Part shown: one piece after another, positions 1 through 34,127 of the stretch
How positions within the stretch are numbered: position 1 is the stretch's first letter
Layout: each line of letters begins with the position of its first letter
Origin: a virus
Virus record (IMG/VR): IMGVR_UViG_3300045988_034929
Span: 1 to 34,127 of that record
Length of the DNA: 34,127 nucleotides
Direction: 5' to 3' (one strand)
The notes under the pieces: model-generated
Told to the model about the DNA's origin: nothing
Database searches by the model: none
The model's input: only the letters and a program-made list of their open reading frames with translations
Translations under genes and position numbers: made by a program

Positions 1-99
1 GCTGCAAATAATGAGTGATGCCATGTGCAACGCCCCGAGTTGGGCAAAGGGCATACCATTAAGAGCAGCCGGATATATTACTGATTATTACAAAAAAGA
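1..99. repeat. 99-bp exact terminal direct repeat, identical to 34029..34127. Indicates a circularly closed or terminally redundant complete genome with 34,028 bp of unique sequence.
   Basis: Base-by-base comparison of the first and last 99 nt of the window. The repeat lies inside the polymerase coding sequence. Confidence 0.95.
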
Positions 100-103
100 T
101 TAA
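1..103 (+). CDS. 3' end of the family A DNA polymerase CDS, continuing 32113..34127 across the circular junction. Stop TAA at 101..103.
   Basis: The frame is continuous with the open frame that runs off the window end (...GYITDYYKKD*). Confidence 0.9.
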   Translation, partial: LQIMSDAMCNAPSWAKGIPLRAAGYITDYYKKD

Positions 104-107
104 ATGT

Positions 108-2546
108 ATGGAATTACGAAAAATGGTTTTTAAAATCGCTACCGCGAGCAGCGCGAAGTCTACCTCATGGAAAAACCGTTCCTACTCATGGGACGAGTTG
201 ACCGAGAAGTTAACGAAAGCTACGGTTACGGATGAGACGTACCGGGAGTTCATGAGCGCGAGCAAAGCCGAGCAGGGTACAATTAAAGACGTAGGCGCAT
301 TCATGGGCGGCGAATTGTTCGGTAGCCGTAGAAACAAAAACAATGTAGGCGAGCGTTCTATTTTGGCGCTTGATATTGACTACGGAGAAAAGAACTTTCC
401 CGAAATGTTCTATTCTGTTATTAATTGCGCGTGTATCATTCACGGAACGCACAAGCATAACCCGAAAGCAAATACACTCCGTTACCGTGTTATCATTCCG
501 TTGTCCGAACCAGTGGACGGGGAGCAATACGAAGCCATCGCCCGAAAGGTTGCCGAGTTGACGGGTATCGACTTGTATGACAGAACGACGTTTCAGCCCG
601 AGCGGTGCATGTTTTTCCCATCTGTCTCCAAAGACGTGGAGTATGAGTTCATAGATTATTCGGCGTTCAATGAAAACCCTTTGGACGTGCAAAAGTATTT
701 GGGCATGTACGATGATTGGAGCGATACGACCGAATGGGCATACCACAAAGACGAGAAGGGCGAAGCCCGGACACTCGCCAAGGAACAACAAGACCCCACA
801 TTAAAGGAGGGTAACGTAGGTGACTTTTGCCGCGCCTACACCATCAGCGAGGTTATCGCAGAATACCTACCGGACGTTTACGAACCGACCGACCAACCCG
901 ATAGATGGACTTATACGGGCGGCTCTACTTCGGGCGGTATGCTTACCTTTAATGATATGTTTGCTTACTCGTTCCACAACAATGACCCGATACAAGGCAA
1001 CCACGTGTTCAATGCCTACGACCTGGTACGTGTACACAAGTTCGGTAAGATGGATAAGGGCACGGATAGAAAGAACTCCACCGAGGCTATGAACGAACTT
1101 GTAAACAAGGACGCAAAGGTAGCCACGGCACGTGCCCGAATGCTGGCATTTAAGGCTGGCGAGATTATGGACGACTTCGACGACGTTATAGAAGTAGAGG
1201 AGGCAACGGATGCTGACGTAGCAACAACGTATGAAGATGCGATGGCAAAGCTCGAAACGGATAAGCGCGGCGCTTACCTCCCGTCTGCAAAGAATTTAGG
1301 GCTAATCATGAAGTACGACCCGAATTTAAAGGGGCTTATCGCACGAGACCTATTTAAAGAGCGCCGGGTTGTTACACGCATACCTCTATGGCGCGCAAAG
1401 GATAGCTCTTTGGACTTCCAGGACGTGGACTACTCGGGCGTACGTAAACACATCGAAGACGTTTATGGCATATCGAATAGCGCAAAGATTGACGACGCTA
1501 TAGCGCTGTCCGCAGAAATGAATTCTTTCCACCCCGTGCAGGAGTATTTAACTAAATTAAAGTGGGACGGTATCGAAAGAGTTGATAAGGCTTTAATTCA
1601 CATTATGGGTGCGGAAGATAACATATACACCCGTGAAGCATTCCGTATCATGATGGTAGGTGCAGTTAAGCGTATATTCCAAAAGGGCTGCAAGTTCGAC
1701 AGTATGTTAGTGTTACAGTCCGAGCAGGGCGCAGGAAAAAGCACATTTATCCGAAAGCTGGGTAAACACTGGTTCTCTGATAGCCTTTCGAGCATGGACG
1801 GTAAGGGAGCGTTTGAACAGTTGCAGGGTAACTGGATATTGGAGGTTGCGGAGTTGTCAGCAATGAGGCGTTCAGAGGTTGAGGGCGTGAAAAACTTCAT
1901 TTCCAAAACAGAGGACAGCTTTAGACCGGCATACGGACGCGTTACTAAGAACTTTCCCAGGCAGTGTATTTTTATAGGTACGACCAATAGGGACGAATTC
2001 CTAAAAGACGATACGGGCGGCAGACGCTTTTTGCCCGTGAAGGTTAAGGCAAACGCTAATACGCATCTTATCTTTGAGAAGGGGTTCGACGATTACGTAG
2101 ACCAGCTTTGGGCCGAGGCAGTCCAAATGTATTTCCGCAAAGTAAGTACGCTGTTATCCCGTGAAGCCGAGGCGATTGCCGAGGAAGGCCGCGAGGAGCA
2201 TTTCGAGGCAGACCCCCGTACCGCCGCAGTAGAAGCCTACTTAAATATGCGCGTACCCTCTGATTGGCGGCGCATGTTTTTGAATGAGCGACGCATGTAC
2301 TTTAGGGAGTACGACGCTTCAAAGATGGACACGGAAGACTTTACATTAGAAGAGATGGACTTCGTGTCTACCATGCAAATCGCTACGGATGTGTTCGAGA
2401 TGGAAGTAGGGCGCGTAACAACTAAGGAGAACCGCGAGATAGCAGCCATTATGTCTAAGATACAAGGGTGGAAACGTTCGGCAGATGCTAAGTCAGTTAG
2501 GGGTATCGGACGCGCACGAGGATATGAGCGTATTGTTAACGAGTGA
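108..2546 (+). CDS. DNA primase/helicase: AEP-like primase N-terminal domain plus a VirE/D5-like P-loop NTPase.
   Basis: 812-aa ORF. DxD motif (LALDIDYG), Walker A (EQGAGKST), and a downstream RRFLPVKV segment typical of VirE-family phage primase-helicases. Adjacent to the polymerase gene. Confidence 0.8.
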   Translation: MELRKMVFKIATASSAKSTSWKNRSYSWDELTEKLTKATVTDETYREFMSASKAEQGTIKDVGAFMGGELFGSRRNKNNVGERSILALDIDYGEKNFPEMFYSVINCACIIHGTHKHNPKANTLRYRVIIPLSEPVDGEQYEAIARKVAELTGIDLYDRTTFQPERCMFFPSVSKDVEYEFIDYSAFNENPLDVQKYLGMYDDWSDTTEWAYHKDEKGEARTLAKEQQDPTLKEGNVGDFCRAYTISEVIAEYLPDVYEPTDQPDRWTYTGGSTSGGMLTFNDMFAYSFHNNDPIQGNHVFNAYDLVRVHKFGKMDKGTDRKNSTEAMNELVNKDAKVATARARMLAFKAGEIMDDFDDVIEVEEATDADVATTYEDAMAKLETDKRGAYLPSAKNLGLIMKYDPNLKGLIARDLFKERRVVTRIPLWRAKDSSLDFQDVDYSGVRKHIEDVYGISNSAKIDDAIALSAEMNSFHPVQEYLTKLKWDGIERVDKALIHIMGAEDNIYTREAFRIMMVGAVKRIFQKGCKFDSMLVLQSEQGAGKSTFIRKLGKHWFSDSLSSMDGKGAFEQLQGNWILEVAELSAMRRSEVEGVKNFISKTEDSFRPAYGRVTKNFPRQCIFIGTTNRDEFLKDDTGGRRFLPVKVKANANTHLIFEKGFDDYVDQLWAEAVQMYFRKVSTLLSREAEAIAEEGREEHFEADPRTAAVEAYLNMRVPSDWRRMFLNERRMYFREYDASKMDTEDFTLEEMDFVSTMQIATDVFEMEVGRVTTKENREIAAIMSKIQGWKRSADAKSVRGIGRARGYERIVNE

Positions 2547-2553
2547 TAACAGA

Positions 2554-2571
2554 GGGGGTGTAAAGACCCCC
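2554..2571 (+). terminator. Short GC hairpin (GGGGG-N8-CCCCC) just after the primase-helicase stop. Possible weak terminator.
   Basis: 5-bp G/C stem seen in the sequence. No T-tract follows. Confidence 0.3.
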
Positions 2572-2660
2572 AAATGTTAACTAACTGTTAACAGAATAGC
2601 TAAATGAGATTTATTTCTTAAATGGTGTTAACGCAATATACAACCTATCAGTATTTGCCG

Positions 2661-2668
2661 TATATTTG
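2661..2668 (+). promoter_or_regulatory. Bacteroidota-type -7 box TATATTTG that would drive transcription into hairpin element copy 1.
   Basis: Matches the TAnnTTTG consensus. The context ATACAACCTATNNGTATTTGCCGTATATTTG is conserved with 26556..26586. No clean TTG at -33. Confidence 0.5.
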
Positions 2669-2674
2669 TAATGT

Positions 2675-2885
2675 CAAAAGGGAACAAGGTTATTCTTTAC
2701 CGAAACTAAGAATACGAAACCTCCTCCAAAAGGAAAGATTAAAAAGTGAATGGAATTTAATCACCGGGTTTTCTTAAGACAAACAAAAACTAAGAGGTTG
2801 CTTTTTACCAAAACTAAGAGCACGATACCCGAAAGGGAAAGTTTGAAAAGTGAAAGGGATTCAAACACCAAATAGTTTTTTTAAA
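2675..2885 (+). ncRNA. Candidate structured RNA of about 210 nt containing two tandem P1-P2-P3 modules. Boundaries are approximate. It could instead be a 5' leader.
   Basis: Hairpins at 2691-2714, 2737-2762, 2799-2822 and 2841-2866, plus CCC-GAAA-GGG at 2828-2837. Loops are conserved and stems covary with copy 2. A T7 run lies at 2875-2881. Confidence 0.5.
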
Positions 2886-2902
2886 TAAAAAGGCAATAAT
2901 GG

Positions 2903-2938
2903 TGAACCTTTCTAAAGCTTCCGTTGTTCTTATAGTAT
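2903..2938 (+). promoter_or_regulatory. Degenerate member of the GAACM-N-TTATnnnnn promoter family (TGAACC-N21-TTATAGTAT), upstream of the first early ORF.
   Basis: Resembles the five better copies in sequence, but the -7 box lacks TTTG and the spacer is longer. Confidence 0.3.
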
Positions 2939-2960
2939 AACAATTTAAAAACTAAAGATT

Positions 2961-3128
2961 ATGAATGATAGAGCGGAAATAGTTAGAGTAAAAACATTCG
3001 GAAAGGTAGCTTTTCAAGTGAACATAATAAACTCCGAAACGGGATTGTACCGAAATAGTCTATCCAGAGGATTTGAAACAAGGAAAGAAGCTTTAGAATT
3101 TATATCAGATTACGGTTTAACAATTTAA
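2961..3128 (+). CDS. Hypothetical protein, 55 aa (MNDRAEIVRVKTFGK...).
   Basis: Manual translation; below the ORF-track size cutoff. Preceded by the conserved leader AATTTAAAAACTAAAGATT-ATG. Confidence 0.5.
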   Translation: MNDRAEIVRVKTFGKVAFQVNIINSETGLYRNSLSRGFETRKEALEFISDYGLTI

Positions 3129-3140
3129 AAACAAAAGATT

Positions 3141-3551
3141 ATGAAAAAGTTAGTAGTATTAGCAGTGTTAATTCTTACAAGTGTATCAATGTTTAGTCAG
3201 ATTACAAGCCAGGGTAAGCCGGACGTATTAAAGTCCTTCCGTATGGGCGTTTGCAAATTGGTTGATACCAATGGGGATATAACCATTGAGGCGCAAACGC
3301 GCGAGTCTGTAGGGTATATTATGAAAGTCTATTTAGGTACACCCGAGGAAGCGGCGGTAACGCTTGCAAGCCTTGCAGAATACAAGCCCGGAAAGGGCGA
3401 GACGGTCAACCTAAACAACCCAAGCAACAACGAGGCGTATTTCCAAAAGCTTACTGGCTCCTGGATAATCACAGAGAAGTTAACGGAGATTTTCAGTATC
3501 GCAGTGAGCCGCGGAGAGCTTAGGAAAATGGTTGAAGCGTTGGAAAATTAA
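3141..3551 (+). CDS. Hypothetical secreted or membrane-anchored protein with an N-terminal signal peptide.
   Basis: 136-aa ORF with a hydrophobic N-terminus (MKKLVVLAVLILTSVSMFSQ). Conserved leader upstream. Confidence 0.7.
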   Translation: MKKLVVLAVLILTSVSMFSQITSQGKPDVLKSFRMGVCKLVDTNGDITIEAQTRESVGYIMKVYLGTPEEAAVTLASLAEYKPGKGETVNLNNPSNNEAYFQKLTGSWIITEKLTEIFSIAVSRGELRKMVEALEN

Positions 3552-3591
3552 ATAAGTGTTTTTGTTATTACAATTTTAAAAAGGAAAGATT

Positions 3592-3795
3592 ATGAAAAGT
3601 GGAAATTTTATCGAGCTGACGTTCGTAGTTAAGGGTGAATTGCAAGTAGAGTTTATTAACGTTGAACACGTATCGCGTATTATGTACGTAGATGGTAAGC
3701 CGTTTATTGGTATGCTGGGACAGACCTACACGCGCCAACTTACGGAAACAAGCATGCAAGAACTAACAGAGTGTATTAACTTAGAAAACAATTAA
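3592..3795 (+). CDS. Hypothetical protein.
   Basis: 67-aa ORF with the conserved leader AATTTTAAAAAGGAAAGATT-ATG. The overlapping minus-strand ORF 3568..3759 is rejected. Confidence 0.6.
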   Translation: MKSGNFIELTFVVKGELQVEFINVEHVSRIMYVDGKPFIGMLGQTYTRQLTETSMQELTECINLENN

Positions 3796-3801
3796 ATTAA
3801 A

Positions 3802-3963
3802 ATGGTTACTATCATAAAAGTTATCGCAGTAAACGAAGAGGAACGTACCTCTTATTATCCTACCCCCGGCGATGGGGTGTTTCCAACCGTGGAGAAGGCA
3901 CGGGAGTTTTATAAAAATGAGTTCAAAACAAATCAAATAATATTGTGTTATGTCAGCAAGTGA
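3802..3963 (+). CDS. Hypothetical protein, 53 aa.
   Basis: Manual translation (MVTIIKVIAVNEEERTSYYP...). Fills the gap and overlaps the next start by 14 nt. Confidence 0.45.
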   Translation: MVTIIKVIAVNEEERTSYYPTPGDGVFPTVEKAREFYKNEFKTNQIILCYVSK

Positions 3964-4708
3964 AAACGTACAGAGTTACAACGTGGGAAAGTCCGATTAT
4001 TCAAAACATGTTATACAACCATGGGATATATGGAAAGAATATAACCTTAACCCCTGGGACGCGGATATAGTGAAACGCGTGCTACGCAGCAAGGAAGGGG
4101 AGGAGCGGACGCTTGACTACGAAAAGATTATCCACATTTGCAAATATCGCATTGCGGAGCTATCTAAGGGAGTTTTAAAGGAAACCAAGGTAGTTACACC
4201 AGCCGAGGCAGAAAAGCCCGTAGAGGACGAGGAAAGCGACGACACGACGGTATTTTGCTTGGACGAGACAATGAAGCCCGCAATGTTCTATACTGAGGGA
4301 ATGAAGTGGGACGGTAAGTACATAGGCTACTCGGTGTTCATGACTGATGGCGTACCCTATATGTATTTGGGCGTCGGCGCAGATGGTTACCACTTGTATG
4401 TAGACCTTTCGGGGTTCGAGCGATGGCATTACGCCCGGGAAATGCACCTGCCGCCCCGGACGTTCAGACTAAGGAATAACCTCTTTTTAGACGAACACAG
4501 AAGCTCGCTAAAGATAGGGTACGAAGGCAAGAACTATGAGAAGCACGATTATATAATAACGCGCGACGGGCACTTGCTCCGCTACTTCGGCATGAAGGGG
4601 AAAATGTTTTCCTATCGTGATATGTCGGCAAAGGGCGCGGATGGCGCATACCCCGAGTTCTTAAGCGATTATAAATTAGAAAATAAAGCAATTCAATTCA
4701 CGTTATGA
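3950..4708 (+). CDS. Protein with a DUF3310-like (SaV-like) N-terminal domain and an uncharacterised C-terminal extension.
   Basis: The N-terminal pattern Y..GKSDY....IQPWDIW...NL..W..DIVKRVLR.K......DYEKI.H resembles DUF3310 phage proteins as I recall them. Confidence 0.55.
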   Translation: MSASENVQSYNVGKSDYSKHVIQPWDIWKEYNLNPWDADIVKRVLRSKEGEERTLDYEKIIHICKYRIAELSKGVLKETKVVTPAEAEKPVEDEESDDTTVFCLDETMKPAMFYTEGMKWDGKYIGYSVFMTDGVPYMYLGVGADGYHLYVDLSGFERWHYAREMHLPPRTFRLRNNLFLDEHRSSLKIGYEGKNYEKHDYIITRDGHLLRYFGMKGKMFSYRDMSAKGADGAYPEFLSDYKLENKAIQFTL

Positions 4709-4890
4709 TAAGCGGACAAGAATACGCGTACGGTATCGGAGACGAGATAGTACATAACGGAGAGGTTTTAAAGTATAGGGGCTATTATAACGGGCACATC
4801 TATACGACTACAGTAGACCACGAAGCCGGGGAGTTCTCCGAAACAGTGGTATTTGAAAACAAATTGAGAAATGAAGGAAATAATAAGTGA
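4705..4890 (+). CDS. Hypothetical protein.
   Basis: 61-aa ORF with an ATGA start/stop overlap with the upstream gene. Confidence 0.6.
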   Translation: MISGQEYAYGIGDEIVHNGEVLKYRGYYNGHIYTTTVDHEAGEFSETVVFENKLRNEGNNK

Positions 4891-5209
4891 AAAAGATTTA
4901 GAGCGTACTTTCTCCGAGAAGCTTAACCGAACAAAAAAAGTGTGGGTAATAAAACTATTATCCACCTTTATAAAAGGTTTGCCGGATAGAATGATACTTT
5001 GCCAGGGTGGTTACGTAGGCTTTGCCGAGATAAAGACCACCGGTAAGAAGCCAACTAAGATACAATCTCACATTCACGAGAAGTTAAGGGCCCTCGGCTT
5101 CACGGTATTTGTCATAGACGATTTGGAGAGCCGGGACAACGCGATAAGTTTCTTCTTAAGAAATGTTAAGGAAATAAACAACATACCGGGAAAAGGGTTA
5201 TCTTTGTAG
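4871..5209 (+). CDS. VRR-NUC domain nuclease.
   Basis: Motif GLPDRMIL...GYVGFAEIK (PD...ExK) followed by Q......L...G, as in VRR-NUC family proteins. Confidence 0.75.
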   Translation: MKEIISEKDLERTFSEKLNRTKKVWVIKLLSTFIKGLPDRMILCQGGYVGFAEIKTTGKKPTKIQSHIHEKLRALGFTVFVIDDLESRDNAISFFLRNVKEINNIPGKGLSL

Positions 5210-5232
5210 CATCAAATTAAAAAACAGAAATC

Positions 5233-5475
5233 ATGAAAAAGAGAAGTTTAAAAGAAGAGATTGAATACCGTTTAGGTATGTACTTCGGTATCAAGTCTGG
5301 CGCGCTGTATGTCCGCGATGATAAATTCGGTAATACCGAGGAAATTCTAAAACAGTTGCAAAGCGATATTACTCGTGATGTTAATTTCCTATCACGTAAA
5401 ACGCTGGGTTACATATCAGAGGAGCAGGATTTCAAAAGTATTTGCGTGTTCTATAAAACAAAATTAATGAAGTAA
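5233..5475 (+). CDS. Hypothetical protein.
   Basis: 80-aa ORF with an A-rich leader. Confidence 0.65.
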   Translation: MKKRSLKEEIEYRLGMYFGIKSGALYVRDDKFGNTEEILKQLQSDITRDVNFLSRKTLGYISEEQDFKSICVFYKTKLMK

Positions 5476-5482
5476 TAAAGCT

Positions 5483-5659
5483 ATGGTAAACTATATCGAT
5501 TTAAAATTAAAATGTATCGCGGGTCACGCCGAGATAGTAATCAACGGTCAGCGCATCAAGTGCGCTGCCGATTATGATAGAGTAATAGGGCATATAACGC
5601 CGGCAGCTCTCCATGAGTTCAACTCGCAGTTATTAATGATAAGAGCAATGTTATGTTAG
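5483..5659 (+). CDS. Hypothetical protein, 58 aa.
   Basis: Manual translation (MVNYIDLKLKCIAGHAEIV...). Its stop overlaps the start of the HNH gene. Confidence 0.45.
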   Translation: MVNYIDLKLKCIAGHAEIVINGQRIKCAADYDRVIGHITPAALHEFNSQLLMIRAMLC

Positions 5660-6195
5660 AACTTAGATACGAAGAAGTAGCGAGGCTATTTACATACGAC
5701 CGGGAAACGGGCGTACTGTATTGGAGAATTAGAGACCGTAACACTATCCGGCGTAACTATGTTGCAGGCCCTTCTAAAGGAACTAAAGACGGGTATCGGC
5801 AGGTGAGTATCAAAGGAAAGATGTACATGGAGCACCGCATTATAATGATGCTTTGCTTTGGACATATCCCGGAGAACGCCGAGATAGACCATATAAACCA
5901 CGTAAGAAATGATAACAGATTGTGCAATCTTCGTTTCGTTACGATGTCAGAGAATAGGAGAAACCAATCAGTAAACAGCAAAAGCACCACGGGCGTTACT
6001 GGGGTGTATTTCTCAAAGACCAAAAAAAAGTATATAGCCCAAATCAGTGTAGACTGGGAAACCATATACCTTGGAATATTCGATACATTGGAAGAAGCCG
6101 CCGCCGCACGGGCGGAAGCCAATTTAAAATTTAAGTTTAATAATAACCACGGAAAAGGGAGGGCAGAATATGTTAGAAAGAAATCAAATGCATGA
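5653..6195 (+). CDS. HNH endonuclease with an AP2-type DNA-binding domain (free-standing homing endonuclease).
   Basis: HRIIM...IDHINHVRNDNRLCNLR...SENRRN (HNH) followed by TGVTGVY....KKYIAQI......LG.F.T.EEAA.AR (AP2). Paralog of 31491..31993. Confidence 0.85.
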   Translation: MLELRYEEVARLFTYDRETGVLYWRIRDRNTIRRNYVAGPSKGTKDGYRQVSIKGKMYMEHRIIMMLCFGHIPENAEIDHINHVRNDNRLCNLRFVTMSENRRNQSVNSKSTTGVTGVYFSKTKKKYIAQISVDWETIYLGIFDTLEEAAAARAEANLKFKFNNNHGKGRAEYVRKKSNA

Positions 6196-7558
6196 TTACC
6201 AAAAGAGGGCGGTAGCGCATATCATAAACAATGAATGCTGCGCTCTGTTTCTTTCATGCGGCATGGGCAAAACTGTTTCTACCCTAACGGCGATTAAAGA
6301 CCTTTTGGATAATTGCATCATATCTAATTGCCTGGTAATCGCCCCAAAGAAGGTAACGCAAGTTACATGGAGCGATGAAATTAAGGCATGGTCACACCTT
6401 AAAGACTTGACAATTTCAGTTATCGACGGTACAGTTAAACAACGCCGGGAAGCCTACGAGAAGAAAGCGGACATATACGCAATTAGCCGTGATAACATTG
6501 TTTGGCTCGTAATGGAGTACGGGGGTATAAAGCTTCCCTACGATATGGTTGTTATCGATGAATTGAGCAGTTTTAAGAACCCCGCGTCAAAGCGTTTTAA
6601 AGCTCTTAGAAAGGTTCGTAAGTTTATCCCCCGGGTAGTAGGCTTGACGGGTACACCGTCGCCAAACGGACTTATAGACCTATTCGCTCAAATGTATCTC
6701 ATTGACGAAGGGCAAAGGCTCGGAAAATCAATCACAGCGTACAGGGATAGGTTTTTCAGACCTGACAAGCGGAACGGTGACGTAGTGTACAGCTACGCAC
6801 TGAAAATTCCCCAGGAGGAAACGGAGAAGCAGATAAGCGACCTTATCAGTGATATAACCGTGTCAATGGTTGCAGAGGACTACTTGAAGATGCCCGACCG
6901 AATAAACATATACGACCGTGTGGAGTTGTCCCCGAAGGTGCTGGCACAGTATAAGGAGTTTGAGAAGGAACAAGTATTGGAGCTTATCAACTCGGACGAA
7001 CCGATAAGTGCGGCAAGTGCGGCAGCGCTATCCAATAAGCTACAGCAATTCGCAAACGGCGCGATATACGATGCCGACCGAAAGGTTATCGAACTGCACG
7101 ACGAGAAGTTGGAAAAACTCGAGGAGCTTGTAGAGGCTGCGAACGGCTCGCCCGTATTGGTTGCCTACTCCTACAAACATGACCTCGACCGTATAATGCA
7201 GAAGCTAAAGGCATATAAGCCCGTCAAACTGGAAAAGCCCGAACAGATAGCCGAGTGGAACGCCGGAAAGATTAAAGTGCTGGTAACGCACCCGGCGAGC
7301 GCAGGGCACGGGCTTAACCTACAGAAAGGCGGGCATACGCTTATATGGTTCGGTAACACCTGGAGCCTGGAACTATACATGCAGTTCAACGCCCGGTTAT
7401 ATCGCCAGGGGCAAACGTACCCCGTAATCGTTCATCACATCTTAACCACGGGGACGGTAGACGAGAAGATAATAAAAGCCCTGGACGGCAAGAAACAGAC
7501 GCAAGACGGGCTAATGGAGAGTATTAAAGAACTTATGGAATTTTACAGTAAGAAATGA
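6170..7558 (+). CDS. SNF2-family (DEAD-like) helicase.
   Basis: Motif I GMGKT, motif II DELS, motif III LTGTPSPN, and C-terminal motifs SAGHGLNLQ and QFNARLYRQGQ. Confidence 0.9.
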   Translation: MLERNQMHDYQKRAVAHIINNECCALFLSCGMGKTVSTLTAIKDLLDNCIISNCLVIAPKKVTQVTWSDEIKAWSHLKDLTISVIDGTVKQRREAYEKKADIYAISRDNIVWLVMEYGGIKLPYDMVVIDELSSFKNPASKRFKALRKVRKFIPRVVGLTGTPSPNGLIDLFAQMYLIDEGQRLGKSITAYRDRFFRPDKRNGDVVYSYALKIPQEETEKQISDLISDITVSMVAEDYLKMPDRINIYDRVELSPKVLAQYKEFEKEQVLELINSDEPISAASAAALSNKLQQFANGAIYDADRKVIELHDEKLEKLEELVEAANGSPVLVAYSYKHDLDRIMQKLKAYKPVKLEKPEQIAEWNAGKIKVLVTHPASAGHGLNLQKGGHTLIWFGNTWSLELYMQFNARLYRQGQTYPVIVHHILTTGTVDEKIIKALDGKKQTQDGLMESIKELMEFYSKK

Positions 7559-7704
7559 AAAAGTTAATAGCAGTTATCACAGTCCTACTCATATCGGTAG
7601 GCTGCACCGTAGTACAGAACGCAGCGGACAGCATACAACGTAATTTCAAGCTACAGCAATTAGAGTACGGGCTATCGCTGAAAGATAGTTTAATACTTAA
7701 ATGA
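7555..7704 (+). CDS. Small putative lipoprotein, 49 aa.
   Basis: Manual translation gives MKKLIAVITVLLISVGC..., a signal peptide followed by a lipobox-like cysteine. ATGA overlap with the SNF2 stop. Confidence 0.5.
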   Translation: MKKLIAVITVLLISVGCTVVQNAADSIQRNFKLQQLEYGLSLKDSLILK

Positions 7705-7714
7705 TGTTAACGAA

Positions 7715-7747
7715 AGAACCAACGTAACGGGAAAAACGTTATATTTG
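7715..7747 (+). promoter_or_regulatory. Phage promoter family member: AGAACC-N18-TTATATTTG, with GTTAAC 4 nt upstream.
   Basis: One of six similar sites. The -7 box matches TAnnTTTG. ATG at 7773. Confidence 0.6.
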
Positions 7748-7772
7748 TATCAACGATTTAAAAACAAAGATT

Positions 7773-8045
7773 ATGGAAAAGTATTCAAAAGCAGTTAGTG
7801 AGATGTACTCACAGTTTAATCAGAAAGAAGCCCACCCGTTGGAAAAGTACATAGGGAGATTAGCCCGATGCACCTGGGGCGGAATTTCGGAAGTAGTCGG
7901 GTATTCAGTTGACACCCTCGGGGGCGAGTACTTGATAGTAGGGGCTTTCTTGCCCGGCGGCTGGAATAACTTAAGTGTAGGCGATGTGGTATTCAAAGAG
8001 TGCGAAAGTTATTTGTATGTTAGGGTCAACGATTTAATAGATTAG
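7773..8045 (+). CDS. Hypothetical protein.
   Basis: 90-aa ORF directly downstream of the promoter and conserved leader. Confidence 0.7.
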   Translation: MEKYSKAVSEMYSQFNQKEAHPLEKYIGRLARCTWGGISEVVGYSVDTLGGEYLIVGAFLPGGWNNLSVGDVVFKECESYLYVRVNDLID

Positions 8046-8051
8046 AAGATT

Positions 8052-8474
8052 ATGATTAGAAACAGAGATTTTGCGATGCTGTACGCAGGGCGTGCGGTAT
8101 TCAACAAGAAAGGTGAGTATGCCGGTACGGTGGTCGGTTGGAACGATATGCTCGGCGTTATACTGGGCATTGACCACGGGGACAGTTGGCAGACCTGGGG
8201 CCTTACCGACATAAGCGTGTCCGAGGATGAATTTCCGTCGTACGTATACCACAACGCCGGGATGCTTGTGGAACCGGTAGCGCAGTTAGAGGCGGAAGTC
8301 CCGAAGCATAAGACGATAGGCGAGCTTATCAAGGAGCACGAAGGCGTGCGAGGTATCCAATTCTCCACAGACGAGCACGGTAACGTGCAGGCGGCTTATA
8401 TCCGGGGCAAGCACGGAGGTATGAAGCTTGTGAGCATGGGAGACGGTTTAGAAAATGTATCATCAAAAATTTAA
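8052..8474 (+). CDS. Hypothetical protein.
   Basis: 140-aa ORF. Two overlapping minus-strand ORFs are rejected. Confidence 0.7.
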   Translation: MIRNRDFAMLYAGRAVFNKKGEYAGTVVGWNDMLGVILGIDHGDSWQTWGLTDISVSEDEFPSYVYHNAGMLVEPVAQLEAEVPKHKTIGELIKEHEGVRGIQFSTDEHGNVQAAYIRGKHGGMKLVSMGDGLENVSSKI

Positions 8475-8479
8475 AATGT

Positions 8480-8920
8480 ATGGAGGCATTAATGTGTTTA
8501 TTTGAAATAGCAATAGGTGCCGGTTTGGTGACTGGTTTGTGGCTTGTGGCTAAATTCGCAGCCCGTAATACAGATGGGGGGGTACGAAGAGTAATGAAGG
8601 TACGACGGATGATGGTAGTGTTAGCGGTGGTACTTTTATCGTTGAAAACTGCGCGCGGTAGGAAACCCGAGTATTTCAATAGTGGGTATAAGCCGGAACA
8701 CGGCACCGAGTTTTGCCGGGCGCGTCTTGTGGGTAAGGTACACCGACTTGATAATAGAGCGCTGTACTTGGTTGAGATACATCCCAAGGACGCGGCCAAA
8801 GTGCGTGCGTGGACTGTCCCGGAAACGGAGCTACGCGGAGTGTATTTACTGGAGAAAGGAAAATTTTATAAATTGGCATTTGAAGAAGAATTATATGAAA
8901 GAACCAAAGCTTCCCTATAA
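8480..8920 (+). CDS. Hypothetical membrane protein.
   Basis: Hydrophobic segments (AIGAGLVTGLWLVAKFAA and MMVVLAVVLLSL). Confidence 0.65.
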   Translation: MEALMCLFEIAIGAGLVTGLWLVAKFAARNTDGGVRRVMKVRRMMVVLAVVLLSLKTARGRKPEYFNSGYKPEHGTEFCRARLVGKVHRLDNRALYLVEIHPKDAAKVRAWTVPETELRGVYLLEKGKFYKLAFEEELYERTKASL

Positions 8921-9179
8921 GCTTAAATGGGGCGACAGGACGGCCGCAAGGGTCGACGAAGTGGAATACCTTATCGGTATCAGATTAGTGGGCTATACGA
9001 GCCTAAAAGACGTGTTTATAGCCGAGGTGCACGAAAGTGTAGCGGACGAGGTGGGCGCATGGAACGCGCCCGAAGACTTATATAGCGCGGGCAGTAGCGA
9101 CGTGTTTATGAAGAAGCCGCGAGCCGGGGCATACTACAAGTATATAAGACTTAAAGAAATTGTGCGTGAAGAAAGTTAG
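8895..9179 (+). CDS. Hypothetical protein. The internal start of track ORF 8682..9179 is used.
   Basis: The ATG at 8895 avoids a 240-nt out-of-frame overlap with 8480..8920. Confidence 0.55.
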   Translation: MKEPKLPYKLKWGDRTAARVDEVEYLIGIRLVGYTSLKDVFIAEVHESVADEVGAWNAPEDLYSAGSSDVFMKKPRAGAYYKYIRLKEIVREES

Positions 9180-9183
9180 TTTT

Positions 9184-9561
9184 ATGGATATGGCGGTATG
9201 CCTCAACTGCCACGTATTTATTATATGGGAATTCATACGAAGGTACGGATATACCGCCGGGGTAACAAAGGATAAGTACGGGCGCGGTTATGTGGAAGCC
9301 ACGCTTTGTAACGGGTGGGTTGATAAGCTGGCAAAGTATGTAGCCGCCCAGGACTTCACATATAAGCAGCCTATTAATAAAAGGCAGTATCTTATCAGAG
9401 ACGAAGCCCGGTTAGCCGAGGAGAAAAGAAACGAGCAAGACATATCAAGAACCTATGGAATTGACCCGGACGGAAGGATAAAAAGGGTATCAACGTTCAA
9501 GAACGGGACGTCTCAAACGTGGTATTGGCATAGGGATTCGCTCGGGTGGAAATTGACATAA
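9184..9561 (+). CDS. Hypothetical protein. An alternative start lies at 9160.
   Basis: ORF 9160..9561. The ATG at 9184 lies just after the upstream stop. Confidence 0.6.
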   Translation: MDMAVCLNCHVFIIWEFIRRYGYTAGVTKDKYGRGYVEATLCNGWVDKLAKYVAAQDFTYKQPINKRQYLIRDEARLAEEKRNEQDISRTYGIDPDGRIKRVSTFKNGTSQTWYWHRDSLGWKLT

Positions 9562-9635
9562 TGACAGTGCCGCAAAGACCCGTGTCGAACTAAACGTCAG
9601 CACCCTCGGAGGACGTGTCAAGTCGAGTGATAGCA

Positions 9636-9683
9636 AAAAGCCCAAATCTGATTACAAAATGTCAGATTTGGGCTTTTGTTTAT
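9636..9683 (+). terminator. Strong intrinsic terminator at the end of the early/accessory module.
   Basis: Perfect 16-bp stem (AAAAGCCCAAATCTGA / TCAGATTTGGGCTTTT) with a 10-nt loop and a T-rich tail. Confidence 0.8.
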
Positions 9684-9717
9684 AAACAGAAAAAAGGGCT
9701 TCAAAAATTAACAGAAT

Positions 9718-9930
9718 TTAACCACACTTACACAGTAAAAAATCGCTACTGTGTCGTTTTTTGTACACTCTAACTCCTTATATTATAATATATTATATGT
9801 AATTACACAGATACACAGATAAAAAGGGGTTAAAACATTATTCTGGAGAAAAGTGTATTTTAGGGGGTATAAAATATACTATTCTCTATATTAAAGTTTA
9901 GAAAAAAAAGCGTGTATCTGTGTAAGTGCT
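9718..9930. repeat. Copy 1 of the duplicated ACACAG element (copy 2 at 26240..26466).
   Basis: Block 9718-9776 and block 9803-9847 are nearly identical to 26240-26299 and 26326-26370. A 14-bp perfect inverted repeat pairs 9803-9816 with 9912-9925. Confidence 0.85.
9730..9762 (+). terminator. Hairpin ACACAGTA-N9-TACTGTGT followed by T6. Either an intrinsic terminator or a palindromic operator.
   Basis: 8-bp perfect stem plus a T-tract. Identical copy at 26253..26285. Confidence 0.45.
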
Positions 9931-10036
9931 TGTAACGTTCAGTAAGATAGGTAGTTACAGTGTTCACACCAAAAACCATGTAAATATAATTCATTTGTAA
10001 ACTTTATTTGTAGAAAAAGGCCTAACTGCCCGTAGG

Positions 10037-10067
10037 TTGGTCCGGTGCGATTTGTTGCCTACCTTTG
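10037..10067 (+). promoter_or_regulatory. Bacteroidota-consensus promoter TTG-N20-TACCTTTG upstream of the packaging/structural module.
   Basis: Matches TTG / TAnnTTTG in sequence. Shares CCTACCTTTG.CCGT with the promoter at 32045..32074. Confidence 0.6.
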
Positions 10068-10184
10068 TGCCGTGATTGAAAACAGTTAATACAAACCGCG
10101 AGGTATCGTCCGAATACTACTTGCGCATCTCTTTAAGAGACCGCGAGCACACACGCGCGATACTTTAATACCAACTAACAAACT

Positions 10185-10811
10185 ATGGCAGGAAGAGCAA
10201 AGAAGGAAGCCGCCCCGGATACGAAGGCGGCAATTACCAAGGGACAAGCGACGGGCAAAGCCCCCGCCCCCAAAGACGATTTGAAGAAGTGCAAAGAACT
10301 TTATGAGGTTGTGCAGACGCGCGGTTGTAAAGGCGCTACGTTGTCTACCGTCGAGGAGTGCGTAGATTACGTAGCGGAGTACATGAACTTCTGTGAGCGG
10401 AACCCGTTCATTACGTATGAAGTGCTGAAGGGTGGAAACGCAGCCGGGCAAAAGGTACCCATAGAAAAGAAACGCGCGCCATCGCTCGGGGGCTTCTGCC
10501 TTTTCATCGGATGGACTATGCAGGCGTTCAAGAAGAACGGCGCACGACTTGAAAAGCTGGCAGACGACGGGAACGAAGACGCGGCCAACCTATTGACCGG
10601 GTACGCCCTTATCGCCGAACTCATTGCAACCGATATGGACGAAAGCGCGCTTGCCGGTGTAGTTGATGCCAATTACATGGCGAAATTAAGAGGACTACGA
10701 GACCTTAAAGATGTTACAAGCAACGGCAAGGAAGCCGGCACAAAGGCTATGCAGGTTAACGTACTTTCCGAGGATGCGGTGAAGAACCTACAAAAGTTAG
10801 GAGGCATTTAG
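10185..10811 (+). CDS. terS: Terminase small subunit (putative).
   Basis: Sits immediately upstream of terL. Lys/Ala-rich N-terminus, a P.L.GF..F.G segment and a C-terminal ...KLRGL segment resemble gp3-type small terminases. Confidence 0.6.
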   Translation: MAGRAKKEAAPDTKAAITKGQATGKAPAPKDDLKKCKELYEVVQTRGCKGATLSTVEECVDYVAEYMNFCERNPFITYEVLKGGNAAGQKVPIEKKRAPSLGGFCLFIGWTMQAFKKNGARLEKLADDGNEDAANLLTGYALIAELIATDMDESALAGVVDANYMAKLRGLRDLKDVTSNGKEAGTKAMQVNVLSEDAVKNLQKLGGI

Positions 10812-10814
10812 AAC

Positions 10815-11960
10815 ATGAACGTTACATTTACTTTTGAAAAGATACTGGCGGCTTTCGTAGACCCGAAGATACGCGGTGTAGCCTCTAAAGGCGGCACGCG
10901 TAGCGGCAAGACATGGGCAACCCTACAGATGTTGCACATACTCGCATTGAACAATCCGCAACCGCTCGTTATATCGTGTGTGGCGGCTACGTTCCCTATG
11001 GTTAAGCGCGGTATGCTCCGTGACTTTAAAGCGATGGTAGCTGCCGAGGGGTATTGGGATGAGAACAAATTTAATAAAACGGAAAGTACATACGAATACC
11101 CGAACGGCACGATAATAGAGTTCTTCTCATGTGATAATGCCGGGAAGGTGCACGGTCCGGCACGTGATATACTCTTCGTAAACGAGGCGCAAGGCATACC
11201 CCGGGAAATCTTTAGGCAGCTCGATATCCGTACCCGTAAGAAGGTTATCATCGACTACAACCCGGTACGGAAGTTTTGGGGCGAAACTGAGTTCGTAGGT
11301 GACCGATATGTTACGATACATTCGACGTACAAAGATAATCCGTACTTGACCCCCGAACAAGTGGCAGCCATCGAGAAGAACAAGGACGACGCTAATTGGT
11401 GGCGCGTGTATGGTGAGGGCTTGACGGGTGGTGTAGAGGGTAACGTTTACCCCGAGTACGAAGTAATAGACGATATGCCGGAAACTTACACGGGTAGGTG
11501 CCTGGGACTTGACTTCGGTTTCGTGAATGACCCTACCGCGATAGTCGACATACGCATGGAGGGCCGGGACTTATACGTAGACTTGCTTTGCTATGAACAA
11601 GGCTTGCTTAACAGCCATATAGCGGACTACTTGAACGCTAATGCACTGAACCGCGTGATAACGGTGTGCGATAGTGCGGAGCAAAAGAGTATCGTGGAGC
11701 TACAGCAGAAGCGTATCAAGGCAATACCGTGTGTCAAGGGGCGCGGCTCTGTGGCGGCTGGTATCGCGCAGGTGAAGCAGTTCAAGATGCACGTAACAAA
11801 GCGTTCCGTTAAGCTGCTTGACGAGCTGGATAACTACAAATGGATTAAGGACGAAGTATCAGACACATACACCAACGAGCCTATAGACGCGTGGAACCAC
11901 GCACTCGACGCGCTCCGTTACGGTGTGGACTTCTTGATACGTAAATACAGACCCAAATAA
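10815..11960 (+). CDS. terL: Terminase large subunit.
   Basis: Walker A GGTRSGKT near the N-terminus, FVNEA (Walker B-like), and a C-terminal nuclease-like region (GLDFG...D...CDSAE). Confidence 0.85.
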   Translation: MNVTFTFEKILAAFVDPKIRGVASKGGTRSGKTWATLQMLHILALNNPQPLVISCVAATFPMVKRGMLRDFKAMVAAEGYWDENKFNKTESTYEYPNGTIIEFFSCDNAGKVHGPARDILFVNEAQGIPREIFRQLDIRTRKKVIIDYNPVRKFWGETEFVGDRYVTIHSTYKDNPYLTPEQVAAIEKNKDDANWWRVYGEGLTGGVEGNVYPEYEVIDDMPETYTGRCLGLDFGFVNDPTAIVDIRMEGRDLYVDLLCYEQGLLNSHIADYLNANALNRVITVCDSAEQKSIVELQQKRIKAIPCVKGRGSVAAGIAQVKQFKMHVTKRSVKLLDELDNYKWIKDEVSDTYTNEPIDAWNHALDALRYGVDFLIRKYRPK

Positions 11961-12571
11961 TGAAAAAGTTTATTTTGAAGTGGATATATCGCATAACAGC
12001 GATTAACAACCGAAAGGTTTTATTAAGAGTCGCTAACCTACCAGCAAACGGAACAGTCCGAATAACCAAGGACGAGGAAAAGTTGCTTAAGGATATGATT
12101 AAGTACTGTCGACCTTCACAAGTCGCTACGCGCAATGGGAAAGCCGTGTACAGACTTAGAGACGTTGAGGGTATAACTCTATGGTCTATGCTTGAAACGC
12201 GCCGTGCAGAGGACGCAAACGAGCGTATCAAGGCGTGGACTGATGACAACTACGAACCCGAAACGATTCTCGATGCCGCGAAGCTTGATAAGTTCATAGT
12301 GTCACAGATGGAAATCGCGGACGGTCTCGAGCAAATCGTGTTTCAGAACATGAAGCCAGGCGGCGAAAGCGCGTTGACGGGCGATGAGAACATTAAACAA
12401 GCAAAGAACCTACTCGGACTTGTGCAGATTACAGCCGAGCTATTCCACTGTAGCTTTGAGGACGCGAAGCAAATCAACTATTCGGACGCTATGCTTGCCA
12501 TCGCCAAACGTAACGACGAGATAGAGAAGGAGAAGCGAGAAATGAAGAAACAACAAATGAAAAACAGATAG
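11960..12571 (+). CDS. Hypothetical protein of the morphogenesis module.
   Basis: 203-aa ORF with an ATGA-type overlap with the terL stop. Confidence 0.7.
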   Translation: MKKFILKWIYRITAINNRKVLLRVANLPANGTVRITKDEEKLLKDMIKYCRPSQVATRNGKAVYRLRDVEGITLWSMLETRRAEDANERIKAWTDDNYEPETILDAAKLDKFIVSQMEIADGLEQIVFQNMKPGGESALTGDENIKQAKNLLGLVQITAELFHCSFEDAKQINYSDAMLAIAKRNDEIEKEKREMKKQQMKNR

Positions 12572-12573
12572 TT

Positions 12574-12978
12574 ATGACTTTTGAAACAATAATCAACACA
12601 GCGAACGCCCGGGCTACAGCCTTGGGCAAAACGCTGATATTCGGGGATACCGCAGTACAGAACGTAGCGGCTAACGAATTGGGTGACGACTTCTTTACGC
12701 TTGACGTAACGACTGGAAGCTATACGGACACCAACGTACCTAACAGCAGCGTCTACACGGTTGTCATCCGCTGTATGGGTACATCGGCTTATATGCGAGA
12801 CGATGCGGTAGAGATAGCAACTTTGATACGTACAGACCTGCTTTTGCATGAGATGCTTAAAAGTTTCATATGCGGCTACGAGATTGGCTCGCTCCGTATC
12901 GCCAAAGTGCAGAACCAGTACGATACTATCAAGTCGGGCTGGGAAGCAACGTTCGACGCATACAAGTACGGGGCATGA
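12574..12978 (+). CDS. Hypothetical protein of the morphogenesis module.
   Basis: 134-aa ORF, tightly packed against its neighbours. Confidence 0.7.
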   Translation: MTFETIINTANARATALGKTLIFGDTAVQNVAANELGDDFFTLDVTTGSYTDTNVPNSSVYTVVIRCMGTSAYMRDDAVEIATLIRTDLLLHEMLKSFICGYEIGSLRIAKVQNQYDTIKSGWEATFDAYKYGA

Positions 12979-12990
12979 ACTTGATGCCGT

Positions 12991-13021
12991 TTGTTTTCTC
13001 GTGGTTTACTTCGTACTTTTG
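12991..13021 (+). promoter_or_regulatory. Consensus promoter TTG-N20-TACTTTTG.
   Basis: Sequence match in the 67-bp gap before 13046, followed by the leader TTTAAAAACAAAAGAGC-ATG. Confidence 0.5.
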
Positions 13022-13045
13022 TGCACTGTTTAAAAACAAAAGAGC

Positions 13046-13393
13046 ATGAAAATCATTTGGAACAACTTTATCCCGGTTAAGGGCTTCAAAGCTATTAACC
13101 TATTCGGCGTCCTTTTCGCGCGCTGTAACGCGGTTATAAGCGAAACGACGTTAAGACACGAACACATTCACACGATGCAAATGCGTGAAATGCTGTACGT
13201 GCCGTTTTACTTGTGGTATGGTATCGAGTACGTTATTAAATTCATCGGTTGGAGCTTCGAGAAGAAGAATCCATATTACCCGAACGACAAGCCATATGAC
13301 CGCATGAGTTTTGAGAGGGAGGCATACGGCAACGAGCACGATGTGGACTACCCGAAGACAAGGAAACATTTTAGCTGGTTTAAGTATATTTAA
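13046..13393 (+). CDS. Small protein with an HExxH motif (putative zinc metallopeptidase-like).
   Basis: HEHIH motif at aa 38-42 of 115. Confidence 0.5.
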   Translation: MKIIWNNFIPVKGFKAINLFGVLFARCNAVISETTLRHEHIHTMQMREMLYVPFYLWYGIEYVIKFIGWSFEKKNPYYPNDKPYDRMSFEREAYGNEHDVDYPKTRKHFSWFKYI

Positions 13394-13395
13394 CT

Positions 13396-13836
13396 ATGAA
13401 CAAGGAAGTTACCCAATTAGTTAGGCAGATACGCGACGAGATAGTGGCTAACTACTATCGCATGAGGCTTAACGCTTCGGGTCGCTTCGATAGGGAAACA
13501 GAGGTGGTGGAGTATGCAGGCGGCGTGAAGATAGAAAGCCCGGCATACATCTATCAGATGGAAGACGGGAGGGCGGCTGGTAGCTTCCCACCCGTTTCTG
13601 CCATTAAGCAATGGATTAAAGACAAGAACGCAAACGCCGGTACGGACATACCCGAAGAAGCGGCATACGCGATAGCATACGTTATCAAGCGCGACGGTAT
13701 TAAAGTACCCAACGAGCACAACGAAGGCGGCGTAGCAAGTAAGATACTAACCCCCGAGATGGTACAACGTATCACAGTAGAGGTGTCCCGGATAGTACGG
13801 GCGGAGATATTAACCATTTTAACTAAAAAGCAATGA
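13396..13836 (+). CDS. Hypothetical virion-module protein.
   Basis: 146-aa ORF that overlaps the next start. Confidence 0.7.
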   Translation: MNKEVTQLVRQIRDEIVANYYRMRLNASGRFDRETEVVEYAGGVKIESPAYIYQMEDGRAAGSFPPVSAIKQWIKDKNANAGTDIPEEAAYAIAYVIKRDGIKVPNEHNEGGVASKILTPEMVQRITVEVSRIVRAEILTILTKKQ

Positions 13837-14852
13837 TTATAAGAAATCTTTTAACCAACCAAACGGCAACGGCGGCAGGCACAATGTGGATACCTGGTAT
13901 TGGCGCAGGCATTTATCGCCCTATACGATTGGAGCAAGTCGGCTCTGTTACCAGCATACAGCTTATCTTTTCACGTAATGGCGCACGGAAGGCAACGGCT
14001 ACCGTTACCCCATATGAGGGCACAATATTGGATATGTCGATGATGGCCGCAGCCACGCCGAGCATAACGGAGAGCATTAACGCGGGTCTCGGGTTTACTG
14101 ACTTCGTGGACTCCGTGCAAATACTATACACGGAAGGTACGTTGAAGAGTATTAATGTTTACATTATACACGCCCCTATAGCCAATGGGCGGTTTACCAA
14201 CCAGGCGGACACGCGCAACCTATCCGACTACGACAACGGACTGTTTAACCAAGTGGACTTTAGCTGCGCTTCGTTTCTCAACAGCCCGTTAACGGGTGCA
14301 CCGTTTAACTTTGCTTTGAGATACGGACAGTTAACAGCAAACTCGGACGGTAGACTACGGTGCCGAATTGGAAGCGCGAGCACATCCTTTGCTTGGGCGG
14401 TGGGCAATACCCAGATAACTGCCAACCTATCGACACACGAGTTCAGAACAGCAAACGACGCATCGCCGTGGGGCTTCGCACGTTTTGAACGTAAATACCC
14501 ATATTGCTCTGACCCCAACAAACGCGTAACGCTTCGATGGCTTAACCGCAAAGGGGCTTATGATACAATGTATTTTGACCAATACCGCATTGTGCCCACT
14601 TACTTGGTTAACTTCTCGGGTGGCAACCGCGTGTTGTCCTACGACGTTACAATAAACGTAGTAGTAACGGATGATAATCAAAACGCGCTGTACTGGCTTT
14701 CCCGTTCGGGCGAGGTTGCCGGGGTATTCCCTTTGGCTACAAACCAGTGGGCACGTGTTACGATACAGAACCCAAACGCTCTGAACATACAAGGCGGTGC
14801 GACGGGACGGGTAGCGGCGTTTAAATGCAAGTTTGAAATTATAGAACCTTAA
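13833..14852 (+). CDS. Hypothetical virion structural protein.
   Basis: 339-aa ORF in the structural module with Ser/Thr/Asn/Gly-rich composition. Confidence 0.6.
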   Translation: MIIRNLLTNQTATAAGTMWIPGIGAGIYRPIRLEQVGSVTSIQLIFSRNGARKATATVTPYEGTILDMSMMAAATPSITESINAGLGFTDFVDSVQILYTEGTLKSINVYIIHAPIANGRFTNQADTRNLSDYDNGLFNQVDFSCASFLNSPLTGAPFNFALRYGQLTANSDGRLRCRIGSASTSFAWAVGNTQITANLSTHEFRTANDASPWGFARFERKYPYCSDPNKRVTLRWLNRKGAYDTMYFDQYRIVPTYLVNFSGGNRVLSYDVTINVVVTDDNQNALYWLSRSGEVAGVFPLATNQWARVTIQNPNALNIQGGATGRVAAFKCKFEIIEP

Positions 14853-14856
14853 CAAT

Positions 14857-16470
14857 ATGGATTTAACAATACGAATTAATGGCGAAGCGATAGACGGTGT
14901 TTCCGCTAACTCGGTAAAACTGACTATCAACAACCCAGACCCTCTTAAGTTTACGGAGCAAACGGTTAGTTACTCCGGGACAATCAACGTACCCCGGTCA
15001 GAAGTAAATGACCGGGTGTTCCGTTCCGAGCGTTTCCCCGGGAAGTTCATAAGGACATCCCCGTACCGTGCCGAATTGTATTTTGGGGGCCTCAATATTC
15101 CGTTCGGTAGCGGTCTGTTCCGTGTACGGGTAACGGCAGACGAAGACGGATATAGCCTTGAATTGATAGAAAACATATCTAAGCTTTCGTCATTGCGCGC
15201 CCCGGTGGTGGCAATACCTAAATATGAAACACCGGCATACCAGTTTTCGGCGTATATAGATAGCCTTAATTACGCGTACCCGAACGACGTTACTATGCCT
15301 ACACTATACGCGAAAAACGGGACAACACCCGTGCTTATGTCATACATCGCAGACCGGGTCACAAAAAAGGCAGGTGATTACAAGGACGCGGAAAGCCAGT
15401 TGGTTTTTAAAGGCGCACACGACGGACTGGACGGCTCTGTATATTCGGCTAACTATATGATAGCGGAAAGCAACGAGGTTGCCACGTGTTTTACATACAT
15501 GGTTGGCTCCGAGTTCGATTTAAGGTTTACAGACGATTCGTTTATTGTCCTTCCGCCTTCCGCGCCTTCTACTGTTTATCTTAGAAGCAACGGCGGTACA
15601 TTCGCTTTGCCATTTAAGCGCGGTGCGGTAAGACCCGACGGCAATCACCCGTATTACCCGGTAAACCCGGGTGCTACGTCTTGCTTGGTCACTCCGAGGC
15701 CTTCACACGATTTGAACTTCGGATTTACTACCTCGGCCGTGTCGGGGGTGTATTCGGGCACACCGATTACCACCGTACCGAATACAGAGGCCTATTTTAT
15801 ATCGTTCAAAATTAATTCGGCTATAACCCCTACCTATGCATGGGACTTGGTGGAAACAATGGGTATTGATACGCCTTTCGGGATTGTGCAGGCGTTCTGC
15901 AAAGCCTTTTGTTGGACGTATGAATTTAAATCAAGCCCGTTTGCCTTGACACTTAAGCCGTTTATCAACCCGTCTGCGAGTTCTACGTACCGGGTAGACT
16001 GGACGGGAAAAATAGACCAATCAAGTATAAAGGTTGCAGAAGCCGCCGGCGCCGCAAGAACATACACAGTACAGGTAGGCTCGCTTAAACAGACGGTAGG
16101 CGGCTACGGTGGGGCTATATCTACGCAGGAGACAGTAGGCGAGAGCGCGTTCCCGGTAAACCCCGGTGCGCAAAAACCGTACGCCTCTATGATTAAGTTA
16201 TCCGGGTCAAACAATTATTACGCACTCGATAACTATTTCAACCGTGCGAGCGGTTATCGCTCTACGATAGCAGGGCATTACTACCGTTTCTCCCCCGGAT
16301 GGCAGGTGACGGCTAAAATGAACCTATCATATTTTGATATACAGAAAATGAAGTCCGACGCGCTTTATTTCGTAGGTGAGCTTAACCATTGGTTTTACCT
16401 TAGAGCATTGAGCAATTGGGACCCGCTAACGGGAAATGCGAACGTTACGTTAATCGCAGTTAAAAATTAA
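14857..16470 (+). CDS. Hypothetical virion structural protein (candidate tail or baseplate protein).
   Basis: 537-aa ORF directly upstream of the tape-measure-like gene. Confidence 0.55.
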   Translation: MDLTIRINGEAIDGVSANSVKLTINNPDPLKFTEQTVSYSGTINVPRSEVNDRVFRSERFPGKFIRTSPYRAELYFGGLNIPFGSGLFRVRVTADEDGYSLELIENISKLSSLRAPVVAIPKYETPAYQFSAYIDSLNYAYPNDVTMPTLYAKNGTTPVLMSYIADRVTKKAGDYKDAESQLVFKGAHDGLDGSVYSANYMIAESNEVATCFTYMVGSEFDLRFTDDSFIVLPPSAPSTVYLRSNGGTFALPFKRGAVRPDGNHPYYPVNPGATSCLVTPRPSHDLNFGFTTSAVSGVYSGTPITTVPNTEAYFISFKINSAITPTYAWDLVETMGIDTPFGIVQAFCKAFCWTYEFKSSPFALTLKPFINPSASSTYRVDWTGKIDQSSIKVAEAAGAARTYTVQVGSLKQTVGGYGGAISTQETVGESAFPVNPGAQKPYASMIKLSGSNNYYALDNYFNRASGYRSTIAGHYYRFSPGWQVTAKMNLSYFDIQKMKSDALYFVGELNHWFYLRALSNWDPLTGNANVTLIAVKN

Positions 16471-16481
16471 TAATTTGGGTT

Positions 16482-18989
16482 ATGGCAACAGAAAAAGTTA
16501 CTCTATTAGACCTTTCGTTCGATACGTCATCAGCTCTTGACGGGTTGGACGCTCTTATAGCAAAGTCCGTCGAACTGGCAGAAACAAAGAGCCAGCTAAT
16601 GGCAGCACTTAAGGACGAGAAGAAGCAGTTAGACGAGGCAGGAAAGGCATACAAGGCCGGGACAATCGGACAGGACGAGTATAAAAAGGCGGTAGGCGAT
16701 GCGGCAAAGGCTCAAATAGAATTGAAAAAGCAGTTGTTAGATGTCAACGCGTCAATCTCCGATAATAACCGCGAGATAAAGACGAACACGACACTCTTAA
16801 ACAGTCAAGAGGACAGCGTAGACGCGCTCCGTGCGCAGCTTGCAAAGAATACCAAGGAGCTAAACGCTATGAGCGCAGCAACGCGCAACAACTCCGAGGA
16901 GGGACAAAAGCTTGTGACCGAGACGAAGGAAATAAGCGACCGCCTTAAGGACATGGAAAAGGCGGTAGGCGATAACCGTAGGAACGTAGGTAACTATGCG
17001 GAAAGCATACAGGAAGCCATGAGCAGCACACAAGGGCTTTCCGGGGCTACAGCGGCTATGGCTACGTCTCTATCCGGGGGCGTGAACATTCTAAAGGTGT
17101 TTAATGCTACGTTGAAAGCTAACCCGATATTAGCGGTTGTTTCGGTTATCCTTGTTCTCGTGTCAACGGTTGAGCAGCTGATGAAACGTAACAGTGAGAT
17201 GGCTGCAAACCTAAAGGCGGCATTCGCGCCGTTTGAGGTTATCTTCTCGCGCATATTGGACGGCGTTACTGAACTCCTTGGGGGCGTGGCAAAGGCTTTC
17301 GAGTGGATAACGGAGAAGGTTGTTAACTTGCTTTCGTCTATCGGTCTCATTACCGAGGAGACCACAAAGGCAGCGAACGCAGCCAAAGCACTCACCAAGC
17401 AAGAACTCGCAATATATGAGGCGGAAACAAACAACCTCGTAACGTTATCGGCAATGCGTAGAGAATTGGAGGCGCAACGAACCATTGTAGGAGACCAGCT
17501 AAAGACCGCAGAGGAACGAAACCGGGCAGCGCAAAAGGCTATCGCGATTTCCAAGCAAATGGAGAAAGCCGAGATAGGCGTACTGCAACAGAAGTATAAT
17601 CAAATCAAGGCGCAAAACGAGTTGGGTTACACCAGCAAGGAAGACAGACGCGCCGAGATGCAAGCACTCGCAGACCTGCAAGCACGACAGGCCGATTATA
17701 TTGGTCAACGTAAAGAGTTGGAGAACCAGGCGAGCGGTATCGTAAAAACACAGATAGCCGCCAATGCAGCGGCTTACAAGGCCGCAGAGAGCGCGAAGGC
17801 ACAAGCCGCAGTAAAGGCAGCGCAGGACGCGGAGAACCAAAAGCGCGCTTTGCAGGAAGCTACAATCAAACAGATGGAAACAGCGTTAACGGCTCTTAAC
17901 CTTTCAATGCAGGCTAAAGAATTGGAAAACAACACCATCGGAATGAAGATAGAAAACGAAAAGGCATACGTCGAGGAGAGTCTAAAGCTTGAAAAGTACA
18001 GATTAGAACAAGGTCTCATCTCAAAGCAAGAATACGCCAACAAGGAAGCCGAATTTAATTTAGGCATACAACAATTGGAGATGCAACGTAAAGAAGAGCA
18101 AGACGCATTAATGAGAGAACGGGAAGCGATGGACGCGGCGAACCTGCACGAACTTAAGATGGCAGAAATAACAAACGAGTACGACCTAAGACAAGCGCAA
18201 CTCGATGCACAATACGCGCAGGAGATTGCCGCCGCCGAGAAGATAGGCGCGGACACCGCGTTGATACAGTCCAAATACGAGAAGGCGAAGGAGCAGAACA
18301 CCAGGGCACGCGTTAATGCAGAACTGACAATGACGGCAGGACTCGCAGGACAAATGTCAACACTGTTAGGGGAGCAAAGTGCTATTGGTAAGGCATTTGG
18401 CGTTGTTCAAGCGACAATAAATACGTACTTAGGCGCAACAAAAGCTCTCGCCACTGGTGGTATTTTAGGTATTGCACAAGCCGCTATCGTGATTGCTTTC
18501 GGTATGAAACAAGTCGCTACGATTGCAAAACAGAAAGACCCCGATACGAAAATTAACACATCGGTCAAGAAGTACGCGAAGGGTGGGCAGATATACGGTC
18601 GTTCCCATGCCCAGGGCGGCGTAACGTTCTGGGGCGATAACGGGCAAGTGTTCGAGGCAGAAGGCGGTGAGAACGTCTACATTATGAAGAAGACAGCGAG
18701 CGCCGAGATTAACGCCCTATCCGCGCTCAACGAGGCACACGGCGGCAATTCGTTCGGTACATCGGGGCTTTACAAGTTTGCTGACGGCGGTATGGTTGCC
18801 GGGCTTTCCGAAGCCAACCGGGTAGTTAAGCAAGCCGGGAGCATGAAGCTATCAAACGAAAGCATTAACCAACTCGCCGGGGTAGTTATCGACGCAGTAA
18901 TGAGCATGCCCAACCCGGTTGTATCGGTGCAGGATATCAACAACGGACAGAACGGCGTTTCAGTAGTTCAAAGGCTGGCAACGTATTAA
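16482..18989 (+). CDS. Tape-measure-like protein: long coiled coil plus hydrophobic segments.
   Basis: 835 aa. Extended Ala/Glu/Lys/Gln heptad-like regions, hydrophobic stretches (ILAVVSVILVLVS and GILGIAQAAIVIAFG), and a Gly-rich C-terminal domain. Confidence 0.6.
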   Translation: MATEKVTLLDLSFDTSSALDGLDALIAKSVELAETKSQLMAALKDEKKQLDEAGKAYKAGTIGQDEYKKAVGDAAKAQIELKKQLLDVNASISDNNREIKTNTTLLNSQEDSVDALRAQLAKNTKELNAMSAATRNNSEEGQKLVTETKEISDRLKDMEKAVGDNRRNVGNYAESIQEAMSSTQGLSGATAAMATSLSGGVNILKVFNATLKANPILAVVSVILVLVSTVEQLMKRNSEMAANLKAAFAPFEVIFSRILDGVTELLGGVAKAFEWITEKVVNLLSSIGLITEETTKAANAAKALTKQELAIYEAETNNLVTLSAMRRELEAQRTIVGDQLKTAEERNRAAQKAIAISKQMEKAEIGVLQQKYNQIKAQNELGYTSKEDRRAEMQALADLQARQADYIGQRKELENQASGIVKTQIAANAAAYKAAESAKAQAAVKAAQDAENQKRALQEATIKQMETALTALNLSMQAKELENNTIGMKIENEKAYVEESLKLEKYRLEQGLISKQEYANKEAEFNLGIQQLEMQRKEEQDALMREREAMDAANLHELKMAEITNEYDLRQAQLDAQYAQEIAAAEKIGADTALIQSKYEKAKEQNTRARVNAELTMTAGLAGQMSTLLGEQSAIGKAFGVVQATINTYLGATKALATGGILGIAQAAIVIAFGMKQVATIAKQKDPDTKINTSVKKYAKGGQIYGRSHAQGGVTFWGDNGQVFEAEGGENVYIMKKTASAEINALSALNEAHGGNSFGTSGLYKFADGGMVAGLSEANRVVKQAGSMKLSNESINQLAGVVIDAVMSMPNPVVSVQDINNGQNGVSVVQRLATY

Positions 18990-19031
18990 TTCATTAACTC
19001 GTGCAGAGATGGCAGTTTACTATATACTGCC

Positions 19032-19039
19032 TATCTTTG
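19032..19039 (+). promoter_or_regulatory. Candidate -7 box TATCTTTG upstream of the capsid gene block.
   Basis: Matches TAnnTTTG 27 nt before the ATG at 19066. No clear -33 TTG. Confidence 0.35.
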
Positions 19040-19065
19040 CACGTGTTACAACAAAGACAAATTAT

Positions 19066-20037
19066 ATGAAATTTAGAAAACTTAGAATTATCCAAGCCGG
19101 GGTTACTACCAATTTTGGAGTACATGAGGGCAAGGAGTACCCGTTAGTCATTACGGAGACCGCAGTTCAAAGCGTTGTAACGCTCGGCAACCTAAAGCCT
19201 ATTCATTGCAGGCGTACCCATAATGGGGCAGATATGTTGGACGGGTATTTAGGAAAATTCACTAACTTCGTCTACGAGGACGGCGTAGCTTACGCAGATT
19301 TGGAATTATCCGAAGCCTTACAAGCCGCCTACCCGTCGGAGGCAAAATTCATCTCCGAGATGATAAAGAACGAACCCGACATGCTGGGTGTTTCGGTGGT
19401 AGGCATCAACAATCAGACATTAAACGGTGATGTGCTGGACGTTACCGAATTTTTTGAGTTATACACATGCGATTTGGTCGGGCTGCCAGCGGCCACCACA
19501 AGTCTATTTAATAATCAAAACGAAAAGAAGATGAACAAATTTTTTAGTTCTTTCGCTTCTCTATTCAAGAAGTCAAGCTTTGCAACCGAAACGGTAGAAA
19601 CCGTAGACGGCGCAAGTATCACTATTGAAGCGGCTGGCGAAATGATGGCTATCGGTGACAAGGTTTTCGATAGCGAAGGCAATGTCCACCCGGACGGCAA
19701 GGTAGAGGTTGCAGTAGAGGACGGTATTCTTGTTATCACCATTGCAAACGGTGTTATTGAAAACGTAGAAGCTAAGGTAGAAGCGGACTTAAAGGACAGC
19801 GAAGTAGAAATTAAAACCCCGGTTACCGCAGACGTGCCCGAAGAGTTTGCAAACCGTATGTCAGCTTTGGAAGCTTCAGTTACTGAACTTACCGCATCAC
19901 TGGAAGCTATGACGGCTCAATTTAACAGAGCGACACCGAAACCCGGCATACCGCCCGTTAACATGCCGAAGAAGAAAGAAACAAAATTATCAAAAGAGGC
20001 TGTAGCAGAAGCAGCTAAAAGATTTTACAACAAATAA
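19066..20037 (+). CDS. Putative prohead protease / scaffolding fusion protein.
   Basis: The N-terminal region (...IHCRRTHNG..MLDGYLGKF.NFVYEDGVAYADLEL) resembles HK97-type prohead protease. The C-terminus is acidic and coiled-coil. The internal ATG of track ORF 19009 is used. Confidence 0.5.
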   Translation: MKFRKLRIIQAGVTTNFGVHEGKEYPLVITETAVQSVVTLGNLKPIHCRRTHNGADMLDGYLGKFTNFVYEDGVAYADLELSEALQAAYPSEAKFISEMIKNEPDMLGVSVVGINNQTLNGDVLDVTEFFELYTCDLVGLPAATTSLFNNQNEKKMNKFFSSFASLFKKSSFATETVETVDGASITIEAAGEMMAIGDKVFDSEGNVHPDGKVEVAVEDGILVITIANGVIENVEAKVEADLKDSEVEIKTPVTADVPEEFANRMSALEASVTELTASLEAMTAQFNRATPKPGIPPVNMPKKKETKLSKEAVAEAAKRFYNK

Positions 20038-20053
20038 CTAAAAACAAAAGATT

Positions 20054-20998
20054 ATGGCTTTCACATTTACAGACCTTAACAAATTAAACCTCAACTCACT
20101 TAACGAGGTTATCTCTTTGACCGTCGGCCTTGCTGGTGAAATCTCACAAGGCATCACAGTAATGAACGGTATTCCTAACGGTACACCCGTCGTTTCCCTC
20201 ACCGCAGCCGACAAGGCTTTGCGTAAATCAGCAGGATGTAACGGTGAATACTTTTATAATAGCGTAGCTGACAAGGTTAAGTATTACCAGCACGCACCTA
20301 TCGAACTGCCTATTGAGATTTGCTTGCAAAGCTTGTGGGGTAAGATGGTAGCGAAGGGTATTAACCTGGATGACAATTTCTCTGAAACCGAATTGGCTGG
20401 TTTTATTCAGTCCGAGGTATTGAAGGTATTAGAGGCTGACTTGCTTCGTTTGGCTTGGTTGGACGGTAACGTATCGGTAGGAGCAACTGGTTACGGTATC
20501 TTCACTAACGGCGGTATTATCAAGCAGTACAAAGACAGCGCAATGGCTGAAAAAGTATTGGTTCTCACCACAGACGGCGTTCTCGCTGCATTGCGTGGTG
20601 CTATCGACGCACAACGTCCCGATACACTTGACAACTCCGAGTTCTTCGTTACGTCTAACGTTATGCGCTTGTATAAGAACTTGTTGCAGACACGCGATAA
20701 CAGTGTAGCGCAGTCCGATATCGTCGACGGCCGCCCGGTGTATTACTTCGAGGGTTACAAGATTAACGAGCTGAGACACGTTTCTAACGCTGCAACGGCT
20801 GATGGTTTGGACACCGCGTTTATCGCTTTCACTCCGAAAGACAACATTCAGATTGCCCTTGAAAGCGCTGGTACGGTTATCGCTCCGTTCATCCAGGACG
20901 CAAAGAGCCGTAACTACTACTCACAGACTTTGTTCGCGGCTGACGCTATGTTGGTAGCGCCCGAGAAATTGCAGTTGTGGTTAACTGCAAGAACATAA
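20054..20998 (+). CDS. Major capsid protein (putative, HK97-fold type).
   Basis: 314 aa. Follows the protease/scaffold gene and is followed by a strong terminator. Carries the conserved leader. Confidence 0.65.
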   Translation: MAFTFTDLNKLNLNSLNEVISLTVGLAGEISQGITVMNGIPNGTPVVSLTAADKALRKSAGCNGEYFYNSVADKVKYYQHAPIELPIEICLQSLWGKMVAKGINLDDNFSETELAGFIQSEVLKVLEADLLRLAWLDGNVSVGATGYGIFTNGGIIKQYKDSAMAEKVLVLTTDGVLAALRGAIDAQRPDTLDNSEFFVTSNVMRLYKNLLQTRDNSVAQSDIVDGRPVYYFEGYKINELRHVSNAATADGLDTAFIAFTPKDNIQIALESAGTVIAPFIQDAKSRNYYSQTLFAADAMLVAPEKLQLWLTART

Positions 20999-21016
20999 TA
21001 AATTCATTTACTAATT

Positions 21017-21050
21017 AAAGGGGTTGGGATATTAACCCGGCCCCTTTTTT
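21017..21050 (+). terminator. Intrinsic terminator after the capsid gene.
   Basis: GGGGTTGGG-N7-CCCGGCCCC stem followed by T6. Confidence 0.8.
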
Positions 21051-21062
21051 ATTTCAAATGAT

Positions 21063-21581
21063 ATGGGAAAAAATTGTTTAAACAAACTTTCGGGTAACAT
21101 CTCGCAGGGCTGTGCCATTACGCCCGTAGGCATTAAGGGGATATACCTTATGCACGCGGAAGATGTTACTGTTACTATTCATGCCGGGGGAGCTTCCATC
21201 GCTTCGGTGGTATTCGCTTCCGGGGCAAAGAGTTATAATGTAGAAGGGTATAAACAGAATATCCAATATACCGCGTCCCTTAAAACTATGGAGGCTTCTT
21301 CAAAGTTAAATACGTCAATTACGTTTAAGATGCCAATCGCAGGCGCAGACATGCAGTCACTCGCTATGGGGCGATTCTACGTTATGACCATGAATGCAGA
21401 CGGGACAAGCGATTTTATAGGTGCTAATGCCCCTCTTGAATGTTCAGCGATGGACTTTGACAGCAACGCAAACGCGCGGCTTGTTACGGTTACCTTATCC
21501 GACCCCGAAGGCTCTGCAGGTAATAACTTCTATGTTTGTTATACCGCGGTTCGTGATTCAATAATCTCTAAATCAGTTTAA
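21063..21581 (+). CDS. Structural-module paralog 1 of 3 (function unknown; candidate tail tube or decoration protein).
   Basis: N-terminal C-x(11)-GC pattern and a size similar to the next two genes. The most divergent member. Confidence 0.55.
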   Translation: MGKNCLNKLSGNISQGCAITPVGIKGIYLMHAEDVTVTIHAGGASIASVVFASGAKSYNVEGYKQNIQYTASLKTMEASSKLNTSITFKMPIAGADMQSLAMGRFYVMTMNADGTSDFIGANAPLECSAMDFDSNANARLVTVTLSDPEGSAGNNFYVCYTAVRDSIISKSV

Positions 21582-21583
21582 TT

Positions 21584-22120
21584 ATGGCATGTATTACAAA
21601 ATTGGCAAGCGCGATTGCCTATGATTGCGACACTGGCGCGACTGGTTTAGTTAGCGCTCTTATTATCAACAAAGCGGATATTGTGAGCTTCGGCATGTCC
21701 GCTGACGGGCAGGGTATTACGTCTCTTGCTATATCAGGCGCAAACCAAGTGTTCAAAGTAGATACCGTTAAACGAGCGGCTACCGCTTCGTCGGCGCTAA
21801 AGGTTAATGACGGCGCGCCAAACGCTTTCACGCATTCCGTCTCGCTCACGATAACATCCGCCTCAGAAGCGGTGCACAGCGCCATTTCGCAGGCTATTTC
21901 TAACGGTAGCTTTGTAGTGCTGGTGAAACGTGCGAACGGAACGTGCCAGGTTTACGGACTGTACTACGGGCTATCAGCCACAGCCTACGACCGTAGCACA
22001 CACGATAACGGGGGCTGGGCAACAGTTACGCTTGAAACGCCCGAAAATGTTATCGGGGAAGATAACCTACTGGTTGGTTCAGCGTATTACGATACCCTTT
22101 TCTCGACAGCAGTAGGATAG
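21584..22120 (+). CDS. Structural-module paralog 2 of 3.
   Basis: MACI...DC..G..G......IN.ADI.SF and a later VYGL motif are shared with 22152..22718. Confidence 0.6.
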   Translation: MACITKLASAIAYDCDTGATGLVSALIINKADIVSFGMSADGQGITSLAISGANQVFKVDTVKRAATASSALKVNDGAPNAFTHSVSLTITSASEAVHSAISQAISNGSFVVLVKRANGTCQVYGLYYGLSATAYDRSTHDNGGWATVTLETPENVIGEDNLLVGSAYYDTLFSTAVG

Positions 22121-22151
22121 TAATTAACTAAAAAAGAAAGGAAAAAATAAT

Positions 22152-22718
22152 ATGGCATGTATTGGACTTATAGGCGGAGCTTTGGCGATGGGGTGTGGGG
22201 CACCTACCCCAGCTTTTAACCGCATACAAGGCGCAAAGCTAATCAACGCAGCAGATATAGCGAGTTTTACGGTAGATGGTGTGAGCGCGGCTACTATTAC
22301 AAGGGTGGCAACCAAAGTGGGATATGAGATAACCGCCGTCAATAACGCCCTTACTTTGACGGTGGGGTTGAAGTCGCAGGACATTATGCCGGGGGCATAT
22401 GACGTCACGATATCGTTTAAGCAGTTTGCCCCCGGGGGTAATTCGGGTGTATCCTCTTCCGGTGGTGCTATGGGAACTACGAATTCCCTGGCGCGTGCCG
22501 AACTTGTATTCGCCATAGACCACGGAAACGGTGTTTATCGGGTTTACGGTCTTGGTGCGCCTCTTGTTTGCTTGGAGTATAGCCTTGATTCTACAGCCGA
22601 CGGGTATTCTATGTTCACCTATGGCGTTGAAGATTGGCAGGTGGGTACAACTATCCACACATTGACGAAGGCAGATTATGACGCGTTGTCTACACCAGCA
22701 GTAGCACCACAATCCTAA
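22152..22718 (+). CDS. Structural-module paralog 3 of 3.
   Basis: MACI...GC.......LINAADIASF...VYGL are shared with 21584..22120. Confidence 0.6.
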   Translation: MACIGLIGGALAMGCGAPTPAFNRIQGAKLINAADIASFTVDGVSAATITRVATKVGYEITAVNNALTLTVGLKSQDIMPGAYDVTISFKQFAPGGNSGVSSSGGAMGTTNSLARAELVFAIDHGNGVYRVYGLGAPLVCLEYSLDSTADGYSMFTYGVEDWQVGTTIHTLTKADYDALSTPAVAPQS

Positions 22719-22734
22719 TTAAATCAAAAAGAAA

Positions 22735-23091
22735 ATGGCAGAAGAATTAACTAATACTACGGGGCAGGGCGAAAGCACTGCACCCGTTGTTGTTGAACCG
22801 AAGGTTGCAACATTACAGGAAAAGTTGGATACCTATTACACAATGACGGGTCTAAAACTTGACCCGAATTGTCACATGGATATGGAATATTTATCTTTGT
22901 GGTATGAAACGAAGTATTTAACTAAGGTGGTTTACAGATGGGCAATGAAGCCCGGGGCGCGTATCGTGCATTACGTTGATGGTATCGTGTATAAGAGTGC
23001 GAACATGACCGACGAAATAGCGGAACGCCTTATGAATGAAAACCCGTCTTATGCTGAATGCTTCGTAGAAATCAATAAAGAGGAGGTTTAA
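22735..23091 (+). CDS. Hypothetical protein.
   Basis: 118-aa ORF. Confidence 0.7.
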   Translation: MAEELTNTTGQGESTAPVVVEPKVATLQEKLDTYYTMTGLKLDPNCHMDMEYLSLWYETKYLTKVVYRWAMKPGARIVHYVDGIVYKSANMTDEIAERLMNENPSYAECFVEINKEEV

Positions 23092-23093
23092 TT

Positions 23094-24251
23094 ATGATAG
23101 GTTACAGACGTTTCGCGCTTGTTGTCGAAAAGGCGCTTAAGTTGTCCGCTAATACGGGCGATAAGATTATTAACTACGGAGACGGCAACTTATATCCGCA
23201 GGAAATAGCAGAACTAATATACGCTTCCAAGACAGCCACGGCCGCAGTTGAGAAAATGACCGAGAATATTATTTGCGAAGGGTTCAAAAACAAGGACTTC
23301 GCGGCGATAACAAACGGGAACGGCTGTAACATGGACGATGTTTTAGAGGCTACGGCAAACGATGTTGCACGTTTTAGGGGCTGGGCTTGGATAATACAGT
23401 ATGGGCTGACACCCGAAGGCTACAAGCCCCGAAACGTGTACAACGTTCCGTTTGAATATGTACGTGCCGAGATGAACGACAACTATTTGAAAGACCCGGC
23501 CATAAAGAGATGGCGCGTTTTCAATAACTGGGACAGACAGAACGTCAAGGCAACGAGCAGCGCGCAGAACTCCACGGTATATCCGACATATGACCCGGAA
23601 AACTTCGCATCAGAGGTTGAGGAGTGCGGCGGTATTGAGAATCATAAAGGGCAGCTACTATATGTGAACCTTGGAACAACGCGCCCGTATCCCCTTAGTA
23701 CGTTCCACTCGGTACGTAACGAGATGGGTGCGGAGGACAAGAACGGCAAGTACGTTAACCGTACTTTGGGCAGGGGCTTCCACATGTGCAGTATTGTGTC
23801 GCACGGTGATTTCGAGACCGAGCAGGCGCAACAAGAGTTCCGCGATACATTAGCCGATATGATGGGTAGCGAGAACGCTGGTTCAGTTCTTACCGTTCGG
23901 GACGAGAACGTAGCCACGGACAAACCGTTTATCAAGGTAGACCAGTTAGGCAGCCCGATAGATAGGGAGCTTTACAAGGCCTACGTAGAGCCCCTTAGAA
24001 AGGATATCGCAATAGCTGCATATAACATTCCGTTACCCCTTATTGACAGTTCGCTGATGACCTATTCTAATGCTTCGGGCGAGGTTATAAAGGAGCTGCA
24101 AAAGGTCTATCGCAATAGCTTGCAAAAGATACGTCAACGCATTTCGCGCGAATTATACCAAGTGTTCGGGGTTGACCCGTCAGTTACAGAAATTAATAAT
24201 AAATTTGGAGAAGATGGCATACCCGATAGCGTTGTTTCGCCAGTTGTTTGA
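23094..24251 (+). CDS. Putative portal protein (low confidence).
   Basis: 385 aa. It is the only protein in the structural module of suitable size with no other assignment. The resemblance to portals is vague, and no diagnostic motif could be verified. Confidence 0.4.
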   Translation: MIGYRRFALVVEKALKLSANTGDKIINYGDGNLYPQEIAELIYASKTATAAVEKMTENIICEGFKNKDFAAITNGNGCNMDDVLEATANDVARFRGWAWIIQYGLTPEGYKPRNVYNVPFEYVRAEMNDNYLKDPAIKRWRVFNNWDRQNVKATSSAQNSTVYPTYDPENFASEVEECGGIENHKGQLLYVNLGTTRPYPLSTFHSVRNEMGAEDKNGKYVNRTLGRGFHMCSIVSHGDFETEQAQQEFRDTLADMMGSENAGSVLTVRDENVATDKPFIKVDQLGSPIDRELYKAYVEPLRKDIAIAAYNIPLPLIDSSLMTYSNASGEVIKELQKVYRNSLQKIRQRISRELYQVFGVDPSVTEINNKFGEDGIPDSVVSPVV

Positions 24252-24645
24252 GATAGCAACGGACGTTAAGGATAACAAGATAGAGAAGGCATTCTTCGAG
24301 GCAGACCTGCTCGATATATTGCCGCAGATTGACAGCATGTATGAGGCTGTTCCGGGGCAATATATCCCGGACGGGCCTAACTTCGCAGGACTTGAAAAGG
24401 TTATTTGTTACTACGCGTTCGCGCGGTATTTGCAAATAGCGGACCAAAACAGTACTAGCACGGGTATGAAGATTCAGACCTATGGAGGCTCGGTAGTAGT
24501 TCCCGATACAAGCAAGGTTAAAAGGTTTGAGGCCGAACGGGGCAAGGCAGACCTTTTTATAGAACCGTTGATTTGCCAAATGAAGGCGGACGGGTTTATA
24601 AAGGCATGTACAGTATCTAACACCCGTATAGGGTTAATCAAGTGA
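24214..24645 (+). CDS. Hypothetical protein. An alternative start lies at 24172.
   Basis: Track ORF 24172..24645. The ATG at 24214 shortens the overlap with the upstream gene. Confidence 0.6.
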   Translation: MAYPIALFRQLFEIATDVKDNKIEKAFFEADLLDILPQIDSMYEAVPGQYIPDGPNFAGLEKVICYYAFARYLQIADQNSTSTGMKIQTYGGSVVVPDTSKVKRFEAERGKADLFIEPLICQMKADGFIKACTVSNTRIGLIK

Positions 24646-25121
24646 TAGAACAATTTGAGGCCTATTTCCGCACGTTTTTTGCTGTTACCGTTCTGGCAGT
24701 AGTTACGGACATATGGGACTTTATATTTTTAGTGGTTATCGTTACTGCGTTGAATTGGTTGGTAGGTTATTTGGCAGACCGGGCGAAAGGAAAGCCCTAC
24801 AAGCACAAAAAGACCATGCAGGCAGTTAAGGAGCTGTTTTTAACCAATGCAATACTATTCTTTGTAGCCCTCACATGCAATATGTTAGAGCCGGGGATAG
24901 ATTATCAGCTTTTAGTTAAGGTGCTCACGGGTATATTCCTTATTATATACGCGCGTAACATAACAAGAAACCTTAGGGTAGTGCAGCCGGGAAATGAATT
25001 CGTGAAGGTGCTAAACAGTATAGCGAATAGCAAGTATTTCCAACTTAAGAAAAGAATTAAGGACGGCGAATTTGAAATACCCTTAGAAGAAAAGGAAAAA
25101 GAAGATGGCGAACAGCAGTAA
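24642..25121 (+). CDS. Holin (putative; about four transmembrane segments).
   Basis: Multiple hydrophobic helices with a charged C-terminus. Immediately upstream of, and overlapping, the endolysin gene. Confidence 0.6.
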   Translation: MIEQFEAYFRTFFAVTVLAVVTDIWDFIFLVVIVTALNWLVGYLADRAKGKPYKHKKTMQAVKELFLTNAILFFVALTCNMLEPGIDYQLLVKVLTGIFLIIYARNITRNLRVVQPGNEFVKVLNSIANSKYFQLKKRIKDGEFEIPLEEKEKEDGEQQ

Positions 25122-25620
25122 GTTAGTACCGTTCATCCTACAGTGGGAGGGCGGTTTCGTTAATGACCCCGACGACTTAGGGGGCGCAACAAACAAAGGT
25201 ATCACTATAGGCACGTTCACCGAATACAAGAAGCGGAAGGGGCAAAAAGCCCCTACCGTCGACGACTTGAAAAACATATCTGATGCGGAATGGCACGATG
25301 TTTTCAAGTCCTTGTATTGGGATAGGTGGAAAGCCGATGAAATTAAAAACCAATCAGTAGCCAATATCTTAGTTGACTGGGTTTGGGCTTCCGGTTCGCA
25401 CGGTATAAAGCGCCCGCAACGTCTTTTGGGCGTCAAGGCGGACGGTATCGTAGGTAAGCAAACAATTGCAGCTCTTAACGCTATGGACGCGGCTACGCTC
25501 TTTAAAATGATTAAAGACGATAGAGCAAAGTTCATCGACGAGATATGCAAGGCGAGACCCAAAAACGAGAAATACCGTAAAGGCTGGATGAACCGTATTA
25601 ATGCGATACGCTATGAATAA
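25105..25620 (+). CDS. Endolysin: glycoside hydrolase family 108 with a C-terminal peptidoglycan-binding domain.
   Basis: N-terminal signature LQWEGGFVNDPDDLGGATNKGIT. The C-terminal LGV.ADGIVG..T......... region is typical of PG_binding_3. Confidence 0.9.
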   Translation: MANSSKLVPFILQWEGGFVNDPDDLGGATNKGITIGTFTEYKKRKGQKAPTVDDLKNISDAEWHDVFKSLYWDRWKADEIKNQSVANILVDWVWASGSHGIKRPQRLLGVKADGIVGKQTIAALNAMDAATLFKMIKDDRAKFIDEICKARPKNEKYRKGWMNRINAIRYE

Positions 25621-26191
25621 ACTACAAAAGATAATTATAGGCTTTGCAGTCCTTATGGTGCTGTTTGGTGCGGTAACCAAGATGGTAGACACCATAAGGA
25701 AGCAAAGAGCCGAAATAGGACGTTTAGAACGTAACGTTGAGGCGATGAACGATGCGCAGATAGAGTACAAAACAAAGCTCGGAGATGCGGCAGTGAAGCG
25801 TAAAGCCTTAGAGATGTCGCACAAGGAGCTAAAGAAGACGAACGCAGACCTATATAAAGAGGTGGACGCGCTTAACGTTCGGGTGAAGGATGCGCTTTCC
25901 GCAACCCGTACCGTTACCAAGACAGTAATAAAGGAGGTGGTACGTACCGATACCGTAGCCGGGGAGCTTATAGCGGAATACCGAGATGCCTGGAACACGA
26001 TACAAGCAAGGGTTAAGCAAGACAGCACAGAGTTAAGCTACCAAGGTAGGGACACAATAACGGGCGTTATCACAGTTCGGAAGAAAAAGTTCTTATTTTT
26101 CAGATGGGGGGTCAAGGCTATAGAGCACGACGTATCGAATAAAAACCCCAAAACTAAAGTAGATATAGACATAGTGGTGAAGCTAAAATAA
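25613..26191 (+). CDS. Spanin-like or lysis-accessory protein: N-terminal transmembrane segment plus coiled coil.
   Basis: MNKLQKIIIGFAVLMVLFGAV followed by a long coiled coil. ATGAATAA overlap with the endolysin stop. Confidence 0.5.
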   Translation: MNKLQKIIIGFAVLMVLFGAVTKMVDTIRKQRAEIGRLERNVEAMNDAQIEYKTKLGDAAVKRKALEMSHKELKKTNADLYKEVDALNVRVKDALSATRTVTKTVIKEVVRTDTVAGELIAEYRDAWNTIQARVKQDSTELSYQGRDTITGVITVRKKKFLFFRWGVKAIEHDVSNKNPKTKVDIDIVVKLK

Positions 26192-26196
26192 TTAGG

Positions 26197-26233
26197 AAAT
26201 GGAGGGCTGTTAACAGTTCTCCATTTTCGTTTA
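26197..26233 (+). terminator. Terminator at the end of the late/lysis module. Its loop contains the palindrome CTGTTAACAG.
   Basis: Stem AAATGGAG / CTCCATTT, 14-nt loop, T-rich tail. Confidence 0.6.
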
Positions 26234-26239
26234 CATTTG

Positions 26240-26466
26240 TTAACCACAGCTTACACAGTAAAAAATCGCTACTGTGTCGTTTTTTGTACACTCCTAACTA
26301 TTCATTATCAGCTACTTATCTCTATTTACACAGATACACAGATAAAAAGGGGTTAAAACATTATTCTGGAAAAAATAGCATTTACCACTATAGAACGGGC
26401 TGTAAAAACCACTATATCCGAAATGAAAGTTTATGAAAACATGTGTGTGTCTGTGTATGTGTAACG
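26240..26466. repeat. Copy 2 of the duplicated ACACAG element.
   Basis: Blocks 26240-26299 and 26326-26370 are nearly identical to copy 1. Hairpin plus T6 at 26253..26285. Imperfect (12/14) inverted partner at 26445-26458. Confidence 0.85.
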
Positions 26467-26578
26467 CCCGTCTCTGATTATCAGCACTTTAGCTCGCACA
26501 CGCACTTTCTTTACATCTTTTCACTTTTGATTAAGGTTTATTAGCACAAAAAGAGATACAACCTATTGGTATTTGCCG

Positions 26579-26586
26579 TATATTTG
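26579..26586 (+). promoter_or_regulatory. -7 box TATATTTG that would drive transcription into hairpin element copy 2.
   Basis: Same conserved context as 2661..2668. Confidence 0.5.
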
Positions 26587-26592
26587 CAATGT

Positions 26593-26800
26593 CAAAAGGA
26601 AACAAGGTTGTTCTTTACCGAAACTAAGAACACGATACCTTTAAAAGGAAAGTTTGAAAAGTGAATGGGATTCAGACACCGGGTTACCCAAAGACAAAGA
26701 AAAAACTAAGAGGTTGCTCTTTACCAAAACTAAGAGCACGACACCCGAAAGGGAAAGTTTGAAAAGTGAAAGGGATTCAAACACCGAATAGTTTTTTAAA
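26593..26800 (+). ncRNA. Candidate structured RNA of about 210 nt, second copy. Boundaries are approximate.
   Basis: Hairpins at 26609-26632, 26652-26677, 26715-26738 and 26757-26782. Short hairpins at 26638-26648 and 26744-26753. A T6 run lies at 26792-26797. Confidence 0.5.
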
Positions 26801-26840
26801 AAGAAAAGAGGTCACCAAGACATTAAACTGGAAATAACCG

Positions 26841-26873
26841 TGAACAAGTAAGAACGTAGATTTGTTATCATTG
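26841..26873 (+). promoter_or_regulatory. Promoter family member TGAACA-N18-TTATCATTG.
   Basis: Sequence match. The -7 box is imperfect (CATTG). ATG at 26900. Confidence 0.45.
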
Positions 26874-26899
26874 TATTAACGTATAAAACGAAGCGAAGT

Positions 26900-27124
26900 A
26901 TGAAAGCAATTGATTTAATTTTTAGCGAAACGCTGACCGCCGGTCAGTTCGAGATAAAGAGCCACGTATTAGTATTTATAGACGAGGCAGGCAACGAGTA
27001 TAGCGATACTTTTTCAGAGGTACGCCATAACGGAAGATTTGAGGAATACCAATACAACGGTATGGGCTATGTGCACATGCAGAACCTTTTAGAAGCTATT
27101 TTCTTAAATAAGGTTAACAAGTGA
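26900..27124 (+). CDS. Hypothetical protein.
   Basis: 74-aa ORF downstream of the promoter. Confidence 0.6.
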   Translation: MKAIDLIFSETLTAGQFEIKSHVLVFIDEAGNEYSDTFSEVRHNGRFEEYQYNGMGYVHMQNLLEAIFLNKVNK

Positions 27125-27154
27125 ACCAACGTATTTGCAAAAGCGTTATATTTG
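27122..27154 (+). promoter_or_regulatory. Promoter family member TGAACC-N18-TTATATTTG, with GTTAAC 3 nt upstream.
   Basis: Sequence match. ATG at 27181 with the conserved leader. Confidence 0.6.
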
Positions 27155-27180
27155 CATCAACAATTTAAAAAGATAAAGTT

Positions 27181-27456
27181 ATGGAAGAACAAAAGTTTAT
27201 TATCGAGGAAGTGAAACAGCATTTGCAGGCCAGTGCGAGAAAGAACAAATATCAAGTTATTGACGCAGTGCAGGAAATGCCGACGTTTGAAGGGTTTATA
27301 TTCTCTTATTATTCTCAAAGGCTGGACGGCGCCCAATTCCCCGTAGATGTTGAAGATATGTATATCAACTGTGACGAGTGGGAAGAGTTCTACAACGAGA
27401 CGGTAGTCGAGGTTGCCCAAGCCATTTTGGAAGCCGAACAAATCAAAGAAGCGTAA
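27181..27456 (+). CDS. Hypothetical acidic protein.
   Basis: 91-aa ORF. The overlapping minus-strand ORF is rejected. Confidence 0.65.
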   Translation: MEEQKFIIEEVKQHLQASARKNKYQVIDAVQEMPTFEGFIFSYYSQRLDGAQFPVDVEDMYINCDEWEEFYNETVVEVAQAILEAEQIKEA

Positions 27457-27488
27457 ATTAGTTATTCACCATATAAAAAGAAAAGAAA

Positions 27489-28091
27489 ATGAAGATTACA
27501 CCGTTAACAATCGATTTTGACGTTACAAACGCACAAGAAGTGGAATTTGTAAATGAACTCATGAACCGTCTATTTGGAAGCGCACCTCTTAAGGCTATGG
27601 CAGCGCCTACAGAAAGCCCCGTAACCAGTACAACCGTACCGACGTTTAGCGAACCTACGCAGACCGCTGCACCCGTACCGACGTTTAGCGAACCTACGCA
27701 GACCGCTGCACCCGTACCGGAAGCAAAGGAGGTGGCAGTAGCTATTGCAGAGGAAACAATAGCAGACGCTATCGCAGAAGTGAAAAAAGAAATTGGAAAA
27801 CCCGTGAAGGTTGAAAAGCCAAAGGCTGCAAAAGAAGCCCCACAAGCGACGATTGAACCCGAACCCGTACAGGCACCCACCAAAGAGGAGAAAGTCCCGG
27901 AAAAAGCCTCAAACGAGCCCCTAACGGCAAAGGACATGCAGGCGCTTATGATTGACTTAATGAAGTCCGGGAAAATCACGCGCCCTCAATTAACGGATAT
28001 TATGTTGGAGTTCGGCGGCGCGTCCCTTATGCGTATCAAGCCCGAAAAGTATGAGCTATTGAAACAACGTATTGAAACATATAACGATTAA
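27489..28091 (+). CDS. Hypothetical protein with a Pro/Thr/Ala-rich repeat linker and a Lys/Glu-rich region.
   Basis: 200-aa ORF containing a perfect VPTFSEPTQTAAP duplication. Confidence 0.7.
   Translation: MKITPLTIDFDVTNAQEVEFVNELMNRLFGSAPLKAMAAPTESPVTSTTVPTFSEPTQTAAPVPTFSEPTQTAAPVPEAKEVAVAIAEETIADAIAEVKKEIGKPVKVEKPKAAKEAPQATIEPEPVQAPTKEEKVPEKASNEPLTAKDMQALMIDLMKSGKITRPQLTDIMLEFGGASLMRIKPEKYELLKQRIETYND
27636..27713 (+). repeat. Perfect 39-bp tandem duplication (2 full copies plus 6 nt), in frame within the CDS.
   Basis: GTACCGACGTTTAGCGAACCTACGCAGACCGCTGCACCC occurs twice in a row. Confidence 0.95.
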
Positions 28092-28096
28092 AAAGA

Positions 28097-29275
28097 ATGA
28101 AAATACAAGTAGACCACACAAGTAGGGCACACGCCCTACTTTCCCCAAGTAGCTCGCACCGCTGGCTTAACTGCACGCCGTCCGCACGGTTAGAAGAACC
28201 CTACGAAAGCACGAGTAGCGCAGCATCAGAGGAGGGAACGGTAGCACATGAGTTGGCAGAGCACGCCATAGAAAAGTATTTGGCCGGGGAATACCTACCG
28301 CTATTGGACGAATTGCCCGTACCCCATGAGATACGCAACAACAAATACTACAGTTCAGAGATGGAACACTACGTAACCGACTACGTTTGCTACGTGTGCG
28401 ACATATACGAACTGGAGGAAGGTGCTAAAATGAGTATAGAGCGAAAGTTCGACTTAACCACATACGTACCCGAGTGTTTCGGTAGCTGCGATTGCGATAT
28501 AGTAGGCGATACGGTCCTAAACATCATAGATTTAAAATACGGTAAGGGTGTACAGGTAGATGCTGATGGGAATAGCCAATTAATGATGTACGCTATCGGG
28601 GTGCTTAACTCCCTAGAACCCTCGCACCGCTCAAAGATTGAAAAGGTACGTATGCACATCGCACAAGTACGTTTGGGCAATTACTCGGTGTTCGAGATGT
28701 CCGCACGGGATTTGACCCACTGGGCAATACACGTACTAAGACCTACGGCCGAGAAAGCATTTGCCGGACAAGGGGAAACCAAAGTAGGGGCGCACTGTAA
28801 GTTCTGCAAGTTTAAGGCGCAATGCCGGGCACAACGCGATGCACTGGTTAACGAGTTCGAGACCCACGGAGAAACCAAAGCCCTATCTCTGGAAGAAATC
28901 GGGGATATACTCAATAAGGCAGACATGTTTAGCGATTGGATATCATCAGTTAAACAGTTTGCGATGTCCGAAGCCTTAAGTGGTAAGCACGTGAACGGGT
29001 GGAAGCTCGTAGAAGGCAGGGCGGCCCGTGTCATTAAAGACGAAGCAGAAGCCTTAAAACGACTAACGGAGGCAGGTTTTGACCGGGAAACCCTTATTAA
29101 TACGAAGATAAAAGGCATCGGAGACCTGGAACGAACCGTGGGAAAGAGGCCGTTAACGGTTCTACTGGACGATGTAATAATTAAGCCCCGGGGCGCGCCA
29201 ACGCTCGCACCGGAAAGCGATAAAAGAGAACCGATACAGCCTACTTTAGATATGTTTGAGGAATTAAATTCATAA
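28097..29275 (+). CDS. PD-(D/E)XK (Cas4-like) nuclease of the DUF2800 family.
   Basis: N-terminal AHALLSPSSSHRWLNCTPS, EGTVAHELAE, D...DLKYGKG core, and a C-terminal cysteine cluster HCKFCKFKAQC. Confidence 0.8.
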   Translation: MKIQVDHTSRAHALLSPSSSHRWLNCTPSARLEEPYESTSSAASEEGTVAHELAEHAIEKYLAGEYLPLLDELPVPHEIRNNKYYSSEMEHYVTDYVCYVCDIYELEEGAKMSIERKFDLTTYVPECFGSCDCDIVGDTVLNIIDLKYGKGVQVDADGNSQLMMYAIGVLNSLEPSHRSKIEKVRMHIAQVRLGNYSVFEMSARDLTHWAIHVLRPTAEKAFAGQGETKVGAHCKFCKFKAQCRAQRDALVNEFETHGETKALSLEEIGDILNKADMFSDWISSVKQFAMSEALSGKHVNGWKLVEGRAARVIKDEAEALKRLTEAGFDRETLINTKIKGIGDLERTVGKRPLTVLLDDVIIKPRGAPTLAPESDKREPIQPTLDMFEELNS

Positions 29276-29289
29276 AAGAAGTTAATGAA

Positions 29290-29322
29290 AGAACCAACGT
29301 AACAAATTAGTTGTTATCTTTG
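29290..29322 (+). promoter_or_regulatory. Promoter family member AGAACC-N18-TTATCTTTG.
   Basis: Sequence match. The -7 box is embedded in the left arm and spacer of the 16-bp inverted repeat. Confidence 0.55.
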
Positions 29323-29352
29323 CAGCATCGAAAGAGAGATAACAACTAATTT
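29304..29352. promoter_or_regulatory. Perfect 16-bp inverted repeat AAATTAGTTGTTATCT-N17-AGATAACAACTAATTT. Either an operator or a leader hairpin.
   Basis: Arms at 29304-29319 and 29337-29352, verified base by base. Confidence 0.7.
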
Positions 29353-29367
29353 AAAAACAAAAAGATT

Positions 29368-29685
29368 ATGAGTACATTTAAATTCAACCAGGGAACAATG
29401 AGTAACGAAGAGCTTGACAAACTAACAAAGTTTTGGAATGAGAATCAATTCCGAACATGGAGTAAATCAGAGATTGAAGGAAGTTCAAAGCGCATGCAAG
29501 CTCTTTTTGTAGCCCTTAAGGAAGTGACGGAAGTAGAGCTGAAAATCATTTTAAAAATGAATAGCTACGAGATTATGAAATACCCCATCAAGTCGAAAGA
29601 GTATATAATATGGACGGCTAACAAAAAGGACTTGGAATACGCTCTTTCAATAACCCCAGAGACTTTTAAAGTTAAACAAGGTTAA
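29368..29685 (+). CDS. Hypothetical protein.
   Basis: 105-aa ORF with the conserved leader. Confidence 0.65.
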   Translation: MSTFKFNQGTMSNEELDKLTKFWNENQFRTWSKSEIEGSSKRMQALFVALKEVTEVELKIILKMNSYEIMKYPIKSKEYIIWTANKKDLEYALSITPETFKVKQG

Positions 29686-29690
29686 CAGAG

Positions 29691-29722
29691 TGAACAACTT
29701 ACAGATTTATTTGTTATATTTG
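29691..29722 (+). promoter_or_regulatory. Promoter family member TGAACA-N17-TTATATTTG, with GTTAAC 4 nt upstream.
   Basis: Sequence match. ATG at 29783. Confidence 0.55.
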
Positions 29723-29782
29723 CATACGATTTAAAAACGGAACGCCCGAACCGATTAGAGGGCAAAACAAAAATTGTAGAAT

Positions 29783-30322
29783 ATGAAAGCAATGATTAAA
29801 AACGTGAGATTGAGTTATGTTAGATTGTTTGAAGCGCAACAAGTCAACGGACAAGGAGAAGCAAGTTACAGTGTATGCCTATTGATTCCGAAGGATAGCC
29901 CGGAAGTTCCGAAGATTAAGGCAGCCATCGAGGCCGAGTTTTTAGCTCTTAAGGCACGTTACCCGAAGTTGAACGGCAAAGACCCGAAAGTATGGACTAA
30001 CCCGTTAAGAGATGGGGATGCCGAGAAAGACGGTGCGGAGTATCAAGGTTGCTACTTTATCAACGCAAAGCGCAAAGAGAAGCAAGGCGCGCCTATTGTA
30101 ATCGACGGTAAAAAACAGTACATCACAGACCCGAACGAGGTTTATAGCGGCTCCTGGGGTAATGTAGCCGTATCATTTTACCCTTATGAGTTTACCGGGA
30201 AGTACGGTATTGGTGTAGGCTTGAACGGCGTGCAGAAGACCAAAGACGACGAAAGACTGGACGGCGGAACAAGCATTGACGATTTCGATTTTGAAGACGA
30301 GAACGACGATTTATTCAACTAA
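29783..30322 (+). CDS. DUF2815-family ssDNA-binding-like protein.
   Basis: N-terminal VRLSYVRLFE.......YSV.LLIPKD and an acidic C-terminal tail (DDFDFEDENDDLF), as in T7 gp2.5-like SSBs. Located near the DUF2800 nuclease gene. Confidence 0.7.
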   Translation: MKAMIKNVRLSYVRLFEAQQVNGQGEASYSVCLLIPKDSPEVPKIKAAIEAEFLALKARYPKLNGKDPKVWTNPLRDGDAEKDGAEYQGCYFINAKRKEKQGAPIVIDGKKQYITDPNEVYSGSWGNVAVSFYPYEFTGKYGIGVGLNGVQKTKDDERLDGGTSIDDFDFEDENDDLFN

Positions 30323-30347
30323 CAATTCAATTAAACAGATTAATAAC

Positions 30348-30369
30348 TGGGCGGTGTAACAGCCGCCCA
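30348..30369 (+). other. GC hairpin TGGGCGG-N8-CCGCCCA with no T-tract.
   Basis: Seen in the sequence. An A-rich tract follows it. Confidence 0.3.
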
Positions 30370-30385
30370 AAAATAAAAAGCAAAA

Positions 30386-31489
30386 ATGGGAAAATACGAT
30401 TCATATGTAAACGCAGAAGGTGTTAGAATTTCAAAAGCGACGGGTAAACCGTTGAAAAAGTATAATAAGGTCAACAAGGCATATTGGGCAGCCCGTGAGG
30501 GCAAAACAGTAGCAGGGGTACAGCAACCCACCGAAGTAGTGGTAGACCCGGTAATAGCAAAATTGCAGAGCCTCTATACAGAGGAGGAGATAAAAGGTAT
30601 TATCGGTTTGAAGGAAGACAAGGGCGCGTTTGAACTCATCAACATTGTAGAAAAAACAAAGTCAAGCATAGATGACGGAAATACGGGCATACTGATTGCT
30701 TCGGACTTCCACATAGAGGAGACCGTAAAGGCATCAACCGTTTTAGGTCTGAATGAGTTCAACATAGATATTGCAGAGAAGCGCGTTAAGAACTATTTCG
30801 CGAACGCTATATACATGGTTAAAAAGCATTCTATAAATAATTTGGTAGTTGGTTTGCTGGGAGACTTCATAGGTGGCTATATTCACGACGAACTGGCGCA
30901 AACAAACAGCCAGACCCCAATGCAAGGAGTATCCACTATTAAATCATGGCTCATTTCCGGGCTAAAAGCGATGCACGACCAATTGCCCAACATTGAAAAG
31001 TTTGTTGTTGTCGGTATATGCGGAAATCATGCAAGAACTACGAAGCGCATGCAGTTTGCGAACGGCTTTGCGATGAATTTTGAGTATTTTTTATATAAGG
31101 ACATCGAACAAGCGCTTATCTTGATGGGTCTAACAAAATTTGAGTTTATTATTCCCGAAAGTGAATTTGCGTACCTGGATATATACGGTAGGAAAATTCT
31201 TATGTGCCACGGACACCAGGTTAAGAGTGCAGGAGGCGTAGGCGGTTTATTCCCACCGATGCTAAGATGGTTCGGAAAATTAAACCAGACGATTAAAGTA
31301 GATAAGGTTTTCCTGGGTCACTTCCACCAGTCTATATATACTAAAGAGTTTTGTGTGAACGGCTCTTTAAAAGGCTACGACGCATACGCATGCGGCATGG
31401 GGCTGGCATACGAAGAACCTAAACAGACGTTTGTGGTTCTCAACAAGAAGCGCGGATTTATCACATACACAAATATTTTTGTAGATTGA
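30386..31489 (+). CDS. Calcineurin-like metallophosphoesterase (candidate Mre11/SbcD-like nuclease) with an N-terminal extension of about 100 aa.
   Basis: Ordered motifs SDFH (DxH), GDFIGG (GD), GNHA (GNH), CHGH and GHFH (GHxH). Confidence 0.7.
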   Translation: MGKYDSYVNAEGVRISKATGKPLKKYNKVNKAYWAAREGKTVAGVQQPTEVVVDPVIAKLQSLYTEEEIKGIIGLKEDKGAFELINIVEKTKSSIDDGNTGILIASDFHIEETVKASTVLGLNEFNIDIAEKRVKNYFANAIYMVKKHSINNLVVGLLGDFIGGYIHDELAQTNSQTPMQGVSTIKSWLISGLKAMHDQLPNIEKFVVVGICGNHARTTKRMQFANGFAMNFEYFLYKDIEQALILMGLTKFEFIIPESEFAYLDIYGRKILMCHGHQVKSAGGVGGLFPPMLRWFGKLNQTIKVDKVFLGHFHQSIYTKEFCVNGSLKGYDAYACGMGLAYEEPKQTFVVLNKKRGFITYTNIFVD

Positions 31490-31490
31490 T

Positions 31491-31993
31491 ATGCTGACTT
31501 TTGAAAGAGCAAATGAACTTTTCCGCTATGACCCAATTAGCGGAAAACTCTTTTGGAAGCGCCCCATATCGAATAGGACACGGGCAGGAGACGAGGCTGG
31601 GACAGTGGTAAGACAAGACGGCTACAAAATAATACGATTAAGGGGGGGGGAAAACAAATATTTGTACATAGGATTATTGCCCTACTCGTATTCGGAGAGC
31701 TTCCCGAAAAAGCGCAGGTAGACCACATAAACCACACACGGACAGACAACAGACCCGTAAATTTAAGAATCGTAGCGCATTCAGAAAACGCCAAAAACCA
31801 ATCAAAGCAGATTAATAATGCGTCGGGCGTGTGTGGGGTGTATTTAGACAAGCAAACGAAGAGATACAAAGCCCAGATAGGGTCACGGGAGGGTAGATGC
31901 TTTTTAGGCTCGTTTAAGACTTTGGAAGAGGCTACGGCCGCGCGCCTGGAGGCAGAAAGAAAATACGGTTACCACGAGAACCACGGAATGTAG
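31491..31993 (+). pseudogene. HNH-AP2 homing endonuclease paralog whose reading frame is broken at a G9 homopolymer.
   Basis: Frame 1 ends at 31721. Shifting -1 at 31642-31650 restores ...GGGKQIFVHRIIALLVFGELPEKAQVDHINHTRTDNRPVNLR...GVCGVYLDKQTKRYKAQI...EEATAARLEAERKYG, which is collinear with 5653..6195. Confidence 0.8.
31642..31650 (+). repeat. G9 homopolymer at the frameshift point.
   Basis: Counted directly in the sequence. Confidence 0.95.
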
Positions 31994-31999
31994 AACGGA

Positions 32000-32043
32000 G
32001 GGCTATCAATTGTTAAATAATTGCAATTGATAGCCCCTTTTTT
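32000..32043 (+). terminator. Strong intrinsic terminator.
   Basis: 13-bp stem GGGCTATCAATTG / CAATTGATAGCCC, 11-nt loop, T6 tail. Confidence 0.85.
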
Positions 32044-32044
32044 C

Positions 32045-32074
32045 TTGTTTATCCAAAACATTTACCTACCTTTG
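32045..32074 (+). promoter_or_regulatory. Consensus promoter TTG-N19-TACCTTTG upstream of the DNA polymerase gene.
   Basis: Sequence match. Shares CCTACCTTTG.CCGT with 10037..10067. Confidence 0.6.
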
Positions 32075-32112
32075 CCGTTGTATTAGTATAAACAATTAAA
32101 ATCAAAGAAGTT

Positions 32113-34127
32113 ATGAAGCATCTTTTTATCGATTTCGAGACATATAGTGAGACAGATATTAAAAGCGCTGGCAACTACAAGTATTGCGAGGATGAAAATT
32201 TTCAAATATTGTTGTGTGGTTACATGTGGGACACCGACACGGAGGTATCAATAATAGACCTTACAACCCCCAACGGGCGTACAGAGTTTAATGAGTTGTT
32301 TACGGCCGTAACCAATGACCCGGAAGTAATTATAGTATGCCACAATGCTACATTTGAGCGTATTTGTTTGCGCGAGTATGGGTTTGACATAAGCCCTATG
32401 CGTTTTTTCTGTACGGCTAACATGTCATTGTATTGCGGTATGCCCGCTTCACTCGAAGCCGTATCTAACATTCTGAACCTGGACAATAAGAAGAAGGGCA
32501 CGGGCAAAAATCTTATCCGTTACTTTTCAATTCCTTGCAAACCTACCAAAACAAACGGAGGGCGCACACGCAATCTGCCCGAACACGCCCCCGAGGACTG
32601 GGAGGAGTTCATCGATTACCTACGTTATGATGTGCTTTCAGAAAAGGAAATATTCGGTAAGCTGTCCCGGTTTGAATTCCCGGAAGAAGAACAACGCATT
32701 TATGCGGCAGACCAGCGCATAAACGATTACGGTATATTGGCTGACCTTGAGTTGGCACATGCCGCGCAGGACATGGACGAAGAATATAAAGCGCGCCTAA
32801 CCGAAAGAGCCGAAAAGGAATTCGGGTTAAGCTCCTTAAAGTCCATGCCGCAGCTTAAGGGCTTCATTAAAGAGCGTACGGGCGTGGTTATTGATTCGCT
32901 CAATAAGAATAGCATAGAAGAGGTGATAAAGACCGTAGCGAGCCTTAAAAACGTTACTGACGAGGATAAGCAAGCCGTGTTAGACGTTATAGACCTACGC
33001 AGGGAGATAGGTAAAACGTCTAATGCCAAATACACCGCCATACTGGCGAGTGCCGGACGGGGCAACCGTATTAGAGGTTTGTTCCGTTACTACGGGGCGA
33101 ACCGTACCGGCCGATGGGCTGGGCGCCTGGTCCAATTACAGAACCTACCGCAAAACCACATCGAAGACCTGGACGGGGCGCGATACCTGGCAAAAATGCA
33201 CGACCTGGATATGATGGAATTCATATATGACAAGCCTACGCATATACTATCACAGCTCATACGTACCGCGTTTATCGCCCCCGAAGGGTACACGTTTGCT
33301 GTAGCTGACTTCTCGGCGATTGAGGCACGTGTAATTGCCTGGGTTGCTAATGAACAATGGCGTTTAGACTTATTTAACGACCCGAAGGCTGATATATATT
33401 GCGCCTCGGCATCTAAAATGTTCGGTGTCCCGGTACACAAAGGCGATGACTTAAGGCAGCGCGGTAAGGTAGCGGAGCTTGCACTCGGATACGGCGGCGG
33501 CATTAACGCCCTTACTATAATGGATATTAAAAAGGCGTTAAAGGAAGAAGAAAAACCTCAAATATTGTCAAAATGGAGAGAAGCTAATAAAAAAATAGTA
33601 TCTTTGTGGCGTTCGTTAGAGGACAGTGCAAAACGGTGTATCGGAACAAGGCGCGAACAAGTTTATAGGATAGACGATGTTTCGAGTATTATTTTTCGAT
33701 ATGAAAGCGGCGCAATGACTATAGAGCTACCGAGCGGCAGGAAGTTGTTCTACCCATCGGCAAGAATGGGAAAACGTACTATCGAAGGCGTTAACGGCTC
33801 GTTTGAGGTTGAGGACATCTCGTATATGGGACAAGACCAAACGACTGGGAAGTGGGTTAAGCTAAACACCTACGGGGGCAAGTTAACCGAGAACGTTGTG
33901 CAGGCGATAGCCCGTGACTTGCTGGCGAATGCGATTTTCAAGGTATTCGATTTGGGCTTTAACATCGTTCTGCATGTGCATGATGAGATTGCCGCCGAGA
34001 TACCGAAGGACGGAAACGAAGAAAAGACGCTGCAAATAATGAGTGATGCCATGTGCAACGCCCCGAGTTGGGCAAAGGGCATACCATTAAGAGCAGCCGG
34101 ATATATTACTGATTATTACAAAAAAGA
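32113..34127 (+). CDS. Family A DNA polymerase with a 3'-5' exonuclease domain. Open at the window end; it continues to 101..103 of the duplicated start.
   Basis: Manual translation shows no stop codon. Exo motifs DFET, HNATFE and YLRYD. Pol motifs A DFSAIEARV, B RQRGKVAELALGYGGG and C HVHDEI. Absent from the ORF track only because there is no in-window stop. Confidence 0.95.
   Translation, partial: MKHLFIDFETYSETDIKSAGNYKYCEDENFQILLCGYMWDTDTEVSIIDLTTPNGRTEFNELFTAVTNDPEVIIVCHNATFERICLREYGFDISPMRFFCTANMSLYCGMPASLEAVSNILNLDNKKKGTGKNLIRYFSIPCKPTKTNGGRTRNLPEHAPEDWEEFIDYLRYDVLSEKEIFGKLSRFEFPEEEQRIYAADQRINDYGILADLELAHAAQDMDEEYKARLTERAEKEFGLSSLKSMPQLKGFIKERTGVVIDSLNKNSIEEVIKTVASLKNVTDEDKQAVLDVIDLRREIGKTSNAKYTAILASAGRGNRIRGLFRYYGANRTGRWAGRLVQLQNLPQNHIEDLDGARYLAKMHDLDMMEFIYDKPTHILSQLIRTAFIAPEGYTFAVADFSAIEARVIAWVANEQWRLDLFNDPKADIYCASASKMFGVPVHKGDDLRQRGKVAELALGYGGGINALTIMDIKKALKEEEKPQILSKWREANKKIVSLWRSLEDSAKRCIGTRREQVYRIDDVSSIIFRYESGAMTIELPSGRKLFYPSARMGKRTIEGVNGSFEVEDISYMGQDQTTGKWVKLNTYGGKLTENVVQAIARDLLANAIFKVFDLGFNIVLHVHDEIAAEIPKDGNEEKTLQIMSDAMCNAPSWAKGIPLRAAGYITDYYKK
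34029..34127. repeat. Second copy of the 99-bp terminal repeat.
   Basis: Identical to 1..99. Confidence 0.95.

Follow-up and report, generated by a model that had tools for sequence, protein, structure and literature searches.

A strongly covarying and apparently undescribed structured RNA module carried as accessory cargo by human-gut Bacteroides/Phocaeicola siphophages

Phage HK022 carries two put sites, putL and putR, each located just 3' of an early promoter, and no dedicated protein is evident for either. The nascent RNA of each site folds into two stem-loops with conserved unpaired nucleotides, and these are needed for early expression. Phage decoys such as the pseudo-ToxI of phiTE and Racr are promoter-driven, tandem non-coding RNAs of accessory regions, whose copy number varies among close relatives; ToxI is built from 36-nt pseudoknots and Racr from repeats of about 30 nt. 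The RNase III sites of T7 (R0.3, R0.5, R1 and others) recur as structured elements in early transcripts, where each forms a single hairpin with an internal loop between genes; their unpaired nucleotides are conserved and their stems vary. Purine-riboswitch-type junction aptamers (RF00167 and similar) combine a closing helix with two side-by-side hairpins of about 7 bp and with conserved loops and junction, and tandem aptamers occur in some riboswitch classes. At the DNA level, plasmid single-strand origins also show covarying stems with conserved loops. To our knowledge, hardly any work has addressed structured RNAs in Bacteroides phages of the gut, and we know of no classical Hfq, ProQ or CsrA RNA biology in the Bacteroidetes.

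The locus described here lies in IMG/VR record IMGVR_UViG_3300045988_034929, which was analysed over its full 34,127 nt (the window). Bases 1-99 of the window repeat exactly at 34029-34127, and the window is a phage contig that is either circularly closed or terminally redundant. Essentially all genes are oriented on the plus strand, and the window is syntenic with the Bacteroides uniformis siphophage EMB1. An earlier note, made from the letters alone, had pointed to two similar ORF-free segments, each holding two modules of three hairpins. Alignment of the two segments, hereafter elements A (2638-2890) and B (26556-26810), yields 226 identical residues in 258 columns (87.6% identity). Element A is situated 3' of a VapE-like primase-helicase gene (108-2546) and 5' of small ORFs, and element B comes after the last of the late genes and a hairpin resembling a terminator, ahead of the early replication genes. 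With a covariance model built on 34 distinct modules, exactly four matches are obtained in the window, all on the plus strand: 2686-2766 (96.1 bits), 2794-2870 (100.3 bits), 26604-26681 (102.3 bits) and 26710-26786 (102.9 bits). The four thus score 96-103 bits and the runner-up 14 bits; the modules repeat with a period of about 105 nt. Hence, the count of two modules per segment is borne out, and every stem and loop string that the note had quoted lies where it had placed it. The segments were also rightly called non-coding. Only short ORFs are present, none was found to be conserved between elements A and B, and any reading frame is broken because the copies differ by indels of 1 and 3-4 nt in the P2 region, so that coding potential was rejected. 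The equation of segment with element stands only in part: the modules are real, but the first 35-40 nt of each segment form a promoter-like box ending in TATATTTG that lies outside the RNA fold. The individual features are as follows, with P1 and P3 denoting the two 7-bp hairpins, L1 and L3 their loops, P2 the small hairpin between them and P0b the 3-bp helix closing the junction.

2617-2668, plus strand: promoter-like box A, upstream CTTAAATGGTGTTAAC and then the -7 box TATATTTG at 2661-2668
Near 2672-2677, plus strand: transcription start of element A, inferred from box A
2672-2781, plus strand: module A1 (proximal), supported by MFE and centroid fold, 96.1 bits and covariation
2672-2675/2778-2781 and 2678-2685/2768-2775, plus strand: outer stems of A1
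2688-2690/2763-2765, plus strand: P0b of A1, GGU with ACC
2691-2697/2708-2714, plus strand: P1 of A1, loop L1 at 2698-2707
2722-2734, plus strand: P2 region of A1
2737-2743/2756-2762, plus strand: P3 of A1, loop L3 at 2744-2755
2785-2880, plus strand: module A2 (distal), supported by 100.3 bits, fold and covariation
2785-2792/2873-2880, plus strand: outer stem of A2, AAAAACUA with UAGUUUUU
2796-2798/2867-2869, plus strand: P0b of A2
2799-2805/2816-2822, plus strand: P1 of A2
2828-2830/2835-2837, plus strand: P2 of A2
2841-2847/2860-2866, plus strand: P3 of A2
2876-2882, plus strand: T-run of A2
2898-2925, plus strand: hairpin 3' of the A modules, AAUGG-UGAACCUUUCUAAAGCUU-CCGUU, ahead of the first ORF (ATG at 2961)
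26535-26586, plus strand: promoter-like box B, -7 box TATATTTG at 26579-26586
26590-26696, plus strand: module B1 (proximal), supported by 102.3 bits, fold and covariation
26590-26593/26693-26696 and 26598-26603/26683-26688, plus strand: outer stems of B1
26606-26608/26678-26680, plus strand: P0b of B1
26609-26615/26626-26632, plus strand: P1 of B1
26638-26648, plus strand: P2 region of B1
26652-26658/26671-26677, plus strand: P3 of B1
26700-26797, plus strand: module B2 (distal), supported by 102.9 bits, fold and covariation
26700-26708/26789-26797, plus strand: outer stem of B2
26712-26714/26783-26785, plus strand: P0b of B2
26715-26721/26732-26738, plus strand: P1 of B2
26744-26746/26751-26753, plus strand: P2 of B2
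26757-26763/26776-26782, plus strand: P3 of B2
26792-26797, plus strand: T-run of B2

The hairpin at 2898-2925 recurs in relatives with its loop kept and its stem altered (AACGG/CCGUU in L106, GCGGC/GCCGC in L050), as judged by eye and without statistics.

The fold was derived from comparative as well as single-sequence evidence. RNAalifold, applied to the first 34 modules, recovered P1 and P3 and, in addition, the closing helix GGU/ACC that the earlier note had missed. Beyond it, an outer stem of about 8-14 bp is formed in one register across four flank types of unrelated sequence, namely AAGGAAAC/GUUUUCUU in Bacteroides proximal, AAAAACUA/UAGUUUUU in Bacteroides distal, GUCGG..GGGAG/..CCGAC in Phocaeicola proximal and AUAUC..UCGG/CCGA..GAUAU in Phocaeicola distal modules. 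Single-sequence MFE and centroid folds of both elements give two tandem closed four-way-junction domains each, and the reverse strand folds worse and with a poor centroid. The module is demonstrably an independently folding plus-strand RNA domain of about 95-110 nt, and it is a closed four-way junction because the GGU/ACC helix and the outer stem enclose it. It consists of this outer stem, the 3-bp helix, the 7-bp stems P1 and P3 with near-invariant loops of 10 and 12 nt, and a purine-rich junction (NGANA-CC...GG-RAAA) that holds the small variable hairpin P2. Of the three hairpins previously proposed per module, P1 and P3 are therefore supported, but not as free hairpins, and P2 remains weak since its third pair is held in only 60% of copies; its two other pairs are invariant C-G pairs that cannot be tested by covariation.

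Covariation supports all other core helices. In the 34-module alignment, 96.2% of cells are paired versus 33-48% when the 3' partners are slid, and changes on both sides are found at nine pairs. A larger alignment comprises 87 distinct copies with flanks, drawn from 145 copies in all. Here, P0b is canonical in 100% of copies, with U-A replaced by C-G in 7 copies and G-C by C-G in 2, while P1 and P3 are canonical in 97% and 98%, with double changes at 5 of 7 and 6 of 7 pairs, respectively. The slid control for P1 and P3 reaches 5-67%. Covarying stems with conserved loops, as claimed in the earlier note, are thus found across homologues, whose substitutions preserve the stems. An unbiased mutual-information scan with average-product correction ranks the helix pairs at the top and adds one further pair, positions 1 and 10 of L1, which are U-U in 71 copies and C-C in 15. 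Between the loops, C4 of L1 and G9 of L3 never mismatch: 73 copies have C-G at this pair, 10 have U-G and 4 have U-A. The neighbouring C3 of L1 and G10 of L3 are C-G in 86 and C-A in 1 of the 87 copies. From this it is inferred that the CC of L1 probably docks on the GG of L3 to give a compact 'tuning-fork' fold, with the reservation that the substitutions stem from one lineage. In phages whose VapE is only 58-59% identical, L1 is unchanged, L3 is the same or carries one substitution, and the stems are different but compensated, which points to selection on both fold and loops.

The earlier note had left undecided whether RNA or single-stranded DNA adopts this fold. All copies lie on the gene strand just 3' of a promoter-like box, the core helices of the 87 copies contain 29 G-U cells versus 13 A-C cells, and wobble-only changes are present in the outermost stem. 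RNA is favoured by strand and G-U excess; single-stranded DNA is disfavoured, yet not strictly excluded. A function at the DNA level, as an origin or single-strand initiation signal, as a palindromic protein-binding site or as a MITE-like repeat without any RNA function, could draw on the location of site A next to the primase-helicase gene and of site B at the head of the replication module. It could likewise draw on the variable copy number, on outer stems that resemble short terminal inverted repeats and on the fact that covarying stems with conserved loops are not unique to RNA, as single-strand origins of plasmids illustrate. Apart from the tolerance of G-U over A-C, however, the P0 helix spans about 75 nt between its paired bases, the loops lack symmetry, the element is optional, unlike an essential origin, and it always occurs in one orientation just 3' of a promoter. 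The inverted-repeat sequences are wholly different between module types, so that no single transposase could recognise all modules. We consider such a DNA-level or selfish element highly improbable. A MITE-like mobile repeat in particular was rejected, given that the four outer-stem sequences differ, no target-site duplication was seen at module junctions and copies occur only at two promoter-proximal sites.

Transcription of the modules is inferred from the promoter-like boxes A and B, which were recognised by the Bacteroidetes promoter consensus TAnnTTTG; no expression data are available. Seven similar boxes are found in the window, five of them besides A and B, and all are located just 5' of gene starts or modules. 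In most relatives the same box directly precedes a start codon, and box B persists in relatives without modules. The outermost stem, UGUC/GACA, begins a few nucleotides from the inferred transcription start. This placement would suit a processing or stability element, in which the 5' domain shields early transcripts from 5'-end-dependent RNases or the long quasi-continuous stem serves as an RNase III-type site comparable to the R sites of T7. Such an element might well be repeated at the head of two transcription units, as is the case here, and the module-less leaders at site B retain a small hairpin, GGAAAC-AAAG-GUUUCC, at the module position. What this explanation leaves unaccounted for are the 22 near-invariant loop nucleotides and the invariant junction, kept across replication proteins of 58% identity, because for a stabiliser the stem alone would suffice. 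Moreover, the element is missing from most relatives at site A. A role in processing or stability is hence regarded as quite unlikely.

At the 3' side, the distal modules A2 and B2 are followed by a run of six to seven T, and the adjacent stem is made up of CUA/UAG and A-U pairs; the stable helices stop 6 nt before the T-run, and a terminator scan omits the site. Among relatives, the Bacteroides phages show a run of T5-T13 behind the last module, and the Phocaeicola phages show UUUUUCU behind an unrelated closing stem. These tracts are one of the reasons for considering a cis-acting attenuator or riboswitch, where a ligand or protein bound at the junction or the docked loops would stabilise the closing stem before the U-tract and thereby tune early read-through. 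Without exception, the module has a promoter box on one side and genes of the same strand on the other, tandem aptamers have precedent, and the fold is reminiscent of a tuning-fork aptamer with its closing helix, parallel 7-bp hairpins, possibly kissing invariant loops and purine-rich junction. Nevertheless, there is no tie to any particular downstream gene family, two different operons are headed by the same module, the proximal and some single modules lack a U-run, and no alternative (antiterminator) pairing is evident. No Rfam riboswitch family was matched, and in two relatives (L065 and L084) a full promoter intervenes between module and gene. Cis-regulation of this kind remains a real, if minority, possibility.

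Regarding the range of the family, blastn against GenBank phages matched 40 isolates of Bacteroides/Phocaeicola phages, in which the matched stretches are nearly devoid of annotation ('hypothetical protein' in two records). In IMG/VR, the pattern scans led back to the same phage clade with its contigs of 33-38 kb; the remaining matches were due to chance or, in one case, to an unrelated AAGGGAAA-repeat region. Metagenomes, likewise scanned by pattern, yielded human-gut contigs only, most of them near 33 kb in length. One contig from a metagenome, L204, is 128 kb long and was considered as possible bacterial context, but it was dropped as such because it belongs to the same Phocaeicola phage clade. 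When the whole-module pattern was run against one genome each for 185,579 species, the single match was a 34-kb phage-like contig binned in a MAG. Distant homologues were not found in IMG/VR with a looser pattern covering P3 only, which again returned the same clade, chance matches and the unrelated AAGGGAAA-repeat region. The RNA family is real and confined to one clade of human-gut Bacteroides/Phocaeicola siphophages.

As already supposed in the earlier note, the motif matches no known family. None of the 4227 covariance models of Rfam 15 matched the whole window at gathering thresholds, and at E<=10 over 2550-2960 only chance-level hits were obtained (best E=0.17), none of which spans a module on the plus strand; the relative L050 likewise gave no family match. 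PreQ1-I was weakly hit on the minus strand 3' of the modules, with E=0.086 for the relative L050 and E=9.6 for the window, and was judged an artefact of low-complexity A-runs and U-runs on the non-coding strand. ARAGORN predicted 0 tRNA or tmRNA genes in the window. A hammerhead was ruled out by inspection and Rfam, as GAAA precedes P3 but CUGANGA is absent and a fourth helix occupies the would-be cleavage site. A base-pairing sRNA was also discarded, with complements of L1 and L3 finding no convincing targets on the plus strand of the window. A literature search revealed nothing on this RNA, with the limitation that two catalogues of unnamed candidates (PMC10690425 and PMC8040213) were not fully searchable; no match was present in the first 200 of 408 files of the supplement to one of them. 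The module may therefore sit unnamed in either catalogue. It is a genuine, strongly covarying and apparently undescribed structured RNA family.

Within the clade the module is dispensable, with 0-4 copies per genome and 0, 1 or 2 per site. At site A, modules are present in 13 of 69 related loci, and in most loci the promoter is immediately followed by a short leader and the start codon. At site B, full modules are found in 23 and decayed ones in 2 (half-modules in L143 and L145) of 60 close loci (L119-L178), about 53 of which are long enough for judgement. At least 14 clade contigs of 25-35 kb are missing from both whole-contig pattern scans. Some single modules are hybrids whose 5' flank is of the proximal and whose 3' flank is of the distal type, which implies unequal crossing-over. 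The stretch from promoter A to a conserved 136-aa gene is hypervariable: this slot is empty, holds modules or holds one of at least ten unrelated small-ORF families (46-115 aa), and as a further option another conserved leader, about 170 nt long, occupies it either alone or together with a module. The genes located 3' of sites A and B and of the corresponding sites in relatives are mutually unrelated. In L065 and L084, a second complete promoter lies between the RNA cassette and the next gene and drives that gene; hence, the RNA need not belong to the leader of the next gene. Four other loci (L003, L016, L233 and L242) carry a single module between promoter and start codon with no other promoter. 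Taken as a whole, the distribution establishes the module as accessory cargo at two hot spots of the Bacteroides/Phocaeicola siphophage clade.

The same distribution bears on processive antitermination in the manner of HK022 putL/putR, in which the nascent RNA would bind host RNA polymerase in cis and render it resistant to terminators. Two loci per genome, each just 3' of an early-type promoter and each giving a folded RNA with conserved unpaired nucleotides, are what such a mechanism would call for, and tandem duplication would raise the chance of capture. Yet many near-identical phages lack modules at both sites and keep the same downstream genes, the downstream operons contain few terminator-like sites on the plus strand, the fold is a four-way junction rather than two hairpins, and L065 and L084 have a new promoter behind the element. 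A put-like function is accordingly very unlikely.

The reading preferred here, to which a probability of only about 0.4 is assigned, infers an early non-coding RNA domain, complete in itself, whose loops and junction bind a factor of the host or phage and which serves as a decoy in host takeover or counter-defence. The modules would be transcribed early as stable non-coding RNA, either as a separate transcript with its end at the U-run behind the last closing stem or as the 5' part of an early mRNA. The invariant loops and the junction would then bind this factor; proteins of host or phage come into question, as does a small molecule. As a decoy, the likeliest of its roles, the RNA would be interchangeable in function with the small early proteins encoded in this slot by other phages. 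A decoy-type RNA is favoured because the module is interchangeable with small ORFs, heads unrelated genes and may have a promoter between itself and the next gene, and also because its dosage varies and the last module closes with a stem and U-run. The cargo-like distribution is, however, the sole basis of the decoy idea. Without expression data, transcript ends, abundance and stability are undetermined; no RNA-binding protein gene is encoded near the modules, and no partner has been identified. The arrangement in L003, L016, L233 and L242 fits a cis-regulatory leader equally well, and a discrete transcript end is called into question by a U-run that follows a weak A-U/CUA stem instead of a canonical terminator. 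Simple mimicry of a whole host RNA is argued against by the lack of a host counterpart in the pattern scan, and it was rejected, the sole match in the genome collection being the phage-like contig binned in a MAG.

For RbpB, an in-vitro motif GUAGGAUA has been reported (bioRxiv 10.1101/2021.04.27.441718). The GGA-containing L3 resembles it only loosely, which is a lead and not evidence.

A bolder version of the decoy reading would see an RNA-only counter-defence or host-takeover cargo. A compact aptamer-like four-way junction, often in tandem, would keep a host immune protein or a signalling nucleotide sequestered, and the cargo would be swapped among gut Bacteroides phages in the hypervariable early slot that small anti-defence-like proteins also occupy. 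This must be called rather unlikely as things stand, and a new ligand-sensing or self-cleaving RNA class is less likely still. Should the module turn out to be a decoy, sensor or catalytic RNA, the conflict between phages and hosts in the human gut would gain a strategy based on RNA. Even as a mere leader or stability element, it marks early transcription units and a recombination hot spot in the clade. The carriers are cultivable, including EMB1/EMB2 and the BU, BV, BD and BM isolates, and naturally hold 0, 1, 2 or 4 copies, so that module function is directly testable across isolates.

Measured against the systems introduced at the outset, the module resembles each in part. With HK022 putL/putR it shares the two copies per phage genome just 3' of early promoters, the folded nascent RNA with conserved unpaired nucleotides and the lack of an evident dedicated protein. 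In contrast to put, it forms a closed four-way junction, often in tandem, and is missing from many near-identical phages; the two are unrelated in sequence, and there are no data on an effect of the module on RNA polymerase. Like purine-type aptamers, it sets two hairpins of about 7 bp side by side on a closing helix and has conserved loops and junction, and its loops may dock via two G-C pairs. Unlike them, it possesses an extra mini-hairpin that makes the junction four-way and longer loops (10 and 12 nt), has no Rfam match, linked gene function or known ligand, and offers a U-run at most as expression platform. The phage decoys are matched in promoter-driven tandem arrangement, in copy number that varies among close relatives and in accessory location, whereas the units of the module are four-way junctions of about 100 nt, and neither a host counterpart (among the 185,579 species genomes) nor a partner toxin or Cas gene was found. 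Type III antitoxin RNA of the ToxI kind, with repeats of about 34-45 nt, was rejected in view of the period of about 105 nt and the absence of an adjacent toxin-like gene. As in the T7 RNase III sites, structured elements with conserved unpaired nucleotides and variable stems are repeated in early transcripts, but the modules are branched, carry conserved terminal loops, lie at the 5' end of the transcript and are optional. The tRNA cloverleaf, finally, has the same four-helix topology, with the 3' strand of the third hairpin running straight into the closing helix, a 3-4-nt linker at the position of the variable loop and first and third hairpin loops that may dock. The module departs from it with stems of 7 bp instead of 4 or 5, an 'anticodon arm' of 2-3 bp, no T-loop or D-loop consensus, no CCA end and a negative ARAGORN result. 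Hence, the module fails at least one testable defining feature of each of these systems, be it HK022 put, purine aptamers, phage decoys of the pseudo-ToxI kind, T7 sites or tRNA.

A promoter-like box (CTTAAAnnnGTTAAC ... AACCTA/AACGTA ... TAnnTTTG) occurs seven times in the window, always on the + strand and immediately 5' of either a gene start or the RNA modules, the ~100-nt four-way-junction domains. These boxes probably mark out transcription units, early as well as middle, and also act as recombination linkers.

Recurrent and non-coding features of the window and of related loci
2617-2668, 5155-5206, 7696-7747, 26535-26586, 27103-27154, 29271-29322 and ~29671-29722 (+): promoter-like box
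9727-9860 and 26250-26383: repeat pair flanking the late gene block
2939-2968, 3119-3148, 3570-3599, 7749-7779, 13021-13051, 20032-20061 and 27156-27188: translation-start region
26441-26466: TG-rich tract
27624-27701: two tandem 39-nt units
2898-2925 (L050:5854-5878, L106:5729-5757 in relatives): hairpin between modules and first gene
2961-3128 (~5600-5900 in relatives L050-L118): hypervariable early slot 3' of promoter A
L050:5565-5745 (also in L001, L048, L053, L059, L065, L084, L087, L106-L109): second conserved, structured leader
L244:8560-8700 (also in L246, L247): non-coding repeat region of unrelated IMG/VR contigs

The late block, comprising the structural and lysis genes, is enclosed by two copies of a different repeat, both carrying an identical 44-nt terminator-like hairpin CACAGTAAAAAATCGCTACTGTG followed by a T-run and, ~20 nt further 3', a 68-nt segment (TTACACAGATACACAGATAAAAAGGGGTTAAAAC...) of 90% identity. 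These repeats may represent common regulatory or late-promoter regions. In the long non-coding region 5' of promoter B, the box preceding the second module pair, lies the tract ATGTGTGTGTCTGTGTATGTGT; a similar GTGTG/CTGTG-rich stretch is retained in relatives (L120, L130).

A conserved translation-start region, AACAATTTAAAAACnAAAGATTATGAA, recurs 5' of many genes of the window. It is A-rich and lacks a Shine-Dalgarno sequence, as is expected for Bacteroidetes hosts. The tandem 39-nt units (90% identical) are located within a 200-aa ORF (27489-28091), where they encode an in-frame protein repeat of 13 residues.

An exact direct repeat of 99 nt is present at both ends of the window (1-99 = 34029-34127). 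Judged from its sequence, the contig is a phage genome of ~34,028 bp that is either terminally redundant or closed into a circle. Its DNA polymerase I gene appears to span the end-to-start junction.

In some relatives, a second leader of ~170 nt (GUUGAAAGGAACUAAAGACC ... UCUUUAGAAACCUUACAAC), which is missing from the window and has no Rfam match, stands in place of the proximal module, the first of a tandem pair. It displays a closing stem, 4-5 hairpins and three (G/A)UUAAAU(G/U) motifs, with variation among the 14 distinct copies being too low for a covariation analysis. Repeated AAGGGAAA/TAAGGGAAA units in three viral contigs of 17.6-39 kb, matched by the loose pattern for the third module hairpin, were rejected as a chance match unrelated to the module; this region resembles an iteron array.

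A hairpin separating the modules from the first gene has a conserved loop, (U)GAACCUUUCnAAAGC, and a stem that varies in sequence with its pairing kept (AAUGG/CCGUU, AACGG/CCGUU, GCGGC/GCCGC). In Phocaeicola phages, a unit resembling this hairpin is situated between their two modules. The slot between promoter A, preceding the first module pair, and a conserved gene for a 136-aa putative lipoprotein is, in relatives, either empty or occupied by a single small-ORF family, at least ten mutually unrelated families of 46-115 aa being represented; the 55-aa ORF found here in the window has no PHROG match. Such variability typifies hot spots of the accessory or anti-defence kind.

Follow-up and report, generated by a model that had tools for sequence, protein, structure and literature searches.

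Layout of the locus

The window, that is, the whole stretch of 34,127 nucleotides of viral DNA that was analysed, carries at positions 26192-26899 (locus 2) a short region made up, in this order, of a terminator, an ACACAG repeat, a promoter of the TAnnTTTG type, a two-module element, a T-run and a second promoter, leading to the first gene of the replication block. A sequence-only reading had listed these parts in the same order; all were recovered, each where it had been placed or at most 1-2 nt away, and the duplication of the layout, at 2.6 kb and 26.6 kb, was borne out as well. All the features described below lie on the + strand.

The region opens with an intrinsic-terminator-like hairpin (26195-26228) of 15 pairs, 6 of them G-C, with a loop of 4 showing CTGTTAACAG at its tip and followed by GTTTACATTT. 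This hairpin is the end of the late (tail/lysis) operon and belongs to the context, outside the RNA, as does the second copy of the ACACAG element (26250-26383), upstream of the RNA promoter. That promoter (26535-26586) has ATACAACC upstream (26556-26563) and a Bacteroidetes-type -7 box, TATATTTG, at 26579-26586, and it forms an invariant block common to the first copy. The two-module element spans 26590-26797. Its first half, module 2a (26590-26696), is a four-way-junction RNA, as judged from its minimum-free-energy fold, from covariation and from a covariance-model score of 132 bits: stem P0 (UGUC.../...GACA) and stem P1 (GGU at 26606-26608 with ACC at 26678-26680) enclose hairpin P2, with loop UACCGAAACU, a short P3, and hairpin P4, with loop AAGUGAAUGGGA. 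Module 2b (26700-26797) folds as 2a does, and in its P0 an A-run (26700-26708) pairs with UAGUUUUUU; at the end of the element, the T6 run (26792-26797) doubles as the 3' strand of this P0 and as a terminator-like U-tract. Further downstream, a GAAC-type promoter-like element (26840-26873) combines GTGAAC with a degenerate -7 box, TATCATTG. In architecture it is homologous to the family GTTAAY...GAACCAAC...TTATMTTTG, and it is predicted to be the replication operon's own promoter. The first ORF of the replication block (26900-27124) starts with the ATG at 26900 and codes for 74 aa with no family match.

The counterpart, locus 1, comes after a G+C-rich hairpin (2554-2571, again context) placed directly 3' of the VapE-type primase-helicase gene (108-2546). 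There, the RNA promoter (2627-2668) reads GTTAAC-N28-TATATTTG, with its -7 box at 2661-2668, and the module array (2672-2882) is composed of module 1a (2672-2781), where P4 is GAUUAAA/UUUAAUC, compensatory relative to module 2a, and of module 1b (2785-2882). A T7 run ends the array as had been proposed, one base further on than proposed (2876-2882 and not 2875-2881). It is followed by a GAAC-type promoter-like element (2902-2935; GTGAAC at 2902-2907, then TCTTATAG) and by an ORF of 55 aa (2961-3128). In relatives, homologues of this ORF (N-terminus MNDRAEVVR...) lie 42 nt after the strong promoter, with no RNA between. As had been claimed, the duplicated layout stands, in the window, at the heads of both early gene blocks. 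Over 390 aligned columns the two copies share 86% identity, rising to 92-94% in the module blocks, and a 34-nt core pattern has exactly four matches in the window, all on the + strand, against 0.00 expected (100 shuffles). A coding role was considered and rejected: an ORF of 51 aa (2622-2777) is confined to copy 1, and the copies differ by indels of 1 and 3 nt.

A closed four-way junction

The window carries four copies of one RNA module of about 100 nt, two per locus in tandem. What had been described as hairpin modules are indeed two modules per locus, but not paired simple hairpins, each of them being a closed four-way junction. In the common fold, a closing stem P0 leads through a purine-rich internal loop to P1 (GGU/ACC), beyond which come P2 and P4, of 7 bp, and P3, of 2-3 bp; the loops of P2 (UACCRAAACU) and P4 (AAGUGAAWGGRA) are near-invariant. 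In an alignment of 59 distinct cores, pairing is kept in 93.3% of the cells, against 29-55% when the partner column is slid; both sides have changed in 10 pairs, and the observed covariation score was reached by none of 500 shuffles. Divergent members display compensatory forms, such as GGC/GCC and CGU/ACG in P1, U-A as the first pair of P4, and GUUUGC/GCAAAC in P2. Wobbles are asymmetric, with 27 G-U against 6 A-C cells once the doubtful third pair of P3 is left out, which favours the + strand. The structure of the module is maintained by compensatory substitutions on that strand.

Covariation by itself cannot tell RNA from single-stranded DNA of the same strand. A pair joining two loops is C-G in 52 of the 59 cores, U-G in 6 and U-A in one, never C-A; the U-A form is present in 4 loci. 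This loop-loop covariation probably stems from a single evolutionary event, and it has one counter-example. The a-type modules of locus 1 and locus 2 are distinct lineages. Chimeric a/b modules are also met: recombination between modules does occur.

Transcription signals around the module

The RNA promoter belongs to a family, GTTAAY-N28-TAnnTTTG, with at least six sites on the + strand (7 found, 0.78 expected), and it is strongly conserved in relatives, including phages that have no module. The spacing between the -7 box and P0 is 3-6 nt in all junction types, and a -7 box lies a few nucleotides before the start of the structure in three different types of promoter-module junction; from its sequence, the module begins at the predicted transcription start. 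The proposal of a promoter-proximal structured RNA on the + strand is upheld. A scan of the window for sigma-70 promoters remained at shuffle level, the model being inapplicable to Bacteroidetes.

That a T-run and then a second promoter come after the element, as previously described, is the usual arrangement: of 63 distinct arrays, 42 have a T-run behind their last module, and among the 25 arrays with two modules the figure is 23. There are a-type single modules without any T-run, and in several relatives the module and a start codon are about 30 nt apart without a promoter between them, which makes the module formally a 5' UTR. The T-run does provide a U-tract, but the stem before it, which the terminator scan did not call, is an A-U-rich P0 within a branched structure; the bona fide terminators of this phage (9640-9677 and 21017-21047) look different.

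Distribution in relatives and a cargo slot

The module is confined to Bacteroides/Phocaeicola siphophages of about 33-38 kb. At least one module is present in 37 of the 39 isolates of the clade, which argues that it is selected although dispensable. Its number and locus vary among relatives, with 0-2 modules per locus and 0-4 per genome: those of locus 1 are missing in most B. uniformis relatives, while Phocaeicola phages have modules at locus 1 only and none at locus 2. Among 66 loci downstream of the primase-helicase, about 12 have modules; in most of the others, one of at least 10 unrelated small ORFs stands at +42 nt behind the same promoter. The site of locus 1 is a hypervariable cargo slot, located upstream of the downstream operon's own promoter-like element. 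In BU2-1 and BU183P1 the slot holds an ORF of 74 aa, and a single module is found at locus 2; in BU2-1 the GAAC-type promoter-like element comes after an ORF that takes the place of the RNA. BS162P3 and other contigs carry a different RNA in the slot, of about 180 nt, for which Rfam provided no match at E<=10. In the syntenic outgroups BS162P3 and PM708P4, a covariance-model search with filters off did not find the module. Pfam and PHROGs searches with the flanking small ORFs and the BU2-1 replacement ORF were uninformative, with no family match.

A natural deletion is found in BV739P1. Compared with BV737P3 (93% coverage, 90.5% identity), this phage misses 81 nt, exactly the P1-P4 core, and keeps the P0 hairpin. 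It has no other module, and it was isolated as a plaque-forming phage.

Searches for known families, host copies and targets

The Rfam 15 covariance models, which cover C4/CI antisense RNA, tRNA, Y RNA, riboswitches and self-cleaving ribozymes among others, gave no match at the gathering threshold over the whole window; at E<=10, the two copies and a Phocaeicola homologue yielded chance-level partial matches only (E 1.4-8). ARAGORN found no tRNA gene in the window. A scan of 185,579 species genomes with the core pattern revealed no host chromosomal copy: it returned two chance matches and a phage-sized contig of 34 kb, the sole true match. A gapped pattern anchored on the P2 loop retrieved 53 viral contigs, all of which the covariance model rejected as chance matches. 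In the phage, complements of the loops stay at the shuffle background; a single 13-nt loop complement (26516-26528) is located upstream of the promoter. We found no published description of the module. Two large candidate-RNA screens, PMC10690425 and PMC8040213, may list it anonymously, and none of the candidates that the text of PMC10690425 describes matches it.

Proposed role: an accessory early RNA

The element amounts to a gene-like cassette encoding a new RNA module, self-folding and about 100 nt long. Its layout in the window is that of a gene: promoter, RNA and T-run come first, and a separate promoter follows. The module, dispensable though conserved within one clade of gut phages, is most likely an accessory RNA product and not an essential control switch. 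The role that we predict, with a rough probability of 0.4, is that of an accessory early RNA binding a conserved protein. Host RNA polymerase would transcribe the module, or modules, as soon as infection begins. The loops of P2 and P4 would contact each other, as one covarying pair suggests, and form a tRNA-like elbow. In the window, the a-b dimer could be freed as an RNA of about 210 nt, with predicted ends, by leaky termination at T6/T7, and in relatives lacking a T-run processing might ensure the release instead. The RNA itself would be the product, accessory and conditionally useful, with its invariant loops binding a protein conserved across Bacteroides and Phocaeicola, to titrate or redirect it; candidates would be a defence, RNA-processing or transcription factor. 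The role would be other than that of an obligatory cis switch for the downstream genes.

A discrete small RNA of about 210 nt had been among the alternatives of the sequence-only reading, and at the level of sequence it fits the window well, with its promoter, its a-b modules and T6/T7. In the several phages where the module is formally a 5' UTR, a role in trans would need processing. An accessory RNA also has to face the third of the arrays that have no T-run, and a search for a host-chromosomal look-alike to mimic that found none. Neither a partner protein nor a target of the RNA came to light. The distinct lineages of a-type modules at the two loci could reflect locus-specific (cis) roles.

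Processive antitermination and other alternatives

In phage HK022, put acts in cis on the zinc-binding domain of the RNA polymerase beta' subunit, suppressing terminators. Acting likewise in processive antitermination or anti-pausing, the nascent module would bind the host RNA polymerase and allow read-through of the hairpin that follows the primase-helicase gene, of two strong terminators at 9.64-9.77 kb and of one at 21.0 kb. We consider this unlikely, despite a location that would suit it: transcripts from both early-block promoters would open with the module at their very 5' end, a placement shared with putL, the module is a true 5' UTR in several relatives, all genes of the window are co-directional with strong + strand terminators downstream of the modules, and every module-bearing phage examined has at least one module upstream of the middle/late region. 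The invariant loops would also suggest a highly conserved partner, for which RNA polymerase is an example. However, the fold is unlike that of put, the array of the window has its own T-run and then a separate operon promoter, the late operon has its own candidate promoter (10059-10066), and most relatives join the same promoter straight to a cargo ORF. The syntenic BS162P3 and PM708P4 manage without the module, and BV739P1 is viable with the core deleted. An essential antitermination is hard to reconcile with the absence of modules at individual loci, with their replacement by ORFs or another RNA, and with the viable core-deleted BV739P1; a non-essential cis effect on elongation may exist.

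Membership of the put family itself does not hold. The put RNA, about 70 nt long, consists of two consecutive stem-loops arranged as a V, with a triplex in stem I, and putL begins at the 5' end of its transcript (PMC9378689), whereas here the unit is a closed four-way junction of about 95-105 nt. The module does share with putL and putR the nature of a structured phage RNA placed just downstream of early promoters, with no evident dedicated protein; there is likewise one site per early operon in the window, but this is not conserved in relatives, where one locus or the other lacks modules. In contrast to put, modules are often in tandem, frequently with a T-run of their own and a second promoter, their number varies from 0 to 2 per locus, and they are dispensable in a natural isolate. 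The hosts differ too, Enterobacteria for put and Bacteroidota here.

A leader responsive to a ligand or a protein (riboswitch or attenuator), where folding of the junction would stabilise P0 into a terminator and shut off the early operon, is improbable. It would account for a conserved, aptamer-like fold built on a compact junction with conserved unpaired purines, for tandem units like those of some tandem aptamers, and for a module b whose P0 merges with the T-run, the more so as the A-run/U-run pairing of b-type modules covaries (CUA/UAG versus C/G). Yet the known classes give no match, a conserved alternative pairing or expression platform is absent, the a-type single modules have no T-run, the downstream genes are unrelated between phages, and in the window a separate promoter comes after the element.

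We would give as little credit to a 5'-end stabiliser or processing signal, which would shield early mRNA from 5'-end-dependent decay or set mRNA ends through excision of the RNase P/Z type. To be sure, the first transcribed nucleotides are paired in P0, a hairpin that core-less BV739P1 has retained, the module is at a 5' UTR position in several relatives, and it resembles a cloverleaf in topology, P1 stacking contiguously on P4 and on P2 and two loops probably being in contact. But a simple hairpin would suffice for the purpose, leaving the invariant loops unexplained, neither ARAGORN nor the Rfam tRNA models recognise the module, and most promoters of the same family work with an unstructured leader of 42 nt.

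Finally, a DNA-level element, be it single-stranded hairpins from which the adjacent primase-helicase would prime or start replication, or repeats kept only as recombination substrates, is most improbable: copy 1 does start about 90 bp after the primase-helicase gene, covariation alone is compatible with it and chimeras do indicate recombination between modules, but in three junction types the structure boundary goes with a -7 box, locus 2 lies a long way from the primase gene, phages with a single module or with none are numerous, selected pairing and invariant loops are unexpected for mere recombination scars, and the GC skew, uniformly positive, gives no origin signal.

Likeness to other small RNAs

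The C4 RNA of P1/P7 and the CI RNA of P4 are small and cloverleaf-like, and they arise by processing from the leader of the operon under their control; C4 is an Rfam family. The module resembles them as a small multi-hairpin RNA at the 5' end of an early phage operon, for which release by processing and action through the loops are possible. It differs in that it has no Rfam match at E<=10 and no conserved complementary target of its loops found downstream, and the phages that bear it show no lysogeny or immunity module. The four-helix cloverleaf, with its closing stem stacked directly on the 3' hairpin, also recalls tRNA and tRNA-like domains (YrlA Y-RNA, tmRNA), as does a probable contact between a 'D-like' and a 'T-like' loop. 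In contrast with tRNA, the stems have 7 bp, the loops 10 and 12 nt and the 'anticodon arm' 2-3 bp, and the CCA end and the T-loop or D-loop consensus are absent.

Phage RNA decoys against host immunity comprise pseudo-ToxI antitoxin mimics, RNA anti-CRISPRs, and tRNAs directed against anticodon nucleases. As these, the module is accessory and variable in copy number, an early RNA lodged in a hypervariable slot and dispensable on a permissive host; it has, by contrast, no resemblance in sequence or structure to a known host RNA and no match in host genomes. Pseudo-ToxI is made of tandem repeats of about 34-45 nt that match an antitoxin array of the host, whereas the unit here, of about 100 nt, is about three times longer and present in at most two copies. 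For phage RNA decoys against host immunity, see also bioRxiv 10.1101/2023.03.15.532788. Following a different track, the non-coding RNA units of UG27 reverse transcriptases, in phages of Bacteroidota and Bacillota, are hairpins of about 135-167 nt that contain a pseudoknot and an asymmetric internal loop; they adjoin the reverse transcriptase and two accessory ORFs (bioRxiv 10.64898/2026.09.22.753630). The likeness lies in phage-encoded units of conserved structure and variable number, gained and lost between close relatives; the difference, in four-way junctions of about 100 nt, at most two per array. A reverse transcriptase domain was not found in the early/middle ORFs of the window or in the annotated relative BU2-1.

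Consequences for gut phages

Few phages of the dominant human gut bacteria can be cultivated, and virulent Bacteroides/Phocaeicola siphophages are among these few. To our knowledge, almost nothing is known of their early gene control or immune evasion. The module is a good entry point, with a structure backed by covariation, specific to one phage family, present in nearly all isolates of one clade, and sitting behind the most conserved promoter of these genomes. The natural range of doses (0-4 modules per genome) and the natural knock-out BV739P1, together with this conserved promoter, make its function directly testable in existing isolates.

It is tempting, if tentative and on balance doubtful, to see here a new functional class of phage RNA that captures a conserved Bacteroidales protein, in an antiterminator version or in a tRNA-shaped decoy version. 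The former, with RNA polymerase as the bound protein, would extend RNA-only antitermination to Bacteroidota and, if true, have no known precedent outside Proteobacteria and Firmicutes as a processive antiterminator made of RNA alone. The latter, if true, would be a tRNA-shaped RNA neutralising a host defence or RNA-processing factor, and enlarge the gut-phage repertoire by an RNA anti-defence or host-takeover factor; it would explain the hypervariable accessory slot, the alternation with unrelated small proteins and a second RNA, and loss on permissive hosts. With either reading, the slot marks a hotspot of accessory cargo worth mining.

The neighbouring ACACAG element of locus 2 is itself a repeat within the window: 26250-26293 recurs at 9727-9770 with 100% identity, and 26316-26383 matches 9793-9860 at 90% identity. 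This second copy contains a second hairpin followed by T6 (26253-26285) and iteron-like ACACAG repeats, and the repeat motif of the element differs among related phages.

A structured RNA family

The modules are RNA units of about 100 nt. In the window they stand as a tandem pair, a-type then b-type, both at locus 1 (near 2.6 kb, after the primase-helicase gene) and at locus 2 (near 26.6 kb, heading the replication block). They constitute a new structured RNA family, transcribed-strand specific and promoter-proximal. All the components named by the sequence-only reading are found in the window, and a single number needs correction, the T7 run lying at 2876-2882. The duplication that it described is not due to chance: a 34-nt core pattern is matched at four places, always on the + strand, and never in 100 shuffles. 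Its hairpin modules are really there, but as four copies of one closed four-way-junction unit.

Structure prediction gives this junction for each of the four copies. The outer stem P0, variable in sequence, is separated by a purine-rich internal loop (AA/GG, AGA/GAA or GA/GA) from the closing stem P1 (GGU/ACC). P2, a 7-bp hairpin, carries the loop UACCRAAACU; a 5-nt linker leads to P3, a hairpin of 2-3 bp (capped in b-type modules by a GAAA tetraloop), and an AAA linker to P4, again of 7 bp, whose loop is AAGUGAAWGGRA and which leads straight back into P1. A search of Rfam and of tRNA models returned no match for the module.

Pairing is documented by homologues gathered from INPHARED, IMG/VR and gut metagenomes. 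In 59 distinct cores, standard pairs fill 93.3% of the cells, against 29-55% when the partner column is slid. In ten pairs both sides have changed, and the observed covariation score is reached by none of 500 shuffles, in a set of modest diversity (mainly two major lineages and a few divergent members) where many covarying cells are inherited, hence not independent. Further compensatory changes come from the divergent members, in P1 (GGC/GCC, CGU/ACG), in P2 (GUUUGC/GCAAAC) and at the first P4 pair (U-A). Leaving out a doubtful third P3 pair, 27 G-U wobbles stand against 6 A-C mismatches, an excess which identifies the folded strand as the + strand. Because the search was seeded by a pattern, some loop positions are in part invariant by construction; the loops are still conserved in later covariance-model and protein-anchored searches with relaxed seeding. 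A tertiary contact may join the P2 and P4 loops. Their candidate pair, the P2 loop's second C with the leading G of the P4-loop GG, is C-G in 52 cores, U-G in 6 and U-A in one core (four loci), the C-A combination never being seen in the 59 cores. The neighbouring loop-loop pair shows one G-to-A change without compensation. As this covariation is probably a single evolutionary event, it is a lead, not a proof.

Distribution and dispensability

The first and last 99 bases of the window (1-99 and 34029-34127) are identical, so the window is an entire phage genome, circularly permuted and 34,028 bp long. Every gene is on the + strand, and the DNA polymerase gene spans the window end. The closest kin, at 88-89% identity, are virulent Bacteroides uniformis siphophages (BU183P1, BU2-1, BU730P1, EMB1/2), many Phocaeicola phages being more distant relatives. 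In the annotated relative BU2-1, late genes are followed by locus 2, small ORFs, a DUF2800 nuclease, an ssDNA-binding protein, DNA polymerase, a VapE-type primase-helicase, locus 1, small ORFs, nucleases, an SNF2 helicase and again late genes; Pfam confirmed the key families. Within ORF 27489-28091, two tandem 39-bp copies (27624-27701, 90% identical) encode a 13-aa repeat in frame; the protein has no family match.

The module is clade-restricted, prevalent and modular. Among 185,579 prokaryotic species, each represented by one genome, the only true match is a 34-kb, phage-sized "MAG" contig, and metagenome matches are all phage-sized human-gut contigs. At least one module is present in 37 of the 39 INPHARED isolates with a primase-helicase at least 58% identical. 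BU2-1 and BU183P1 carry a single a-module, without T-run, at locus 2, and at locus 1 a 74-aa ORF is fused to the same promoter. In Phocaeicola phages, locus 1 holds one or two modules, every one with a promoter-like element of its own, and locus 2 none. In BV737P3, BV283P2 and two further loci (L186, L187) the module stands some 30 nt upstream of a start codon. No module was found in the syntenic outgroups BS162P3 and PM708P4. A Phocaeicola-type polymerase, primase-helicase and two-module locus also appears in a gut metagenome contig of 128,884 bp (OGLQ01000047.1) which, far above the phages of about 35 kb, could be a concatemer, a misassembly or a larger element.

Essentiality is settled by a natural deletion. 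BV739P1, isolated on P. vulgatus, is 90.5% identical to BV737P3 over 93% of its length; at 10688-10716 it misses 81 nt, exactly the P1-P4 core, keeping the P0 hairpin alone, and its genome has no second module elsewhere. The module is dispensable.

Promoters and transcript ends

Bacteroides promoters normally have TTTG at -33 and a TAnnTTTG box centred near -7. The TATATTTG boxes noticed earlier belong to a + strand family of at least six members, GTTAAY-N28-TAnnTTTG (seven sites found, 0.78 expected), with fixed geometry at 2627, 5165, 7706, 27113, 29281 and 29681. An (A/G)AAC(C)AAC element is present near -33, GAACCAAC standing in place of TTTG, and the spacer often holds a dyad (AACG...CGTT); this suggests that a phage- or host-encoded factor acts at these sites. 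The "GAAC-type" elements share this architecture, but their -7 box is degenerate (TCTTATAG, TATCATTG). Modules join their promoters in three ways: module a follows the strong promoter, module 1 the strong promoter of Phocaeicola phages, and module 2 a GAAC-type element. In each of them P0 begins 3-6 nt past the -7 box, and with the box centred near -7 the RNA 5' end would fall at the base of P0.

At the other end, a run of at least five T lies within 30 nt 3' of 42 of the 63 distinct arrays with complete flanks, and follows 23 of the 25 two-module arrays. In b-type modules the U-run doubles as the 3' strand of P0, pairing with an upstream A-run, and this pairing covaries (CUA/UAG vs C/G). The T-run does not look like a canonical terminator: the terminator scan does not call it, and the clear terminators of the phage, at 9640-9677, 21017-21047 and 26195-26228, have a different appearance. 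Termination at the T-run is plausible, but probably leaky. The strong terminator 9640-9677, which closes the middle genes, reads GCCCAAATCTGA...TCAGATTTGGGC and then a T-run. A candidate late promoter, TACCTTTG, lies at 10059-10066, and a G+C-rich, possibly structured leader of about 120 nt separates it from terS (10059-10185).

A cargo slot and the proposed role of the RNA

Locus 1 is a hypervariable cargo slot which holds the module. At 66 IMG/VR loci surveyed downstream of the primase-helicase (L138-L206), the slot lies some 125-170 nt past the stop of that gene; there the conserved strong promoter leads, at +42 nt, into small ORFs of which at least ten are unrelated to each other, and modules occupy only about 12 of the 66. 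Several of these ORFs are lipoprotein-like, bearing signal peptides of that kind (MKKLVVLAVL..., MRKLLFLLVVLAGLTGC...), a pattern that recalls moron or superinfection-exclusion genes. In the window, and at locus 1 of BU2-1, BU183P1 and BS162P3, the cargo precedes the promoter-like element that belongs to the operon itself. A second, multibranched RNA of about 180 nt, unrelated to the module (fold z-score -2.8; no Rfam match), stands in the slot by itself or 5' of a b-module, preceded like the module by the conserved promoter (L138 5061-5235, L153, L172, L194, L195, L197; BS162P3 1020-1212, minus strand). It is more than 95% identical where the primase-helicases of the phages are only 59% identical.

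We tentatively favour, with a probability of about 0.4, the RNA itself as cargo: an accessory early product, of about 210 nt as the a-b dimer in the window, whose invariant loops would bind a protein conserved in both Bacteroides and Phocaeicola. Unlikely, though the best of the rivals, is antitermination in cis, as by the put RNA of HK022 (PMC9378689). The module does stand where early transcripts are predicted to begin, in a true 5' UTR configuration in some relatives, with co-directional genes and strong terminators downstream. However, its fold is not that of put; in the window a T-run and a second promoter separate it from the operon, and the late operon has a candidate promoter of its own. 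The BV739P1 deletion and frequent substitution by ORFs likewise disfavour a required function in cis. A riboswitch or attenuator is improbable, as is, to the same degree, a stabiliser or processing signal, and a role at the DNA level most improbable.

On the features testable here, the module falls outside the put, C4/CI, tRNA, UG27-array and ToxI families. Variable-array behaviour is common to it and the UG27 arrays of Bacteroidota phages (bioRxiv 10.64898/2026.09.22.753630), but these need an adjacent reverse transcriptase, and none is found among the early and middle ORFs of the window or in the annotation of BU2-1. In mode of working the cargo RNA would be most like either put/EAR-type antiterminators or phage RNA decoys.

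Repeats near locus 2 and terS

Just 5' of the locus-2 promoter, TCTTTTCACTTTT (26516-26528), conserved in BU2-1 and BU183P1, complements the b-type P4 loop over 13 nt, G-U allowed, and resembles a piece of the P4 hairpin in inverted orientation. The ACACAG element is placed 5' of the replication block (26250-26466) and again 5' of terS (9727-9860), with counterparts in relatives (L134 15730-15950, L132 ends, L131 31500-31800). It combines a hairpin and T6 with short direct and inverted repeats on both sides of an A+T-rich core. The repeat word varies by phage: ACACAG in the window, GACCAG in BU183P1, GGAACA(C) in Phocaeicola phages and TTGTCTAAAC in PM708P4. Such repeats resemble iterons, or the operators of a DNA-binding protein specific to the phage, which makes the element a candidate origin or regulatory site.
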